NCBI GenBank assembly: GCA_037310415.1
Contig: CP147780.1
Span: 1,440,001 to 1,504,000, forward strand
Origin: Candidatus Atabeyarchaeum deiterrae
GTDB taxonomy: Archaea > Asgardarchaeota > Atabeyarchaeia > Atabeyarchaeales > Atabeyarchaeaceae
Reading direction: 5' to 3'
DNA: 64,000 bases
Part shown: piece by piece, positions 1 through 64,000 of the stretch
How the letters are laid out: every line of letters begins with the position of its first letter
How positions within the stretch are numbered: the stretch's first letter is position 1
Notes under the pieces: model-generated
What the model was told of the DNA's origin: nothing
What the model saw: the letters and a program-made list of their open reading frames with translations, nothing else
The model's database searches: none
Made by a program: the position numbers and the translations under genes

Positions 1-2
1 TG

Positions 3-923
3 AACATTGCTAGTTACTACACCGGACTCGCACTTAGAGGACAGCCACAGCACTATGTGGCTTTACTTTTGACGGAAGACGAAGATGCAACGATCTTCGA
101 GGAACCACTCACCGAAACTTCAGCTGAACTAATGCAGAAAGTTGGTTCCGATAACTTTCCCGTGTTTCTGGAGGAATCATATAAAGGACTCATCGATTAC
201 CTCACGTTGACTGATGAACAGAGAATAGCTCTGCTCATGAAGGATGTCCGTCGTCGCATGTTGCTTGAGAAACTAGTTGGAGGTCCGCTTAGTAAGATTG
301 AAGCAAAGGAACTCTTGGAGCAGGAGCTCAAAAGTGAAATAGTTAACTTGGATCTGTTGGTTGAGACCTTCGTTAAGTTGGGAATAATCAGGAAAGCGAT
401 AGTTGAAGGTATACCGAGCGAAGGTTTATTCCTTCTGAGAGACGTGTTTCCCGTAAGGTTACCTCCAGACAGCGCCGTATTGAAATCCTTGAGAGAGCGA
501 TTGTCTGAAGACCTTGCAAAGAAATACGAAGATCAAGTGGCAAAGTTCTTTTTAGGTTACAAGGTACTCGAAGAGAGTCCAGACGCAGTCATTAATGCTC
601 TGACAAATCCTTCACATTACAAGATAATCCAAGCGCTGAGATCAAGCGTATACACGACAAGCGAGTTGGCTCAGCGGATAGGACTTAGTGAGCCCACGGT
701 GAAGGAGAACGTGAAAACGCTTCAGAAACAGGACATATTGTCCGAGATCTCTGATAGATCAGGAAACAGATACATAGTCATGAAAGCAAGCCCGACATAC
801 CTATCCTTCTACCCAGAGTATATGATAAACACAATGAGATCAAAATGGGCATCAGGAATGCTTGAGGACTCCATTGCGAAAAAGCACCTAGAGCTTCTTA
901 AGGAAGCTTACTACGCCCTATGA
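3..923 (+). CDS. Hypothetical protein with C-terminal winged-helix (ArsR-like) domain; 5'-partial
   Basis: Frame is open from position 3 (NIASYYTGLALRGQPQHYVALLL...). C-terminal 'YTTSELAQRIGLSEPTVKENVKTLQKQDIL' is a wHTH pattern. Confidence 0.7.
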   Translation, partial: NIASYYTGLALRGQPQHYVALLLTEDEDATIFEEPLTETSAELMQKVGSDNFPVFLEESYKGLIDYLTLTDEQRIALLMKDVRRRMLLEKLVGGPLSKIEAKELLEQELKSEIVNLDLLVETFVKLGIIRKAIVEGIPSEGLFLLRDVFPVRLPPDSAVLKSLRERLSEDLAKKYEDQVAKFFLGYKVLEESPDAVINALTNPSHYKIIQALRSSVYTTSELAQRIGLSEPTVKENVKTLQKQDILSEISDRSGNRYIVMKASPTYLSFYPEYMINTMRSKWASGMLEDSIAKKHLELLKEAYYAL

Positions 924-1008
924 TATTTATGGAAGAAGAATAACGGTAGGTTTAGCACTGTCCAACATTACTCTCATTTACTTAGTTAATAGGGGTTGAG
1001 CTTTCCCG

Positions 1009-4000
1009 ATGGGGGAAGTAGCGATGTCTAAAGCGAAGAAGATGCTGGCCTCGTTCCTACTAGTTTCTCTGGTCGCCGTTTCATTTTACCAAATATTCTA
1101 TCCGTTCGGCTTAGCCTCTACACTTCAAGGCGCAGCTTCTGGTAACTCTGGTCTTGGTAGTCAACAGTATGTTGGCTACGACCCATACGCTTCGCCGCGG
1201 CCAGTGAATGAAACCGCAATCGGTTACGACATGGGCGGTGGCTCCGGAAGGACGGTGTCCCTGCCAAGTCCGGGAACAAGTGACCTCCAAGTTACTATGA
1301 AGAACGGGTGGTCTGGGAACAGAGTCACCACGTCGATTGCCAACCTCTGGGATCAAAAGAATTGGCTCCCGGGCGGAACATTCGACACAGGAAGTAACAC
1401 ACCTCATGGAACTAATCGCTCCACGTCGTGGTTTACTGTCAGATGGTACGACACTCACAAAGCAAGCGGCTCCAACGCTACGGTCGACCAAGCTAGTTGG
1501 GATAGCTCTGGCAAGTATGTGAAGGCCTCTATGCCATGGAGGTATCTCTATCTCCAAAGCGGAATGCAATCCCGATACTACTATACTGGAGAATATTCAG
1601 CGTGGAATGAGACTTTCATTGTTCCAAGGGGAACAGTCCTCGCAGCAAATCTGTCTCTGGCCTATCATCCTAATTTTGATACGGTGTTGTTCTCGCTTGA
1701 TAGTTTTGCCGTCTTTGTCGAAATAAATGGGCATCGCGTTCTTCAATATGGTCAAGGGTATTTGTATTCCACCGGGCAAGCTAACAAGTGGAATGTTCGC
1801 AACAACCTTAATGTGTTGACAGACTTGGCTCTCAATCCAGTCTTCGATAACCCCACACGACAGAACATTTCAATCTCAGTGGGTGTTATTTACGTCTCAA
1901 GTACTGACTATTTTGCAGGTGGACCTTTTAACACTGAAAATGGTTGTTGGTTTGACAATGTGACTTTGGTTTTGAAGGCTTTAGCTAAGCCTGAGCAACT
2001 CAAGTTGAAACTCGCGGCACCTGGTCTTCCGAACACGAACTGCAGTATCACTTCTCCTTCTCCATCAACATATGGTCAAGGTAGTGGTACCCTGACTGGC
2101 TTCACAATCGGCCCTGCACCAGACTATCAGGACACATACAACTTTGACATCACGTCGAACGTAACATCCCCAGCCACTGGACAATTCACTGCAAACATGA
2201 CTCTATATGCTAGTCGCGCAAAGACCGCTCAAACCGCGTTTGAAAATATAGGAAGCAACGTTGAGTGGAGCGTATCGCTTGCAACGGGTTTCGCGATGTA
2301 CAGCGAACCTGTAAGCAACACAATCTACAGTGGGTACTATTTCAACATCTCAGTTCCACTAGACTGGAACTTCACAACCTGCCTAGACCCCAACTTGCAC
2401 AGCCACAATATTAAGACGGAAGCGAACAACTTCACCATTTCCACGTTCAGCTCTAATTTAATCCTCCGAGTTAATGTCACGAGGATTGGTTCATACTCAA
2501 TTGATGTAAACCATCCGTATGTGATTCATGCTTTGACGAAGAACTATGTTGAAAGTATAGCGGTGTTGAGGAAAAGTGGCGGATCATGGGTTAGTGTGAC
2601 AGACTTCTACCCAACTCAGACTGCTAGGTTCTCAGCTTACATCAGCAATGGGCTGGTTCCAGTCACAACTGGTCTTGCAAATCTGACTTTGCGTGGACCA
2701 GCAACATACGGGGCTTCACCTACGGTGGTATACACGAATACAAGCAAGGCACCAGACATCCATGGTTACGTCAACTTCACCTTCACGTTAACTGGCAGCT
2801 TTGCTGCTGGCAACTACAGTGCCCAAGTTGACTGGGTTGATAACACTCTCGGAGAAGCAGGCTTACTCATGAGCTACTTTAACATAACCCACACGTTCAG
2901 GCTATCATTGGCAGTTCCGGCGACGGGAGACGTTCTTTTTAGACCGAGTGTTATGACGAATCCACCTACTACTGTCAGCTTGGTTGACAACTATACTGGA
3001 GAGTTCGTGACTGCCAACGTGTATGGTAGGGCGAAGTGGGAGACCGCAGGAAGATGGGATCAATTCACTACATACTCGGTGCAAAATGCTACTTACACAA
3101 ATCAAACTAACCTACCAGCTTCTTTGGGTCTTGGCTCAGGGAATTGGCTTGCGGTGAATGCAAGCAAGGAATTCTATGACGATGCGTTTGTGAACAACAC
3201 TTTCTACATTGGCACGCATACCTCCGTGTTCCCAGGTTCAAGTCCGGTCACAATCTACTACACGGAGTCTCAGGCGTTTAGAGTGAACTTACCTAGCATA
3301 TTCTACCAAGACGAAAACTCAAGTGCCATCTTAGGTGCGACATTTGAAGTTGTTGCTGCGGGTTCATCAAACAACAGTCTCGTCAACTGGGGTGTGAGGT
3401 TTTCTGCTGACTACACTAACAATGGGACAGGGTTCTACTCGGGGTCGATAGGTGTTGGAACATTCTCTCTATATGCTAAGGCGATACCTCCTAGTGAGAC
3501 ATATTACGTGTTGTTCAAGTTAAGCAAAGGCTCAAATTATGAGACATCATTCTATACGCTTAGGCTCACGATTTGGACACCTTCATCCTATCTTGATCTA
3601 TGGAGTGGTAACAATCAATACGTTTTCTGGGGAGCGACGGCGCAGATCAAATTGAACTACACGACTCGTTGGTCAAATCCGCCTTACTCTTTGGGGCCAA
3701 CAGCTATTCGCAATTCGACTTCTGCTCCTTCATTTGCGCCACCTTTTGTTTCGGTTGCCTGTGATTGGGGTGGCAGTTGGACGGTCACCCATGACGCGTT
3801 CGACGACCCGCAGGTCTACACTCTTAGCGTCAACACGACTTGGTGGTCTAATCCTACACCGAGTGGCGATAGTGCGGGCACGGCGACGATCCACATCTAC
3901 TTCGTTAGGACCTATTACCAGAACTCCAGCACAGTGCCGATTACAGTGCACATCAAGAGTCTTTCAACGCTGATTGCTGGTGTAGGCTTAGGTTCTGGGA

Positions 4001-5136
4001 ACAGTACGAGTACGTATTCGCGCGATGCTAAGACGGTATATGTGTGGTATAATGATACTCACACGGGAGCATCTGTAGGTGTTGGTGGCGCTACTCTTGC
4101 GTATACTTTCAAATCGTCATTAGGTACGTTTCTCGCATCAGGGTCTCTTATTGCTCATCCGAGCATACAGGGGCAATACAACTTGACTTTGTCCTCTGGT
4201 CTTACGGATCAGCTTCCTGGGACCTACTATCTCTATGTGGGCGGGTGGAAAGACCCATACTATGTGCACCACAACGTGACCATAACGCTTGTAATAAATG
4301 CTATACCGACTGCGCTGTATGGTTTCACGGTTGTTCGTGGTGTCACTCAAACTGGGTCTCAAGTAACGTTGACGCAAGGGGACACATTCACAGTCTACGT
4401 ATGGTATAACGATACTCACAATGGTGGTGTTGTGCTTGGTTCGAGCACAATCATGTATTATTCTTCGCAATTCGGATTCGGGTACGCGACGCAAGTTGTT
4501 CCTGGTGAATACAGTGTGTCATTTACGGCTAGTGCTGCAGGGGATTGGCTAATTACATTCAATGCAACTGCCAGCAAATATGCTCTCTCAACATTGCCAA
4601 TCAGAATCATCGTTAATGCTCCACCGTCCTTCAGCTTGGCAGCGGTGTTGCTGGTGGGCTTTGGTGGAGGCGGTATTGTTGTTCTTGGTGTGGTTGGTTG
4701 GCTTCTTGTGAGGCGTAGGCGAATACCTTTTGTGATAAAGAAGATTGATGAGACTTTGAGGATCATCACTAAGGGTGAACATGGGAAGGCGTCTGCTGTT
4801 CCGCTGAGGTCTAGGGAAGAGGCAGTTGTTGGCATCACTCAGGATAGGATTGATGCCTTTGCAAAGAGAAAGCCTCTGCCAGGCGCTCCAGAAGGAAAAG
4901 CTAAGGAGGAGGCTCCTAAGGGTCCGGAGGTGGAGGCTGCTTTGAAGACTGAGCTGGCGCAGGTCGAGGGGAAAGAGGAGCCTGAGGAAGGTATTGAAGA
5001 GGTTGAGATGGATACCTTGGATCAGGAGCTTGGGCGCATCGAGGGTGTTGAGGATAAGGAGAACCTTCCTGATGGAGCGAAAGAAGTGCGCGATGTCATT
5101 GAGAAGTATAAGGAAGGTAAGAAGAAGAAAAAGTAA
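1009..5136 (+). CDS. Large secreted, C-terminally membrane-anchored surface (S-layer/adhesin-like) glycoprotein
   Basis: N-terminal signal/TM; Ser/Thr/Asn/Tyr-rich beta-repeat body with many NxS/T sequons; repeated VYVWYNDTH; C-terminal TM followed by RRRR and an acidic tail. Confidence 0.8.
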   Translation: MGEVAMSKAKKMLASFLLVSLVAVSFYQIFYPFGLASTLQGAASGNSGLGSQQYVGYDPYASPRPVNETAIGYDMGGGSGRTVSLPSPGTSDLQVTMKNGWSGNRVTTSIANLWDQKNWLPGGTFDTGSNTPHGTNRSTSWFTVRWYDTHKASGSNATVDQASWDSSGKYVKASMPWRYLYLQSGMQSRYYYTGEYSAWNETFIVPRGTVLAANLSLAYHPNFDTVLFSLDSFAVFVEINGHRVLQYGQGYLYSTGQANKWNVRNNLNVLTDLALNPVFDNPTRQNISISVGVIYVSSTDYFAGGPFNTENGCWFDNVTLVLKALAKPEQLKLKLAAPGLPNTNCSITSPSPSTYGQGSGTLTGFTIGPAPDYQDTYNFDITSNVTSPATGQFTANMTLYASRAKTAQTAFENIGSNVEWSVSLATGFAMYSEPVSNTIYSGYYFNISVPLDWNFTTCLDPNLHSHNIKTEANNFTISTFSSNLILRVNVTRIGSYSIDVNHPYVIHALTKNYVESIAVLRKSGGSWVSVTDFYPTQTARFSAYISNGLVPVTTGLANLTLRGPATYGASPTVVYTNTSKAPDIHGYVNFTFTLTGSFAAGNYSAQVDWVDNTLGEAGLLMSYFNITHTFRLSLAVPATGDVLFRPSVMTNPPTTVSLVDNYTGEFVTANVYGRAKWETAGRWDQFTTYSVQNATYTNQTNLPASLGLGSGNWLAVNASKEFYDDAFVNNTFYIGTHTSVFPGSSPVTIYYTESQAFRVNLPSIFYQDENSSAILGATFEVVAAGSSNNSLVNWGVRFSADYTNNGTGFYSGSIGVGTFSLYAKAIPPSETYYVLFKLSKGSNYETSFYTLRLTIWTPSSYLDLWSGNNQYVFWGATAQIKLNYTTRWSNPPYSLGPTAIRNSTSAPSFAPPFVSVACDWGGSWTVTHDAFDDPQVYTLSVNTTWWSNPTPSGDSAGTATIHIYFVRTYYQNSSTVPITVHIKSLSTLIAGVGLGSGNSTSTYSRDAKTVYVWYNDTHTGASVGVGGATLAYTFKSSLGTFLASGSLIAHPSIQGQYNLTLSSGLTDQLPGTYYLYVGGWKDPYYVHHNVTITLVINAIPTALYGFTVVRGVTQTGSQVTLTQGDTFTVYVWYNDTHNGGVVLGSSTIMYYSSQFGFGYATQVVPGEYSVSFTASAAGDWLITFNATASKYALSTLPIRIIVNAPPSFSLAAVLLVGFGGGGIVVLGVVGWLLVRRRRIPFVIKKIDETLRIITKGEHGKASAVPLRSREEAVVGITQDRIDAFAKRKPLPGAPEGKAKEEAPKGPEVEAALKTELAQVEGKEEPEEGIEEVEMDTLDQELGRIEGVEDKENLPDGAKEVRDVIEKYKEGKKKKK

Positions 5137-5166
5137 GACATGTTAGCTAGCCAAGACCTTCCCTCT

Positions 5167-6966
5167 TCATTTTTCTGATTCTGGTTCGTTTTTCACATTC
5201 TGGTCTTGCGTGGGTTCAGGTACTCCATTTGAGTTCCATCCCCTCAGCTGATAGTATTCTTTGACCATCTGTTCAAACCGATGTTCGTCGACAGTTTTTC
5301 CTTTGCTTGCACCCTCAGGGAGCGGTTGGTTGAAGAATCTCTTTGGGAGAGTGTCGTCTGCGGTCGTGATTCCTTCTCTAACGTTGAACAGCCTCGTTAG
5401 AGTTATGATATTGTTCCCTATTTCCTTGAGCCTCTCCTCAGCTAAGCTCTCTCCAGTCAATGCTTTCAACAGGCTCGGCATCCTATCCCAAGGTACTATG
5501 TCTCGTATGAATCTGCAGATGATCAGGCTGTCGAATATCGCATAGCGGTTTTCAAGATCGACTACGTACTGCGCTTTTCCATCATATGCGAATCGATCGA
5601 TTACACCTCGTAACTCTGGAACCTGTACGGTTGAACGTAAGTGACATGCACCCCGCGATGAAACAGCATAACCCAATCCCATCCCGATAACTCCGCGTGG
5701 ATCATATCCAGGCAATTCAAGTCCTTTAACAGTAATGTCCACTTCAGGTAACCGAAGCTTCCTAGATGCTCGCTTGACCCCTTCGGCTAGAATGTCTCCT
5801 GCTCCTTCCCGTTTCGTGATCATCTTAAGCAGCTTGATTACTTTCTCCGCATCTCCGTACTCCATGTTCAGCCCAGTCTTCAGCTTTCCAGTTCTCTCAG
5901 CTTCGATAGCCATAGCCGCAACATTCCCACTTGTAATCGTGTCTATTCCAGCCCTATCACAATAGTCGTTGATCGCCATTATCGACTCAATCTCGCCGAT
6001 ATCGCACAGTCCTCCGAATGCATAAACCGTTTCGTATTCAGGCCCTTCGACTTTAATCCCCTTGTACTTTCCTTCCTTTGCTTCGCAGAGTTTTCCACAT
6101 GCTATCGGGCAGTTCCAGCAAGCTCTGGAACCAATTAGGACTTTGTCCTTCATAGCTGTGCTGTTTATATTCTCTATGTGAGTTGTTGTTCCCTCACTCC
6201 AATATCTGACTGGTAAGACTCCTGCTTCATTTACCAAGTCAAGGACTGCGAGTGTACCATACTCCTTGTAAGTCACGCCGGTCGACCTGTTTTCCCTTAT
6301 GAGTTTGAGACTCTCATTCACAACTTCTTTGAAGAGCCCTTCGTCATGAACCTCGGGTTCCTTGTCTCCTTGGAAAGCTACTGCCTTCAAGTTCTTTGAT
6401 CCCATTACGGCTCCTGCGCCAGTTCTACCGGCGCTTCTCCAGTAATCATTCTCTATTACTGCGAAGCGAACATGGTTCTCCCCTGCAGGGCCTATGCATA
6501 AAATGCCAAGATTCTTCTGCCCCTCATCCTTCCTGATGATGTCATGTGTAGCGAACGTGTCCTGTCTCCACAAGTGATCCGCATTTCTAAATTCCACGTG
6601 ACCCTCGGTAATGACGAGGTAAGTTGGGTTACTCGCTTTTCCTTGAATTATGAAGATTTCGTGACCTGTGCCTCTCATTCTGTGCGCTACATGCCCACCC
6701 GAGTAGCTTTCGCCGAAGATATTGGTGAGCGGAGACTTGAAGAAGACCCCGTAACGATTTGCGGTAGGGAACCTTGTGCCTGTTGCGGGGCCGACTGCAA
6801 ATACCAGTTTATTCATTGGTGAGAGTGGCTCGACTTCTGAATTGACCTCGTTGAGGAGAAACCGCGCTCCCAGGCCTTTGCCACCGATCAGAGTCTTTTC
6901 CCAATCTTCTTTTATGACTTCACTTGCGAACTCTTTCGTACCAAGATCAAGCCTCAATGCTTTCAA
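5167..6966 (-). CDS. aor: Aldehyde:ferredoxin oxidoreductase (W/Mo AOR family)
   Basis: IGGKGLG, KSPLT, GRTGAGAVMGSKNLKA, CWNCPIAC, EGPEYET, YDPRG and RGACH motifs. Confidence 0.95.
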   Translation of the reverse strand: MKALRLDLGTKEFASEVIKEDWEKTLIGGKGLGARFLLNEVNSEVEPLSPMNKLVFAVGPATGTRFPTANRYGVFFKSPLTNIFGESYSGGHVAHRMRGTGHEIFIIQGKASNPTYLVITEGHVEFRNADHLWRQDTFATHDIIRKDEGQKNLGILCIGPAGENHVRFAVIENDYWRSAGRTGAGAVMGSKNLKAVAFQGDKEPEVHDEGLFKEVVNESLKLIRENRSTGVTYKEYGTLAVLDLVNEAGVLPVRYWSEGTTTHIENINSTAMKDKVLIGSRACWNCPIACGKLCEAKEGKYKGIKVEGPEYETVYAFGGLCDIGEIESIMAINDYCDRAGIDTITSGNVAAMAIEAERTGKLKTGLNMEYGDAEKVIKLLKMITKREGAGDILAEGVKRASRKLRLPEVDITVKGLELPGYDPRGVIGMGLGYAVSSRGACHLRSTVQVPELRGVIDRFAYDGKAQYVVDLENRYAIFDSLIICRFIRDIVPWDRMPSLLKALTGESLAEERLKEIGNNIITLTRLFNVREGITTADDTLPKRFFNQPLPEGASKGKTVDEHRFEQMVKEYYQLRGWNSNGVPEPTQDQNVKNEPESEK

Positions 6967-7001
6967 CTATGCTCACTCTCTTACCGACGTTCACAGTCCT
7001 C

Positions 7002-7015
7002 AATTGATATCAGTT
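7002..7015. promoter_or_regulatory. Near-palindromic putative operator upstream of aor
   Basis: AATTGATATCAGTT (one mismatched pair) about 35 bp upstream of the aor start, downstream of a CTTAAG TATA-like box at about 7031. Confidence 0.3.
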
Positions 7016-7253
7016 AATTCTATTGCTCCTCTTAAGTTACTGGTGCTTCAAGACTACTGTAAAATGAATGGCAGATAGGCGCAAGATTACACCGTTTTCT
7101 TGGGTGGGAGTGAAAGCCATATCACGAATTGGGTGTGTTGGAGACTATTGACTTCAAGGAGTTATATCAGTGGTTTACCACTCCAAAGCGAGGAATTCCC
7201 TAGACTCAATGAAGAGAGAGTTCCACAAACTCATTCGAACTACTTCTATCATG

Positions 7254-7296
7254 AAAAAAAGAGGTTCTTAGGGAAGAGGTCGTGTCCCTAGAACTC
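7254..7296 (-). terminator. Hairpin plus T7 terminator after thiolase
   Basis: Minus strand GAGTTCTAGGGA...TCCCTAAGAACCTC followed by TTTTTTT, directly after the stop codon. Confidence 0.6.
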
Positions 7297-7300
7297 TGTT

Positions 7301-8500
7301 TTACTTTTCTCTTTCGATTATGGTTGCAATTCCTTGGCCCATTCCTACACAGAGGGTTGCTAGACCATATTTGCCGTTTATTCTTTCCAAGTGGTTGAGC
7401 TGGGTCGTGATGAGTCTTGCACCTGAGCATCCTAGTGGGTGTCCGAGTGCTATGGCCCCGCCACAGGGGTTGTATCTCTTGTCGTTCAGTAGATTCTCAA
7501 ACTTTATGCCCCATTCCATCCCTGTTGCTATGCAGACCGATGCGAATGCCTCGTTAACTTCAAGCGCATCCATGTCCTTTATTGTCAGACCCGCGCGTTT
7601 CAGGGCTTTGGCCGAAGATGGTGCTGGCCCAGTCAAAGCTATTACGGGATCCACTCCAACTACCGCCATGGCCTTTATTGTTGCCCTGGACTTCAATCCA
7701 AGTTCGTCAGCCTTCTCGCGAGAAGCTAGTAACAGGGCACAAGCCTGGTCATTAATGCTGGACGAATTGCCTGCAGTCACCTTTCCGCTTGGTGGCTTAA
7801 ACGCTGGAGGAAGCTTGGCGAGTTTCTCGAGTGAGGTTTCTGTTGGAACTCTCCTGGGTCCCTCGTCCTTGGCTGCAGTCTTTACTGTTCCGTCTGCTTG
7901 CTTGACATCCGGAACTGGTACGATCTCGTTGTTGAAATAGCCTGCATCCTGTGCAGCTACCGCCTTCTGGTGACTCCATAGTGCGAATTTGTCCATTTGC
8001 TCTCTTGGGATCTTGTATTTCTCTCCAACTGCTTCGCCTGCTAGTCCCATGTTGGTTATGGGATATTTCTTGTATACTTTCGCTCCTGCTAGCGAATTGA
8101 CGACTCCGTCGGCCACGCCCATTGCATACTTTGACATGTTCTCGACTCCGCCGCCGACAGCGAGATCTGCGTTTCCCGTCATTATCTCTGACGCTGCGAA
8201 TTGTACTCCTGTCATTCCTGAAGCGCAGAACCTGTTTAGTGTGACTCCAGCCACACTAATGGGGTATCCTGCTTCGAGAAGGGCTATCCTAGCCAGGTTT
8301 CCGGCTTGATCTCCGAACTGCGTGTTGCAGCCGATCACAACATCTTCTATTTGGCTTGCATCTACTTTTGTTCTGTCAACGAGAGCTTTGAGGCACACTG
8401 CTAGCATGTCATCAGAACGTGCCATGCTCAGTTGCCCATTTCTCTTGCCTGTTGGGGTGCGGACGGCATCGACAATCACAACTTCGCGAAGTTCAGTCAT
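7301..8500 (-). CDS. Thiolase (acetyl-CoA C-acyltransferase)
   Basis: NRFCASG, NEAFA, GHPLG and CVGMGQG motifs. Confidence 0.97.
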   Translation of the reverse strand: MTELREVVIVDAVRTPTGKRNGQLSMARSDDMLAVCLKALVDRTKVDASQIEDVVIGCNTQFGDQAGNLARIALLEAGYPISVAGVTLNRFCASGMTGVQFAASEIMTGNADLAVGGGVENMSKYAMGVADGVVNSLAGAKVYKKYPITNMGLAGEAVGEKYKIPREQMDKFALWSHQKAVAAQDAGYFNNEIVPVPDVKQADGTVKTAAKDEGPRRVPTETSLEKLAKLPPAFKPPSGKVTAGNSSSINDQACALLLASREKADELGLKSRATIKAMAVVGVDPVIALTGPAPSSAKALKRAGLTIKDMDALEVNEAFASVCIATGMEWGIKFENLLNDKRYNPCGGAIALGHPLGCSGARLITTQLNHLERINGKYGLATLCVGMGQGIATIIEREK

Positions 8501-8555
8501 TTTCGATTCATCCTCCTACAAACTATTAACGAATTTAACGGCACAACTTGCTCTC

Positions 8556-8586
8556 TTCAACTATCATTGTTGAATTCATGTTCAAC
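8556..8586. promoter_or_regulatory. TTCAAC/GTTGAA/TTCAAC inverted half-sites upstream of thiolase (putative operator)
   Basis: GTTGAA-N6-TTCAAC at 8569-8586 plus a third half-site at about 8556. Confidence 0.3.
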
Positions 8587-9007
8587 TTGTTTCCCTATCG
8601 TCGTTTGAACAGAAACAGAATTAGGCTCTTATTTAAGCATTTACCACCGCTGGTAGTATCTCCTCTGTTGCGACTAGTCTTCAACTTGCTTAATCCAAGA
8701 AAGCCCAGCTTGGGTCGCAGATTTGCCATGCTAACAGTATTCTGCCGACATACTACACATCATCAACAAAGAGAAAGTAATGTTCTCCGAAAAGGAAAAC
8801 CTCTCAACACGGAATCGAGATGTCTCAGACTCAAAACACACAGGAATGCATAACTCTGTGGCGCCGAGTGTCGTTTAAATAACTAAGACCCGAACAAGTG
8901 CATCGTGATTGCATTCTCAGTAGGAACTCTTTCTGGGCCTCCAGCACTCGATGATCAACAAACAATTTCATTTTCTATCTGCAGCATGTCGTGAGGGCAC
9001 GATAAAC

Positions 9008-10585
9008 ATGGGAAGGAAAGTCTTACTCGTTCAGCCTCCCGTTCTGTACTCAACGTGGGGCGAATACACAAAGCCATCCTACTTGGTTCCTCTAGCTTCA
9101 TTCATAAAGCAAAACGGATTTGACGTCAGGATATTAGATTTGCAACCGAATGGGAGCGAAGCTGGAAAACTATTCAAGACTATGAAAGAGTTCATAGACG
9201 ACTGTGAAAACACGTTGAACCGTTATGACTACGACATTCTTGGCGTATCATGCTGGACAAGTCAACACTACGTTCCATCGGTTCTTCTTGGTCTGATATC
9301 AAGGGTTATGAATCCCGACGCCATCAACCTTGTTGGTGGCTATCATCCTTCAATACTGCCATCAGATTTCCTGAAGTCAACTCGAAACCTTAGGTTCAAA
9401 ATACATTCTTCTGAGAGCGACTTGATAGATATTCCTGCAAGGTTGACTGAGTTCATTACGGAAGCAGGGAGACACTCCCCTGTTCTCGATTATATTATCT
9501 GCGGGGAAGGAGAGGTTCCGCTTCTTCAGATATGCAGGGATGAAGATGTAGAGAAAGGGAAGAATCGAAAAAGGACTAGAGTTATAACTGGAGAATCAAT
9601 GGAGGATTTGAATGAGATAGACTATGACTACTCGCTCCTTCTCGACGACAGTGACGGTGGCATAGAGAGCCCAAAGACTGGACTCGGTTGCCTTTGCGAA
9701 GGGATCCCAGTCTATCTAAGCAGAGGTTGCCCATTTAACTGTTGGTTCTGCACTGAAAAGAGCAAGGGCTCCAAGTCTTGGAGAAGTCTGACACCAAGCA
9801 AAAGCGTTCAGATAATAAAGAACATAATCGACAAATTTAACCCACCATTCATACTTTTTGCAGATGCCTGTTTTGGGGCAAACAGAGAATGGAAGACGAA
9901 ATTCCTCGATCAATTAGTTCAAGAAAGGAACAATAACACGAGGTATTGGTGCGAAACAAGTGTGAATTGCACCAGCAGAGAAGATCTGAAGGGATTCTCC
10001 AAACTACCGTTCGAGATCGCCTTTGGAGTTGAATCTGGATCTCCTAAGATGCTTGATCTCATGAACAAAACGACTGACCCTGACAGCTACCTGAATCAGC
10101 ATAGGAAGCTCATTGACGCATGCATTGAATTGTCAATTCCAGCTGGCAGCTACTTCATTTGGGGTTTTCCAGGAGAGACAGAGCAGACTCTAGGAGAGAC
10201 GCTAAGATATCAGAATAGTTTGCTGAGGATTGGCGAAGATCATCCCTACATTGATGTTGCAGGTCAATTCTTCTGTCTATTCCCTGGTTCCCACGTCTAC
10301 GAGAATATGGAATACTATTCGAAGGAATTCGGAGCAGTTTTCAGAGTTCAAGATTGGTGGAAATATATAACTAGGGACTTTAGAAAAATGGCAAGTCAAG
10401 TGGACCCGAGCAGAGCGCTTAGTTTGGCGGAAGAAACAGAAATGGTGTCATATGAATTCATGATTGATTGGAATAGGTTGAACTGGAATAGGGCTCGTCG
10501 ATACCGGTGGGCGTCCGCGAAGTCATCGACACAGAAGGTTGAAACCCCAGACGTATTTGACTTCAATTCGAACACAGCTAGATAA
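9008..10585 (+). CDS. B12-binding radical SAM protein
   Basis: N-terminal cobalamin-binding domain (VLLVQPP..., LVGGYHPS), SRGCPFNCWFC, GVESGS, GFPGET. Start at ATG 9008 preferred over 8951. Confidence 0.9.
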   Translation: MGRKVLLVQPPVLYSTWGEYTKPSYLVPLASFIKQNGFDVRILDLQPNGSEAGKLFKTMKEFIDDCENTLNRYDYDILGVSCWTSQHYVPSVLLGLISRVMNPDAINLVGGYHPSILPSDFLKSTRNLRFKIHSSESDLIDIPARLTEFITEAGRHSPVLDYIICGEGEVPLLQICRDEDVEKGKNRKRTRVITGESMEDLNEIDYDYSLLLDDSDGGIESPKTGLGCLCEGIPVYLSRGCPFNCWFCTEKSKGSKSWRSLTPSKSVQIIKNIIDKFNPPFILFADACFGANREWKTKFLDQLVQERNNNTRYWCETSVNCTSREDLKGFSKLPFEIAFGVESGSPKMLDLMNKTTDPDSYLNQHRKLIDACIELSIPAGSYFIWGFPGETEQTLGETLRYQNSLLRIGEDHPYIDVAGQFFCLFPGSHVYENMEYYSKEFGAVFRVQDWWKYITRDFRKMASQVDPSRALSLAEETEMVSYEFMIDWNRLNWNRARRYRWASAKSSTQKVETPDVFDFNSNTAR

Positions 10586-10625
10586 GAAAATGCGAGTAGC
10601 AGATATCTTCCCAGTGAATTGCCTG

Positions 10626-11429
10626 CTAGCTAATTCTTTCTGGATCTGCTTTGACAGGTGGCTCACCTTTGACTTTAGTTGCTATCTCCCATGCTTTTGC
10701 GACATTTTCTTGTTTTCCTTCAAGCATTAGTGTAATAGCCCCTTCAGCTCCACCTATTCCCCCGCTGGCGATCGGGGTGGCTTCCACATTCGCTAAGATT
10801 CTAAAGGAATCAACTTCAGTGACGACCTCACCGGGAAGTATCATTATCCTGAACACTGGCAACCCCATCTGCTTCGATGCATTGACTCTGCCAGCCTCGA
10901 GTTTCTTACTAAGATCAGTGAGTGAATATGGGATCGTTTTCTCAAGACCGACAGGGACCACCAGGTTCAATCCTCTCTCATTCAGAGCTTTCCACGCGCT
11001 AGCTCCTAAGGTTCCGCCACTGGGATCGGCAGTCACGACTGCTGCCTTGTGCTGATGATCTACGGCGTTTGCACCCTTAATGAAGACATCCCTAGATCCT
11101 AGCTGATCAAAAACCTTTGGCAGTTCGTTCCGTTTAACACTAGAAACCTCGCCACTCCTGACTAGGAGCGCATTTAGCCTCCGTGACATGGATGTCGCTC
11201 CAAGCCCTTGAGGGATTATTATGCCCGAACTGAAATGCTCCTTGTCGATTTTCTTTCTTGTGATCTCCTCGGCCACGAATGAATTCGTGGTTCCCACTCC
11301 AATGACTATCGACCCTTCCTTCAGGGCTCTATTCACAAGCTCCATCTTGGCAACAGCTTTCCCAATGATTCTCTTCGATTCAGAGGGTGTGAGCGTTATG
11401 ACAGCCCTGAAAGACTTGCTTTCGGCCAT
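10626..11429 (-). CDS. Conserved hypothetical protein
   Basis: 267 aa ORF with LTPSESKRII, GTTN, IKGANA, PVGLEK and ASGGIGGAEG motifs of an uncharacterised prokaryotic family. Confidence 0.75.
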   Translation of the reverse strand: MAESKSFRAVITLTPSESKRIIGKAVAKMELVNRALKEGSIVIGVGTTNSFVAEEITRKKIDKEHFSSGIIIPQGLGATSMSRRLNALLVRSGEVSSVKRNELPKVFDQLGSRDVFIKGANAVDHQHKAAVVTADPSGGTLGASAWKALNERGLNLVVPVGLEKTIPYSLTDLSKKLEAGRVNASKQMGLPVFRIMILPGEVVTEVDSFRILANVEATPIASGGIGGAEGAITLMLEGKQENVAKAWEIATKVKGEPPVKADPERIS

Positions 11430-11494
11430 GATCTATTGCGCCTCTGCTCTCGCGTCGGATGACTGATATTCAGTGCGACGTCACAGACTTAAAG

Positions 11495-12193
11495 CTATAT
11501 CTTTATGAGGCTTCCAGCGATTTTTGGCTCAAGTGAAACAAGCGCGGCTTTCCGGGCAAATGCTGGTCCAGGATTCACTGCTAAGGTTGAGTTGACTTCC
11601 TCGATTCCCGCAGATTCGTGGATGTGTCCACAGGCAGCTAGGACCGGTTTTTCTCTTAGAATAAACTGTTTGATGCTTTTGCTACCGACATTCATTCCAC
11701 GTGTAGTCCTGTCTAACGAAGTTGAGTATGGCGGATCGTGAGATACCAAAACCAGCTTCTCCTTCTGCTCAACAGATCTGAGTGTAACCTTCAGAATGGC
11801 GTCAATTTCATCCTCGCTTATGTTGAAAGGTGAGTAGAAAGGCGCCGGTATAGCGCCAGAAACGCCTAGAAAAGTGTAGCCGCGAAGAGAGTACGACCTG
11901 CGATGAAGGCAGATACCTCCAGCCCCTTTCACTCCTTCTGAGATCTCAGGAGGATCGAAGTTACCTGAAACATACAAGACGTTGGATGTGGCCTCTAATA
12001 GAGTACTGAGGATGTCACTTGCATCTTCTTCAGTTCCTGCATGTGTTAGGTCGCCGCAGACTATCATAGCATCGATACTTCTCTGTTTTGCATATTTGGC
12101 AACGCTGCGAGCAGCCTCGACCTCCCCATGATAATCCGAAGTCACCATTAGATCCAATTCTGATCCACCAACTTTCTGTTTCGGGGTCACCAC
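11495..12193 (-). CDS. Metallophosphoesterase (calcineurin-like)
   Basis: SDYHG, GDLT, GNFD, SHDPP and GHIHE motifs. Confidence 0.92.
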   Translation of the reverse strand: MVTPKQKVGGSELDLMVTSDYHGEVEAARSVAKYAKQRSIDAMIVCGDLTHAGTEEDASDILSTLLEATSNVLYVSGNFDPPEISEGVKGAGGICLHRRSYSLRGYTFLGVSGAIPAPFYSPFNISEDEIDAILKVTLRSVEQKEKLVLVSHDPPYSTSLDRTTRGMNVGSKSIKQFILREKPVLAACGHIHESAGIEEVNSTLAVNPGPAFARKAALVSLEPKIAGSLIKI

Positions 12194-12309
12194 TTTTCAA
12201 AATCAGTGCGCCTTTCATCTGAGAACCATCTGTGCCTCAACGAGAAGAATGGAGATATGCTAACCATTGAAACGAGCGCTTCACTTGACTTCATGCCCGC
12301 ATTGGTTAC

Positions 12310-12810
12310 TTAACTGCTGGTTCTACCTTCCGATGTCAGTAGTTTGCTTTCGACTTCTGTTGCAGATTCGATGTCGCCGCTCTTCTTGTACAATTCTGCT
12401 GCCAGCGTCAGGGCCTCTTTTGCTTCTTCCTCAAGGTTGAGCTCATGAAAACTCAATCCCAACCAGTGCCAAGCCTTTGCCAGTCTGGGATGAACTTCGA
12501 TGACTTTCTTGAAGGAATCTATTGCCCCCCGATAATCCCTTGAATTGAATTTCAAGCGCCCCATATCCATCCAGAGATTCAAGTCATTAGGATCTAGCCT
12601 GACGGCCACTTTTAGTGCCCTGAGTCCCCTATTCAGGTCGCCCTTAACCATAAAGGCTGAGCCGAGGTTCTTCCATGCCTTCGCGAATTTCGGATCAATT
12701 TCCAGGGCTTTCAGGTAACACTTGATCTCCTCATCAATATTCCCCTTAATGCCGTGCTCAACCCCCCTCGTATACCAATCCTTTGCTGCCAAAGCCCAAT
12801 CCCTCGACAC
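12310..12810 (-). CDS. Tetratricopeptide-repeat protein
   Basis: Repeated TPR consensus (YLKALEIDPKFAKAWKNLG; FKKVIEVHPRLAKAWHWLG). Confidence 0.9.
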   Translation of the reverse strand: MSRDWALAAKDWYTRGVEHGIKGNIDEEIKCYLKALEIDPKFAKAWKNLGSAFMVKGDLNRGLRALKVAVRLDPNDLNLWMDMGRLKFNSRDYRGAIDSFKKVIEVHPRLAKAWHWLGLSFHELNLEEEAKEALTLAAELYKKSGDIESATEVESKLLTSEGRTSS

Positions 12811-12937
12811 AATTTCTTCTAGTGTTGAAGCTGCAACGAACTGCCAGGCACTACCTCTTTTTCAAGCCCTCTAAAACCATTCTAAGACATTGGGAAAACA
12901 TCTTTATATAATATACCCTACGCAGAGAAAACGCATT

Positions 12938-13788
12938 TCAAGTCAACCTCAATGGCTCTTGATCTGCTTTTAGCAAGAAGGTTCGAGTCAAGTTCTCAGT
13001 TGAGAACTGACCATCTGTGTAATTCTTGTAAGTGCCTCTTATTCCCATTCTATTGAATTCTGCCTCTTTCCCGAAAACCTCATTAACTATTTGAGTAACG
13101 CTCGATCCTTGTTCGCTCAGTTTCAGTATTCTTCTGCCCAGTTCTTCTCGTATTGATATCGAACGATCAAGAACGCTCGAAGCATCAAAGATGGGATCAT
13201 TCACTCCTGGGAACATCACACGCGGAGAGAATTCCCTAATCTTTTTGAGCGAGGATATTGCTTGCCACTGGTTCTCCTCCAGACTCGCTCCGACAGGCTT
13301 GATGGTAACATAGAGGTCACCAACGAAAACCCAGCCCTCGCTACCTCTACCAAGGCGATGTGATCTCTGGTATGACCTGGCACGTAAACAACAAGGAACT
13401 CATGATTCTCAGTTTCAATAACGTCGGGAACGGGGGAAGGCTCAGACGGCTCGGGAATCCCCCAAGCAAAGACCTCAAACGAGGGAAGATCAGGTGACAC
13501 CCTCAACAGGGGAATCGCAAGCGGATGGGCGAAGATTGGAACGTTGCGAGTTGACTGAAGCAGGTGATCTCCTCCAACGTGGTCCTCATGGTGATGAGTG
13601 TTCACAACTTTAGTCAGCTTCTTCTCTTTTAGTACGTTTGCGATTTCCTTCTTCGTGTAATCGCACCCAGCATCAACTAGGAGGTCGTCGACGTGAAACG
13701 CTGAAACCCAATAGATGGGAGAGTCACCGATGGTGTTACTCATTTTTATTTGCGTGATAGAATCCTCGAAGCGATTTGTTTGGATCAA
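12938..13788 (-). pseudogene. MBL-fold metallo-hydrolase split by a single frameshift near 13345
   Basis: THHHEDHVGG and PGHTRDH in the first frame; the expected EGWVFVGDLY...RVMFPG continuation lies in the -1 frame and runs into the 12938-13219 ORF. Confidence 0.8.
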
Positions 13789-13984
13789 ATGATTATACGC
13801 TCCCAGCTGGTTCTGTTTTCTCTTGATGAATTAGTTCTTGATAGGAGCCAAGTATTCAACTATACCTTTAATATATGCGTTCCAAAATAGTGTCTTGCAA
13901 CCAATAGAAAACTTCTACCTAAAGAGCCTATCAGCGGCATATTTGCCGAATCAATCGCTCTAAACACATACAATTGAAGTTCCT

Positions 13985-15706
13985 TTGGAGGTTGAAGAGA
14001 ACTTGGAAGGCGTGAATCCACTTTTACCTTTGATGTCTAAAATCGAAAGAGAAATATTCGACTTATGGAAAGAGTTCGACCCCGCGGCAGCGTTCACGTT
14101 GGGCATCAAGGAATCAGCTGGCAAGATGTTCATCCCAGTCGACAAAAACATTGAAGCCATGAAATCAAAGATAAAGGCGACACTTAATAAGACAAAAGCA
14201 GTGAACCAAAGAAAACTGTTAGAATGTATGAACATGGCGTTAGACTTTCGAGAACCCCATCATGTTATCTCGAATGCAAGAGGCGCCTTTTTTGCCCACA
14301 TGGTGAAGGAAGGCATCAATCCAGATCACATGTTGACCCTAATCGAGAATACGAGGCGAGCGATAGATGCTAGCAAGGAGAAGCTCAGAGGAATGAAGTG
14401 GGCGACAGAAACCAAGATAATCGCATGCCAGTCCTGTGATGAACTGAAAGGTCTGCTAAAAACTATTGTCACGGAAACAAAAGATGAGCGTCTGAAAGCC
14501 GAATTAGGAGAACTAATCAAGGTCGTCGACGATTACAGAAATACTTTTCTTGTTGAGGGTCTAGCCGAGGGAGACTTCACAGAAGTGTTCCCCATAATTG
14601 AAAAGAGCGTGGGCGATCTTGGACACCGGAGCGTCTACCCCAAGATCCTGAAGTACATGTTTGACTACTATGAAACCCCCAAACAAATCGAGGACAAAGC
14701 TCTCAGACAGTTGAAGAGGGAATTACCTCTCTTCAGAGACATAATAAAGCGATTGGCAAAAGCCTACGGATGCGAACCGACATTCGAAGAAGTTACAAAA
14801 ATGATAATCAGAAGAAGTGAAATTCCAAAACCCAAGATAATGGAATATGTCCTGAACATAAGAAAAAACATCCTTAAGGTGCTAAGCAAGGATTTGGTCG
14901 GGATTACACCGAAATACGACACAAGAGTCATTGAGACCCCATCATATCTCGTCAACTTCATACCCACAGCTGCAACAAGTGCATTCAACATGTTAACTGA
15001 CAAACCCTTCTCGATTTTCTTCTTGACAACAGATGAAAAGAGGTCACCTCCAGCGGGCGCAGCGGACATGATTCAAACAATAGTCCACGAAGAAACAGGG
15101 CACTGTGTCCACTTCCAGAATTCAGCCACAGCCTTCGGAGGGAAACCCTCAATAGTGGACCTATTAGATTCATACTTGGGATACGCCATCAGCGACGCAA
15201 TTTCATTCCACAGGGAGTACGAATTCCTCAGGCTTTTGAAGAATCTTGCAGGCAAAGACCAAGACTCGCTCTCACCTGAGGAGAAAAACTTCCTTGATGC
15301 AATGCGAGGAGGACGAGATCTAAGCGTGGTCTTGCTTGAGAACGAGTTTATTCTGATGCAGTGGAGACAGATCAGATTCCTCAGAGCGATATTTGACTCT
15401 CGAGTGAACATGGGCAAGCAAACTGTAGCAGAATTTGTGAAATGGGGACACCAAATCACGGGTCTTCAAGAGAAAATGATTTTCAATCAGACTTTCATGT
15501 TCTTGGAGAATGTGGGCTATGCTCCAGTATACTTTATCGCTGGGGACGCTCTGAGAGAAATTCAGGAGAAAGCAATCAAAAGCGGTGTGAATCTAGTAGA
15601 CTTCAACACTTACGCCACCTCAATAGGCTATGGCGCTCGAACGGTATTCGAAAAAATGCTGAAGGACTATTCAAAGCGAAAACCGAACCCAAAGACTACG
15701 GGTTAA
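13985..15706 (+). CDS. DUF885-like putative zinc metallopeptidase
   Basis: HEETGHCVH zinc motif, helical body and a C-terminal GYAPVY segment. Confidence 0.6.
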   Translation: MEVEENLEGVNPLLPLMSKIEREIFDLWKEFDPAAAFTLGIKESAGKMFIPVDKNIEAMKSKIKATLNKTKAVNQRKLLECMNMALDFREPHHVISNARGAFFAHMVKEGINPDHMLTLIENTRRAIDASKEKLRGMKWATETKIIACQSCDELKGLLKTIVTETKDERLKAELGELIKVVDDYRNTFLVEGLAEGDFTEVFPIIEKSVGDLGHRSVYPKILKYMFDYYETPKQIEDKALRQLKRELPLFRDIIKRLAKAYGCEPTFEEVTKMIIRRSEIPKPKIMEYVLNIRKNILKVLSKDLVGITPKYDTRVIETPSYLVNFIPTAATSAFNMLTDKPFSIFFLTTDEKRSPPAGAADMIQTIVHEETGHCVHFQNSATAFGGKPSIVDLLDSYLGYAISDAISFHREYEFLRLLKNLAGKDQDSLSPEEKNFLDAMRGGRDLSVVLLENEFILMQWRQIRFLRAIFDSRVNMGKQTVAEFVKWGHQITGLQEKMIFNQTFMFLENVGYAPVYFIAGDALREIQEKAIKSGVNLVDFNTYATSIGYGARTVFEKMLKDYSKRKPNPKTTG

Positions 15707-16418
15707 TCTTCGACAGTAGATCCGGCAAGGAATGAATCACCTTGACTTTGGTCAGCATACTCTTTCTCTTCTTCTTTGGGTCGAACAAGAAAGGGATCAA
15801 ACCTGCTCTCCTTGCTCCGACATAGTCGACTTGATATTCGTCACCGACAAAAACAGTCTCAGCTGGGGTGACTCCAAGCTTTCTTACAGCATGAAGAAAC
15901 GGCTCAGGATCAGGCTTCCTTTTTCCTAATGAATCTGCAGCAACAAGAACGTCAAACGCTCGTTGCATACTCAGTTTAGGAAGGATCTTCTCAAGATCTG
16001 ATTGATAACCATTTGTCACTATGCCAAGCTTGATGCCGCAATCTGTGAGGCTCTTTACGAGTTCGTAAGCGCCAGGTTGAACTCGCACTTCCATGTAGTC
16101 AAACCAGTGCTTGTCAATGTCCTCGGCCAGCTCAAGATCTCGTCCACGTATCCCAAGGCGATGCAGTATCCCAAGATTCCACCGCGTATAGTAGTCAGTG
16201 TCCTTGGGGACGCCACCTCCAATTTCCTTCTTCAGTTCCAACTCAGCTTCAAGCATAGCACGCTTCACATCACGAACAGATCTCTCAATACCTTTCAGTC
16301 TTAGGATTCTTTGGAAAGTATCGCAGAATTCAGTAGAGTCGATCAACGTGCCGCCCAAGTCAAAAAGAACTGCCTTGATCTTCACTACTAACACACCAAC
16401 TAGTATCGCTGAATCCAA
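15696..16418 (-). CDS. HAD-superfamily hydrolase
   Basis: FDLGGTL, VTNG, KPDPEPF and VGD motifs; probable start GTG at about 16385. Confidence 0.92.
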   Translation of the reverse strand: MDSAILVGVLVVKIKAVLFDLGGTLIDSTEFCDTFQRILRLKGIERSVRDVKRAMLEAELELKKEIGGGVPKDTDYYTRWNLGILHRLGIRGRDLELAEDIDKHWFDYMEVRVQPGAYELVKSLTDCGIKLGIVTNGYQSDLEKILPKLSMQRAFDVLVAADSLGKRKPDPEPFLHAVRKLGVTPAETVFVGDEYQVDYVGARRAGLIPFLFDPKKKRKSMLTKVKVIHSLPDLLSKINP

Positions 16419-16666
16419 ACCAACATATGACGGGAGCAGATCTAACTAAGTGAGACACTTGCTAGCCTATTTAATCCCTATCTCCGACTTCATATGGCTC
16501 TTCAAAGTTGCCACCCTCATCCAATCGAAAACATTAATTAACAGTAAGACAGCAATTAGCATTCATTATCCCTACTAGGCGATTATGCCAATTACTCGAA
16601 TACGTGCTTTCAATCAGAAGAAAACAACTGGGAAAAGAACCTAGTAAGTGTGAGGGGTGAAATGCC

Positions 16667-16822
16667 ATGACCATATCACTTCTAAGACTAATTCTATTAT
16701 ACACTGGTCTAACGCTTTTGGCGATAGCTTTGACGATTGGGTTGTCTCAGGCAGTCCAGGATTTCTTGATCTATGCTCACAACATCCCAGCTTATCCTGG
16801 ATTTGCTGGCTTCCCAGCATGA
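16667..16822 (+). CDS. 51-aa small membrane protein upstream of the 4Fe-4S membrane protein (absent from ORF track)
   Basis: SD-like GAGGGGTGA then ATG; MTISLLRLILLYTGLTLLAIALTIGLSQAVQDFLIYAHNIPAYPGFAGFPA*, one TM helix. Confidence 0.65.
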   Translation: MTISLLRLILLYTGLTLLAIALTIGLSQAVQDFLIYAHNIPAYPGFAGFPA

Positions 16823-16907
16823 TTGCTGCAGGGCCGATGAGGCTTGCGCGATGAGGCGGTCGAGAACAATGCAAGAAAAGAAAGAGAGAAAAGACAGACC
16901 TAATCCT

Positions 16908-17831
16908 ATGTCTGAGACTTCCAAGCGGGGGATACATATTCCGATCCTCAGAATACTGAGGTTCTTCCTTCAAGTACTCTTCTTCGTGATCCTCAACGCG
17001 GGATTGTTCCAGCTTGTTTCAGTTGCATTTCCGATACCGATAATACCCGTGCTCTCAAGTTCAGGAGCGCCAGGGGTAACGGCAATAAGTGCCTTCGATG
17101 CTCTACAGCACAGCATCTCTGCCGTGATTCCTCTATTGCTCTTAGCGGCTGTTGCTGTCTTTCTCGTATCTGCTCTACTTGTGGGCAAAGCCTTCTGCGG
17201 CTACGTTTGTCCTTTTGGATTTGCTCAGGACCTAGTAGCATACATTCGAGTACCTCTGAAGACGAAAGAACTCGCAATGTCGCCGAAGACAACGAAAACC
17301 GTATTGAGAATCAAATATTACATTTTAGGTGTAATCGTGATCTTGGTCACAGTGGTTGGAGCTGCCACGCTCGCAGGAAACAGGGGCTATGCCTTGAGCG
17401 CAATTGGAGCATTCGGTGACATGCCTTTCTCAGTTTTCTCTCCATCTGACACTCTCTTCGCAGTAATCCCCGAATTGATTATTCTGCAGAAACCACTGAT
17501 AATAGGTTGGAGCCTCTTACTTTGGTCAAGAATGGTAATCCTCGTAATCAGTTTAGGCGCAGTGATTCTCATTCCAAGAGCCTTCTGCAGATATATCTGT
17601 CCAATTGCAGCGCTGATGGGACCCCTAAACAAATACAGCATAGTGGGATTAGAGAGAAACGTTGTCAAGTGCAAGGGCGAGCGATGCAAGAAGTGCGAGA
17701 AAGTCTGCCCAATGGGTGTCCCTGTGTTCACAGGGCCAGAGAAAAGGTTCAGCAAACACCCTCAGTGCATCCTATGCCTGAGATGCAAAGATGAGTGCAG
17801 GGAAAAGGCTATCCGATTCGCCGTGCCGTAG
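16908..17831 (+). CDS. 4Fe-4S binding membrane protein (NapH/MauN-like polyferredoxin)
   Basis: FCGYVCPFG, FCRYICP, CKKCEKVCP and CILCLRCKDEC with several TM helices; start uncertain (16869 or 16908). Confidence 0.88.
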   Translation: MSETSKRGIHIPILRILRFFLQVLFFVILNAGLFQLVSVAFPIPIIPVLSSSGAPGVTAISAFDALQHSISAVIPLLLLAAVAVFLVSALLVGKAFCGYVCPFGFAQDLVAYIRVPLKTKELAMSPKTTKTVLRIKYYILGVIVILVTVVGAATLAGNRGYALSAIGAFGDMPFSVFSPSDTLFAVIPELIILQKPLIIGWSLLLWSRMVILVISLGAVILIPRAFCRYICPIAALMGPLNKYSIVGLERNVVKCKGERCKKCEKVCPMGVPVFTGPEKRFSKHPQCILCLRCKDECREKAIRFAVP

Positions 17832-17892
17832 GTAACATCCACGAGACGGAAAAAGAACAATGGATCGATAGCTTCGACAGAATGCATAGTCA

Positions 17893-18402
17893 TCAGCGGT
17901 TTTTCTTGTCCTTGTCTTTTGCTGAGGTGTCTTCCTGCATTTTCTTCACTAACGAGGGTTTGACAACAAACCCTGCATCTTCACTTGAATGAGGCGGCGC
18001 TGCTTCTTTTCTGGGGGGTTCTCGCTGAGAAGACTTTGGCTGCTCCTGATTAGCGGAGGCTTCTTGAGGGATCTTGACTCTTTGCTCAAGGAAAACCATG
18101 AAATTCTTGAGTAACTCGGTCGATGACTGGACGTTCTTCAGGTAGAGTGTTTCCTTCTCCACAGACTTCTGTGAGAGAGTGTTGAGAATCCACTTCAACA
18201 CGTCACTTGTCGCCTGCATCTTAATGTTCAGTTCGCCAACTGACTTTGTTAGCCGTTGGATGCTTTCCTTTATTTCATAGAACGAGGATAAGAGAGAAGC
18301 GTCTGCCCCTTCAGGTTCAACCTCAGATAACTCTTCACTATTTGCATCGTCGACTTTCTGTTTCTTGTCTGGAGAAGCCAATTGGAAACATCCTCCGAAC
18401 AC
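17893..18402 (-). CDS. Hypothetical coiled-coil protein
   Basis: 169 aa ORF with heptad-like helix and a low-complexity tail. Confidence 0.6.
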   Translation of the reverse strand: MFGGCFQLASPDKKQKVDDANSEELSEVEPEGADASLLSSFYEIKESIQRLTKSVGELNIKMQATSDVLKWILNTLSQKSVEKETLYLKNVQSSTELLKNFMVFLEQRVKIPQEASANQEQPKSSQREPPRKEAAPPHSSEDAGFVVKPSLVKKMQEDTSAKDKDKKNR

Positions 18403-18575
18403 TACATACTGATCAAACCGAATAATAACAATGACAACATATTATAGATAGTTGAAAAGGTCTTTAAGCAATCTGCCCAGCCTCAGGTCTCCCCCATTTC
18501 ATGCGTTGGGAAGGTCGCAATACAAACCTCAGCAACTTCTGAGAGTTCCATCTCATTAAATCGCAATTACGCTTG

Positions 18576-19921
18576 GTCAGTTACCCACCGCTGAAACTTG
18601 TGGGCTTGCAACTTGGGGTTGTCTGGTGCGACCTTTCAAACCCTTCACCTTGCCAAACGCGCCTACTGACGGAGGCGCTCCCCTCAGGAAACTGGCCCGA
18701 AGTGATGTCGCTCTGCGTGTATGCTGTTAGGGCCGCCCTGAGGGCGATGTTGAGGCTCGCAGCGCGATCGCGGTTCGCCTCATAGCCGCATGCCGTACAC
18801 CTGAAGTAGGAGTAGCCCACCCAGTTCGCCTTGCCCGTGTATCCACAATAGGGGCACATCTGAGACGTGTACCTGGGATCAACCTCAACCAGCCGCACTC
18901 GCTGCTTCTCAGCTACATGCCTCAGCGCATACCTCAGAAAGCCGTATGGGATGCGGTTCACCTTCTTTCTGCTCCTTGCAGTCCACTCACCCTGCGTCTT
19001 CCTGAGGTGTCTGAGGTGTTCAATAGCGATGTTGGCTCGGAGCGCTTCTGCTTGTTGCACGATCTGGTTGGCGACGGCCCAGATGCTCGTCCGCACATAG
19101 TTCCTCTGCCTCCCGGCGAGGCGTTTCAGCTTCAGCCCAGCCTTGCCCCTCGACGAGGTGTCCCTGAACCGCTGGAGCGCTGCCCTCCTCCTCTCGAACA
19201 GAAACTGCTTCGTGGAGACCTCCTTCCCGAAGTAGCTCTGCTTCAAGACGCCGCCATCTGGGCTTACCGCGGAGGTGGCGATCCTCGAGCTGTTCACATC
19301 CACTCCGACCCAGTTGCTCCTCACAGGAGGCTCGGACATGATTCTTGAGAGGACGACGAGGAACTTCATGCCTCTCTTCATTATGATGCTCGTCAGCTTC
19401 CAGCCCTGCGAGAGATGTGCCTGGAGACGCTGGTAGGCGCCGTCGATGCTCAACGGGAGACCGATTCTCTGGGTGATAGCTCTCAGAGTCAAGACAGGGT
19501 TCCCTCTCCTGGTCGTCTTGAAGCTGAAGAGACGTGCGTCGAAGCGGACGACGCACCGCTCCACACCTTTGCCCGCGGTTTTCCTTATGCTCCACGCGTG
19601 GCTCGTTGCCTCAACAATGAGCTGGGATGCTATGTGGTTCTCGGCTCTGAGCCTCGCGTAGGTCTTGTTGTGGAGTTGTGCTCTGCTCTTGACGCCGTCA
19701 AGGCTGCAGAGCGCCTCCCTGATTATCCCAAGGTACGTGGTGTATGTCTTCCTAAGCATTCTTCCCTTTTTCCTTGTTGGTTCGAGGAGGTTCAGAGGCA
19801 GGCACTTTCTCATAGTATCCCCAAAGAATGTAGCGGGGCACGATATTTAAGGCTCCCAACTGGATTCCTGTCGCGATTCCTCTCCCTCCTAAAGGGATGC
19901 GGCTTCCTCGCAACGAACATC
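18576..19921 (-). mobile_element. IS200/IS605-family tnpB-only (IS1341-like) element 1
   Basis: Left end: TCAC|15 nt|GAAG then hairpin. Right end: CAAG, CCCAC...GTGGG hairpin, TGAC. Visibly GC-richer than the flanks; no tnpA. Confidence 0.85.
18581..19813 (-). CDS. tnpB: RNA-guided endonuclease TnpB
   Basis: RuvC I GVDVN, RuvC II IAIEHL, zinc finger CPYC...CTAC, RuvC III NRDRAASLNI. Confidence 0.93.
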   Translation of the reverse strand: MRKCLPLNLLEPTRKKGRMLRKTYTTYLGIIREALCSLDGVKSRAQLHNKTYARLRAENHIASQLIVEATSHAWSIRKTAGKGVERCVVRFDARLFSFKTTRRGNPVLTLRAITQRIGLPLSIDGAYQRLQAHLSQGWKLTSIIMKRGMKFLVVLSRIMSEPPVRSNWVGVDVNSSRIATSAVSPDGGVLKQSYFGKEVSTKQFLFERRRAALQRFRDTSSRGKAGLKLKRLAGRQRNYVRTSIWAVANQIVQQAEALRANIAIEHLRHLRKTQGEWTARSRKKVNRIPYGFLRYALRHVAEKQRVRLVEVDPRYTSQMCPYCGYTGKANWVGYSYFRCTACGYEANRDRAASLNIALRAALTAYTQSDITSGQFPEGSASVSRRVWQGEGFERSHQTTPSCKPTSFSGG

Positions 19922-20011
19922 GTGAAAACGCTGTAATTTCAGAAACGTTTATTTGATGTAGCTCGAATTTGAGATTAGTGCGGTACGAATGGAAATGGGG
20001 TACGCACAATT

Positions 20012-22354
20012 ATGCATAGCAAAGCAACCAAGATCACACCACTACTTCTTATTCTACTTGTGTCGTTCAGTGCACTTGTTAACTCTTCGATCTCTTTGAC
20101 AAATGGCTCTGGGTCAAATATGACAGGAATTACTGCAAGCCATGGTCCCAGCTCGACAGCATGGATATCAAACGGCAGCAGCTACGCAATCTACAATGGG
20201 CACTGGTTCAATGAACGCTATAGATCATATCCGTACAGTAGCAACAGAACCGACATCATAATGACTGCACACATGAATGTCGACAACCATACCGTAGGAT
20301 ATTCAAATCTCACCATACAAGCATATGAATTCTTCACAAATACTATAGTTCCTGATGTCTCAGGATTCTGGCATCAAATTGACGTCGTATCCGGAGAAGT
20401 CAGCGACACCAACGGTCATCAGCCAGGTCTCAACGGTAACCAATCTTTCTTGTTCGTCCCCTTGGCAGGCACGTACAGCGTTAGTGACAAAGTCCTTATT
20501 TCTAGCCCATTCGGCAGCGCTTCCGTTAACTTCACGGTGATGAGCACAACAGAGACAGTCCTCGGCATATCAACAATAAAACTTGCATACTACTCAAGCC
20601 CAACGCCAGATCAGGAAACAAATGTCACCCTGTGGATTTCCCACGATTCCGGCCTTCTTATGCGAATAATAGGTCGCCAATGGCAGCAATTTGCCTACTG
20701 GAATGCTGGCATCTGGGTGACAGAGCGATATTCAATGGACATGAGCATGGAGATCGGTGAAACAAACATCGAATCGCTTGTATTCCCGACGCCACCAGCA
20801 AATGCAGTTCCATGGATAAGTGCAGGGAAATACATCCAATACAACCTTGAAGGATCAGGATCGATCAGCGCTGGTTTGACAGACAGAATTCATGGAATTT
20901 CTCTGATTCCAGGATTCACAACGTTCAGGTCTTTAGTTTCCGCTAACATAACAATGAAGATTGAAAGGGGAACAACCGCATACGTTGACCCGTGGTACAG
21001 TACAAGATACATCTGGGTTGTCCACCTAATGTTGAACAATACTCAAATCCTACTACCTGACTTCCGCGACACGATCGACCTCCTCAACGCAACCTTTGGA
21101 ATGCCCAAGGAGATTGGAGACCAAGCTCTAGCAATGCTGTCACCCTTCAACCACACTGGGCTCGTAGCTCAGGCATGGCTACTAGTCGACCAAGAAACTG
21201 GTATAATGCTAATGCCAGGTATGCACATCGGTGCACTTGAGATGTACAGCCCCGGTTCAGAGGCAATGCTGGGCGACTGGCTCGCACAAGGTTATGGGCT
21301 GCAAGTCCTTTCATGGTTTGCCCAAGGCATGCTACATGAAGGCTGGAGTATTGCCCCACCAGGCAATCCTATGACAGTGGATCTCACAGAAGGAGCCTAC
21401 TCTTTCTATTTGAGCCAAAGCAGACACATATCCCTTGACGCATCAATAGCATGCACCGGAACCGAATACTTGACGTTCCCTGGAGGCGGTGGCGGTGACT
21501 GCTGGCGACTCGACTCGAACCTAGACTTCAACATGATTGCGCACGCAACATTCAACAGGACCATGGTTACGGGTTTCAATCCAATGTACATAGCATTCAA
21601 TAGTACTACTACAATGGTAAGCCGCGGCTACATTGACATTGAGAGAACCTCCGGGTTCCCACTTGCATTCGGCCAACAGTTCACATTGACTTTCGACAGT
21701 GAAACAAATCTGTCACCAGACTGGTGGATTGGTACGCACGTTGGTATAGGTCTTCAGTTGAAGGCATATATTCCTCAGACGAACATATGGTTCAGCAACC
21801 CGCCAGTTCTTCTGAGCCTCGGGACAGACAACACATCCAGAACACCATCTGACTACTTCCACAAATACGGCTTCGATGTATGGGCCGACGGCGCCGGTAA
21901 TGTCAGTGTCACTAGCTCAGCGTCCCAGCCACCCGGCACGGATGCGCCACCAGCCAGCAAATTACCACTAGTATACCTTGGTGTCGAGGGAACCAAAATA
22001 CCCGGTTACAGCCAGGTCATGCTTCACGTATTCTACAACAGAACAAGGTGCACACAACTTGGCATAGACGAGGACAGCCTGAAACTCTATGTCTGGAACG
22101 GCACACTGAATAACTGGCAACCGCTCGCTAGCACACACATCGCGTTGAACAGTACACACGGAGTCATACTTGCAGTTCTACCTCACTTCAGTTACTTCGC
22201 AGTCTTTGGGGCGCAAGCCCAAGGTGCAGGACTACCAGGAATCTCTTCATTATACATAATCATAGCAGCTGTAGCAGTGATAGGGATCTTAGCAGCAGTG
22301 GTGTATGTAAGAAGGAAGAAAGGCGTCTCAAAAGCCGCCTTGAAAATCCAATAA
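20012..22354 (+). CDS. Secreted membrane-anchored surface protein
   Basis: Signal peptide; pre-anchor domain EDSLKLYVWNG...WQPL...HFSYFAVFG; C-terminal TM then RRKK. Confidence 0.8.
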   Translation: MHSKATKITPLLLILLVSFSALVNSSISLTNGSGSNMTGITASHGPSSTAWISNGSSYAIYNGHWFNERYRSYPYSSNRTDIIMTAHMNVDNHTVGYSNLTIQAYEFFTNTIVPDVSGFWHQIDVVSGEVSDTNGHQPGLNGNQSFLFVPLAGTYSVSDKVLISSPFGSASVNFTVMSTTETVLGISTIKLAYYSSPTPDQETNVTLWISHDSGLLMRIIGRQWQQFAYWNAGIWVTERYSMDMSMEIGETNIESLVFPTPPANAVPWISAGKYIQYNLEGSGSISAGLTDRIHGISLIPGFTTFRSLVSANITMKIERGTTAYVDPWYSTRYIWVVHLMLNNTQILLPDFRDTIDLLNATFGMPKEIGDQALAMLSPFNHTGLVAQAWLLVDQETGIMLMPGMHIGALEMYSPGSEAMLGDWLAQGYGLQVLSWFAQGMLHEGWSIAPPGNPMTVDLTEGAYSFYLSQSRHISLDASIACTGTEYLTFPGGGGGDCWRLDSNLDFNMIAHATFNRTMVTGFNPMYIAFNSTTTMVSRGYIDIERTSGFPLAFGQQFTLTFDSETNLSPDWWIGTHVGIGLQLKAYIPQTNIWFSNPPVLLSLGTDNTSRTPSDYFHKYGFDVWADGAGNVSVTSSASQPPGTDAPPASKLPLVYLGVEGTKIPGYSQVMLHVFYNRTRCTQLGIDEDSLKLYVWNGTLNNWQPLASTHIALNSTHGVILAVLPHFSYFAVFGAQAQGAGLPGISSLYIIIAAVAVIGILAAVVYVRRKKGVSKAALKIQ

Positions 22355-22390
22355 AGGTGGAACAAAGAGTTCCATCTCCTCATTTTTCCT
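22355..22390 (+). terminator. Hairpin plus pyrimidine tract terminator
   Basis: AGGTGGAAC-aaaga-GTTCCATCT followed by CCTCATTTTTCCT. Confidence 0.45.
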
Positions 22391-22582
22391 CCTGTAGTCC
22401 CAAATGAAAAGACATGAACTCATAACGTCTCTTCCTAGGCTTGGCAATCTGTGAACAATTACTGATGGTGCCCGATAATGTTGATCCTCAAGGACTCACC
22501 CACTGGTTCAATTGTTCCCTGATGCTACTTTTCCAGTCTTGTAAGACTTATTAGCAGAAGCCATCATTAACAAATAGGCACA

Positions 22583-23140
22583 ATGGAACATGCCGATTGG
22601 CGCAAGAGTGGCACTGTTCAGAAGATCTCTGATGGACAGGGAGCGCCAAGAAGATGTTCTCAAAAAAGAAGAAGTAGCTGGGATGTGACTTCTTTGGCAA
22701 TCACTATGGAAGGGCTACTCAAGGTGAGCATTGAGCCGACCGACTACATGAAGATGTTGGAAAACTCACTCAAATATGCAACTTGGAAATCAAACATGGA
22801 GCACTTCTCACCCAACAACAAGACTGTGGTCCGGTTCAAGATGATCAATAAGCAGTTCACCATAATTTGTTTCTCAGCACACTGGTGTAAAGACTGCGTT
22901 CACCACATCCCAGCATTAATGGCAACACTAGGCAAGGCTGCGAATGGTCGTCTGAGACTTGCCTTCATTGGTTATGACGAGAACAAGGAAACAGCTGAGA
23001 AAGCTGGAGTCAAAGCAATCCCCACAATTATTGTGTTCGATGATAAGGGAATGGAAATAGGGAGAATCACAGAACACCCCTCGAAAGGATTCAAGACAAT
23101 CGAAGACGAGGTCTTGGCTGTAATAGCACCGCACGAATGA
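22583..23140 (+). CDS. Thioredoxin-family protein
   Basis: WCKDC and cis-Pro IPTI; true start probably at about 22707-22724. Confidence 0.85.
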   Translation: MEHADWRKSGTVQKISDGQGAPRRCSQKRRSSWDVTSLAITMEGLLKVSIEPTDYMKMLENSLKYATWKSNMEHFSPNNKTVVRFKMINKQFTIICFSAHWCKDCVHHIPALMATLGKAANGRLRLAFIGYDENKETAEKAGVKAIPTIIVFDDKGMEIGRITEHPSKGFKTIEDEVLAVIAPHE

Positions 23141-23163
23141 GTAGCATCCGCGCGTCATGACAG

Positions 23164-24591
23164 ATGCTACATTCAGAGGGCAAAACCGTGTCAGATGCGT
23201 TGCAAGCTTCAATTGAAGAATGCAGAGGCTTTCTGGATGCGCTGCTGAAGGAAGGCGCCTACTACGCAGATGTGAAGCTATACGCAGAGCATGGTTCCCA
23301 GGTAGCTATGCGAGCGACTTCCTCCGACGTGCAAATCTTCAGCAAATCAGTTGGCGTGGCTAGAGTGATATATGGAAAAGCTTGGGGAATTCACGTAGTG
23401 GAAGACCCGTCGAAGACTTCAATAAAGGACGCATGTAAATATGCTCTAAAACTCGCAAGAGTCGCTGACTCTGCTTCAATCCTAGATACCCCAATAAAAC
23501 TTGCAGATGTTAAACAAGTCGAACGCAACGTTGCGCATGAGTTCAAAGTGAATCCATTGATAGTAGAGGTTGACGAGAAGATCGACTTAACAAAAGACCT
23601 GACGCAGAGAGCTAAAGATGTACTGAAAGATTCGTACGGGTGGTCTGAAGTGGTATATGGAGATGTTGAGAGCGACTTCTCACTAGTCAACAGTGATGGA
23701 TCACAGATCCGCGAAGTGACGCCGTCAGTTGACTTACTGGTGTACGTTGCAGCCAGATCTGGGGCGGTCTTTGAAAGCGCGAGCAAATACGTCGGCTACA
23801 CAAAAGGATACGAAGCTATAGAAGAGATCGATAGGAGCAGACTGGTGAAAGAGATTGCTGATCGTGCGTTAAGACTTGCTTCTGGAAAAATCCTACCAAA
23901 CACAATCCGCGGTCAGAAACCCGAAGTTGTGATGGACTCCGACTGTACAGGAGCATTCATTCACGAAGTTGTGGGCCACCCAGCCGAAGCTGACTTCCTC
24001 CTAGAAGCTGGTTCAGTATTTGAGAACAAGTTGGCGAAACAAGTTGCTGTTAAGGAACTAACTGTCTGCGACGATGCCACGCTGCCAGGTGCCTATGGCG
24101 CGTACGCGTTTGATGACGAAGCTGTCGAAGCCAGGAAAATCTGTTTAGTCGAAAACGGAGTGCTGAAGTCCCTGCTGCACACTCGAGAGACTGCCCTAGA
24201 GCTGAATGCAGAACCTACTGGAAGCGCCCATGGACTCACTCACGTACCCCGCTGCCTCATGAGCAACATCTACTTGGAGCCACGCGACTGGAAGTCCGAG
24301 GAGCTGATCAAAGAAACAAAGAATGGCATATTCATACAAGGAGTTGTCAGGGCACAGAGCACACCAGCCGAAGGATTATTCATGATTCAACCTGAATCAG
24401 CGACGATTATCCACAACGGGGAACTACGAGAAACATTCAGAGGCGTAACAATAACAGGCAAAATCGAGGAGACTCTCACAGCCATAGACGGGATCGGAAA
24501 CAAACCCGCTATGCGGGCGACAGTTGAAAAGGAGTTCAACATATCCGACGGGGGTCCACCAATAAGAGTATCATCCCTAAGAGTACATTAA
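23164..24591 (+). CDS. tldD: TldD/PmbA-family metalloprotease (TldD-like)
   Basis: FIHEVVGHPAEAD, FDDE and PRCLMSN motifs. Confidence 0.88.
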   Translation: MLHSEGKTVSDALQASIEECRGFLDALLKEGAYYADVKLYAEHGSQVAMRATSSDVQIFSKSVGVARVIYGKAWGIHVVEDPSKTSIKDACKYALKLARVADSASILDTPIKLADVKQVERNVAHEFKVNPLIVEVDEKIDLTKDLTQRAKDVLKDSYGWSEVVYGDVESDFSLVNSDGSQIREVTPSVDLLVYVAARSGAVFESASKYVGYTKGYEAIEEIDRSRLVKEIADRALRLASGKILPNTIRGQKPEVVMDSDCTGAFIHEVVGHPAEADFLLEAGSVFENKLAKQVAVKELTVCDDATLPGAYGAYAFDDEAVEARKICLVENGVLKSLLHTRETALELNAEPTGSAHGLTHVPRCLMSNIYLEPRDWKSEELIKETKNGIFIQGVVRAQSTPAEGLFMIQPESATIIHNGELRETFRGVTITGKIEETLTAIDGIGNKPAMRATVEKEFNISDGGPPIRVSSLRVH

Positions 24592-24682
24592 CCCTAATCA
24601 TGAGTCTATTCTCAACAACGACGATTACGTAAGAGAATCCTGCTCTAGCCTGAGACATGGCACTTCGACTTTTGGATACTCT

Positions 24683-25435
24683 CTACTCGACCAAGAACTT
24701 GCCTTCTTGGATAGCGTAATTGAATTCCCTGGTGGAGAATTTTCTTCCAACCATCTTTTTGATCTGGAGCACTGAACGCCAGTCCCTGTAGTACCGCTCT
24801 TTTCTCAACTCGATTACACCGTCGACTATGTGTTCGAGGCCGGCAACAAATTGGCGAGAATGTGCCTTCTTATGGAGTGTAAGAAGAACAATCCCCCCGA
24901 ACTTCTTCTGCGCAATAACTTGGCTGCGAACAAATGCAAACGCACCCTTCTCATCGGCAGAACTGAGAATGATCGTCGAGAAGCTATCAACTACTCCCCG
25001 AAACTTGTTAGGCGATTCTATCCGCTCTGCGTAGTCCTTGACGCTGCTCCCTATCTCCTTCAAATCGGAAATATCAAGGATCGCGGACAACGATTTTTCC
25101 GATCCAGGCTCATCCACCCCAAACGCATTCATGAAGGTTAGCTTCCCACCATTCTCAAATCCGGTAACATCAATTCCCTGGGAAGACAGCAAGGTTCTGA
25201 TGGTTGACGAAGGAAAATCAGTGTTAAGGAAGAACACATTTTCACTACCCAACAACCCACCTGCAACGAATTGAGAAACCATCACGTCTGAACTCAACCC
25301 GGTATCCTCTTCCAGTATTAGGACATAACCCCGAGGGACACCACCCTCCATCGCTTCATCAAGAACAGCCAAACCAAACTCTGCGCTCAATTTGGGAAGC
25401 CTCCTTGCCACCCTATACTTCACATAATCACTCAT
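24683..25435 (-). CDS. KaiC/RAD55-like RecA-superfamily domain protein with degenerate Walker A
   Basis: LDEAMEGGVPRG, VVDSFS, LEHIVDGVIEL and LQIKKM; the P-loop reads EEDTGLSSD. Confidence 0.85.
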   Translation of the reverse strand: MSDYVKYRVARRLPKLSAEFGLAVLDEAMEGGVPRGYVLILEEDTGLSSDVMVSQFVAGGLLGSENVFFLNTDFPSSTIRTLLSSQGIDVTGFENGGKLTFMNAFGVDEPGSEKSLSAILDISDLKEIGSSVKDYAERIESPNKFRGVVDSFSTIILSSADEKGAFAFVRSQVIAQKKFGGIVLLTLHKKAHSRQFVAGLEHIVDGVIELRKERYYRDWRSVLQIKKMVGRKFSTREFNYAIQEGKFLVE

Positions 25436-25685
25436 GAGATTCTACTGAATCAAATATAGACTGCGAACACTACTTCCCCGACTTGGCGACTTTCCCCTAG
25501 GAACCGAAAGGGATTCACCAGCGTACTACGTAATATGGGTTGTCCAGTTATTTATTCCCTATGTTCTCAAGCCTATTCAATTTATCGACCAAAACACACT
25601 TAATCCAAGTCCAACTTAGAGAAAGAAGCAAGCACATGGAACATCCACGCAGGCTAGACTGACTGTCTCGGAAGAGTGAATCACT

Positions 25686-26072
25686 TTGAACTGCGATCGT
25701 TGTGGCAAATGCTGCGTGAAAACCTCAATGCAGCTGTCAGTTCAAGACATCAAGCGGCTTGAGAGACTCGGCTACAATAGAAAAGAGTTCACTATTATGA
25801 AAAAGGGATTCCGTTCCCTCAGAAATCTGAACGACGTTTGCTTTTTCTTCGACCCGGAATCCAAACACTGCAAGGTATACGCCAATAGACCTGAAGGGTG
25901 CAGATTTTACCCAATAGTTTACTCCCTCAGTGACAAGAAACCTATCATTGACAACGAGGTCTGCCGCAATACTTCTACGATCACGATAAGTGAGTTGGAA
26001 AGAGCAAGTCCAGATCTAACCAGACTGATAAAAAGGATCATTGAGGAATCTCGAAGAAGGGACGAGAAGTAG
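25686..26072 (+). CDS. YkgJ-family cysteine cluster protein
   Basis: CDRCGKCC...CFFFD...CKVYANRPEGCRFYP. Confidence 0.9.
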   Translation: MNCDRCGKCCVKTSMQLSVQDIKRLERLGYNRKEFTIMKKGFRSLRNLNDVCFFFDPESKHCKVYANRPEGCRFYPIVYSLSDKKPIIDNEVCRNTSTITISELERASPDLTRLIKRIIEESRRRDEK

Positions 26073-26562
26073 GAGATTGTCTGTCGTCGGGGTGAGTATC
26101 TTGTCACTTGAAACTAAAGCTGCCAAACATCTATTGGAAGGATACAATTGCGCTGAATCAGTCTTGCTCACGTTTCTCGAAGATTGGAGCCAATACTTCA
26201 GAATCGGCGTGACGCCTGCTGCCGCCACAGCATTCGGAGGCGGAATGGGCAGAATGGGACACACGTGTGGTGCTCTATCTGGCGCCCTTATGGTAATCGG
26301 ACTTGCCGTATCAAGAACAGAAGCAAAAGACGATGAAGGAAAAAAAGAAGCATATAAACTTGCTCAGGAACTCTTCAAGCGCTTTGAGCATAGATGGGGC
26401 GCGCTGGACTGCAGAGAGCTAACTCAATGCGACCTATCCACCGAGGAAGGATTCAGTAGATACAAAGAGCTGAAGATCCACGAAACGAAATGCAGTGAGA
26501 TAGTGAGAGGAACCACGAAAATCTTGACTAGCATTATCAAGCAGACCAAGAAGGATCCCTGA
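26041..26562 (+). CDS. C_GCAxxG_C_C family putative redox protein
   Basis: YNCAESV, FGGGMG, TCGALSGA, CREL and C-terminal Cys; start probably about 26101. Confidence 0.9.
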   Translation: MRNLEEGTRSRRLSVVGVSILSLETKAAKHLLEGYNCAESVLLTFLEDWSQYFRIGVTPAAATAFGGGMGRMGHTCGALSGALMVIGLAVSRTEAKDDEGKKEAYKLAQELFKRFEHRWGALDCRELTQCDLSTEEGFSRYKELKIHETKCSEIVRGTTKILTSIIKQTKKDP

Positions 26563-26603
26563 CATGACTTCTTTTGAGCCCTCAGTTGACACGGTCACGG
26601 TTC

Positions 26604-27893
26604 TTAATGTATTGTCATTTTCCAACCCTCGGGAATGCGACGACCAAACGTGATTTCCTCTGCACCAAGGAAAGTTCCCAAGTCTCGAATCGCACCAGCT
26701 ACAGCTTCGCCTGTCTCCGCTGTCATTGGTGCATCTCGTTCCGCATAAATGGCATTGACTGACAACCGCTTTCGTTCCCGATCCATTCTAGGATCGATAC
26801 GACCGATCAACTGATCACCATGCACAATCGGCATGACATAGCAACCATATCTTCGTTTGGCCTTTGGCAGATAGATTTCCAAGCTGAACTCGAAGTTGAA
26901 AACACGTTCCGTTCTCCTTCGCTCATAAATTAAATTGTCGAAAGGAGAGAGTAACGTAGTTCTTGGTCCCCAATTGCCAGAGGACAACTTGTCAACTAGG
27001 GGCAAATCATTCTTGTGCACATACCATTCGCCGAGCCAGATCCTGCCAGAGTCAGAGTCACGGATCTGAACTCGCTCAATAAGACCCTCCAACTCGAGTT
27101 CAAGCAGTATCTTGGGCAAGCCAGGGTAACAATGCCGAATGTAGTATCCTTCGATATCCTTAGCTGTAGCCACACCGAGCGCACGCAAGGATCTCTGCGC
27201 CGCGCGATACACCATATCATGCCAGGATAGGCGATCGCGTGGTGTCGACTCTGGCAGCCATCGTTCCGCCAGATCCCACATTTTCCTTCTGCCTGAACGT
27301 CCTGCAACTACGACCTTACCTTGAGCAGAAAGAAAAGTAAGCATCATGTCGACATTTCTACCAGATGTCCACCCAGAAGAGCGCCAAGGCTTGACAGACA
27401 CGTCATCAAAATCCTCCAAAGCCAAAGGACCTCTGCGGCGCAACTCTCCGAGAACATGCCTATGCAACGCATTGTTTGCCTTTATCCACCCACGTACACG
27501 ACGAGCCCAAGCCGAATCACCTTTCCCATAGTTCCGCTTCATTGTGCTGAAAACCGGGTAGTCTTCAGTGAGAACGATCGAGGTAGCGTGTGCCCAGTCT
27601 TCGAAAAGTGCATGCTCCTTCCAGAGAAGGCTGTCCAGGAGAGAAATGTCATAGTTGCCTACACGACTCCATAATACAAGAAGGTGGCTAGGTGCAACGA
27701 CGCTCATTGGATCAATCTGCAAACATCCGATGTTCTTAATAACGTCAATAATGCCGTTCGCATCAGCTGATGGACGAGGATCAGCCAATCTCTGGCAGGT
27801 GATTGCTAGACGCCGAGCCAATGATGGTGTGAGTTCATATGCCGAAGCCATGCGAAACATTGAACTCTCAATGCATATAAAGTTCGTATCCAT
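26604..27893 (-). CDS. ycaQ: YcaQ/AlkZ-like winged-helix DNA crosslink-repair glycosylase
   Basis: LQIDP, LWSR, LLSPFDNLI and EIYLPKAKRRYGCY motifs. Confidence 0.88.
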   Translation of the reverse strand: MDTNFICIESSMFRMASAYELTPSLARRLAITCQRLADPRPSADANGIIDVIKNIGCLQIDPMSVVAPSHLLVLWSRVGNYDISLLDSLLWKEHALFEDWAHATSIVLTEDYPVFSTMKRNYGKGDSAWARRVRGWIKANNALHRHVLGELRRRGPLALEDFDDVSVKPWRSSGWTSGRNVDMMLTFLSAQGKVVVAGRSGRRKMWDLAERWLPESTPRDRLSWHDMVYRAAQRSLRALGVATAKDIEGYYIRHCYPGLPKILLELELEGLIERVQIRDSDSGRIWLGEWYVHKNDLPLVDKLSSGNWGPRTTLLSPFDNLIYERRRTERVFNFEFSLEIYLPKAKRRYGCYVMPIVHGDQLIGRIDPRMDRERKRLSVNAIYAERDAPMTAETGEAVAGAIRDLGTFLGAEEITFGRRIPEGWKMTIH

Positions 27894-29582
27894 TTAGGCG
27901 CGTGCAATCACAAAGTGCTGCCTCTTCACAGGCATTTTCTCACGTCTGACTTCTTTGATTGCAGCCACGAGGACCGGCAGAACGACTCCTGCAATCAAGA
28001 GCATAATAAGAGAGAGAACTAGGTACGCAAGAGCAAGATCAGTTGATCCCTGAGGACCTGGACTAGGAGGACTGGGTGTTGTCCATCTAACTTCTATCGT
28101 GACTGACTGGTTGCTGTGCACAACGCGTGCTGTCAACATCTTGGTACCGTTGTCATAGCCCCAACTGGACATCCCGCTAGTGGTATTTGGAGCTCCTCTG
28201 TTGGCGCAGTAGACCTGAATCGTGCTAGTAGTTCCGTTAGGAGCCTTGACTACGATCGACAGATAGGTGTCGTTGAGAAATGGAGCATGAGTAATGCTTG
28301 CATTCCATGTTTGTAGATGCATGCCGTTCGGAAAACTCCAGTTCCTGAGCCCGTGATCTAGCCATATGTCATCGAAAGTCTGACCATTCAGATCCTTAGC
28401 TTCGAGGTACAATGTGTCGTTGGCGAAAAGCGTTGCCAACACGAAGTGATAGGTCTTGCTACCGTAAGCGCTGTACGGTTGGCTATAGTAGTCATGCAGG
28501 GGGGCTCCCCATCCTCCAGATGTAAGGTAGAGCGTCCCGTTCTTGTAGGAGGACACGACAGAGTTGTTGCTCATCGGTTTGGTTCGATGATAGTAGTGTG
28601 AATGCCCCTGAACAACAACATCCACATGGTACTTGCTGAAAATCGGCACCCAATACTGTTGTAGGTCTGTTGCATTCGAGTGTCCACCTGCGTAATAGAC
28701 GTTGCGATGAAACATTACGATTTTCCACATCGAGCTTGGAGTCGAAGAAAGCACACTTTCAACCCAATTAGCCTGATCGACTGCAATTTGAGATGGAGAG
28801 GCTTCGCTATTCATTACTATGATTCGCAGTTTCGAACCATAATCATAGTAATACCATTGTTCGTTCCCGGGCAAGGGAAACTGCTCATAGTAATTCGTTG
28901 AGTTCACTTCGTGGTTACCAAGGCATGGGATAACTGGAATCGTGAGTCCGTTTTGGTCTACCCAATTCGTCTGAACATCGGAAAACCAGACGTCCCATTG
29001 TGTCTGATTTGTGCCGTCATCGACCATGTCCCCGCAATGCAGCGCGAAAGAGGGGTTGAAGTGATTCATCGCCTGCGAAACCTGAGTGCGGACAGCTACG
29101 TTGGCTCTAGAATCCCCTCCAATTACGAATCTCAGAGTAGTGGCATAAGAGGATGATGTCCCAAAAGAACGTTCAGTGCTGTAGTTACCTGGTCCTCCAC
29201 AGATGAAGAAGTACACCGTGCTGGAAGTAAGACCCATGAGTTCAACGTCATGTATGTAGCCGGAAGCGCCTGCATAAGTATGGTGGATCCCTGTAGAATT
29301 GAACTCGTACAAAGATGGGATTCCTCCCCGTGCGACAATGTCGTAAAGGACAAGGTCGCCCGAGGAGGGAAATGTTGTCTGCCAAGTCACGGTTATCGTA
29401 GAAGTAGGATCTCCTGGATAGGTTAAGTGAATGCTTAATGGATCATCAGTGCCGGGGCCAAGAAGATGAGTCGTGACCTGTGTAATCGGGATATTGGAAG
29501 GGTGAAACGAGATGGAGACGAAAGAAATAACGGCAAGCAATGCAAGTGCAGCTATTCGACATTTCATCACCTGTAGCCTCAC
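27894..29582 (-). CDS. Secreted, membrane-anchored purple-acid-phosphatase-like metallophosphoesterase with FN3 domain
   Basis: Signal peptide, IHLT...TVTW, GDSR, GDMV, GNHE, GHSHYY and C-terminal TM. Confidence 0.9.
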   Translation of the reverse strand: MRLQVMKCRIAALALLAVISFVSISFHPSNIPITQVTTHLLGPGTDDPLSIHLTYPGDPTSTITVTWQTTFPSSGDLVLYDIVARGGIPSLYEFNSTGIHHTYAGASGYIHDVELMGLTSSTVYFFICGGPGNYSTERSFGTSSSYATTLRFVIGGDSRANVAVRTQVSQAMNHFNPSFALHCGDMVDDGTNQTQWDVWFSDVQTNWVDQNGLTIPVIPCLGNHEVNSTNYYEQFPLPGNEQWYYYDYGSKLRIIVMNSEASPSQIAVDQANWVESVLSSTPSSMWKIVMFHRNVYYAGGHSNATDLQQYWVPIFSKYHVDVVVQGHSHYYHRTKPMSNNSVVSSYKNGTLYLTSGGWGAPLHDYYSQPYSAYGSKTYHFVLATLFANDTLYLEAKDLNGQTFDDIWLDHGLRNWSFPNGMHLQTWNASITHAPFLNDTYLSIVVKAPNGTTSTIQVYCANRGAPNTTSGMSSWGYDNGTKMLTARVVHSNQSVTIEVRWTTPSPPSPGPQGSTDLALAYLVLSLIMLLIAGVVLPVLVAAIKEVRREKMPVKRQHFVIARA

Positions 29583-29649
29583 CTAGAGATATGTTCTGAA
29601 AAAAGTCCCAACTACACCCTTTCACATAGGAAATCTCTAACCCCGCTGA

Positions 29650-31206
29650 TTAATCTTGTTGTAAGTATACGATCTTCCCGTCGAATACTGTCAGCGAAAC
29701 TTGGATATCTTTTATTAGGTCAGGACTCCTATATGGATCCTTGGACAACGCCACCATATCAGCCAGTTTTCCAGGTTCGATTGATCCTTTCAAGTCTTCC
29801 TCGAATGAAGCGTATGCAGCATTCTTCGTGTAGCACTTGATCGCTTCATGAACCTTAATTCTCTGGGATTTCATGGGGGCATTCACGGCCCAGTGGATTC
29901 CGTAGAGCGGAGAGAAAGGCATGCAATCTGAACCGAATGCGATCATACCACCCTCGTCTATGATCTTTCTATAAGGGTTGTTCTGCTCAACCCAATACCT
30001 GCCAAGCCTCTTCTCATACATGCCGCCGGGCAGTCCCCATTCGCCTATGAAGTTTGGTTGCATGGACGCAACCACATCAAGTTTCACGGCTTTGGAGATC
30101 TGCTCATCTGTAACTAATTCCATATGCTCCAATCTGTGTCGGTGGTTCTCTCTCGGATTCCTCTTACTCGTGTTCTCGATTGCGCGCATAACCAATTCAA
30201 TGCCTCTGTCGCCGATCGCGTGAATCGCAACCTGAATCACTTTTTTGTGGGCTCTTACAACAATATCTTGAAGTCTGTCCTTTTCGAACATGAGGATTCC
30301 CTTGTTGCCAGGTTCATCCACAAACTCTCCGCTCAGCGCTGCGGTCCTTGACCCAATTGAGCCGTCAGCAAAAAGTTTTAGTGCACCAAGCTTGAGCTTA
30401 TCGTTTCCGAATCCAGTCGAAAGACCGAGCTTAAGAACGCTCTCAAGAAGTTCTTCCTTGAAATTGAGGTAGACTCTGACCTTCAACTTATTTGCTTTTA
30501 ACGCGGAAAGATACGTTGAGATTTCATTGGATGAGACGGTGTCATGCACTGAAGTCACACCAAGCATGTGAGCATGATCGGTAGCCTTCTGCAAGGCGTT
30601 CATCATAGTCTCCGGGTCAGCAGGCGAGAGAGATCTTACATAATCTGCTGCCTCTTCTTTCAGTACTCCCGTTGGCTCGCCACGTTTGTCAACTTCGACT
30701 CCTCGTTTGCCCCTAGGTATCTTAACAAGTTCGAGTAAAGTCGAGTTGACTGATATCATGTGCCCGTCCATTCTGACGAGAACAACTGGGTGGTTTGTTG
30801 TGACAGTATCCAAGTCACTTCTGGTAATATATCGCATCTCAGACCACTTGCTCTCATCCCAGTTAACTCCAACAACGAATTGGCCTTTGGGAGTTCTTGA
30901 TGCACGTTCCCTGACCGTTTCAAGTGCATCGGAGAGAGACTTAGCCTCTCTCAGGTCAATCATGTCGAATGTTAACCCCATCTGAATAAAATGTGTGTGA
31001 GCATCAATGAAACCAGGCAGAAGCACCTTGCCGTCTAAATCAACCACCTGCGTCGAGCCACCAACAAGCTTCCCAGCTTCCTCGCTCGTCCCAACGAACG
31101 CAATCCTATTCCCAGAGACAGCGACCGCTTCTGCGTGAGTATCTCCCTCATCAAACGTGATTACTTTGCCATTTAGGAGAACTAGGCTCAATTCCTGTGA
31201 CTTCAA
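29650..31206 (-). CDS. Amidohydrolase 3 family (YtcJ-like)
   Basis: PGFIDAHTH, KLFADGSIGSRTA, HAIGD, RLEH and GSD motifs. Confidence 0.93.
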   Translation of the reverse strand: MKSQELSLVLLNGKVITFDEGDTHAEAVAVSGNRIAFVGTSEEAGKLVGGSTQVVDLDGKVLLPGFIDAHTHFIQMGLTFDMIDLREAKSLSDALETVRERASRTPKGQFVVGVNWDESKWSEMRYITRSDLDTVTTNHPVVLVRMDGHMISVNSTLLELVKIPRGKRGVEVDKRGEPTGVLKEEAADYVRSLSPADPETMMNALQKATDHAHMLGVTSVHDTVSSNEISTYLSALKANKLKVRVYLNFKEELLESVLKLGLSTGFGNDKLKLGALKLFADGSIGSRTAALSGEFVDEPGNKGILMFEKDRLQDIVVRAHKKVIQVAIHAIGDRGIELVMRAIENTSKRNPRENHRHRLEHMELVTDEQISKAVKLDVVASMQPNFIGEWGLPGGMYEKRLGRYWVEQNNPYRKIIDEGGMIAFGSDCMPFSPLYGIHWAVNAPMKSQRIKVHEAIKCYTKNAAYASFEEDLKGSIEPGKLADMVALSKDPYRSPDLIKDIQVSLTVFDGKIVYLQQD

Positions 31207-31350
31207 TTTGCCAACCGTCTCCCAAACCTTCGATTCCTTCCAAAGGCGAATCGTTAACCAAATGTTTCATTACAATTCCGAGTCAAGGGAGCGATAATCG
31301 CATCAGAGTCAAGGAAGTTATTTATAAGACTCCTTATTACACTTGCTTTT

Positions 31351-31875
31351 ATGACCCAAAGACCAGAAAAGGAACACGTAATCTCAGCGGCACTGATATT
31401 GGGTATTCTCTATTTTTCATTTATGATACTGGACAGGGTCCTATCCGTAATCTATGGGTTCAATTTTCAACCCTTCGGGTCTTACATGCCTACCGGATTC
31501 ACGATCTGGGGACACCTTTTCGACGCCTCACTGCAAGCGGTCGGTCTGTACCTAGTATTCAGACTATATGACTTCGGAGAAGTGAGAAACAGAAAGTCTC
31601 TGCAAGTCCTAGCTCTGGTCATCTACTTAGCGATCGGTGCGGTAATTCCGTATCTGAATGATTCAGCGTACATAGTTAGCAGAGGAATGGGAAGCACAGT
31701 TCCAGTATACATTGTTCTTGTTGACTTGTACTTCTTCTCATGGGGTCTATTGACGTTCAGATTGGCTAGACCTATCAAGAACAGAGCGGTAATATTAGGA
31801 GCAGCATTCACCATATTCCTCGTAATACATTTTGTCATATATGCTCCGATGTTTCCAGAGTTTTACTGGAGCTGA
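31351..31875 (+). CDS. Hypothetical integral membrane protein
   Basis: About five hydrophobic segments. Confidence 0.75.
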   Translation: MTQRPEKEHVISAALILGILYFSFMILDRVLSVIYGFNFQPFGSYMPTGFTIWGHLFDASLQAVGLYLVFRLYDFGEVRNRKSLQVLALVIYLAIGAVIPYLNDSAYIVSRGMGSTVPVYIVLVDLYFFSWGLLTFRLARPIKNRAVILGAAFTIFLVIHFVIYAPMFPEFYWS

Positions 31876-32297
31876 ACCCGATCGATGAATCAATCATCGA
31901 GAGCATTAGACACCTTCAGTCCCATTCTTTCGGCAGAGTGGAGAAATTCTCTGATTTTGGCTAACGTGAAGCCTTCTGCTCCCCACTCCAACTGGGGCAA
32001 TCCCTCCCTGCCACCGGCGACAACCATGGTTACAAAGCAGACTATCTCTCTGGAAATCAAACACAACGACTGCTGCTTGGTTCGAATTGGCCCTAAAGTA
32101 GTATTCTTCTAAGAGAAAGAACTCGACTCTCCCATATCATGAGGCATATTTGAATGCCGGGGAAAACGCATTCTCAAATGAATCAACCAAAGGATAAGTA
32201 TCCGTCCCCTAAACGAAGAAAGAATCTTGCTTCAAGACACCAATCGACGTCAATCAACCATGGAAGCTCATATGATTTGATCAAAACAACCCTTACT

Positions 32298-33458
32298 CTA
32301 TCTGCTCAGCAGTGCTAGCGGCGTCACGAATCTTCCTAGCCTCTTGATCGCCTCTAGTTGTTCTTTCTGCCCGAGCTTAGCCTTGTTGACGGTGTGTTCG
32401 AGGATCTTTGTGGCTTCGTCCATAGCCTTCCTTTCAACTGGGAACGGAACACCATCTTTCCCTCCGAAAGCGAAGCTGAACCTCACCGGATCTCTCCAGC
32501 TTGGCTTACTCCCGAAAAGTAGTTCTGAAACCAAAGCTAATCCTCGAACCGTTGCGGCTCCAACCCCTTTTACAGCTATGAGTTCCTCATAGTTCTCAGG
32601 ACGAATATCGTAAACCTGCTTCAGGATATCCCAATTCATCCTCGTGGGAAGAAGCCTATAGTGAGTTGCATTCTCCGCGTTCACTTGGATTCCTCCAGTG
32701 ATCCAATGCTCCAAAGTCGACCCATTGTCATTATAGGATTTAATTTCAGAGTATGCTCTCCTGATCCTATCGGCTCCGTCATTCACCAAGTCTGTGCAGG
32801 TATCTCTGCAGGGTTCGCTCAGTCTTGAAGTCATGTCTAGAACAGTGTTTCCATGATCCTTTGCGCATGCTATCCCCGTATGTGGCTCCTCCACGAAACT
32901 CTTCACTTGAGTTGAAAGCCAATGGTACCTTCTCGTCATTTTGATGTCAGGATTCATTCCTTGCTGTATGACTCCCCACTTCCCGTCCTCTGCGACTATG
33001 AGCGAGTGGTGGTACAGGTGATAACCATCTTGAACCGCCGCGTTATCAACTTTTGCAGTCATTCTACTAGCATACTTCAGTCGCGAAATCTCTTCTTGTG
33101 GAAAGTCGAAGATCCTAGCTGTTGCATTGTTCAGCTCGCGCTGAGTCTCAGTGGATTTCCTACCTTTTCCTCCAAAGACGGCTAATCCATGTTTCTTTGG
33201 GTTTAGGATCGTCTTGAGAACTCCACATGTTACGGTAGTTGTTCCGCTTGAGTCCCAATCATAGCCGAGGACACATGAGAGAGCTTGAAACCAGAGTGGA
33301 TCAGAGAGTCTTACGAGTAGCTTCTCCGACCCGAATTCGTCCACAAAAGCATCTACGATGACATCAGCTAACCTAATCATTCGTTTTACTAACCAGCTAG
33401 GAGCAGTTCCAGGATGGAGCCTTAGATCCGCTACTCCTGTCCTCATGAGTCCTTCCAT
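32298..33458 (-). CDS. DUF763 family protein
   Basis: LSDPLWFQAL...DWDSSGTTT, AKVDNAAVQDGY and FAFGGKDGVPFPV. Confidence 0.9.
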   Translation of the reverse strand: MEGLMRTGVADLRLHPGTAPSWLVKRMIRLADVIVDAFVDEFGSEKLLVRLSDPLWFQALSCVLGYDWDSSGTTTVTCGVLKTILNPKKHGLAVFGGKGRKSTETQRELNNATARIFDFPQEEISRLKYASRMTAKVDNAAVQDGYHLYHHSLIVAEDGKWGVIQQGMNPDIKMTRRYHWLSTQVKSFVEEPHTGIACAKDHGNTVLDMTSRLSEPCRDTCTDLVNDGADRIRRAYSEIKSYNDNGSTLEHWITGGIQVNAENATHYRLLPTRMNWDILKQVYDIRPENYEELIAVKGVGAATVRGLALVSELLFGSKPSWRDPVRFSFAFGGKDGVPFPVERKAMDEATKILEHTVNKAKLGQKEQLEAIKRLGRFVTPLALLSR

Positions 33459-33543
33459 AGGAAAAACAACCTTCCGAACAGAAAATATAACCCCGAATGA
33501 CTTTAAAAACAGTCCATCTGGGGGAACCTATGAATCTGCTTCG

Positions 33544-33861
33544 TTATGCGGTCCCGACCTTTCTTGACTTGTTCTTTGCCACATAGGCGATCAGGATAAG
33601 CTCAACAATGATGTTTCCTAGTGCGAAGAGCATGTACGAACTCATGTTGACCGACACGACGTAAAGAACCAGAAGGCTTAGCAAGATCCAGACAAATATG
33701 AAGTTGCTTCTCAGCCTACTTTTCTCACCTGCTGCTCTGTTAATCTCCCTGCGTCTGGTCTTGCTGTTGACATATAGATAAATAGAAACTATCGTCAGGA
33801 ATACGATGCTGAAGCTGATGCTAGTGACCCACCACTCGAACAGGTCGGGATAATATTGCAT
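33544..33861 (-). CDS. Small 3-TM membrane protein downstream of mgtA
   Basis: SD AAGGAG then ATG at 33861 (MQYYPDLFEWW...), 105 aa, three hydrophobic segments. Confidence 0.75.
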   Translation of the reverse strand: MQYYPDLFEWWVTSISFSIVFLTIVSIYLYVNSKTRRREINRAAGEKSRLRSNFIFVWILLSLLVLYVVSVNMSSYMLFALGNIIVELILIAYVAKNKSRKVGTA

Positions 33862-33875
33862 TGTCGATTTCTCCT

Positions 33876-36447
33876 TCAGAACTTGCAGACCTTGTAGAAG
33901 AACACCTTGCCGGCATCTACAAGCAATAGGTATGTAGCAACCATGAGCACCAATAGCACCCAGTACTGCAATGGGAGCTGTGTGAATCCGAGAAAGTCGC
34001 CGAGGATGGTGAATGGCAGTATTGTTCCAAACGCGACACAGGAGAGCGTAAGCAACGTTACCCATTTTCCGGGACGACTCGTGACAAACGGTACCCGTCT
34101 AGTTCTGATCACAAACATTACTAGAACCTCAGTCCAGAATGACTCTACGAACCACCCGCTCTGGAAAAGCGCAGGAGAGGCACCGAATATGAAGAGCATG
34201 ATTCCATACGTAAGGAAATCATACAGAGAGCTAAACGGTCCAAAGAAGAGCGTGAATTTTCTTATGAAACTAATGTCCCACTGCTTTGGTCGTTTCGTCT
34301 CCTCAGGGTCGACATGGTCAGTGGGCAACGTCATGTTGGCTACATCGTACAGTAAGTTCATGAAAAGTATCTGCATAGGTAACATAGGAAGGAATGGCAG
34401 GAATACCGCAGCGACCGCAGCGCTAAGCATATTTCCGAAGTTCGAACTCGTTCCCATCATAATATACTTATTTGTGTTCCAATAGATTTTGCGGCCTTCT
34501 TGTATTCCATTCGCGAGGACAAGTAAATCCTTTTCCAGAAGCACTACGTCTGCTGCATCTTTTGAAACATCAGCTGCGGTGTCAACTGATATGCCCACAT
34601 CCGCCTCGTAGAGGGCGGGTGCGTCGTTTACTCCGTCCCCCATGAAACCAACTACGTGCCCATTTGCTTTCAAAGCTTTGATAATATCCAGCTTCTGTTC
34701 AGGGGTGATCCTTGCAAATATCGTAGCCTCTTCCACCGCTTTTTTGATTTGAGTTGAGCTCAACTCAATTAGATCGGTTCCGAGTATTATTCTTCTGACG
34801 GGTACTTGGAGCTCCTCACAGATCTTTTTCGCAACTAGTTCGTTGTCCCCAGTCAGTATTTTAACGTCCACTCCCATGTCCTTCAACCTGGCTATCGCTT
34901 CACGGGCATCTCTCTTGGGAGGATCAATGAATACTGCGAATCCAAGAAAGGTTAGATTCGCCTCGTCCTCAACCGAGTAGGAAGCCTTGTTCTCCACATC
35001 TCGGTATGCAACGGCGATAACGCGATACCCAACCCCGGAAAGTTCAGATAGCTTGTCTTTGATCCCCTTTAGGACGGAATCGATCGGCTCCTTCTCTCCA
35101 TTCATTTCTGCGTCTCTGCATCTGGGAAAGATTGATTCTGGGGCCCCTTTAGTGATGAGAAGTGACGCGCCGTCTTTTCTCACTACCGTGGACATCATTC
35201 GTCGCTGATAGTCAAATGGGATCTCATCCACGCTCTTGAAGACCTTGAGACCCTTTTGCTTTCTGTTCTTAATGGCGTACTCCCAAATTGCCACGTCCAT
35301 CGCGTTGCCTGTGACTTTCTCGCCTACAACTGCGCTATTGCAGAGAAGTGCATAGGTTAGAATTCTCGGATCTTCCGCCTCGCTGAGTGACCAGTAGTCC
35401 CTGAGAGTGATCTTGCCTTCCGTAAGTGTCCCCGTCTTATCAGAGCATAGGACATCCATGTTGCCGAAATCCTCAATCGAGAGCAAACGTTTCGCGATGA
35501 CACGAACCATAGACATTCTTCTCGCCCCTTGGGAGAGGCCAATGGTGACTATAGCAGGCATAAGTTCGGGAACGAGTCCAATGGCTATTGCGAGAGAAAA
35601 AAGCAATGACTCGATGATCGGGCGCCCAAGGAGATAGCGAAACCCGAAAATTCCGATCGCGAGTGCCAAGGTCAGGATGATAAGCATCCTTCCATAACTT
35701 CTAATTGCTCTTTGAAATTCAGTTTCAGGGTGGGGTCGAACAAGACTCCGAGATATGGCTCCAAACTCAGTATTCTTCCCAGTCGCGACTGCGACGCCGC
35801 GACCACCTCCATTTGTTATCACTGTCCCCATAAACACGTAGTTGACTAGTTGCTGGGGGGTTGGACGCTGAAGGCTGAGACCGTCACAGGACTTCTCAAC
35901 TGTGAAAGATTCCCCAGTAAGAGTTGATTCATCAACTTGGAGGTTCTTGGATTCAATTAGCCTCATGTCAGCTGGAACAATGTCTCCAATATAGACTGAG
36001 ATCAAGTCTCCGGGAACGATCAATCTAGAACTAATCTCTCGTGGCTTGTTGTCTCTGGTTACAACAGCCCTGAGCGCTCCCCTATGTCGAAGGTCTTCGA
36101 CAATCTTCTCAGCCCTATACTCGTTATAGAATCCAAGGACGACGCTGAGAGCAATCATCAAGAGTATTACAATCGCCTGCTCGGGTTCAGCGAAAAAAAC
36201 GGCTACAATTGCGCACGCGATTAGGATAATGAATATCGGATTCTTGAACTGCCTGCCAAGCAGCTTAGCTAGGCTAAAGGATTGTGTTGGCAACTCATTG
36301 TATCCGTGAATTTTGAGGCGTTCGCCCGCTTCCCGCTCAGATAAACCGTGTTCTCTCGTATGGAGAGCACGAAAAACGCCGTCAGGGCCAGTCGACCAGT
36401 AGTCGTCGCGTGTGATTGCCGCCTTCTGTTTTGCCGTATTGTTCCAT
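33876..36447 (-). CDS. mgtA: Magnesium-translocating P-type ATPase (P3B); N-terminal start out of frame
   Basis: TGES, VPELMP, DKTGT, GDGVND, SSNFGN, NLLYD and FQSGWFVES. The conserved N-terminal YWS...GLSEREAGERL...GYNEL lies upstream of the ORF-track start 36293. Confidence 0.88.
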
Positions 36448-36536
36448 CCGCCTCACGGAATCAGATCGAAGTGTCAAGATGGTGAGATATAAGGGTTACG
36501 TCGCAATCGATCAATAATGGCATCAGGCGTAATACC

Positions 36537-37367
36537 TCAGGCAGGTTCTTCATGGATGTCTATTCTCTCAACCTGAGGATATTCCCTCTTGATTGCAATC
36601 TCGAGTTTGCTTGAGATCTCGTCAGCTCTTTCTATTCTGATGTCTGGGTCGAAATGGCATCGCAGATCTACGCGGAGACTCTCGCCGATCCTGCGAATCT
36701 TGATCGCATGAACACGTTTGATCTCAGCGAACGACCTTGCAGCGTGCTCAATGTACGCATGTAACCCGGCGTCAACTCCTGTCAGCTCCCTAGACAAGCG
36801 GTCTGTGGCTGATTCAATGTGAATGTCGATCTCGGAGAAACTCGGGTTAGTCATTCTCAGTTTGTTCTCAACTTGGCTAGCTACTTTATGTGCCTGCTTG
36901 ACAGTCATGCCTTCACTTACTTGCAGGTGAAAATCGATACACAGCTTTCTATTAATGTACTGGACATGTATGTTGTGAGCATCCCTTGAGCCGGGAACCT
37001 CCTCAGCTATGTCCTTCACAATCTTCCAAATGCTTTTTCGACCACTCAGTGGCTCAGTGTTGATAGTGACCCTCGCGTTGGGAACGATCTCCTTGACTGC
37101 GCTCTCGATGTTGGAGGCGATCTTGTGCACATCCTCGAATTTCAGGTTGTCATCAAGGGAGACAAGCATATCAACCTCAAACCTCTTCCCAGTCATACGT
37201 GCGCTCAATTGGTCGTAATTCTTGACGCCCTTTATGGCTTCAACTCGATTTCTTATCATCCTCGTAATCTCTTCTTCTGAGCGCCCTACCATGGGAATTG
37301 GCAAATTCAACACCTCGGTTGCCTTGAAGGTATCAGATAAACGCGAAGCATGTTCTGCGTGACTCAA
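36537..37367 (-). CDS. Soluble protein of three tandem cation-efflux (CDF) dimerisation domains
   Basis: Three repeats ending VTINTEP, IDIHIES and IDIHEEP with H-x-I/V-A-S motifs; no TM segment. Confidence 0.8.
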   Translation of the reverse strand: MSHAEHASRLSDTFKATEVLNLPIPMVGRSEEEITRMIRNRVEAIKGVKNYDQLSARMTGKRFEVDMLVSLDDNLKFEDVHKIASNIESAVKEIVPNARVTINTEPLSGRKSIWKIVKDIAEEVPGSRDAHNIHVQYINRKLCIDFHLQVSEGMTVKQAHKVASQVENKLRMTNPSFSEIDIHIESATDRLSRELTGVDAGLHAYIEHAARSFAEIKRVHAIKIRRIGESLRVDLRCHFDPDIRIERADEISSKLEIAIKREYPQVERIDIHEEPA

Positions 37368-37596
37368 TCTACGACTCTGGTATTAAACTTGACTTGACAT
37401 CTATTATGACTTGTATATACATTATTCTCTGAATCTGCTTGGTTTAACCCATTTCCAAGCAGAAGCGATATAGTCGCATCTCCATAAAGAACTCCGCAGA
37501 ATTCTTAAGCTTCAGTCCACATTACGAAGTTGAGACAGTTGTGAATGAACTTCGAGCGTCAATTCTAGCCACATTCAGATAGAGAGGTACTCCTTA

Positions 37597-39456
37597 ATGG
37601 ACGTCGAGAAGACTATCGAAGGCATCCCTGAGTCTCCAGGAGTGTATCTAATGAAGGATGCTCAGGAACATATCGCCTACATTGGCAAAGCGAACAATAT
37701 TCGGAAGAGAGTTCTATCTCATTTTCGAAACACTGACAACGAGAAGGATTCGTTGCTCTCATCAATCACCACCAATGTTGAATTCATCGTGGCTCCATCA
37801 GAAGTTGAAGCACTTCTTCTTGAGAACAACCTGATCAAAAAACACAAGCCTCGCTACAACATTAGGCTCAGAGATGACAAGAGCTACCCCTTCATCAAGC
37901 TCTCCATTTCAGAGGAGTTTCCACAGATTACATTAACCAGACGAATCGTCGACGATGGCTCATTGTACTTCGGGCCCATGGGCGATGTTAGCGGTGCCAG
38001 AACGACCATGAAAATAGTAAGAAGGATCTTCCCCATCAGAAACTGCGCTCGAGAGATACACGATGGCAGAAAGAAGGAGCGACCATGCCTAGAATATCAG
38101 CTCAGACAGTGCTCTGCGCCTTGTGCAAATCTGATCACCAAACAGGAATACAAAACCCTAGTTGACGGAATTCGGAAGCTCTTGACCGGGGAATTGGATG
38201 AGCTGATCGAAGACTTCAAGACAAGGATGGCTCAAGCATCAGAGAAACTTGATTTTGAAAGAGCAGCTTTCTACAGAGACCGAATCAAAGATCTCGAAAG
38301 AACAACACTGAAACAAGTCATCGTACTTTCAGCTAGAATCTCCAAAGACATAATGGCCGTAGCAAAGAAAGGCGACGATGCTTGCATTCAACTTCTAATG
38401 ATTCGATCAGGGAAGCTAATTGACCAGGCACACTATTTTCTAGAAGGTGCTGGAGGTAGCTCGGACGAAGAAATATTGTCGGCGTTTATGACCCAGCACT
38501 ATCAGTATGGCGCATCTTCATCAATCCCGCAGGAGATCATGGTCTCTCGCAATCTCGAAGACAAGGAGCTCCTGCAGAGATCTCTGAGCGAAAGGAGGAA
38601 AGGTCTCTCTGAGAGCATGGCTGCCAACCTAGTTCACATAGCCACCCCCGTGAATGATGAAGATCTGAAATTAATCGAAATGGCTGAGCAAAACGCCGAT
38701 GCTTACTTGGAGCAGAACCTTGCTCAGGAGGATAGGCGTAAACTCAGAGCTGAGCAAGCTCTAGTTGAGCTTAAGACTATGCTGAGACTACCTAACCTTC
38801 CCATCAGAATAGAAGCGTTTGATGTTTCAACTGCAGGCGGAGATGCTGCTGTAGGCTCGATGGTCGTGATGCTCAACGGCGAACCCGCTAAGTCGATGTA
38901 CCGAAGATTCAAGATCAAGGGTGTTCAAGGGCAGGACGATTTTGCTATGATTAGAGAGATCGTCAAGAGACGATACAAGCGGCTGACTGAAAAGAAAGAA
39001 AAGAACGTCACTACACTGCCTGAACTAGTGCTGGTTGATGGCGGAAAGGGTCAACTTAATGCTGCATTAGAAGCCGAGAGGGAATTAGACATCTCGATGC
39101 CAACGATAGGTTTGGCGAAAGAGTTCGAAGATGTATATGTCCAGCACCAGCCGAATCCCGTCGACATGCCAAAGGATTCGAAGGCGATGCTCCTGCTGAA
39201 GAGAGCGAGAGACGAGGCTCACAGGTTCGCAGTAGCCTATCACAGAAAGAGAATGGCAAGAAAAACTCTGGAGTCGATACTTGACACCGTGCCAGGAATC
39301 GGTTCCAAGCGAAAAGCGGCGCTATTTCGATACTTCAAGTCACTTGAAGACATCAGTACAGCGGATGAAGCGAGAATTTCGAAGGCTCTAAGGATAAGCA
39401 AGGTAGCCGCGCGAAAACTCATAGAACAGGTGTCGGACATGAGAAGAGGACAATAG
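37597..39456 (+). CDS. uvrC: Excinuclease ABC subunit C
   Basis: GIY-YIG domain (PGVYLM...YIGKA), RIEAFDVS, DDFAM, VDGGKGQ and C-terminal HhH. Confidence 0.97.
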   Translation: MDVEKTIEGIPESPGVYLMKDAQEHIAYIGKANNIRKRVLSHFRNTDNEKDSLLSSITTNVEFIVAPSEVEALLLENNLIKKHKPRYNIRLRDDKSYPFIKLSISEEFPQITLTRRIVDDGSLYFGPMGDVSGARTTMKIVRRIFPIRNCAREIHDGRKKERPCLEYQLRQCSAPCANLITKQEYKTLVDGIRKLLTGELDELIEDFKTRMAQASEKLDFERAAFYRDRIKDLERTTLKQVIVLSARISKDIMAVAKKGDDACIQLLMIRSGKLIDQAHYFLEGAGGSSDEEILSAFMTQHYQYGASSSIPQEIMVSRNLEDKELLQRSLSERRKGLSESMAANLVHIATPVNDEDLKLIEMAEQNADAYLEQNLAQEDRRKLRAEQALVELKTMLRLPNLPIRIEAFDVSTAGGDAAVGSMVVMLNGEPAKSMYRRFKIKGVQGQDDFAMIREIVKRRYKRLTEKKEKNVTTLPELVLVDGGKGQLNAALEAERELDISMPTIGLAKEFEDVYVQHQPNPVDMPKDSKAMLLLKRARDEAHRFAVAYHRKRMARKTLESILDTVPGIGSKRKAALFRYFKSLEDISTADEARISKALRISKVAARKLIEQVSDMRRGQ

Positions 39457-39504
39457 ACATCATGGAACCGCAATACTTGAATGAGATCTCGAGAGACGAT
39501 GCTC

Positions 39505-39969
39505 TCATACTACCTTGTAGATCTCAGGGAACAGCTTGTTAAACTCTGGAATACTGTCGCTATTGATTATCACTATGTTCCTTTTGCAGTTCAGACAGAC
39601 TGTTGTTTTCTCATTCTCGAATGACAAGAAAGTCAGCTTGTTCTGTCCACAGAACGGGCACTCCCCTCCAGACATGAGCAATTTGCCGACGAGTTCACTG
39701 TGGTTGAATTTCACTTTCACTTTGTCCTGATCCATTATCTTTGCATCTTTGACAGTCTCTTTCACAAGTATCATACTTCTCTCCTGCAAATGATACTCCT
39801 TCTGCATTGTCACATCCGTCACCAGTTGCTTGGCCATATCCTTCATCCTGTCCCATGTTGAATTCGGGCAAACAAGCAAGCACTTGTCGACAGGAACAAG
39901 ATGATATGCTTTCTTCAATAGATCAACTACTCTGGCAGGAAGCTGAGAAGAGACCTCAACGATCCTCAT
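39505..39969 (-). CDS. Hypothetical protein with C-terminal zinc ribbon
   Basis: CPFC...CLNC. Confidence 0.7.
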   Translation of the reverse strand: MRIVEVSSQLPARVVDLLKKAYHLVPVDKCLLVCPNSTWDRMKDMAKQLVTDVTMQKEYHLQERSMILVKETVKDAKIMDQDKVKVKFNHSELVGKLLMSGGECPFCGQNKLTFLSFENEKTTVCLNCKRNIVIINSDSIPEFNKLFPEIYKVV

Positions 39970-40261
39970 ACAATTCTCCCCTTAGGCACTCGTTCCGTTA
40001 CACTCCAAATCATCCAGTAGGATTACTAGCAACGGAGCTGCAAATTGAATGATTGAAATCGCACAATACCAAGTAGATTTAGATAATAATAAACTAAAAG
40101 CAATTAAAGTATTTCTGTTCCCGTTATGAAGCTCTCAATTACTCAAAGAGTTCGCATTCGGAAAAAAGGATATGTAACGGGTTGCCGTGAACCCGCTAGC
40201 TTCAACCGGACTATGCTGAGGAACAAACGTCCCACCCTATGGCACCATTCAGTTGCCTCAG

Positions 40262-41500
40262 CTAAATCTGTGGTGCATCCTTTCCTTCATATTTCAAGCG
40301 GAAACCTGTGTCTTTTCCAGCGCACTCCTTAATGACAGCGCTACCGGAAACAATCCTCTGGACCTCATTTGTGCCTTCATAGATTTGCAGAAGCTTGGCT
40401 CCACGAAGTATCTGCTCCGCTGGGTACTCCCTCATGTATCCATAGCCACCCATTATCTGCATACAGTCAACTGCGTTCTGCATCGCTGAATCCCCTGCGA
40501 ACGTTTTGGCGAAAGCCGACTCCTTGGAGTTCGGCAATTTGTGGTCCGCAAGCCAAGCCGCATATCGCGTCAACCACCTGGCCGCCTCAGCCCTAGTAGC
40601 CATGTCGGCCACCTTGAAACTTATGCCCTGGAAATTGGCAATCGGCTGCCCAAACTGCTTTCTCGCACTACAGAACTTTGCTGCTTCATCAACAGCGCGC
40701 TGAGCAACACCAGTCGCTATTGCCGCAATGGCTGCCCTTGTCTTGTCTAAGGTCATCATGGCCAACTTGAAACCCATACCCTGTTCGCCAACGAGGCAGT
40801 CCTCAGGAACTCTGACGTCCTTGAATATTACTTCACTTTGGACAGAAGCTTTCTGCCCCAGCTTGCGCTCAATGTGACCAATCTCGACGCCCGGGAGATC
40901 TGCTGGAACAATGAATACTGAGATTCCCTTGTGCTTCAACTCAGGATTCGTAGTGGCGAACACAGAGAAGAGCGACGCAACAGGAGCGCTCGTGATAAAG
41001 CACTTCATGCCATTGATAACCCACTCATCTCGGTCTTTGACTGCCTTAGTTTGAACGCTTGCGGCGTCAGATCCCGACATGCGCTCAGTCAGACCGAAAC
41101 CGGCTAGTTTTACTTCCTTCCCTGTGACCAATGGCTTGATGTATTTCTTCAGCTGATCCATTGTGGCCCCAAGAAGAATCGGTGCAAAGGCAAGATTATT
41201 GCAGGCAACTGAAGTCGCTACGCCTGCGTCACCGTAGCCCACCGCTTCAGTAACAAGGGCTTCTTCAACGAGTGTCCGTTCGGGACCGCCGGCAGCTTTC
41301 GGTACGTGAAGGTTCATGAGCCCCATTTCATATGCTTTCTGAATGACTTCCATGGGGAAGTCGTCCTTGTCATCTAGTTCTTGCGCTCTTGGTGTAACGT
41401 ACTTGTAGGTGTATTCCTCGGCTTTCTTCTTGATATCTGACTCCTTGTCATCTAGAGCGAAATCCACCAACTGATAATCAACCTCCATTCCTACGTCCAA
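40262..41500 (-). CDS. Acyl-CoA dehydrogenase
   Basis: FGLTE..SGSD, INGMKCFIT, RKQFGQPI, GGYGYMREYP and QIYEGTNEVQR. Confidence 0.97.
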   Translation of the reverse strand: MDVGMEVDYQLVDFALDDKESDIKKKAEEYTYKYVTPRAQELDDKDDFPMEVIQKAYEMGLMNLHVPKAAGGPERTLVEEALVTEAVGYGDAGVATSVACNNLAFAPILLGATMDQLKKYIKPLVTGKEVKLAGFGLTERMSGSDAASVQTKAVKDRDEWVINGMKCFITSAPVASLFSVFATTNPELKHKGISVFIVPADLPGVEIGHIERKLGQKASVQSEVIFKDVRVPEDCLVGEQGMGFKLAMMTLDKTRAAIAAIATGVAQRAVDEAAKFCSARKQFGQPIANFQGISFKVADMATRAEAARWLTRYAAWLADHKLPNSKESAFAKTFAGDSAMQNAVDCMQIMGGYGYMREYPAEQILRGAKLLQIYEGTNEVQRIVSGSAVIKECAGKDTGFRLKYEGKDAPQI

Positions 41501-41593
41501 TCGGAAGCATTCTCGATTTGGTCATAGAAATACTGTTACACTATCCGTGTTCATTAAACCATCCTTTTAAGCGTTTAGCAAGCAAGACACGAT

Positions 41594-42244
41594 CTAGTGA
41601 GCTATTGCCTTCATTATTGATTCCCTCACTTCATCTATTAATTGAGAACCATCTACGTCCCTCAGGAGTTTTCGCTTGGCATAGAACTTGAGGAGCGGCT
41701 TAGTCTGATCCGCATAGATTTTGAGTCTGTTTCTGACGACCTCCTTCTTGTCGTCGTCCCGCTGATACAGTTGCCCTCCACAAACATCGCATTTTTCATC
41801 GACTTTGGGAGGATTAGCTATGAGGCTATAGACTGCGTTGCATGATCTGCACACTCGTCTAGCTGCCGATCGCTTGACTAGCTCATCGTCACTCACCTTG
41901 AGATTTATCACATACGATAAGGGAGTTTTCCTCTCTGCAAGCAACTTGTCCAATGTCTCCGCTTGAGCAATCGTTCTTGGAAACCCGTCGAGTATGAATC
42001 CATTCGCACAGTCTTTCCGTTTGATTCTCTCCTCAATCATCCCTATTACAACCTCATCCGGTACAAGCGCCCCCTTACCCATGTAGTTCCGCGCTCTCTT
42101 ACCGAGTTCTGTCTCATTCTTCACTGCCGCTCTCAGGATATCTCCTGTCGATATCTGTGGAATGCCATACTTCTCAGAGAGAAAAGTGGCTTGGGTTCCC
42201 TTACCAGCCCCTGGGGGACCAAACATCACAAGAATCATCTGCAC
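41594..42244 (-). CDS. adk: Adenylate kinase (long, zinc-lid type)
   Basis: GPPGAGKGTQ, ISTGDILR, LDGFPRT and CxxC...CxxC lid. Confidence 0.97.
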   Translation of the reverse strand: MQMILVMFGPPGAGKGTQATFLSEKYGIPQISTGDILRAAVKNETELGKRARNYMGKGALVPDEVVIGMIEERIKRKDCANGFILDGFPRTIAQAETLDKLLAERKTPLSYVINLKVSDDELVKRSAARRVCRSCNAVYSLIANPPKVDEKCDVCGGQLYQRDDDKKEVVRNRLKIYADQTKPLLKFYAKRKLLRDVDGSQLIDEVRESIMKAIAH

Positions 42245-42552
42245 CTCTCTAACACACCACCTAATACGTCACTTCATAACCAGACAATTTCCGCAGAACT
42301 CAATACGAAAGTCTAATATGATTTGTCTTCTTTCGCGTACCCTTGTTGAAAGAATGAGTAGAAAGTACGAACAATATAAAGTTTCACGCTGTTCTTTCTC
42401 CTCCTTACAAGTGTGATCGGTGAAGGGTCTCGCTTTGCATCTTCAGTTACTGCATAATTCGGTGAAATGATGCTGGGAGCACGAACCCAGCGGACTTTCT
42501 CAGTTATTTTATATCTTGACTCGCCAATATACATAACGAGGACTGATGACAC

Positions 42553-43701
42553 GTGACAGAACACGTTGAGTTAATAGACAAGCATGTGGAATCGCTAAGT
42601 AAGCGCATCTCAAGCATTGCGTCACCCGTCAGGGTTGCGATAATGCCTGACTTCTTCTTAGACCATATCGTAACATATGATGGTTCATTCAAGTCTCTTC
42701 AAGAGCGGATGGAAGAGGTTGCAAACCAAGGTGGAGGCAATATTCCGCTCACTACACAGTGTGTTATGAGAGGCGGAAACTCCGTGAACTGTGTATCCGC
42801 TTTGGCGGCATTAGATGCTAATGTGTTTTTTGTAGGTCGTACGAGTGACCTCGGATTGCAGCTTCTGAAGTATTTTCTAAATCGTGAGAACGTTGACCTC
42901 TCTGGCGTGAAGACAGACGGGGAGCTTGCCTTGACTGTAGCTTTGGAAGCTAAGGTGCATGGGCGCAAGTCGAACGTCATGTTGAACTATCCAGGCTCCG
43001 TTAAGGATTTTGGACCTGATTCAATCACAAGCGAAGACTGGGAGAAGATATTGAAGGCAGACATGGTTTGTTGCTTCAACTGGCTACAAAACAAGATGGG
43101 CACCAAACTCGCGGAGTCCGTGTTTAGAAAGGTCAAAGCCGAAGGCGCAGGTAAGACATATTTCGATACATGCGACCCGTCATCCAGAAAAGATGAGATC
43201 GGCAAGGTCATGAGCGGAGTCCTAAAGAAACCTTTTGTCGACATCTTCGGAATGAATGAAAGCGAAGCATGCTGGTATGCAGGATTCTTCGACAAATCAT
43301 TAGATAAACGCAGAAAGACCGAAGATTTGAAGAAGCTCGCACTTGAGGCCGCACTACTTCTGTACAACAAACTCAAAATCCGGATAGATCTGCACACAAT
43401 GGACTACTCAGCCAGCTTCTCTCAAGGAAACAGGTATGTAGCTCCAAGCTTCGAAGTCGAAGCAAAACGTGTGACCGGAGCCGGAGATGCCTGGAATGCA
43501 GGAAATATATTCGGCGAACTTGTAGGAATGCCTCACATCGAGCGCCTGCTCTTCGCAAATGCCTCAGCAGCGTACTACATTCAAAGCGAGGACGGCAAGC
43601 ACGCAACAAGAAAGGACTTGGTTACCTTCATGCAAGAGGCGAAACCTGAGACAATGGGTATTACCAACATCGTGGAAGGCGAAGAGATAAAGGAGGAATA
43701 G
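42553..43701 (+). CDS. PfkB-family carbohydrate kinase
   Basis: GGNSVN, NESE and TGAGDAWNAG. Confidence 0.92.
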   Translation: MTEHVELIDKHVESLSKRISSIASPVRVAIMPDFFLDHIVTYDGSFKSLQERMEEVANQGGGNIPLTTQCVMRGGNSVNCVSALAALDANVFFVGRTSDLGLQLLKYFLNRENVDLSGVKTDGELALTVALEAKVHGRKSNVMLNYPGSVKDFGPDSITSEDWEKILKADMVCCFNWLQNKMGTKLAESVFRKVKAEGAGKTYFDTCDPSSRKDEIGKVMSGVLKKPFVDIFGMNESEACWYAGFFDKSLDKRRKTEDLKKLALEAALLLYNKLKIRIDLHTMDYSASFSQGNRYVAPSFEVEAKRVTGAGDAWNAGNIFGELVGMPHIERLLFANASAAYYIQSEDGKHATRKDLVTFMQEAKPETMGITNIVEGEEIKEE

Positions 43702-43899
43702 GTCGGCAGTTCAGTCAAGACAGTTCGTGACATTAATCTTGATACCGGAATGATCGTCACTCACAAACTCGAACGATGGCACTAGTTCGAGACATTAAGA
43801 GGTTCTGAGTCACGGCAAATTGGGGCCAATCACATCATGTACTTGGGGAGAGAACAAGTAAGAGTGAGAGACCAGCGATCGACTGTGAATGAATCGTTT

Positions 43900-45351
43900 C
43901 TATTCAATGTCAAGTATCTCCTTTACCAGTTTCTCCTTTTCTTCGAGATTCGCTTGTTTCGCAATCATGATCCTCTGTGCCTGAGGTGACCCCGCTCCGT
44001 GCAGAGATTCAGTTTTATAACTGAGAGAGGCGGTGCCCATGGAGATGTTCTCAAGGAATCTTAGGAGTTTGTAACGATTTTCTGGAGGCACATCATCGCA
44101 AGTTGAAAGGTACTTCTTCACTAGTGGTCCAATCTTTGGGTTATCGAAGTCTGCTTGTGAAGGCATTGTGCAGATGATGCCTCCGGCTAGGTCTTCTGCC
44201 AATCGCCCAATCTCGTAAGGGAATCTTGTGACGTTCTGTTTGTTAACATTTGCGAGTAACATGTCCATTTCATAGTTTCCTGCTTCCCGCTTAAAGCCTT
44301 TGACACTGCAGGCCAAACTACAGCTGAAGAGTGTCTCGTTGAGATGAACCATTTCGACAAGCTTGTCTTTAATGTGCGAGGCTTCTTCTACCCCATTGTA
44401 TCTTGCACTTAGGGCTGCTGCACCTATTAGAACATCCCCGACGCCAGTCTTGCAGGCATATGACTGTCTGTGGAAACCCGCAAATCGATTTACTAGTTCA
44501 CCCGTGAATTCAAATTCGCCTTGCATGAAGATCTGTTCTCTGGGAATAAACACATCGTCAAAGACAACGAATATCTCTTGCCCACCATATTTCCAGTTGC
44601 CTGCGTCTAACTTGTCTTCCTCCATTTTCCGAGTATCGGATGTCTGCCTGCCGTAGATCATGGTTATCCCTTTTTCATTTGTGTCCACTCCGAAACTCAC
44701 CGCATATCTTTCTTCTCCGGGTTTCATGGCTATCGTGGGCATCACGATTGCTCGGTGAGAATTCAAGAAACCAGTTTGGTGTATTTTGGCGCCGCGCACC
44801 ACGATTCCATCATCGCTTGAGTCGACGACGTGTAGATATGCATCTGGATCTGTCTGCTTGCTGGGCCTTTTGCTTCTATCCCCCTTCGTATCAGTCATCG
44901 ATCCAGCGACGAATAAATCCTGCGTCTGCACCTCAGTCCAGTATCTTCTGAATCTTTCATGGTAGCGGGAATCATATTTCTTGTCGATTTCCCAAGTTAT
45001 GCTGTAAAGGGCGTTTGCTGCATCGAAACCGACACATCGTTGAAAGCAACAGGCGGTCTTCTGTCCCACTAGTCGTTGCATTTCAACTTTCTTGACTAGG
45101 TCGTCCACTGATTGATGAATATGATTGAACCTGTTTATTGTCTCACCTGTCATGTGAGATTCAGTTGTCATCAGATTCCTATAGCGATCCATCTGAGCGA
45201 GTTCATAGGTTTTCTTCGCGGCATTAATGGATGGCTCTATGATCCTGTAGTATGGGTGTTTCCAAAACTGAGTGATCTTTTCCCCAAACATGTACAGATT
45301 AACTTCTCTCCGAATGCTCTCCAAGTATTGTTGAGGCGTTTTGAGCGGCAT
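43900..45351 (-). CDS. abfD: 4-hydroxybutyryl-CoA dehydratase / vinylacetyl-CoA isomerase
   Basis: CFQRC, MTDTKGDRS, HRQSYACKTG and ESLHGAGSPQAQRIMI; start at ATG 45351 after an SD-like GGTGG. Confidence 0.92.
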   Translation of the reverse strand: MPLKTPQQYLESIRREVNLYMFGEKITQFWKHPYYRIIEPSINAAKKTYELAQMDRYRNLMTTESHMTGETINRFNHIHQSVDDLVKKVEMQRLVGQKTACCFQRCVGFDAANALYSITWEIDKKYDSRYHERFRRYWTEVQTQDLFVAGSMTDTKGDRSKRPSKQTDPDAYLHVVDSSDDGIVVRGAKIHQTGFLNSHRAIVMPTIAMKPGEERYAVSFGVDTNEKGITMIYGRQTSDTRKMEEDKLDAGNWKYGGQEIFVVFDDVFIPREQIFMQGEFEFTGELVNRFAGFHRQSYACKTGVGDVLIGAAALSARYNGVEEASHIKDKLVEMVHLNETLFSCSLACSVKGFKREAGNYEMDMLLANVNKQNVTRFPYEIGRLAEDLAGGIICTMPSQADFDNPKIGPLVKKYLSTCDDVPPENRYKLLRFLENISMGTASLSYKTESLHGAGSPQAQRIMIAKQANLEEKEKLVKEILDIE

Positions 45352-45405
45352 ATTCAACCACCAAGCTGAATTTATCTGCATTGTAGGGGACCAATAATGT
45401 TTTAT

Positions 45406-46639
45406 TGGTCATCTAGCAAGAAGACCACCCCACTTGTAGGGTGGATGAATTGCGTTGGGAATAAGATGGTTTAGTTAAATGTGGGTGATGCTTAGTTGTT
45501 AAGCATGTTCAGAACTATTAAGGTTGCTCTCCCCGGTGACCCTGCTCTGGTTGAGACAGCGCTCGTATTCAACAAGGCTTGCCAAATAGTTCTGAACTAC
45601 GGCTCTCAACACAGAACCTACAACAAGAACGCCTTGAATAAGGCAACGTACCGCCAAGTGCGGGAAGCCTTGCCGAGACTGTCCTCTGCACTCGTTCAGA
45701 CTGCAAGAGATGAAGCCTCAGAAGTGCTGAAGAGAACAGACTGCGCCGCCTCAGTCAAGAAGCGCCTATCCGTTCGCTACGACAACCGCACCTTCAAGTT
45801 CTACCCCGACTCAGACAAGGTGTCGCTGACTACTGTCAGCGGTCGCCTGAGCTTTCCCTTCAAACACTATGACTACTTGGACACTTGGAGAGGAGAGTAC
45901 ACAAGCGCGCAGCTACTCGTCCGATGCGGCAGAGTATTCCTCAACGTTCAGGTGAAGATGCCGGACGTGAAAGAGAATGCGGCTGGCAAGGTTTTAGGCA
46001 TCGACAGAGGCATACTCAGGATTGCAGTCTGCTCGGACAACACCTTCTATGCTTCCGGGAATTTGAGGGCTGTGAAGGGGCGCTACCAGCACCTTGGGCG
46101 GAGGCTTCAGCGCGTAGGCACTCGCTCCGCCCGCCGTAAGCTGCGGAGGCTCTCGGGGCGAGAGAGACGGTTTGCGCTGAACACTAACCACTGTATATCC
46201 AAAGCCATAGTGAATAAGAAGGGGTTTGACGTATTCGCCCTGGAAAACCTCCGTATCAAGAGAAGGAAGATGAATGGGAGACGGTTTAACAGGTTGTTGG
46301 GCTCCTGGTCGCCTAATGAGTTGCGTCGCCTCCTAGTCTACAAGGCGGAGGCAAAAGGAAAGATTGTTGTTGAGGTTAACCCTCGACATACTTCTCAGCG
46401 TTGTTCGCGTTGCGGCTATGTCAGCAAGTTGAATAGGCGTGGGTTGGATTTTCACTGCGTCGTCTGCGGCTTCGCGTTGAATGCGGATTTGAACGCGGCG
46501 CGGAACATCGGGGCACTTGGCAAGTCTGAGTACCTCAGGCTCTTCGTCAACGAGCCAATAGTAGCGCTAGGTGAAGCCTCGCCTGTGGGCGTGGTGGACG
46601 GCAGCTGCAAGCCACCTAACTTGTTAGGTGGCAGTTGAC
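45406..46639 (+). mobile_element. IS200/IS605-family tnpB-only element 2
   Basis: Left end: TTAT|15 nt|AAGA then CCACCC...GGGTGG hairpin. Right end: CAAG, CCACCTAA-cttg-TTAGGTGG hairpin, TGAC. No tnpA. Confidence 0.85.
45496..46638 (+). CDS. tnpB: RNA-guided endonuclease TnpB
   Basis: GIDRG, FALENL, CSRC...CVVC and NADLNAARNI; start 45496 or ATG 45505. Confidence 0.94.
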   Translation: MLSMFRTIKVALPGDPALVETALVFNKACQIVLNYGSQHRTYNKNALNKATYRQVREALPRLSSALVQTARDEASEVLKRTDCAASVKKRLSVRYDNRTFKFYPDSDKVSLTTVSGRLSFPFKHYDYLDTWRGEYTSAQLLVRCGRVFLNVQVKMPDVKENAAGKVLGIDRGILRIAVCSDNTFYASGNLRAVKGRYQHLGRRLQRVGTRSARRKLRRLSGRERRFALNTNHCISKAIVNKKGFDVFALENLRIKRRKMNGRRFNRLLGSWSPNELRRLLVYKAEAKGKIVVEVNPRHTSQRCSRCGYVSKLNRRGLDFHCVVCGFALNADLNAARNIGALGKSEYLRLFVNEPIVALGEASPVGVVDGSCKPPNLLGGS

Positions 46640-46717
46640 TAAGTCTCGCTTGCGCTCCACTGTAAACTAATCTTAGAGAAACAAGGCAGAAAAAAGACAT
46701 CTGGTCAACTTTTGTTC

Positions 46718-47569
46718 CTAGGCTTTGGTCACTAATGCGCTAGCGAACGCTATCGCTGAAACGTACTCGTCTATCGGTCCAACCCGCGAGGTGTCTACAA
46801 CGGGTTTTGGCAGTCCAAGGAAGGGAGCTCCGCATGATCCTCCTGCTCCAAGGTGGATCAAGGTGCGATAGATCAGGTTTCCAGAAATCCCATCGGGAGC
46901 GATTATCAGGTTGGCTTTATCGGCGATTGCATTCTCGATTAGTATTTCGTAGTGTTTGATGTCTGTATCACCGATTTCACGTTTAGCTTCCTTCACTACG
47001 TTCTCAGCTTCCTTGATAGTGTTGTCAACCCTCTTGTCACGACCGACGTCACTTGTTCTTCCACCAGACAGCACAGCCACCTTCGGCACATTTCCCAACG
47101 ACTGGATTAGCTTTACTCCCTCACTTATGAAATAGACTTTCTCTTTCACAGTTCTCCCTTCATCTATTCCAATAGGGGCGAAAAAGAACCTATGACTACC
47201 AGAGGTTTCCAGTAGTGCTAGACGTGCTAAGAATGAGAGCCTGAATTTGGATTTCAGCGCAGCCAGCATTTTGTTCGCATCGAGAGACCCCCGCACTATT
47301 CCGTTTACCTCTCCATCAAGGAGTTTGATCAGATCGGTTTCGGGATCTTCGCTGACAATGGATACGAGGGATGTATCAACAGCCCCTATCTCTTCGAACG
47401 TTTCACTTGTTGCAACTATCAATATGCGTTTCGCGTAGCCATTCCATTGAGCTCGCATGGCCGAATCCACAGTCTTCTTGGCATGGTCAACGAGGCCTGA
47501 GACACCAATCCCTATGATTCCTGGCACTTTCTGGGCCATCTTGAAAATGTTCTCTAGCATATTTACCAC
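46718..47569 (-). CDS. mtxX: MtxX / methanogenesis marker 4 family (phosphate acyltransferase-like fold)
   Basis: VRGSL, FFAPIGIDEG, LSGGR..DVGR, ILIE, APDGISGNLIYRTL and VDTSR. Confidence 0.85.
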   Translation of the reverse strand: MVNMLENIFKMAQKVPGIIGIGVSGLVDHAKKTVDSAMRAQWNGYAKRILIVATSETFEEIGAVDTSLVSIVSEDPETDLIKLLDGEVNGIVRGSLDANKMLAALKSKFRLSFLARLALLETSGSHRFFFAPIGIDEGRTVKEKVYFISEGVKLIQSLGNVPKVAVLSGGRTSDVGRDKRVDNTIKEAENVVKEAKREIGDTDIKHYEILIENAIADKANLIIAPDGISGNLIYRTLIHLGAGGSCGAPFLGLPKPVVDTSRVGPIDEYVSAIAFASALVTKA

Positions 47570-47808
47570 TTCCGAAGATTCGAAATCTGGGCGATCATTG
47601 TAGGAAGTTCATGAGTGACGACCGCATTTTCTGTTCTCAGATATCTCCTTATGAGATTACCTGACTTTTCTCACCAATTCCGTTAATGTTTTCTACAAAC
47701 ACGCTTAAAAACTATAAGCCAACTCTTAAATGTCAGGACACTTAGTTAGGAATACGCGTAGTCCCTCCACCTTAGTAATGGATCAACGTGGAATAGGTGA
47801 CTTAAGGC

Positions 47809-49017
47809 ATGACTACTAATAATAGAGACCCAGTGTCTTTTCTCCGACAAGAGTACCAGGCTCTTGTTGACCAAGAACTGGATTGGAGACTTCGAATTCT
47901 TGAAGGTCCAAGTTCAACAAGGTGTATCGTCGACGGCAAGAAGGTGCTAATGTTATGTTCAAACAATTATCTCTCTCTTAGCACACATCCAAAGTTGAAG
48001 GAAGCCGCCATAAGGGCCATTCGAACTTATGGAGTAGGATCTGGCTCAGTTAGGCCCATAGCAGGCAACATGGATCTACACGTTGAACTTGAGAAAAGGC
48101 TCGCTGCATTCAAACAGGCTGAGGCGTCGCTCGTTTACACGAGTGGCTTCACAGCCAACTCCGGTCTGATACCCCAACTTGTCGGTAAGGAAGACCTCAT
48201 TATAAGTGATGAGCTGAACCACGGTAGCATCATCGACGGGGTAAGACTCTCAACTGCTGAAAGAGCAATCTATAGACACAGAGACGTCTCAGACCTTGAG
48301 AGAGTACTCGGAGAGGCAGAGAAACATACGCCCACCTATAGGAGAATCCTCATCATAACTGACGGCGTTTTCTCGATGGACGGGGACATAGCGCCCCTCG
48401 ACGGGATCGCAAAGGCAGCTGAAGAACACGGCGCAATGGTGTACGTCGACGATGCACATGGAGAAGCGGTCCTAGGTGAGGGCGGACGAGGCATAGTCTC
48501 ACACTTTCATCTTGATCATAGAAGAGTTCACGTTGAGATGGGAACATTCTCAAAGGCCTTTGGGGTCCTTGGAGGACACGTGAACGGAAGTAGGGATCTC
48601 ATCAACTTTGCATACAACAAATCAAGAACTTGGCTCCTTACAGGATCGCATCCCCCTCCTGTTGCGGCAGCATGCATAGCAGCAATAGATGTGTTAGAGA
48701 AAGAGCCTGGACACGTTAAGACGCTTTGGGATAACACGAACTACTTCAAGAGTGCGTTGAACAGCTTTGGCTTCAACACGGGTGGAAGCCAAACGCCAAT
48801 AACGCCTGCGATCATAGGTGAGAACACGAAAGCGAAACAGTTTAGTAAGATGCTTTTCGAAGAAGGCGTATTTGCCTTGCCAATAATATACCCGATGGTA
48901 CCGAAGGGAACTGCTAGAATCAGAACAATAATGAACTCGGCCCTATCGAAGAAAGACTTGGACGAAGCGCTGGCGGCATTCGAAAAAGTGGGAAAAGCAC
49001 TCCATGTGATATTGTAG
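47809..49017 (+). CDS. kbl: Glycine C-acetyltransferase (2-amino-3-ketobutyrate CoA ligase)
   Basis: CSNNYL, DELNHGSIIDG, TDGVFSMDGD, VDDAHG and GTFSKAFG; adjacent to tdh. Confidence 0.88.
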   Translation: MTTNNRDPVSFLRQEYQALVDQELDWRLRILEGPSSTRCIVDGKKVLMLCSNNYLSLSTHPKLKEAAIRAIRTYGVGSGSVRPIAGNMDLHVELEKRLAAFKQAEASLVYTSGFTANSGLIPQLVGKEDLIISDELNHGSIIDGVRLSTAERAIYRHRDVSDLERVLGEAEKHTPTYRRILIITDGVFSMDGDIAPLDGIAKAAEEHGAMVYVDDAHGEAVLGEGGRGIVSHFHLDHRRVHVEMGTFSKAFGVLGGHVNGSRDLINFAYNKSRTWLLTGSHPPPVAAACIAAIDVLEKEPGHVKTLWDNTNYFKSALNSFGFNTGGSQTPITPAIIGENTKAKQFSKMLFEEGVFALPIIYPMVPKGTARIRTIMNSALSKKDLDEALAAFEKVGKALHVIL

Positions 49018-49163
49018 TTGAAACCAGAAAGCTCTCCAATTGATAAGTTACTTGCCATAACTCTCCTCCACTTTTCTTGAAAGAAGCATTGGACGGCGGT
49101 TGAACGCCTCTGCCTCCACTCGCGAGAACCAAGCAGCCTCCTCAACTTCCGTAGATTCTGGAG

Positions 49164-49191
49164 ACTCCCTCGGGGTTTCCCAGAGGGGGAG
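49164..49191. terminator. GC-rich hairpin directly after tdh stop
   Basis: CTCCCTCGGGG-TTT-CCCAGAGGGGGAG imperfect stem between the convergent kbl and tdh genes. Confidence 0.4.
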
Positions 49192-49193
49192 AA

Positions 49194-50138
49194 TCACTTG
49201 AGTTTTTTGCCCAGCTTCTTGATCATGTCTTTCGTCATGGTTGCGAGATTATAACTTGGACTCCAATCCCACTCTTCTCGTGCCAGGGAATCATTAATAG
49301 ACCTTGGCCAAGAATCCGCGATTTCTTGCCGGAAGTCTGGCTTATACTCAATCCTGAACTCCGGGATTTGTTTTCTGATTTCTGCAGCAAGATCTCCAGC
49401 CGCGAAGCTCATTCCTGCGACATTGAAGACACGATGCTTCAATTTCGAACCATCGGCCTCTGTAAGATCAATGAAGGCCTTTATGCAGTCAGGCATATAC
49501 ATCATTGGAAGCATTGTCCTTTCTTCAACGAAGCAAGTATACCTCTTCTGCTTGATTGCTTCATAGAATATCTCCACAGCGTAATCCGTCGTTCCGCCTC
49601 CTGGCGGTGTCTCACTGCTGATTATTCCTGGCAGTCGCATTGAACGAGTGTCAAGACCGTATTTCTTGAAGTAGTATTCCACTAGCAATTCGCCAGCAAC
49701 CTTGGTAATCCCATACATTGTAGTAGGTCGCAAAATAGTGTCATCAGGTGTGTCTTCTCGCGGAGTTGATGGACCAAAAACAGCAATCGAGCTTGGCCAG
49801 ATAATTCGTTCAATTCCATATTTCCTTCCAACTTCTAGCACGTTCAACAAGCTGTTCATGTTGGTATTCCAAGCTGTCTGTGGCATTTTCTCCCCAGTCG
49901 CTGATAGAATTGAAGCCATGTGATAGATTGTACCTATTTCCTTTTCACAGACAACTTTTGTAAGTGCTTCTGAGTCCAGAGCATCCAAGTAAAGGAACAA
50001 ATCCGTTTCGCGTAAAACTGGAGGAGGCTTTATGTCAGTTGCAATGACATTCTCATTTCCATATTTCTCTCTCAGTGCTGGAACGAGTTCACTACCGATC
50101 TGGCCATACGAGCCTGTTACAAGAATCCTTCTCATCAT
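49194..50138 (-). CDS. tdh: L-threonine 3-dehydrogenase (SDR/epimerase type)
   Basis: TGSYGQIG, SILSATGE, YGITK, PGGGTTDYAV and IADSWP. Confidence 0.9.
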   Translation of the reverse strand: MMRRILVTGSYGQIGSELVPALREKYGNENVIATDIKPPPVLRETDLFLYLDALDSEALTKVVCEKEIGTIYHMASILSATGEKMPQTAWNTNMNSLLNVLEVGRKYGIERIIWPSSIAVFGPSTPREDTPDDTILRPTTMYGITKVAGELLVEYYFKKYGLDTRSMRLPGIISSETPPGGGTTDYAVEIFYEAIKQKRYTCFVEERTMLPMMYMPDCIKAFIDLTEADGSKLKHRVFNVAGMSFAAGDLAAEIRKQIPEFRIEYKPDFRQEIADSWPRSINDSLAREEWDWSPSYNLATMTKDMIKKLGKKLK

Positions 50139-50518
50139 TATCCCGAACCTGTTAGTTTTGGTATTTGCCTCTCATCAGATTTCCTAAATCGCGATCAACC
50201 TGAAGCAACGTGTTGGACTTGGCGGAGCGCTCATATGGATCATTGTGGTGATTGGTCTGCTTGCAACGTTTTCGGAAATGTCGCGGAGTAGTTTGTTGAC
50301 CGTTTCGGACTCAACTCTTCGCTCATTCGACTCTCTTTTGCTGACAGTGCTTTTTTGAAGCGTTCAAGGATGATGTCAATCCAGTGAATTGACTTTGTAT
50401 TTTAGTTTTTCTCTACAAGCGGTCATATGCTCGATCGAATGGCTCTTCTTGTGGTCATCGATCCTAGATCCGATTGTGACTCTTCACTGCAAACAATCCT
50501 TATAACGGATCATAAATC

Positions 50519-51115
50519 ATGGTCACGATCATGACAAACAAGAAGCTACCTCCAGATCAGCAGGAAGTAGATGGCATACTCCGGTGGAATATAGACCACC
50601 CTGGAATCATACCAGAGAACCCAAAGATAGACCTAGAAAAGTGGGTCTTGACTGTCGACGGAGAAATAGAGGGACCAGCAAAGCTAACCTGGCAGGAATT
50701 CGTAATGGTTCCCTCAAGCGAATCCAAGAGCGACTTCCACTGCGTAGAGGGGTGGAGTGTCATGGACTGCAAATGGCACGGAGTCAAATTCACAACGTTG
50801 GTGCAAATTGTGAAGCCTAAAAAAGGAGCAGAATCTGTCTTCTTCAAGTGCTCTGATGGGTACACCACGTCTTTAGATCTCAAGGATCTTCTCCGAGATA
50901 ATGTCATTCTAGCATACAAGCTCAATGGCGAGAATCTTGACGAGTCACTTGGCGGTCCGCTTCGACTAATAGTTCCAGATAAATACGCGTATAAGAGTGC
51001 GATGTGGATCGAGCGCATAACGTTCATGAAGAAGAAAGAGCTAGGATACTGGGAGAAACGAGGCTACAGCGACACTTCTGATGTTTGGAAAAATGACCGT
51101 CGCGCAAGATGGTAA
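50519..51115 (+). CDS. Molybdopterin-dependent oxidoreductase (sulfite-oxidase-like)
   Basis: DFHCVEGWS, DGYTTSL, GGPLRLIVP and GYWEKRGY. Confidence 0.9.
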   Translation: MVTIMTNKKLPPDQQEVDGILRWNIDHPGIIPENPKIDLEKWVLTVDGEIEGPAKLTWQEFVMVPSSESKSDFHCVEGWSVMDCKWHGVKFTTLVQIVKPKKGAESVFFKCSDGYTTSLDLKDLLRDNVILAYKLNGENLDESLGGPLRLIVPDKYAYKSAMWIERITFMKKKELGYWEKRGYSDTSDVWKNDRRARW

Positions 51116-51230
51116 ATTCGCGAGCCGTTTCGAAATATCCTCCTTTTCTCGATACAATCTTTCCCACTAGGCACCTGCGAGAAGAGAGCTTTATATTAAT
51201 GGTAGCGTCAAAAATCCATAACTGAGGAGG

Positions 51231-51812
51231 CTGGATAGATCGAGCAAAATCTCAGAGAGTGAAGCTGCCGAGGCGATTGTCGGCACGGTTGAATGGTTCA
51301 GAGCAATCCCTGGGGTCTCCCTTTTTATCATCTTTCTCGCTTGGGTCTATTTCTTTGACTATTGGTTTGTGGCGAACGCGGCAGGCACGTTTGTGGTCGC
51401 AAATGGTTACGAACTGTTGGCCGGGATCTGCAGAGTCAATACGACAGGCCGGGTCTACACGACCTACTTGGGTCACAATATCTTCTGGATGATCTCCGTT
51501 TTTATCGGATTACTATTAATGACAGTTACTGTGGTAAATGCATTGCGATCGTCTAATACAACATTAAATGCAAGAAGAATTGCGCGACAGTACATCATTC
51601 TAGGGATATTAGTGACAATCGGAACCATAGTTGCGACCGTCGAAATCAACTCTCTACCTGCTACCTTTGTGATAATGGTGAATTCCACTCCTTTTTCAGT
51701 ATCTGGCGGAGTGGGATTTGCTCCATCTGCCGTGATGGCAGTTGGAATAGTAGGGATGGTTCTTGGATTCATGCTGCTTCAATCGGCGAGGGAAAACATC
51801 AAAACAGACTGA
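51231..51812 (+). CDS. Hypothetical membrane protein, probably CTG-initiated
   Basis: Frame is open upstream of the ORF-track start 51369 and includes an extra TM helix (VSLFIIFLAWVYFF); GAGGAGG precedes CTG at 51231. Confidence 0.6.
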   Translation: MDRSSKISESEAAEAIVGTVEWFRAIPGVSLFIIFLAWVYFFDYWFVANAAGTFVVANGYELLAGICRVNTTGRVYTTYLGHNIFWMISVFIGLLLMTVTVVNALRSSNTTLNARRIARQYIILGILVTIGTIVATVEINSLPATFVIMVNSTPFSVSGGVGFAPSAVMAVGIVGMVLGFMLLQSARENIKTD

Positions 51813-52077
51813 TGTCAAGTAAGTCCGCATTTGTGATGGTCGCAAATCTGGGAAATGCCAAGTCAGGCATTTGTCGTAACAATTATAAGAGTCCTCAAAC
51901 TATTTTCGCTGTCTGAGGCATCGGTGAAGTAGCCCAGCACTTGACGCTCCTCGTTATGGATCATCGGGACTAGTTAGGCACTTCTCGTTCTGGTCTATGT
52001 TTTGCTGATGCTTAAATACAACTAGCGCAATACCAGAGAAATGGTTCTGAAAGCGACACATCGAGCGAAGAATAACG

Positions 52078-55000
52078 GTGGTAAGTCGCGTGAACGAGAT
52101 CAGCTCCCCCGCAAACAGAGAAGATAAGCACTTCGATGGCGAGTACGCTGAGATGTGTGCGCTTTCCTTAGAGGATCTGTCAAAACAATTGAAAACCGAT
52201 CCCAACAAAGGACTTTCCGGCAAAGATGCGGAGGACAGACTTGGGGAATTCGGACCAAATGTGATTCCACGAGTTAAACCCAGCTTCTACAAGGTGTGGA
52301 TCGCGCCTTTCATGAATCTGCTCATAACCATATTCCTAGTAGTCAGCATCATCCTCTTGTTTTTTGCCATATTCATATTGCCTGAAGCCGGAGCGCGACT
52401 CTTCATATGGATCCCACTGATTGGCATTAACGCTGCTCTTGCAGTCGTACAGCAAGCAAGGGCACAAAGGAAACTTGAAGCTCTGCAAAAACTATCTGCT
52501 CCCAAATGCGAAGTCCTCCGAGACCATAAGATCGTGGAGATTCCGTCCGAGCAGGTGGTCCCGGGAGACATATTGAAACTGGAAAGGGGAGACAGGATTC
52601 CCGCCGATGCTCGGATAATCACTGCTTCCAGCCTTAGAGTGAACGAAGCAGCTCTCACTGGAGAATCTAACGAAGTAGAGAAGACTGAGGTCGACCTTCC
52701 CGTCGATGAAGGGGCGCCAATTCATGCTATCAAGAATATGGTGTTTCTGGGGACATATGTCACAGCGGGTCTTGCAAGAGCTTTGGTCATGAGAACTGGA
52801 AAAGAAACTCAGCTCGGAAGAATATCAACGACCTTAGGAGAGCTCGACACAGGCGAAATACCCCTGCGTCAAAAAGTTAACAGGCTCGCGAAATATCTTG
52901 GAGTTGCGGTGATTTTCTATCTGGTTTTCTCACTTGCATATAACTTGATTGTTCTTCAATTGGCAAATGGCATCTTTGCTGGAGGCGTTTTCAACACCAA
53001 GCTGGTCTCGGAGACGATAGTGAGAAGCTTGCAGACAGCGATGACTATAATGCCAATCAATATTCCACTATTGACAACAATTATCCTGCTTACGGGAATT
53101 CTTGCCATGGTTCAGCACCATGTTCTCATACGCGACCTGAGCGCTGTTGAAAGCCTTGGTCGAATCTCAGTTGTTTGCTCAGACAAAACTGGGACAATAA
53201 CAAAAAACGAAATGACGGCAAGATGGATATGCCTTCCATCTGCCGATCTGAAGAATACCACATATGGTGTAACAGGCGTAGGCAACCAACCCTCTGGCGA
53301 GGTTATGACGGTCGATCCTTCATCAGATTTGCGAGAGGTCATAAGAAGGAGACCTGAGGAACTCGGCTCTAGTAAAGTCCAGATTGAGCCGGAGACGTCT
53401 CTGGAATGCGTTCTCGCGTCAGGCATGCTTGACAACGAAAGTAGCATCATCAAGGAGAAGGTCAAAATCTCTGACAGAGAGCAGGAAGTCTACAAGGCAT
53501 CAGGCAACGCCACTGATGTCTCACTGCTGGTTCTTTTTCAGAAATCGGGACTTGACGAGAAAGTGTACAAGTCCCGATTCAAGGAACAAGTCAACTACCC
53601 GTTCGAATCAAAGCTCAAGCGCACAACAAGAGTCTTCAAAGATAGTAAGAACGGTAAGTATGTGATATTCTCAAAAGGAGCCACGGAAGTCCTCTTACCT
53701 CGTTGCAGCCGCATAGCAGAAAAGAAAATCACTGAAGCTGGACTTTTGAGAGACAAGGATAAGACCCTTGTCGACAAGAAAGTCGATCTCTTCGCTTCAT
53801 CTGGCTACAGGGTGATCTCATTTGCTTTCAAATATCTAAACGAATTACCAACAACGTACAAGACAGATAGAGAGCAAATTGAGAAGGATTTGACTTATCT
53901 CGGCTTCGTCGCTATCATGGACCCGCCAAGGGAAGGCGTTCTTGAATCTGTCACCGAAGCTAAGAATGCAGGAATCAAACCGATCATGATAACGGGTGAC
54001 AGCGTAGAAACGGCGAGAAGCATCGCACAAGAAGTGGGCATAGCTGACAAAACGGATCTTGCAGTAGAAGGACGTGAAATCGAATCTTTGTCGGACAAGC
54101 AATTCCTGAAGACATCCGTGTTTGCTAGAGTTTCACCAGAAAACAAGATGACAATAGTCGAACGCTACAAAGATCAGAAACGCGTCGTCGCAATGACAGG
54201 TGACGGCGTGAATGACGCACTAGCAATCTCTAGGGCGGATGTTGGCATCGCCACTGGAATCACAGGAACAGACGTTGCAAAACAGGCTGCAGGTATGATA
54301 ATCACTGATGACTCGTTCACATCAATCATTTCAGGAATCAGGGAAGGTAGAGGCCTCTTTGAGAAAATCCGGGCAATCATCTTCTTCTTCATTGCCGTCA
54401 ACTTTGCCGAGGCTCTCATCTACTTCGGTTCAGCCTTAATCCCCGGATTCTACTTGCTAAATCAATGGCAGCAAATATACATCTTCGCCACTGTCCACTC
54501 CATACCTCCCTTCGCAATCATAATCAGCTTGCTTGACAGAGATGTCATGAAAGAAAAGCCGCGGGACGGAGAAGGGATCTTCAACAAACGGTTGGCATTT
54601 GGTTTGGTTCTCTTCTCAATAGCGCTTGCATGCGTGTTCTACCTTGTCTATTTTAGTACACTGAATGGCGTAATACCTTTGTTTGCAGAAAACCAGATGG
54701 GCTACATTCCAAGATTTGGTGGTCCTGCTAGCTTGGCGAGCCCACTGAACTGGGATCAAGCGAAAGCCCGCACAATGCTGCATTCGGTCGCAATTGTTGC
54801 AGAGGCAATGTTGGTAATCTCTTTGATTCGGATTAACAAACCATTTCACAAAGCTTTGAGGGGAAAAGATCGCGTGGCTTTGCTGGTCCTGATACTATCA
54901 GTTCCGATAGCGCATGTGATCCTAATGTACATCCCCGCAATCCAGCTATTTCTGTTGAACGCGGTCGGGATTAATCTCGAGATTATTCAGCTTACTTGGA

Positions 55001-55095
55001 TAGACTGGCTCATTGTCATGGGTTTCGCATTTTTCCCGATCTTGCTTTTTGAGCTGTACAAGGGACTGGTTCGAAAGTTGGGCAGGTTCTTCTAG
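52078..55095 (+). CDS. P-type ATPase, P2-like scaffold with atypical membrane motifs
   Basis: TGES, DKTGT, KGATE, MITGD and TGDGVND; TM4 reads MPINIPL. Confidence 0.92.
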   Translation: MVSRVNEISSPANREDKHFDGEYAEMCALSLEDLSKQLKTDPNKGLSGKDAEDRLGEFGPNVIPRVKPSFYKVWIAPFMNLLITIFLVVSIILLFFAIFILPEAGARLFIWIPLIGINAALAVVQQARAQRKLEALQKLSAPKCEVLRDHKIVEIPSEQVVPGDILKLERGDRIPADARIITASSLRVNEAALTGESNEVEKTEVDLPVDEGAPIHAIKNMVFLGTYVTAGLARALVMRTGKETQLGRISTTLGELDTGEIPLRQKVNRLAKYLGVAVIFYLVFSLAYNLIVLQLANGIFAGGVFNTKLVSETIVRSLQTAMTIMPINIPLLTTIILLTGILAMVQHHVLIRDLSAVESLGRISVVCSDKTGTITKNEMTARWICLPSADLKNTTYGVTGVGNQPSGEVMTVDPSSDLREVIRRRPEELGSSKVQIEPETSLECVLASGMLDNESSIIKEKVKISDREQEVYKASGNATDVSLLVLFQKSGLDEKVYKSRFKEQVNYPFESKLKRTTRVFKDSKNGKYVIFSKGATEVLLPRCSRIAEKKITEAGLLRDKDKTLVDKKVDLFASSGYRVISFAFKYLNELPTTYKTDREQIEKDLTYLGFVAIMDPPREGVLESVTEAKNAGIKPIMITGDSVETARSIAQEVGIADKTDLAVEGREIESLSDKQFLKTSVFARVSPENKMTIVERYKDQKRVVAMTGDGVNDALAISRADVGIATGITGTDVAKQAAGMIITDDSFTSIISGIREGRGLFEKIRAIIFFFIAVNFAEALIYFGSALIPGFYLLNQWQQIYIFATVHSIPPFAIIISLLDRDVMKEKPRDGEGIFNKRLAFGLVLFSIALACVFYLVYFSTLNGVIPLFAENQMGYIPRFGGPASLASPLNWDQAKARTMLHSVAIVAEAMLVISLIRINKPFHKALRGKDRVALLVLILSVPIAHVILMYIPAIQLFLLNAVGINLEIIQLTWIDWLIVMGFAFFPILLFELYKGLVRKLGRFF

Positions 55096-55146
55096 CTATG
55101 AGGTTTCTGCAGCTCTGCGATGAACCATCCCTGAAGAAGGGATTTG

Positions 55147-56025
55147 CTACCTAGCATTAATTTCAGAGGGGATTCCCGACTCGCAGGGCACGCCTGTTTG
55201 GCATAGTCCACAGCCATAGCCCTTGAAGCCGTAATGAGTTCGAACGTACCCCCACATAGAATCAACGTACCGGGAGCATTTCATTTTGTCGTGACCCGCT
55301 TTGGAGATTGCCCCGACGGGGCACCGGTCGATGCATTTGCCACATATGCCCTTGGAGTAGAAGAGGCAGTATGCGTGGTGACTTGTATATGGTCTCTTGG
55401 ATGGTGGAACAGCAATCTTGGCAATTACCGAGCCGCAGCGCATTGCCTTGCCTACTGGCGTGATTAGACCGTCGCAGAGACCAAAGGTTCCAAGACCGGC
55501 AGTATATGCAGCGTGACGTTCTGACCAATTTGACGTGATGAAGTACTTCCCGAAGGCTCTGGTTCCCCAGAGAGACGAGAGCGATGGCGCCACCGCCTCG
55601 TGCCCTTCCTTCGTGAAAGCGGCAACAACATGTCGCCGAAGTGCATCATTGAATTCCTCGCCGAACATCCGAGCTCTGGCCCACCTCTCAGTCGGGAATC
55701 TCGTCTCTTTTCTATGTTCGTTCTTAGTGGCTTCGGTGTGAGGCAGGATCCAGCTCACTACTGCAAGTTGATCCGCCGTGGTCTCAACTTTCGGAAAGGT
55801 TCTTGAGAACATCTCTAAGGGCGAGAAGTAGAATTCTCCGATATCCTTCTTGTAGAACTGGTAGAGAGGGTCGACCCCACTTGATAGAGCCACTAGGGGC
55901 TCAGCCCATGCTCTTTCGTTGTCCTTGTTCTTTAAGGAATTATCAGGGGATTCTCTGACAAACTCTTTCACAACTGACTCAATCCATTTGGCCGAGCTCA
56001 TGCCTTTGTTGGTCAATTCTGGCAC
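55147..56025 (-). CDS. Epoxyqueuosine-reductase-like 4Fe-4S protein
   Basis: WSERHAAY.AGLGTFG, CGKCIDRCP and CGLCQTGVPC. Confidence 0.8.
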   Translation of the reverse strand: MPELTNKGMSSAKWIESVVKEFVRESPDNSLKNKDNERAWAEPLVALSSGVDPLYQFYKKDIGEFYFSPLEMFSRTFPKVETTADQLAVVSWILPHTEATKNEHRKETRFPTERWARARMFGEEFNDALRRHVVAAFTKEGHEAVAPSLSSLWGTRAFGKYFITSNWSERHAAYTAGLGTFGLCDGLITPVGKAMRCGSVIAKIAVPPSKRPYTSHHAYCLFYSKGICGKCIDRCPVGAISKAGHDKMKCSRYVDSMWGYVRTHYGFKGYGCGLCQTGVPCESGIPSEINAR

Positions 56026-56137
56026 CGCTTAAGAAGACTTGACTTGCCCTCGCATCGTATTGGTGACCTTAAATGATATATGTATCCGCTTACCTATCCT
56101 AGTATGAACTCGGAAATGTGGGAGATAGAGTTCAAGT

Positions 56138-57379
56138 TTGAGTGTTGAGTCTGGCCTCTATCATTTTCCCGATGGATTCCTTTGGGGTTCTGCTATTACA
56201 GACTATGAGGCCTTTGGAGGGGCCGAAAGTGATCTACCAATCCGTTGGACATCTAGGCATGTCGATCATTACGCCGAAGACTTCGACTTGATTAGAAACA
56301 AGTTGCATCACAGTGCCTTCAGAACAGCTATCGAATGGGCTAGGATCGAACCCAAAGAGGGTAGGATCAACAAGGACGCCATTAGCTTCTACCACAAGTA
56401 TTTTGATTCTCTCAAGAAAACTGGTATGAAGGCATTCGTAGCGCTCCAGGATTCTACCAACCCTATGTGGGTTCAGGAGCAGGGAGGATGGCTTTCTAAG
56501 AAAACCGTTGAGAGGTTTTCTCGGTACGTCGAACTTGTCTGCAGAGAGTTTGGTAGCTATATCGACTACTGCCTCGTCGTAAATGATCCCGCTGGGTCTG
56601 CGCTCAAATCATATTTCGTCGGGGCAAGTCCTGACAGAGGGTTACCTCCATACCACCATGATTTCGCGGAAGCAATGATCTGCCTCGGAAACTTTACTGA
56701 TGCTATTCTTGAGGGCAGTGAGGAACTTCACAGTGTCACTAAGGCAAAGGTGGGATCTGGCAACTACTATGGAGTTTTCGTGCCCCTTGATCCAAAGAAC
56801 AAAAGACACCAAGACTCTGTCTACCTAGCGAGTCAAGCCTTGATCTATCAAGTTCCAGATGCTATTAGGAGAAAGGTTGACTTCATGGGCATCGAATACT
56901 ACTCGAGGCTTGTTATGGCCGAAGACAACAAAGTTGTCAGAACAGAGGTCTATCCTCAAGGAATTAGAGAATCGGCAAGAGACTTCTATAAGCGCTACAG
57001 ATTGCCATTGGCAGTAGTTGATAGTGGATTTCCAACACGGGACGATGATGAGAAGATCAAGTTCCTCCTGGAACACTTGAGAGAGCTTCACAATGCGATC
57101 AATGAGGACAAGGTCGATGTCTTTGGCTACAACTGGTGGTGCACCCTCCACAGTTATTCATGGGGATACGGGTTCAAACCCTTCTTTGCCCTCATAGATG
57201 TTGAAGGCGAGGAAGAAGACGTTGGCGGATACGAAGACCTAGTCGGTTCGTTCAAAAGGAGGATAACGAAGGCTGGGGAATACTATGGTTCAATCTGCAG
57301 AAACAACGGTTTTTCTCAAAAAGACTATGAGAAGTACCACGCGATGAAAAAACCTTTAAAGCAATGGCTAGAATTCTGA
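56138..57379 (+). CDS. Glycoside hydrolase family 1-fold protein with non-canonical active site
   Basis: FPDGFLWGSA, FRTAIEWARIEP, VYPQG and DVFGY.WW; catalytic motifs read NDP and VDSG. Confidence 0.88.
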   Translation: MSVESGLYHFPDGFLWGSAITDYEAFGGAESDLPIRWTSRHVDHYAEDFDLIRNKLHHSAFRTAIEWARIEPKEGRINKDAISFYHKYFDSLKKTGMKAFVALQDSTNPMWVQEQGGWLSKKTVERFSRYVELVCREFGSYIDYCLVVNDPAGSALKSYFVGASPDRGLPPYHHDFAEAMICLGNFTDAILEGSEELHSVTKAKVGSGNYYGVFVPLDPKNKRHQDSVYLASQALIYQVPDAIRRKVDFMGIEYYSRLVMAEDNKVVRTEVYPQGIRESARDFYKRYRLPLAVVDSGFPTRDDDEKIKFLLEHLRELHNAINEDKVDVFGYNWWCTLHSYSWGYGFKPFFALIDVEGEEEDVGGYEDLVGSFKRRITKAGEYYGSICRNNGFSQKDYEKYHAMKKPLKQWLEF

Positions 57380-57603
57380 GTAAATCGCAACTAAACGAAA
57401 GACGAAAAACTGGTACGAAGGGCGTGTCATCAAATCAGTAATGTCCAGATTCAAAACTCAATGAAACCTCTGCTTCCACAACAACAGTTGTGAAGTCGAC
57501 CTTGAAACTAGATCTTGTCAGCAGATTTGCAGCACATACTTCAACGGGATTCTTGGATTTCAAAGGTACACTAAGATGGAAGTAACAACAAGGTGATATT
57601 CTC

Positions 57604-58074
57604 ATGAATAATGCCTTCCTTGGGAAGGAAACAAAGGTCAGATTGCGCAAGATCACTTCTAGAACGGTGAGAACTATCTGCAATCTAAGCGTCTCCGAAG
57701 ACCAGAAGAATTTCGTCGCGCCGAACGCTGTGTCAATCGCACAAGCGTACTTCAGCAAGGCAGCGTGGTTTCGCGCTATATATGCCGATGAAACACCAGT
57801 CGGGTTCGTCATGTTGGTTGAAATTCCAAAGCGCGAGTACTACTATCTCTGGAGGTTCATGGTCGATGCCAGATACCAAGGCAAAGGTTACGGACGCAAA
57901 GCACTTGAACTCATAATCAAGCGCGTGAGGAGAAGACCAAAAGCGAGCGCCTTATGTTTGAGCGTTGTCAGGGCAAAGGGCAGTGCCGAAGAATTCTACA
58001 AGAGCTTTGGCTTTGAGTTCACGGGGAAGATGGACGGAATCGAGCATGTAATGAAGCTCTCACTAAGAAGATAA
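57604..58074 (+). CDS. GNAT acetyltransferase (spermine/spermidine acetyltransferase-like)
   Basis: FVAPNAVSIAQAY, LWRFMVDARYQGKGYG and FYKSFGF. Confidence 0.9.
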   Translation: MNNAFLGKETKVRLRKITSRTVRTICNLSVSEDQKNFVAPNAVSIAQAYFSKAAWFRAIYADETPVGFVMLVEIPKREYYYLWRFMVDARYQGKGYGRKALELIIKRVRRRPKASALCLSVVRAKGSAEEFYKSFGFEFTGKMDGIEHVMKLSLRR

Positions 58075-58142
58075 CACTGTACTTGGCATAAGGATACAAC
58101 AAACGCTAACCTCATTGCATGAGAAGGAGGAGATTCTGAAGT

Positions 58143-58466
58143 ATGTGTGCCCCAAAGAATCTGGTTGTCATCAAAGATGCCAGTGATCTTGAGAACTATG
58201 TAGGGAAGAAAGTGGCTGTCGAGGGAACCATATCAAACATCTATTGGCAACATCTCATAGACAGTCCCCCTACGCATCCAAAGTCCTCGTACTTTGACAT
58301 CGGGAACAGCCAAATCGTAATCTACTCCAAAGAAGACATCAATTGCAGTGAGAAGCTAAGAATAGTAGGCACCGTTATCAAGCTTGGAGGCCAAAGAAAA
58401 CCAGATCGGAAAGAAACTGCAACCGAATATCACATTGTTGTGGATAACTGCGAAAGCATGGAATGA
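58143..58466 (+). CDS. Small hypothetical protein, possible OB-fold
   Basis: SD AGGAGG; YVGKKVAVEGTI...LRIVGTV beta pattern. Confidence 0.7.
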   Translation: MCAPKNLVVIKDASDLENYVGKKVAVEGTISNIYWQHLIDSPPTHPKSSYFDIGNSQIVIYSKEDINCSEKLRIVGTVIKLGGQRKPDRKETATEYHIVVDNCESME

Positions 58467-58784
58467 TTGCGTCTGGGAAAGCAATGCCTCATGTCTTCTA
58501 CCTGATTGTGGTCGCTGGCATGACGCTCAGCGACACTCTTGCTTCTTGCTTTGAAGCTCTAGGTCCGAGGCAGTTCTCATGAATGAGATGCCGCCATAAT
58601 CATATTGTGCGTTGCGAACACCCTCTTTACCTTGTGATGATCTAAGTGAGCCTGTCTTGGCAGACTTGATTGTTTCCCACCATCATCCAAAGGTAATTAT
58701 CGTGGAATTTCTTCTATACGCGGACACTGGAAAAATGGCTGCTAGAAGTTGGCAAAACAAAAGATAGCTAGAGGCGCAGTGAAA

Positions 58785-59939
58785 ATGCAGTATCGAAGAT
58801 TCGGAAGGCTGGAATGGAAAGTTTCAGCCTTGGGATTCGGGTGCATGCGCTTGCCGACAAATGACAAGATTGGCACTAGTGGAAACGTGGACGAGAAAGA
58901 AGCGATACGAATGATACGGTACGCAATTGATCAGGGAGTCAACTACGTCGACACCGCCTACCCGTATCACGACGGGAATGGTGAGATTATCGTGGGAAAG
59001 GCATTGAAAGACGGATACAGGGAAAAAGTCAAACTCGCTACAAAGTCTCCCATCTGGACAATTCGTAAGGCGGAGGATTTCGATAACTACCTAAGCGAAC
59101 AATTGAAGAAACTGCAAACGGATCACATTGACTTCTATCTTTTCCATGGTTTAGAAAAGCAGAGGTGGAACACCGTTCTGAATCTCAACTTACTGCAGAA
59201 GGCGGAAACTGCCATCAAGGATGGCAGAATCAGAAACGTAGGATTCTCGTTTCACGACAAATATGAAACTTTCAAAGAAATAATAGACGGGTATAGCGGA
59301 TGGACTCTATGCCAAATACAGTACAACTACATGGACGCAGAAAACCAGGCAGGAACGAAGGGGCTGAGATACGCAGCTTCAAGAGGATTAGCCGTTGTGG
59401 TAATGGAGCCCATACGGGGTGGACGATTATCGAATCCGCCAACGTCAGTTCAAGGGATATTTGACAGTTACGAGAGAAGACGCTCTCCTTCCGATTGGGC
59501 TCTGCAGTGGGTGTGGAATCAACCAGAAGTATCAGTTGCGCTGAGCGGAATGAGTAAAATGGGACAGGTTGAAGAAAACATTCACTCAGCAAACATATCA
59601 AGCGTGAATTCTCTCGGAGCAAGAGATCTACAGATTGTCGAACGTGTTCAGAGAAAATACAGAGAAAGAACCGCAGTTCCATGCACAAAATGCGGTTATT
59701 GCATGCCCTGTCCAAACGGAGTAAACATACCAGGAAACTTCGAATTATACAACGACGGCATCATATATGACGATCTGAACATCGCTCGAATGAGATATAC
59801 AAGATTCTTCAGTCAAAAAGATCGCGCGAGTGCTTGCATTCAATGCAAAACATGTGAGGAGAAATGCCCTCAGAAAATACCAGTTAGCGAACTGATGCCC
59901 AAAGTGCATGCACTCCTCGGAGAGGTCAAATCAGACTGA
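58785..59939 (+). CDS. Aldo/keto reductase with C-terminal 4Fe-4S domain
   Basis: SALGFGCMRLP, YVDTAYPY, LATK, GFSFH, CTKCGYCMPCP and CIQCKTCEEKCPQ. Confidence 0.93.
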   Translation: MQYRRFGRLEWKVSALGFGCMRLPTNDKIGTSGNVDEKEAIRMIRYAIDQGVNYVDTAYPYHDGNGEIIVGKALKDGYREKVKLATKSPIWTIRKAEDFDNYLSEQLKKLQTDHIDFYLFHGLEKQRWNTVLNLNLLQKAETAIKDGRIRNVGFSFHDKYETFKEIIDGYSGWTLCQIQYNYMDAENQAGTKGLRYAASRGLAVVVMEPIRGGRLSNPPTSVQGIFDSYERRRSPSDWALQWVWNQPEVSVALSGMSKMGQVEENIHSANISSVNSLGARDLQIVERVQRKYRERTAVPCTKCGYCMPCPNGVNIPGNFELYNDGIIYDDLNIARMRYTRFFSQKDRASACIQCKTCEEKCPQKIPVSELMPKVHALLGEVKSD

Positions 59940-60034
59940 AGAATTGGAGATTGGGAGAACCTTTTTGCACAAGCAGATGAACAAACAAGAGGGGAAGTTG
60001 GGCCTGCTCGTTCCCCTGATACTCTTGTGTGCCA

Positions 60035-60442
60035 CTATTCCGTTGTTCGACCGTCGAATTCTTCTGGACTCGAAATCGCTTCTGCCTTAGTATGGCGCAC
60101 TATTTTGTCTTGGTGCTCAGGCGGCGAGTAAATCGTGTACAGTTTGAGTTCCGATTGCTTAGAAGCATTGACCACATTATGCTTGGCGCCAGCTGGGACG
60201 ATAACCCCGTCTCCGTCTTTGACTCGATGTTCAACGCCATCAATAATTACCTTTCCTTCTCCTCCCTCAAACCGAAAGAACTGATCGACAGATTTGTGCG
60301 TTTCCATTCCGATTTCTTCCCCCGGCTTCAGGCTCATGAGCACGAGTTGGCTGTACTTCCCCGTGTACAGCACACGGCGGAAATCGGCATTCTTCCTCGT
60401 CTCTTTTTCAAGAGTGGTAACATATCCTTTCAAATCTATCAC
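60035..60442 (-). CDS. Cupin-domain protein
   Basis: EIGMETH..VDQFF, VPAGAKHNV and LYTIYSPPEH. Confidence 0.92.
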   Translation of the reverse strand: MIDLKGYVTTLEKETRKNADFRRVLYTGKYSQLVLMSLKPGEEIGMETHKSVDQFFRFEGGEGKVIIDGVEHRVKDGDGVIVPAGAKHNVVNASKQSELKLYTIYSPPEHQDKIVRHTKAEAISSPEEFDGRTTE

Positions 60443-60738
60443 CTATTTTGCTCTGAGGTTCGAAGCTTAGCTTCCACAAGCAGCATTGTGCCGTCCACCC
60501 TTATTAAAACCTTTGAACTCCTTGCAAGTACAAGAGAGTAACGGTACAAAAGGAGTGCAATACGCGGCAGCATTTGAGTCTAGATCCCCGTCAGGTCTCA
60601 TTTTCGGTCGATCTTGGACGGGTTTAAGTAGTGGACTCCCTCCAGTTGTTCTAAACAAGGAAGAATGGGTCATGCCTTTCTTCAACTTGAAAGGAGACGC
60701 GAAAATGTTCTACAGCATGCGCTAATGGAGTTGATTCG

Positions 60739-62079
60739 ATGAATAGAGTTGCCGTAGAGAAGATTCTGCGAATGATAGGCATTGTAGGAATTCTGGTTTG
60801 TGGAATTGTGTTTCTTATTGTCATTATTCCTCTGGCTAGCATAGTCTCCTATGACATTATGCTACCCGCGATAATCATGGACGTATTGCTTGGGTTATTC
60901 GTAATAGTCACATTAATCCTAACTTTTTCGATGATTGCGTCCATCAAATCTCCAGCGCGCATTAAATCCCTAATTAGAACCAGAAGGAGGCATTCTCACC
61001 TAATACTGAACGCGTCTACAATTCTCTTCTTAATTATCGTTCCGTTTTGCGTAGTGACAGTTTCAAATGCCTACCAAGAACCTCACACCTATGTACCCCT
61101 TAGTGTCTTTGACCGAACCAACTGGGTTCATTTCAATGCAACCACTTGGCAACAGAGTCAAGGAAATGTTTTGAATGAGTTAGACTATCTCTGGGGGGAT
61201 AAACCCCAAGTCGTGCCTTTAAACCCGCAAATCCTCGAAGAAACACATTTGCAGGGGTATACACGTTTCAAAATGCAAATTGCTGTTGAAAACTCTGGGA
61301 TAATCCAATGGGACTTGGTGCCCTTTTACCTCTTGATTCCCGATATACCGCAAGCTAATCCCTGCCCAGTTGTGATTGTGCATCATCAGCATAATGGAAG
61401 GTATGAATTTGGAAAGATGGAGCCCTACGGCATAGCGGGAGACCCGCGACAGGCAATCGCTGTGGGCCTTGTTCAACGCGGATACATTGTCGCCTGTCCT
61501 GACGCTTTGTGTTTTGGTGAGCGCCAGGTGCCTTACGGTGAAGCATATACTGGGATGCTAATGTTCATGCTCAATCGCACGTTGAATTTCAAGTATGTCT
61601 GGGACATCAGTCGCCTCACAGATTACTTAGTGACACGTTCTGATGTTAATGCATCGCGCATCGGTATCATAGGTCATTCATTGGGAGGTCAAATGGCAGT
61701 ATGGTGTGCCGTCTATGACTCTCGGATAAAGGTAGTTCTTTCGAATTGCGGAATCGGAAAAATCAATGGAAGTAATTCAATTGTCGAAGAGGGGACTTTC
61801 CAGAATTATGCATTCTACTTACCAGGCATAGTGAAGTCAAATCTGAAAATGGAAGAGATAATTGGGCTCATTGGGAACCGATCGCTCTTTTTGTCAGCGG
61901 GAACGGAGGATTATGGCTTGCCGATTAACGGCGTGGCAGAAATTCATAATTGGCTTGAAGAGAAATATGCACACTATGATCATTCAGGGAACATCATCAC
62001 CTTGCGGTTTGTCGGCGGGCACATGCTTCCAACTGACGTAAAATTGAGAATGTATGATTTCTTGGATCAGCATTTGTGA
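60739..62079 (+). CDS. Membrane-anchored alpha/beta hydrolase (acetylxylan-esterase/dienelactone-hydrolase-like)
   Basis: Three N-terminal TMs; GHSLGG nucleophile, GTED and GGH. Confidence 0.85.
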   Translation: MNRVAVEKILRMIGIVGILVCGIVFLIVIIPLASIVSYDIMLPAIIMDVLLGLFVIVTLILTFSMIASIKSPARIKSLIRTRRRHSHLILNASTILFLIIVPFCVVTVSNAYQEPHTYVPLSVFDRTNWVHFNATTWQQSQGNVLNELDYLWGDKPQVVPLNPQILEETHLQGYTRFKMQIAVENSGIIQWDLVPFYLLIPDIPQANPCPVVIVHHQHNGRYEFGKMEPYGIAGDPRQAIAVGLVQRGYIVACPDALCFGERQVPYGEAYTGMLMFMLNRTLNFKYVWDISRLTDYLVTRSDVNASRIGIIGHSLGGQMAVWCAVYDSRIKVVLSNCGIGKINGSNSIVEEGTFQNYAFYLPGIVKSNLKMEEIIGLIGNRSLFLSAGTEDYGLPINGVAEIHNWLEEKYAHYDHSGNIITLRFVGGHMLPTDVKLRMYDFLDQHL

Positions 62080-62120
62080 ATTGTTCGGCTAGTCTCAGGT
62101 AAAGGGCTGGATCTTGAAAA

Positions 62121-62486
62121 ATGAAAATAAGTGATTTCTTAACTATATTGAAAATAACATTGAGTATGCTCATAATCGTCTTGGCGATTCTCTTAGGCGA
62201 TGCATTTCAGCGCTTAATGAGCATCAGCTGTCAAGCAGGATATACGTTTGAGGTTCCAATTTGCAGTCAGATGAGCAACTTGGGCACCTTTTTGTTGGTT
62301 TCGATGCTTCTTCTGATTGCAAGTTGGGGTATATTCAGCAGTATTCTTCCGAGATTTGGGAAAAGCGAATTAGCGAGAAAGAGAGAACTGCGAATTATCA
62401 TTTTTCTTAGCCTCCTAATTCTATTGATTGGAATTGCAATTGTTGGCAATTATTTTGTTCAAAGAATCGATCGGATGTTCTTTTAG
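62121..62486 (+). CDS. Hypothetical 3-TM membrane protein
   Basis: Three hydrophobic segments. Confidence 0.7.
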   Translation: MKISDFLTILKITLSMLIIVLAILLGDAFQRLMSISCQAGYTFEVPICSQMSNLGTFLLVSMLLLIASWGIFSSILPRFGKSELARKRELRIIIFLSLLILLIGIAIVGNYFVQRIDRMFF

Positions 62487-62630
62487 TACGAAAAGAACTT
62501 TTCTCTTGATTAAGCATTCAACCTGAAGTTCCTTGAGCGTGTAGGATTGGTTTCATTGTCACAATCTGATATCTGGGTCTTGGGTCAAAAGAAGGAAAGT
62601 GCAGGCAAAGAAGGATGTTCCTCCGTTGCC

Positions 62631-64000
62631 CTAGAGTTTTAGTCCTGCTGCAACGCGCTTGCCAAACTCGGCGTCGGCTTTTGTAAGGTTTGCAACCATG
62701 CGTTGTTGAATCTGCTTGGTCGCTTTTCCAAGAGGATCAACTATGTTGTCAACAAGATGGTCTTGTTCTACTTTGCTCAGTGAATGGTAGCGTTCGCCTG
62801 CTTGCTGGAAGTCGTTGGCGAGGCTGATCTTCTTGCGCACCATGTCGCCTTCTAGATGGGGGTGACTCACGATGATGCTCGGTGTTTCATGTGGCATTCC
62901 ATCCGCCAATGTATTTGGTTCGTAGTTAACCGTTCCTCCGCCGTATGGTGCATATTGCATGAAGCCGTCACGCTGGTTGTTGTCAACTGGTACTTTCGGT
63001 TGGTTTATTGGAATCTGTAAGTAGTTTGGGCCGAGCCTGTGTCGTTGTGTGTCCGCATAGCTGAAGATTCTACCTTGCAGGAGTTTATCAGCAGAGAGCT
63101 CTATTCCTGGCACGATTGAGGCGGGGCAGAAGGCAGCTTGCTCTGTTTCGGCGAAGAAGTTTTCTGGGTTGCGGTCCAGCACCATCTTGCCTACTGGCAT
63201 CAGCGGGAACTTGGTCTCAGGCCACGTCTTCGTAGGGTCAAGCGGGTCGAACTCCTGCTTCAATTCGTCAGCAATCTCCATGATTTGAACGTTCAATTCG
63301 TATTCTACAGTCTTGCCCGATGCGATTGTGTCATGCAGGTCTCGGGTTGCGACGTCCGGGTCTTCACCGGCGAGGCGGGTTGATTCGTGGCGGTCGATTG
63401 TTTCTATTCCTGCCATTGGCTTCCAATGATACTTGATATAGACGGTTTTGCCTTCCGCGTTCACCCACTTGTAGGTGTTCACACCGAATCCTTCCATTTT
63501 TCTGTAGCTCTTGACTGTTCCTCGATCGGAGAATAGCCAAGTTATCATGTGGGTCGACTCAGGTGTCAACGAGATGAAATCCCAGAAACGACTGTTCGCT
63601 GACGAGCTAGTGGGTATGCCTGTGTCAGGCGCAGGTTTAAAGGCATGCACCATGTCAGGGAACTTGATAGCGTCTCGAATGAAGAACACTGGCAGATTAT
63701 TGCCTACCAGATCGTAGTTCCCGTCTTCGGTGTAGAACTTCGTCGCAAAACCCCTAGGATCGCGTGCCGAATCAGCCGATCCTCGGGAGCCTACTACAGT
63801 GGAGAAACGGACGAAAACCGGTGTTTTCTTCTTCGGGTCCTGAAGGAATTTCGCGCAGGTGTACTTCGCCATACTCTTATAGACTTGGAAGTAGCCGTGG
63901 GCACCGGCGCCCTTGGCGTGCACTACACGCTCTGGAATGCGCTCACGGTCGAAGTGAGCGAGTTTCTCAATGAGGTGCACATCTTGTAGTAGAACGGGAC
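62631..64000 (-). CDS. katA: Monofunctional small-subunit heme catalase; 5'-partial
   Basis: FDRERIPERVVHAKG, VRFSTV, DLVGNN and LQGRIFSYADTQRHRLG. Confidence 0.95.
   Translation of the reverse strand, partial: PVLLQDVHLIEKLAHFDRERIPERVVHAKGAGAHGYFQVYKSMAKYTCAKFLQDPKKKTPVFVRFSTVVGSRGSADSARDPRGFATKFYTEDGNYDLVGNNLPVFFIRDAIKFPDMVHAFKPAPDTGIPTSSSANSRFWDFISLTPESTHMITWLFSDRGTVKSYRKMEGFGVNTYKWVNAEGKTVYIKYHWKPMAGIETIDRHESTRLAGEDPDVATRDLHDTIASGKTVEYELNVQIMEIADELKQEFDPLDPTKTWPETKFPLMPVGKMVLDRNPENFFAETEQAAFCPASIVPGIELSADKLLQGRIFSYADTQRHRLGPNYLQIPINQPKVPVDNNQRDGFMQYAPYGGGTVNYEPNTLADGMPHETPSIIVSHPHLEGDMVRKKISLANDFQQAGERYHSLSKVEQDHLVDNIVDPLGKATKQIQQRMVANLTKADAEFGKRVAAGLKL

Follow-up and report, generated by a model that had tools for sequence, protein, structure and literature searches.

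The locus examined here raises the question of what a P-type ATPase transports once the cation-binding residues typical of its relatives have been replaced. It lies in a window of 64,000 nucleotides, the whole stretch of DNA that was analyzed, from Candidatus Atabeyarchaeum deiterrae, and encodes a protein in which the glutamate of transmembrane helix 4 (TM4), E309 in the Ca2+-ATPase SERCA, has given way to isoleucine. The initial annotation proposed an active pump that had lost the canonical cation site and was possibly a lipid or organic-substrate transporter, with a bearing on the origin of flippases if the host should be an Asgard archaeon. The host is an Asgard archaeon, belonging to the same family as Atabeyarchaeia-1, and the Asgard archaea are the closest prokaryotic relatives of eukaryotes. 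Our analysis indicates that the protein is probably an inorganic-cation pump, and neither a Ca2+ pump nor a lipid flippase.

The open reading frame is uninterrupted, and its GC content is like that of the surrounding DNA. The true start codon may be the alternative GTG at 52090, which corresponds to the first residue of the ESM Atlas record, or may lie downstream; residues 1 to 19 of the structural model had a pLDDT below 50, and homologue alignments begin only at about residue 25. All motifs listed in Table 1 were confirmed by re-translating each at its own coordinates, and PINIP was found exactly where it had first been placed. Five Pfam domains scored above their cut-offs (Cation_ATPase_N, E1-E2_ATPase, Cation_ATPase, Hydrolase and Cation_ATPase_C), together forming the full P2 architecture. 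Membership of the superfamily of P-type ATPases was evident from the score against TIGR01494 (253.6 bits, with a cut-off of 62.3 bits) and from the presence of the DKTGT, TGES-type, TGD and GDGxND motifs. The AlphaFold2 model (pLDDT 83.4) contained 10 TM helices, TM4 and TM6 showing their usual breaks, and in the ESM Atlas the pump fell in generic cation-ATPase clusters only. The catalytic motifs TGES, DKTGT and GDGVND are intact, as originally reported, and the catalytic motifs were invariant in all 41 diverse members of the clade defined below; the pump looks active, as the initial annotation supposed.

Table 1. Sequence features of the P-type ATPase gene, with positions counted from the first nucleotide of the window
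Feature	Position	Strand	Remarks
P-type ATPase open reading frame, 1005 aa, 10 predicted TM helices	52078..55095	+	Stop-free translation; GTG start
TM1 position 86	52333..52335	+	Phe in the pump; Tyr in 87% of the family
TGES	52657..52668	+	A-domain dephosphorylation motif
TM4 PINIP at the helix break	53053..53067	+	Ile327 for SERCA E309; Asn328 for G310
DKTGT	53182..53196	+	Phosphorylated Asp is Asp369
GDGVND	54199..54216	+	P-domain hinge motif
TM5 NFAE	54400..54411	+	Asn775 equivalent to SERCA N768; Glu778 equivalent to E771
TM6 QQIYIFATVHSIPP	54469..54510	+	Phe803 for N796; Val806 for T799; His807 for D800
TM8 Glu909	54802..54804	+	SERCA E908 position, aligned with TM8 Glu in the host's canonical PEALP pump

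Comparison with SERCA showed that the two Ca2+ sites have fared differently. The positions of the site II ligands are now hydrophobic, being occupied by Ile327, Ile329, Leu331/332, Phe803 and the aromatic residue at TM1 position 86, whereas the site I ligands are retained as Asn775, Glu778 and Glu909. A HMMER alignment to Listeria LMCA1 (6zhf) likewise placed Ile327 on the glutamate of PEAL, Phe803 on the TM6 asparagine and His807 on the TM6 aspartate. TM1 position 86 is Leu in 92 of 93 PEGLP pumps; as judged from the alignments, its change is family-specific and accompanies the changes in TM4, where Ile329, Leu331 and Leu332 are family-specific as well. The core of the pump has also gained two polar residues, His807 (in place of Asp800) and the TM4 residue Asn328, and the TM6 helix of the model is broken at residues 805 to 809. 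The membrane signature positions that are unique to the family cluster in TM1, TM4 and TM6. Two early claims therefore hold, namely that TM5 keeps its Asn and Glu and that the canonical P2 site II ligands are lost, with E309, N796 and D800 replaced by Ile, Phe and His.

Of 238 full-length relatives, 145 have the same site pattern, which is thus not due to chance. We define the group that shares it, for which we use the label PINIP clade, by a TM4 motif P-[IVFW]-[NS]-[ILF]-P, the N..E pair of TM5, His at the D800 column of TM6, and monophyly; the pump has every one of these features, and a sharp boundary at about 460 bits separates PINIP-type from PEGLP/NLVTD pumps. Among the 145 relatives, the SERCA E309 position is Ile in 128, the residue 328 position is Asn in 131, and the equivalents of N775 and H807 are Asn in 132 and His in 137, respectively; the Glu778 position is Glu in every sequence. 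Position 909 carries Glu in 118 sequences, the others having Ile (19) or Gln (8). In a subclade of seven sequences the substitutions N328S, N775S, H807Q and E909Q occur together, a joint switch that would fit one ligand set with altered chemistry. TGES is shared by nearly all relatives. Even at identities as low as about 32%, members from Asgard and TACK archaea and from Dehalococcoidia show high conservation of the substituted residues. Decay to a pseudogene was rejected on the basis of this family-wide conservation: close homologues do not carry PEGL, as they would in a lineage-specific decay, and both PINIP and the TM6 His are conserved across the 145 relatives.

Matches at an E value of 1e-140 or lower were found in 210 of 301 Asgard genomes. 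The clade is present in about 70% of the sampled Asgard genomes and 80% of the high-quality ones, frequently in two copies, with scattered occurrences in Bathyarchaeia, Nitrososphaeria, Methanomethylicus and Dehalogenimonas. Its members are everywhere annotated automatically as "Ca2+-transporting ATPase", a name that the site residues make unlikely. P-type ATPases are sorted into families P1 to P6, and the latest review expects further prokaryotic families, naming none like the PINIP clade (PMC10654040). In the literature on FUPA families and on Asgard P-type ATPases we found no description of the clade, for which a TCDB family number is possible. The PINIP clade is, apparently, a large and undescribed offshoot of the calcium-pump family carried by most Asgard archaea, and identification of its ion would give a textbook enzyme family a new specificity class. 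It would also correct reconstructions of Asgard ion homeostasis, such as the statement that a Ca2+-ATPase orthologue is encoded in every Asgard proteome (PMC7997004), if the orthologues counted there include PINIP pumps. The clade further amounts to a natural experiment in which sites I and II of P2 pumps are separately erasable and rebuildable.

Phylogenetic trees, built from a 71-row set under a mixture model and a reduced 29-row set under LG+G4, both of them without eukaryotic P4 or P5 reference sequences, recovered the PINIP clade as monophyletic (SH-aLRT 100). It arises at a node where PEGLP pumps form an unresolved polytomy, with an origin within or beside the prokaryotic PEGLP Ca-pump-like P2 ATPases, and starred branches set it apart from P3A pumps, P3B pumps and a PEEIP paralogue. 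An approximately unbiased (AU) test on the 29-row set under LG+G4, for a group named after the first tree was seen, rejected a clade of the family with P3A pumps (delta lnL 57.6, p 0.004) and with it a shared origin of PIxxP; any likeness to P3A pumps is therefore convergent.

The P2A Ca2+-ATPases (LMCA1, SPCA1, SERCA1/2 and prokaryotic PEGLP relatives) have the five-domain Pfam architecture and the 10 TM helices in common with the pump, and its best sequence matches in the PDB were LMCA1 (6zhf/6zhh, 375 bits), human SPCA1 (8iwt/7yag, 343 bits) and SERCA1/2 (291 bits). The best fold matches of the model were SPCA1 and SERCA in E2/E2P states. However, the pump reached only about half of each P2A equivalog cut-off, with 415.5 against 798.3 bits for PMR1 (TIGR01522) and 384.7 against 703.4 bits for SERCA (TIGR01116). 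It shares with SERCA the site I Asn/Glu of TM5 and Glu of TM8, and differs from P2A pumps in having PINIP rather than PEGLP in TM4, F..VH rather than N..TD in TM6, and an aromatic residue rather than Leu in TM1. The P6 ATPases, of the mycobacterial CtpE type, are the only family added since P1 to P5, and keep PEGL in TM4 with Ile at the TM6 Asp (PMC10654040). Like them, the PINIP pump is a prokaryotic P2-like pump whose TM6 Asp has been replaced, but its TM4 PINIP and TM6 His set it apart from the published description of P6 (PMC10654040).

The host genome also encodes a Ca pump with both canonical sites (PEALP, NVGE, NLVTD and the TM8 Glu), a P3A H+ pump that scores above the NCBIfam cut-off (G000, 1180476-1182887; TM4 motif PIALP), three MgtA-like pumps, three P1B pumps and a P2C-like pump. 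Among all P-type pumps of this genome, His at the D800 column occurs in the PINIP pump only, and on this comparison its role in the host is non-redundant.

We infer that the product of the gene is a functional P-type ATPase and that the clade to which it belongs is a distinct one with P2 (Ca-pump-like) ancestry. The intact motifs suggest that its cycle would comprise ordinary phosphorylation of Asp369, followed by TGES-catalyzed dephosphorylation. Since site II has been filled in and site I rebuilt around a Glu-His pair, the substrate is probably some small ion that is not calcium, and one such inorganic cation would be carried per cycle in a pocket of Asn/Asn/Glu/His(/Glu). Transition-metal sites in transporters typically combine a nitrogen donor from His with carboxylates and amides, as in CDF and ZIP proteins and in the His-Glu of P1B-4 TM6, and the same mixture is atypical for Ca2+, Mg2+, Na+ or K+ sites. 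We tentatively propose that the exported ion could be a divalent transition metal (Fe2+, Mn2+, Zn2+, Co2+ or Ni2+), in a counter-transport for which the Glu-His pair would take up protons. Several observations argue against a transition metal. The 19 of 145 members with Ile at the TM8 Glu position keep a single carboxylate, which would be meagre for a divalent cation, and three P1B heavy-metal pumps are already present in the genome. The gene neighborhood offers no metal genes and no metal riboswitch: in 21 archaeal loci and one Dehalogenimonas locus, no metal-binding domain, metallochaperone or metal regulator was found near the gene, and no metal riboswitch was found near it in the homologous loci checked. 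In nine homologous loci the only riboswitch was of the TPP class, unlinked to the pump and on the other strand. Within 8 kb on either side of the gene, the 21 archaeal loci had no neighbor in common across taxonomic families, with one exception, an Oxidored_molyb protein of 190 to 198 aa found in three loci, two of them from the same family; in the Dehalogenimonas locus there were two-component systems only. Finally, PIxxP and a lone invariant carboxylate flanked by Asn and a base would equally recall P3A pumps.

That likeness underlies a second reading, in which the protein would be an electrogenic proton pump. Glu778, with hydrogen bonds to Asn328 and Asn775, would accept and release the proton, and His807 would serve as an internal base or counter-charge, driving the proton out in E2P. 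The arrangement would be a functional convergence on the Asp684/Asn106/Arg655 logic of P3A H+-ATPases (AHA2, Pma1 and the MJ1226 type), with which the pump may have in common a lone protonatable carboxylate at the center, close to an Asn and a base, and with which it shares the P-I-x-x-P form of TM4, as it does with the host's own P3A pump. The hydrophobic packing of site II is consistent with proton transport, as is the finding that Glu778 is the only invariant carboxylate, the TM8 Glu being dispensable in 27 of 145 members. Yet the clade is unrelated to P3A pumps in the AU test, and the pump matched the P3A model TIGR01647 in two pieces of about 164 and 160 bits against a cut-off of 615.5 bits. 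It is 200 aa longer than P3A pumps, with a P2-type C-terminal domain, and has His in TM6 where they have an essential Asp. Moreover, 39 of 45 P3A-bearing Asgard genomes, including that of the host (2.76 Mb), also carry a PINIP pump, which would be odd for two ATP-costly pumps with one job. In the variant subclade it is Gln, rather than Arg or Lys, that replaces the His, while three further ligands change, and the whole set of site I ligands has long been conserved, beyond the needs of a proton relay. We regard a proton pump as possible, and as only slightly less likely than a transition-metal pump.

It appears unlikely that the pump has an ordinary P2 function in which the remaining site I ligands bind a hard cation, whether Na+, K+, Mg2+ or, still, Ca2+. 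The P2A and P2C pumps are the closest families by every measure, the N768, E771 and E908 equivalents are kept, and relatives bear the public annotation "Ca2+-transporting ATPase", although such names are automatic only. However, E309, N796 and D800 are all lost, and the PINIP pump, in which site II is erased, is the reverse of the single-site Ca pumps LMCA1 and SPCA1, in which site II is kept and site I lost. The pump also scores far under every NCBIfam equivalog cut-off, and its genome already supplies a P2C-like pump alongside the canonical Ca pump and the three MgtA-like pumps. Hard cations seldom have His as a ligand.

The proposal that the protein transports lipids or organic substrates, in the manner of a flippase or a polyamine pump and possibly with a relation to the origin of eukaryotic P4 flippases, found little in its favor, and we consider it very unlikely. 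Its attraction lies in the Ile at the TM4 Glu position, which resembles the PISL of P4 flippases (ATP8A1, Drs2 and Neo1), in the hydrophobic site II, and in the Asgard host and wide spread of the family among Asgard archaea. The same Ile also occurs in P3A proton pumps, and since the bona fide P3A pump of the host genome has PIALP, it is not diagnostic of flippases. The A domain reads TGES, not DGET; PhoLip_ATPase_N and PhoLip_ATPase_C, the P4-specific terminal domains, were absent from the Pfam matches at an E value of 0.01 or lower; and the membrane core retains a polar Asn/Asn/Glu/His/Glu constellation, with acidic and His residues, that is typical of an ion site. The P4 model TIGR01652 gave 117.2 bits against a cut-off of 431.25 bits, and the P5 model TIGR01657 gave 240.4 against 618.25 bits, with MPINIP in TM4 instead of the PP(E/D/A)LP of P5 pumps. 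The 50 best structural matches included SPCA1, SERCA and the Na,K-ATPase and no P4 chain. P4 pumps have been reported as eukaryote-only (PMC10654040); in searches run without a positive control, the P4 model matched none of 301 Asgard genomes at an E value of 1e-60 or lower, and no Cdc50 homologue was found in the host genome. Kinship with flippases is contradicted by the HMM scores, the Pfam domains, the fold matches and the trees, which lacked eukaryotic P4 and P5 sequences. The clade roots within or next to prokaryotic PEGLP pumps and, on present evidence, has no bearing on flippase origin. A new family in which a hydrophobic TM4/TM1/TM6 groove and the Glu-His pocket accept a non-metal substrate (a lipid headgroup, a polyamine or another organic cation) is highly improbable too; if true, it would give the eukaryotic giant-substrate pumps (P4/P5) a precedent in Asgard archaea, by convergence or by ancestry.

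A protein that transports nothing, whether a pump in decay or one that merely cycles ATP as a sensor or regulator, would agree with the loss of the canonical Ca2+ ligands and the lack of conserved partner genes nearby but is hardly credible, given that the substituted residues are conserved from Asgard and TACK archaea to Dehalococcoidia, that the reading frame is intact with a GC content matching its surroundings, and that many genomes maintain two copies.

We re-translated the motifs of the PINIP pump at their own coordinates, and those of PINIP itself were identical to the ones first reported. The protein carries the full P2-type set of Pfam domains (Cation_ATPase_N, E1-E2_ATPase, Cation_ATPase, Hydrolase and Cation_ATPase_C) and, judged from its sequence, its catalytic machine is intact. 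In the HMMER alignment with Listeria LMCA1, the PEAL Glu is matched by Ile327, the TM6 Asn by Phe803 and the TM6 Asp by His807. These data confirm the combination described in the initial annotation, namely, intact catalytic motifs with PINIP in TM4 and an altered TM6. The start codon is uncertain, being GTG at 52078, GTG at 52090 (the start in the ESM Atlas record) or some later codon, and residues 1 to 19 have a pLDDT below 50 in the AlphaFold2 model. The GC content of the gene is the same as that of the surrounding DNA.

Coordinates of the pump, its motifs, neighboring genes and related features (positions in the window unless a locus is named; L118, L135 and L150 are other loci carrying pump homologues, G000 is the host genome, and G025 and G180 are other Asgard genomes)
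Feature	Position	Strand	Details
P-type ATPase ORF (PINIP pump)	52078-55095	+	1005 residues, no stop
TGES	52657-52668	+	
PINIP	53053-53067	+	
DKTGT	53182-53196	+	
GDGVND	54199-54216	+	
NFAE	54400-54411	+	
QQIYIFATVHSIPP	54469-54510	+	
Oxidored_molyb protein (YedY/MsrP-like)	50519-51115	+	just upstream of pump
ORF, 147 aa	51369-51812		no Pfam match; between Oxidored_molyb gene and pump
Weak 4Fe-4S protein	55147-56025	-	downstream of pump
GH1-like glycosidase	56138-57379	+	downstream of pump
Aldo/keto reductase fused to 4Fe-4S dicluster domain	58749-59939	+	downstream of pump
Oxidored_molyb protein	L118 7362-7946	+	domain match near pump
Oxidored_molyb protein	L135 12399-12971	+	domain match near pump
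TPP riboswitch	L150 5606-5714	-	Bathyarchaeota contig; 61.8 bits vs gathering score 54.3
Tandem PINIP-type pumps	G025:C86 1229-4132 and 4610-7492		
Tandem PINIP-type pumps	G180:C13 22246-25104 and 25355-28294		
MgtA-like P-type ATPase, 805 aa	33876-36293	-	TM4 PELMP, TM5 SNFGN, TM6 NLLYD
P3A proton-pump orthologue	G000:C1:1180476-1182887, outside window	-	TIGR01647 704.5 bits vs 615.5 cut-off; TM4 PIALP
PEEIP P-type ATPase, 811 aa	G000:C1:1757372-1759807, outside window	+	TM5 Lys (SVKVA), TM6 LELFMD

MPINIPLL, N..E and H-[SAT]-xPP were present in nearly all of the 120 best database matches, which include Njord-, Atabey-, Odin-, Heimdall-, Hod- and Thorarchaeia, Bathyarchaeia, Nitrososphaeria and Dehalogenimonas. 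An exhaustive search of 50%-identity representatives defined a sharp border at approximately 460 bits. Above it, TM4 reads P-[IVFW]-[NS]-[ILF]-P in every full-length protein and the TM6 His is absent from only a few, with Gln in its place in a PVSIP subclade; every protein below it has PEGLP and NLVTD. We aligned 238 full-length proteins, 145 without and 93 with Glu at the E309 column (SERCA numbering). Among the 145, Ile327 (128), Asn328 (131), Asn775 (132), Glu778 (all 145) and His807 (137) are conserved, and the Glu909 column holds Glu in 118, Ile in 19 and Gln in 8. In the other 93 proteins the matching positions read Gly, Asn, Glu, Asn, Thr and Asp. Within the membrane, clade-specific conserved positions lie mostly in TM1 (Leu to Tyr/Phe at position 86), TM4 (five) and TM6 (the His), with a few more at helix ends. 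The alignment thus answers the question of whether PINIP and the TM6 His are conserved in homologues: the changes are a conserved trait of the clade, and lineage-specific decay is ruled out, since close homologues nearly all carry MPINIPLL and not PEGL.

In SERCA, site II is formed by E309, N796 and D800 together with TM4 carbonyls, and site I by N768, E771, T799, D800 and E908. The site II residues are Ile, Phe and His, respectively, in the PINIP pump, with extra hydrophobic residues around them, so the canonical P2 ligands of site II have been lost, which supports that part of the initial proposal. Site I in the clade reads Asn, Glu, Val/Ala/Thr, His and Glu, and a new Asn occupies the G310 position. 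By alignment, site II is erased and a polar pocket is conserved. The single-ion Ca pumps SPCA1 and LMCA1 show the reverse pattern, in which site II is kept and the TM5 Glu is absent; SPCA1 additionally lacks the TM5 Asn. Across the eight non-P1B paralogues of the host genome, the D800 column is Asp in seven and His only in the PINIP pump. In one subclade of seven sequences, N328S, N775S, H807Q and E909Q change together, as would be expected if these four positions form one ligand set.

A tree of 71 proteins (IQ-TREE, LG+C20 PMSF, quick search), comprising 41 clade members, 20 PEGLP representatives and every P-type ATPase of the host genome, recovered the PINIP clade as monophyletic (SH-aLRT 100; stem length 0.42), arising from PEGLP pumps whose branching order the tree does not resolve. 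The P3A pump, three MgtA-like pumps and the PEEIP paralogue of the host fell outside it, and a reduced 29-row tree was consistent with this topology. Grouping the clade with P3A, an arrangement chosen only after the first tree had been seen, was rejected at a cost of 57.6 log-likelihood units (p-AU 0.004; 29-row tree, LG+G4). The host genome, a single contig of 2,756,679 bp, groups in the same family as "Promethearchaeati archaeon SRVP18_Atabeyarchaeia-1" (CP147779.1; contig of 2,808,651 bp); this makes the host an Asgard archaeon, as the initial annotation had allowed. At E<=1e-140, a cut-off that leaves out ordinary P2 pumps, PINIP-clade pumps were found in 210 of 301 genomes of the host phylum and in 72 of its 90 high-quality genomes. 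One large Asgard family usually has two copies per genome, and tandem pairs were seen in two genomes. The deep-branching variants PFNFP and PLNLP likewise come from Promethearchaeota and Helarchaeota, and the named members outside Asgard have a patchy distribution (Bathyarchaeota, Nitrososphaeria, Methanomethylicus and Dehalogenimonas). A superfamily review from 2023 recognizes families P1 to P6 and expects more prokaryotic ones (PMC10654040), and a survey of Asgard transporters lists only a "putative Ca2+ ATPase (TC 3.A.3.2.21)," in all five proteomes (PMC7997004). The literature searched, which did not include the TCDB FUPA paper, held no description of the clade.

The AlphaFold2 model, built from a 41-sequence alignment (pLDDT 83.4; pTM 0.76), has ten TM helices, with breaks at 325 to 327 in TM4 and 805 to 809 in TM6. 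Its top Foldseek matches were SPCA1 (8iwt), SERCA2b, SERCA1a, Na,K-ATPase and H,K-ATPase, and the best 50 included no P4 or P5 chain.

We suggest that the pump would move one small inorganic cation per cycle, held in the Asn/Asn/Glu/His(/Glu) pocket; a divalent transition metal and H+ fit best. Tentatively, we favor a divalent transition metal, which would be moved in exchange for protons. Pointing this way are the His nitrogen donor, a multi-ligand set that has long been conserved, the coordinated ligand switch in the seven-sequence subclade and co-occurrence with true P3A proton pumps: of the 301 Asgard genomes sampled, 45 contain a P3A pump above the TIGR01647 cut-off (up to three matches in some), and 39 of these also have the PINIP pump. 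Only slightly less probable is that the protein itself pumps protons: its PIxxP motif resembles that of P3A, just one carboxylate is invariant and the TM8 Glu is dispensable. Transport of a hard cation, Ca2+ included, is doubtful. The initial proposal of a flippase-like transporter of lipids or organic substrates is highly improbable: against it stand the A-domain motif (TGES, not DGET), scores of 117 bits for the P4 model and 240 bits for the P5 model (cut-offs of 431 and 618), the absence of P4-specific Pfam domains and P4-like fold matches, the position within or beside the PEGLP pumps of P2 in both trees and the retention of charged residues in the membrane core. P3A proton pumps, too, have Ile at the TM4 Glu position, so it is not diagnostic of flippases. 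In searches run without a positive control, none of the 301 genomes matched the P4 model at E<=1e-60 and the host genome yielded no Cdc50 homologue, in agreement with the reported confinement of P4 pumps to eukaryotes (PMC10654040). A non-transporting protein is hardly credible.

Across homologous loci, we found no conserved partner gene beside the pump and no riboswitch linked to it. The TPP riboswitch at L150 lies approximately 300 bp upstream of a pump homologue, on the opposite strand, and so presumably controls the divergent gene. Oxidored_molyb neighbors encode 190 to 198 aa; in Atabeyarchaeia-1 the gene precedes the pump by 55 bp, and at a locus from another Asgard family it follows the pump within 2 kb. 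Since it occurs at just 3 of 21 pump loci, the association may be due to chance. The 4Fe-4S, GH1-like and aldo/keto reductase neighbors are not conserved beside the pump in other genomes.

The host genome encodes 11 P-type ATPases in total: three P1B, one P3A, three MgtA-like (one of them in the window), a canonical two-site Ca pump (PEALP, NVGE, NLVTD and TM8 Glu), a P2C-like pump (MPEGLQ/IDLFID), the PEEIP pump and the PINIP pump. The PEEIP protein, whose branch is very long (2.1), falls between the MgtA-like and P2 pumps; it is another unclassified pump that may merit separate study.
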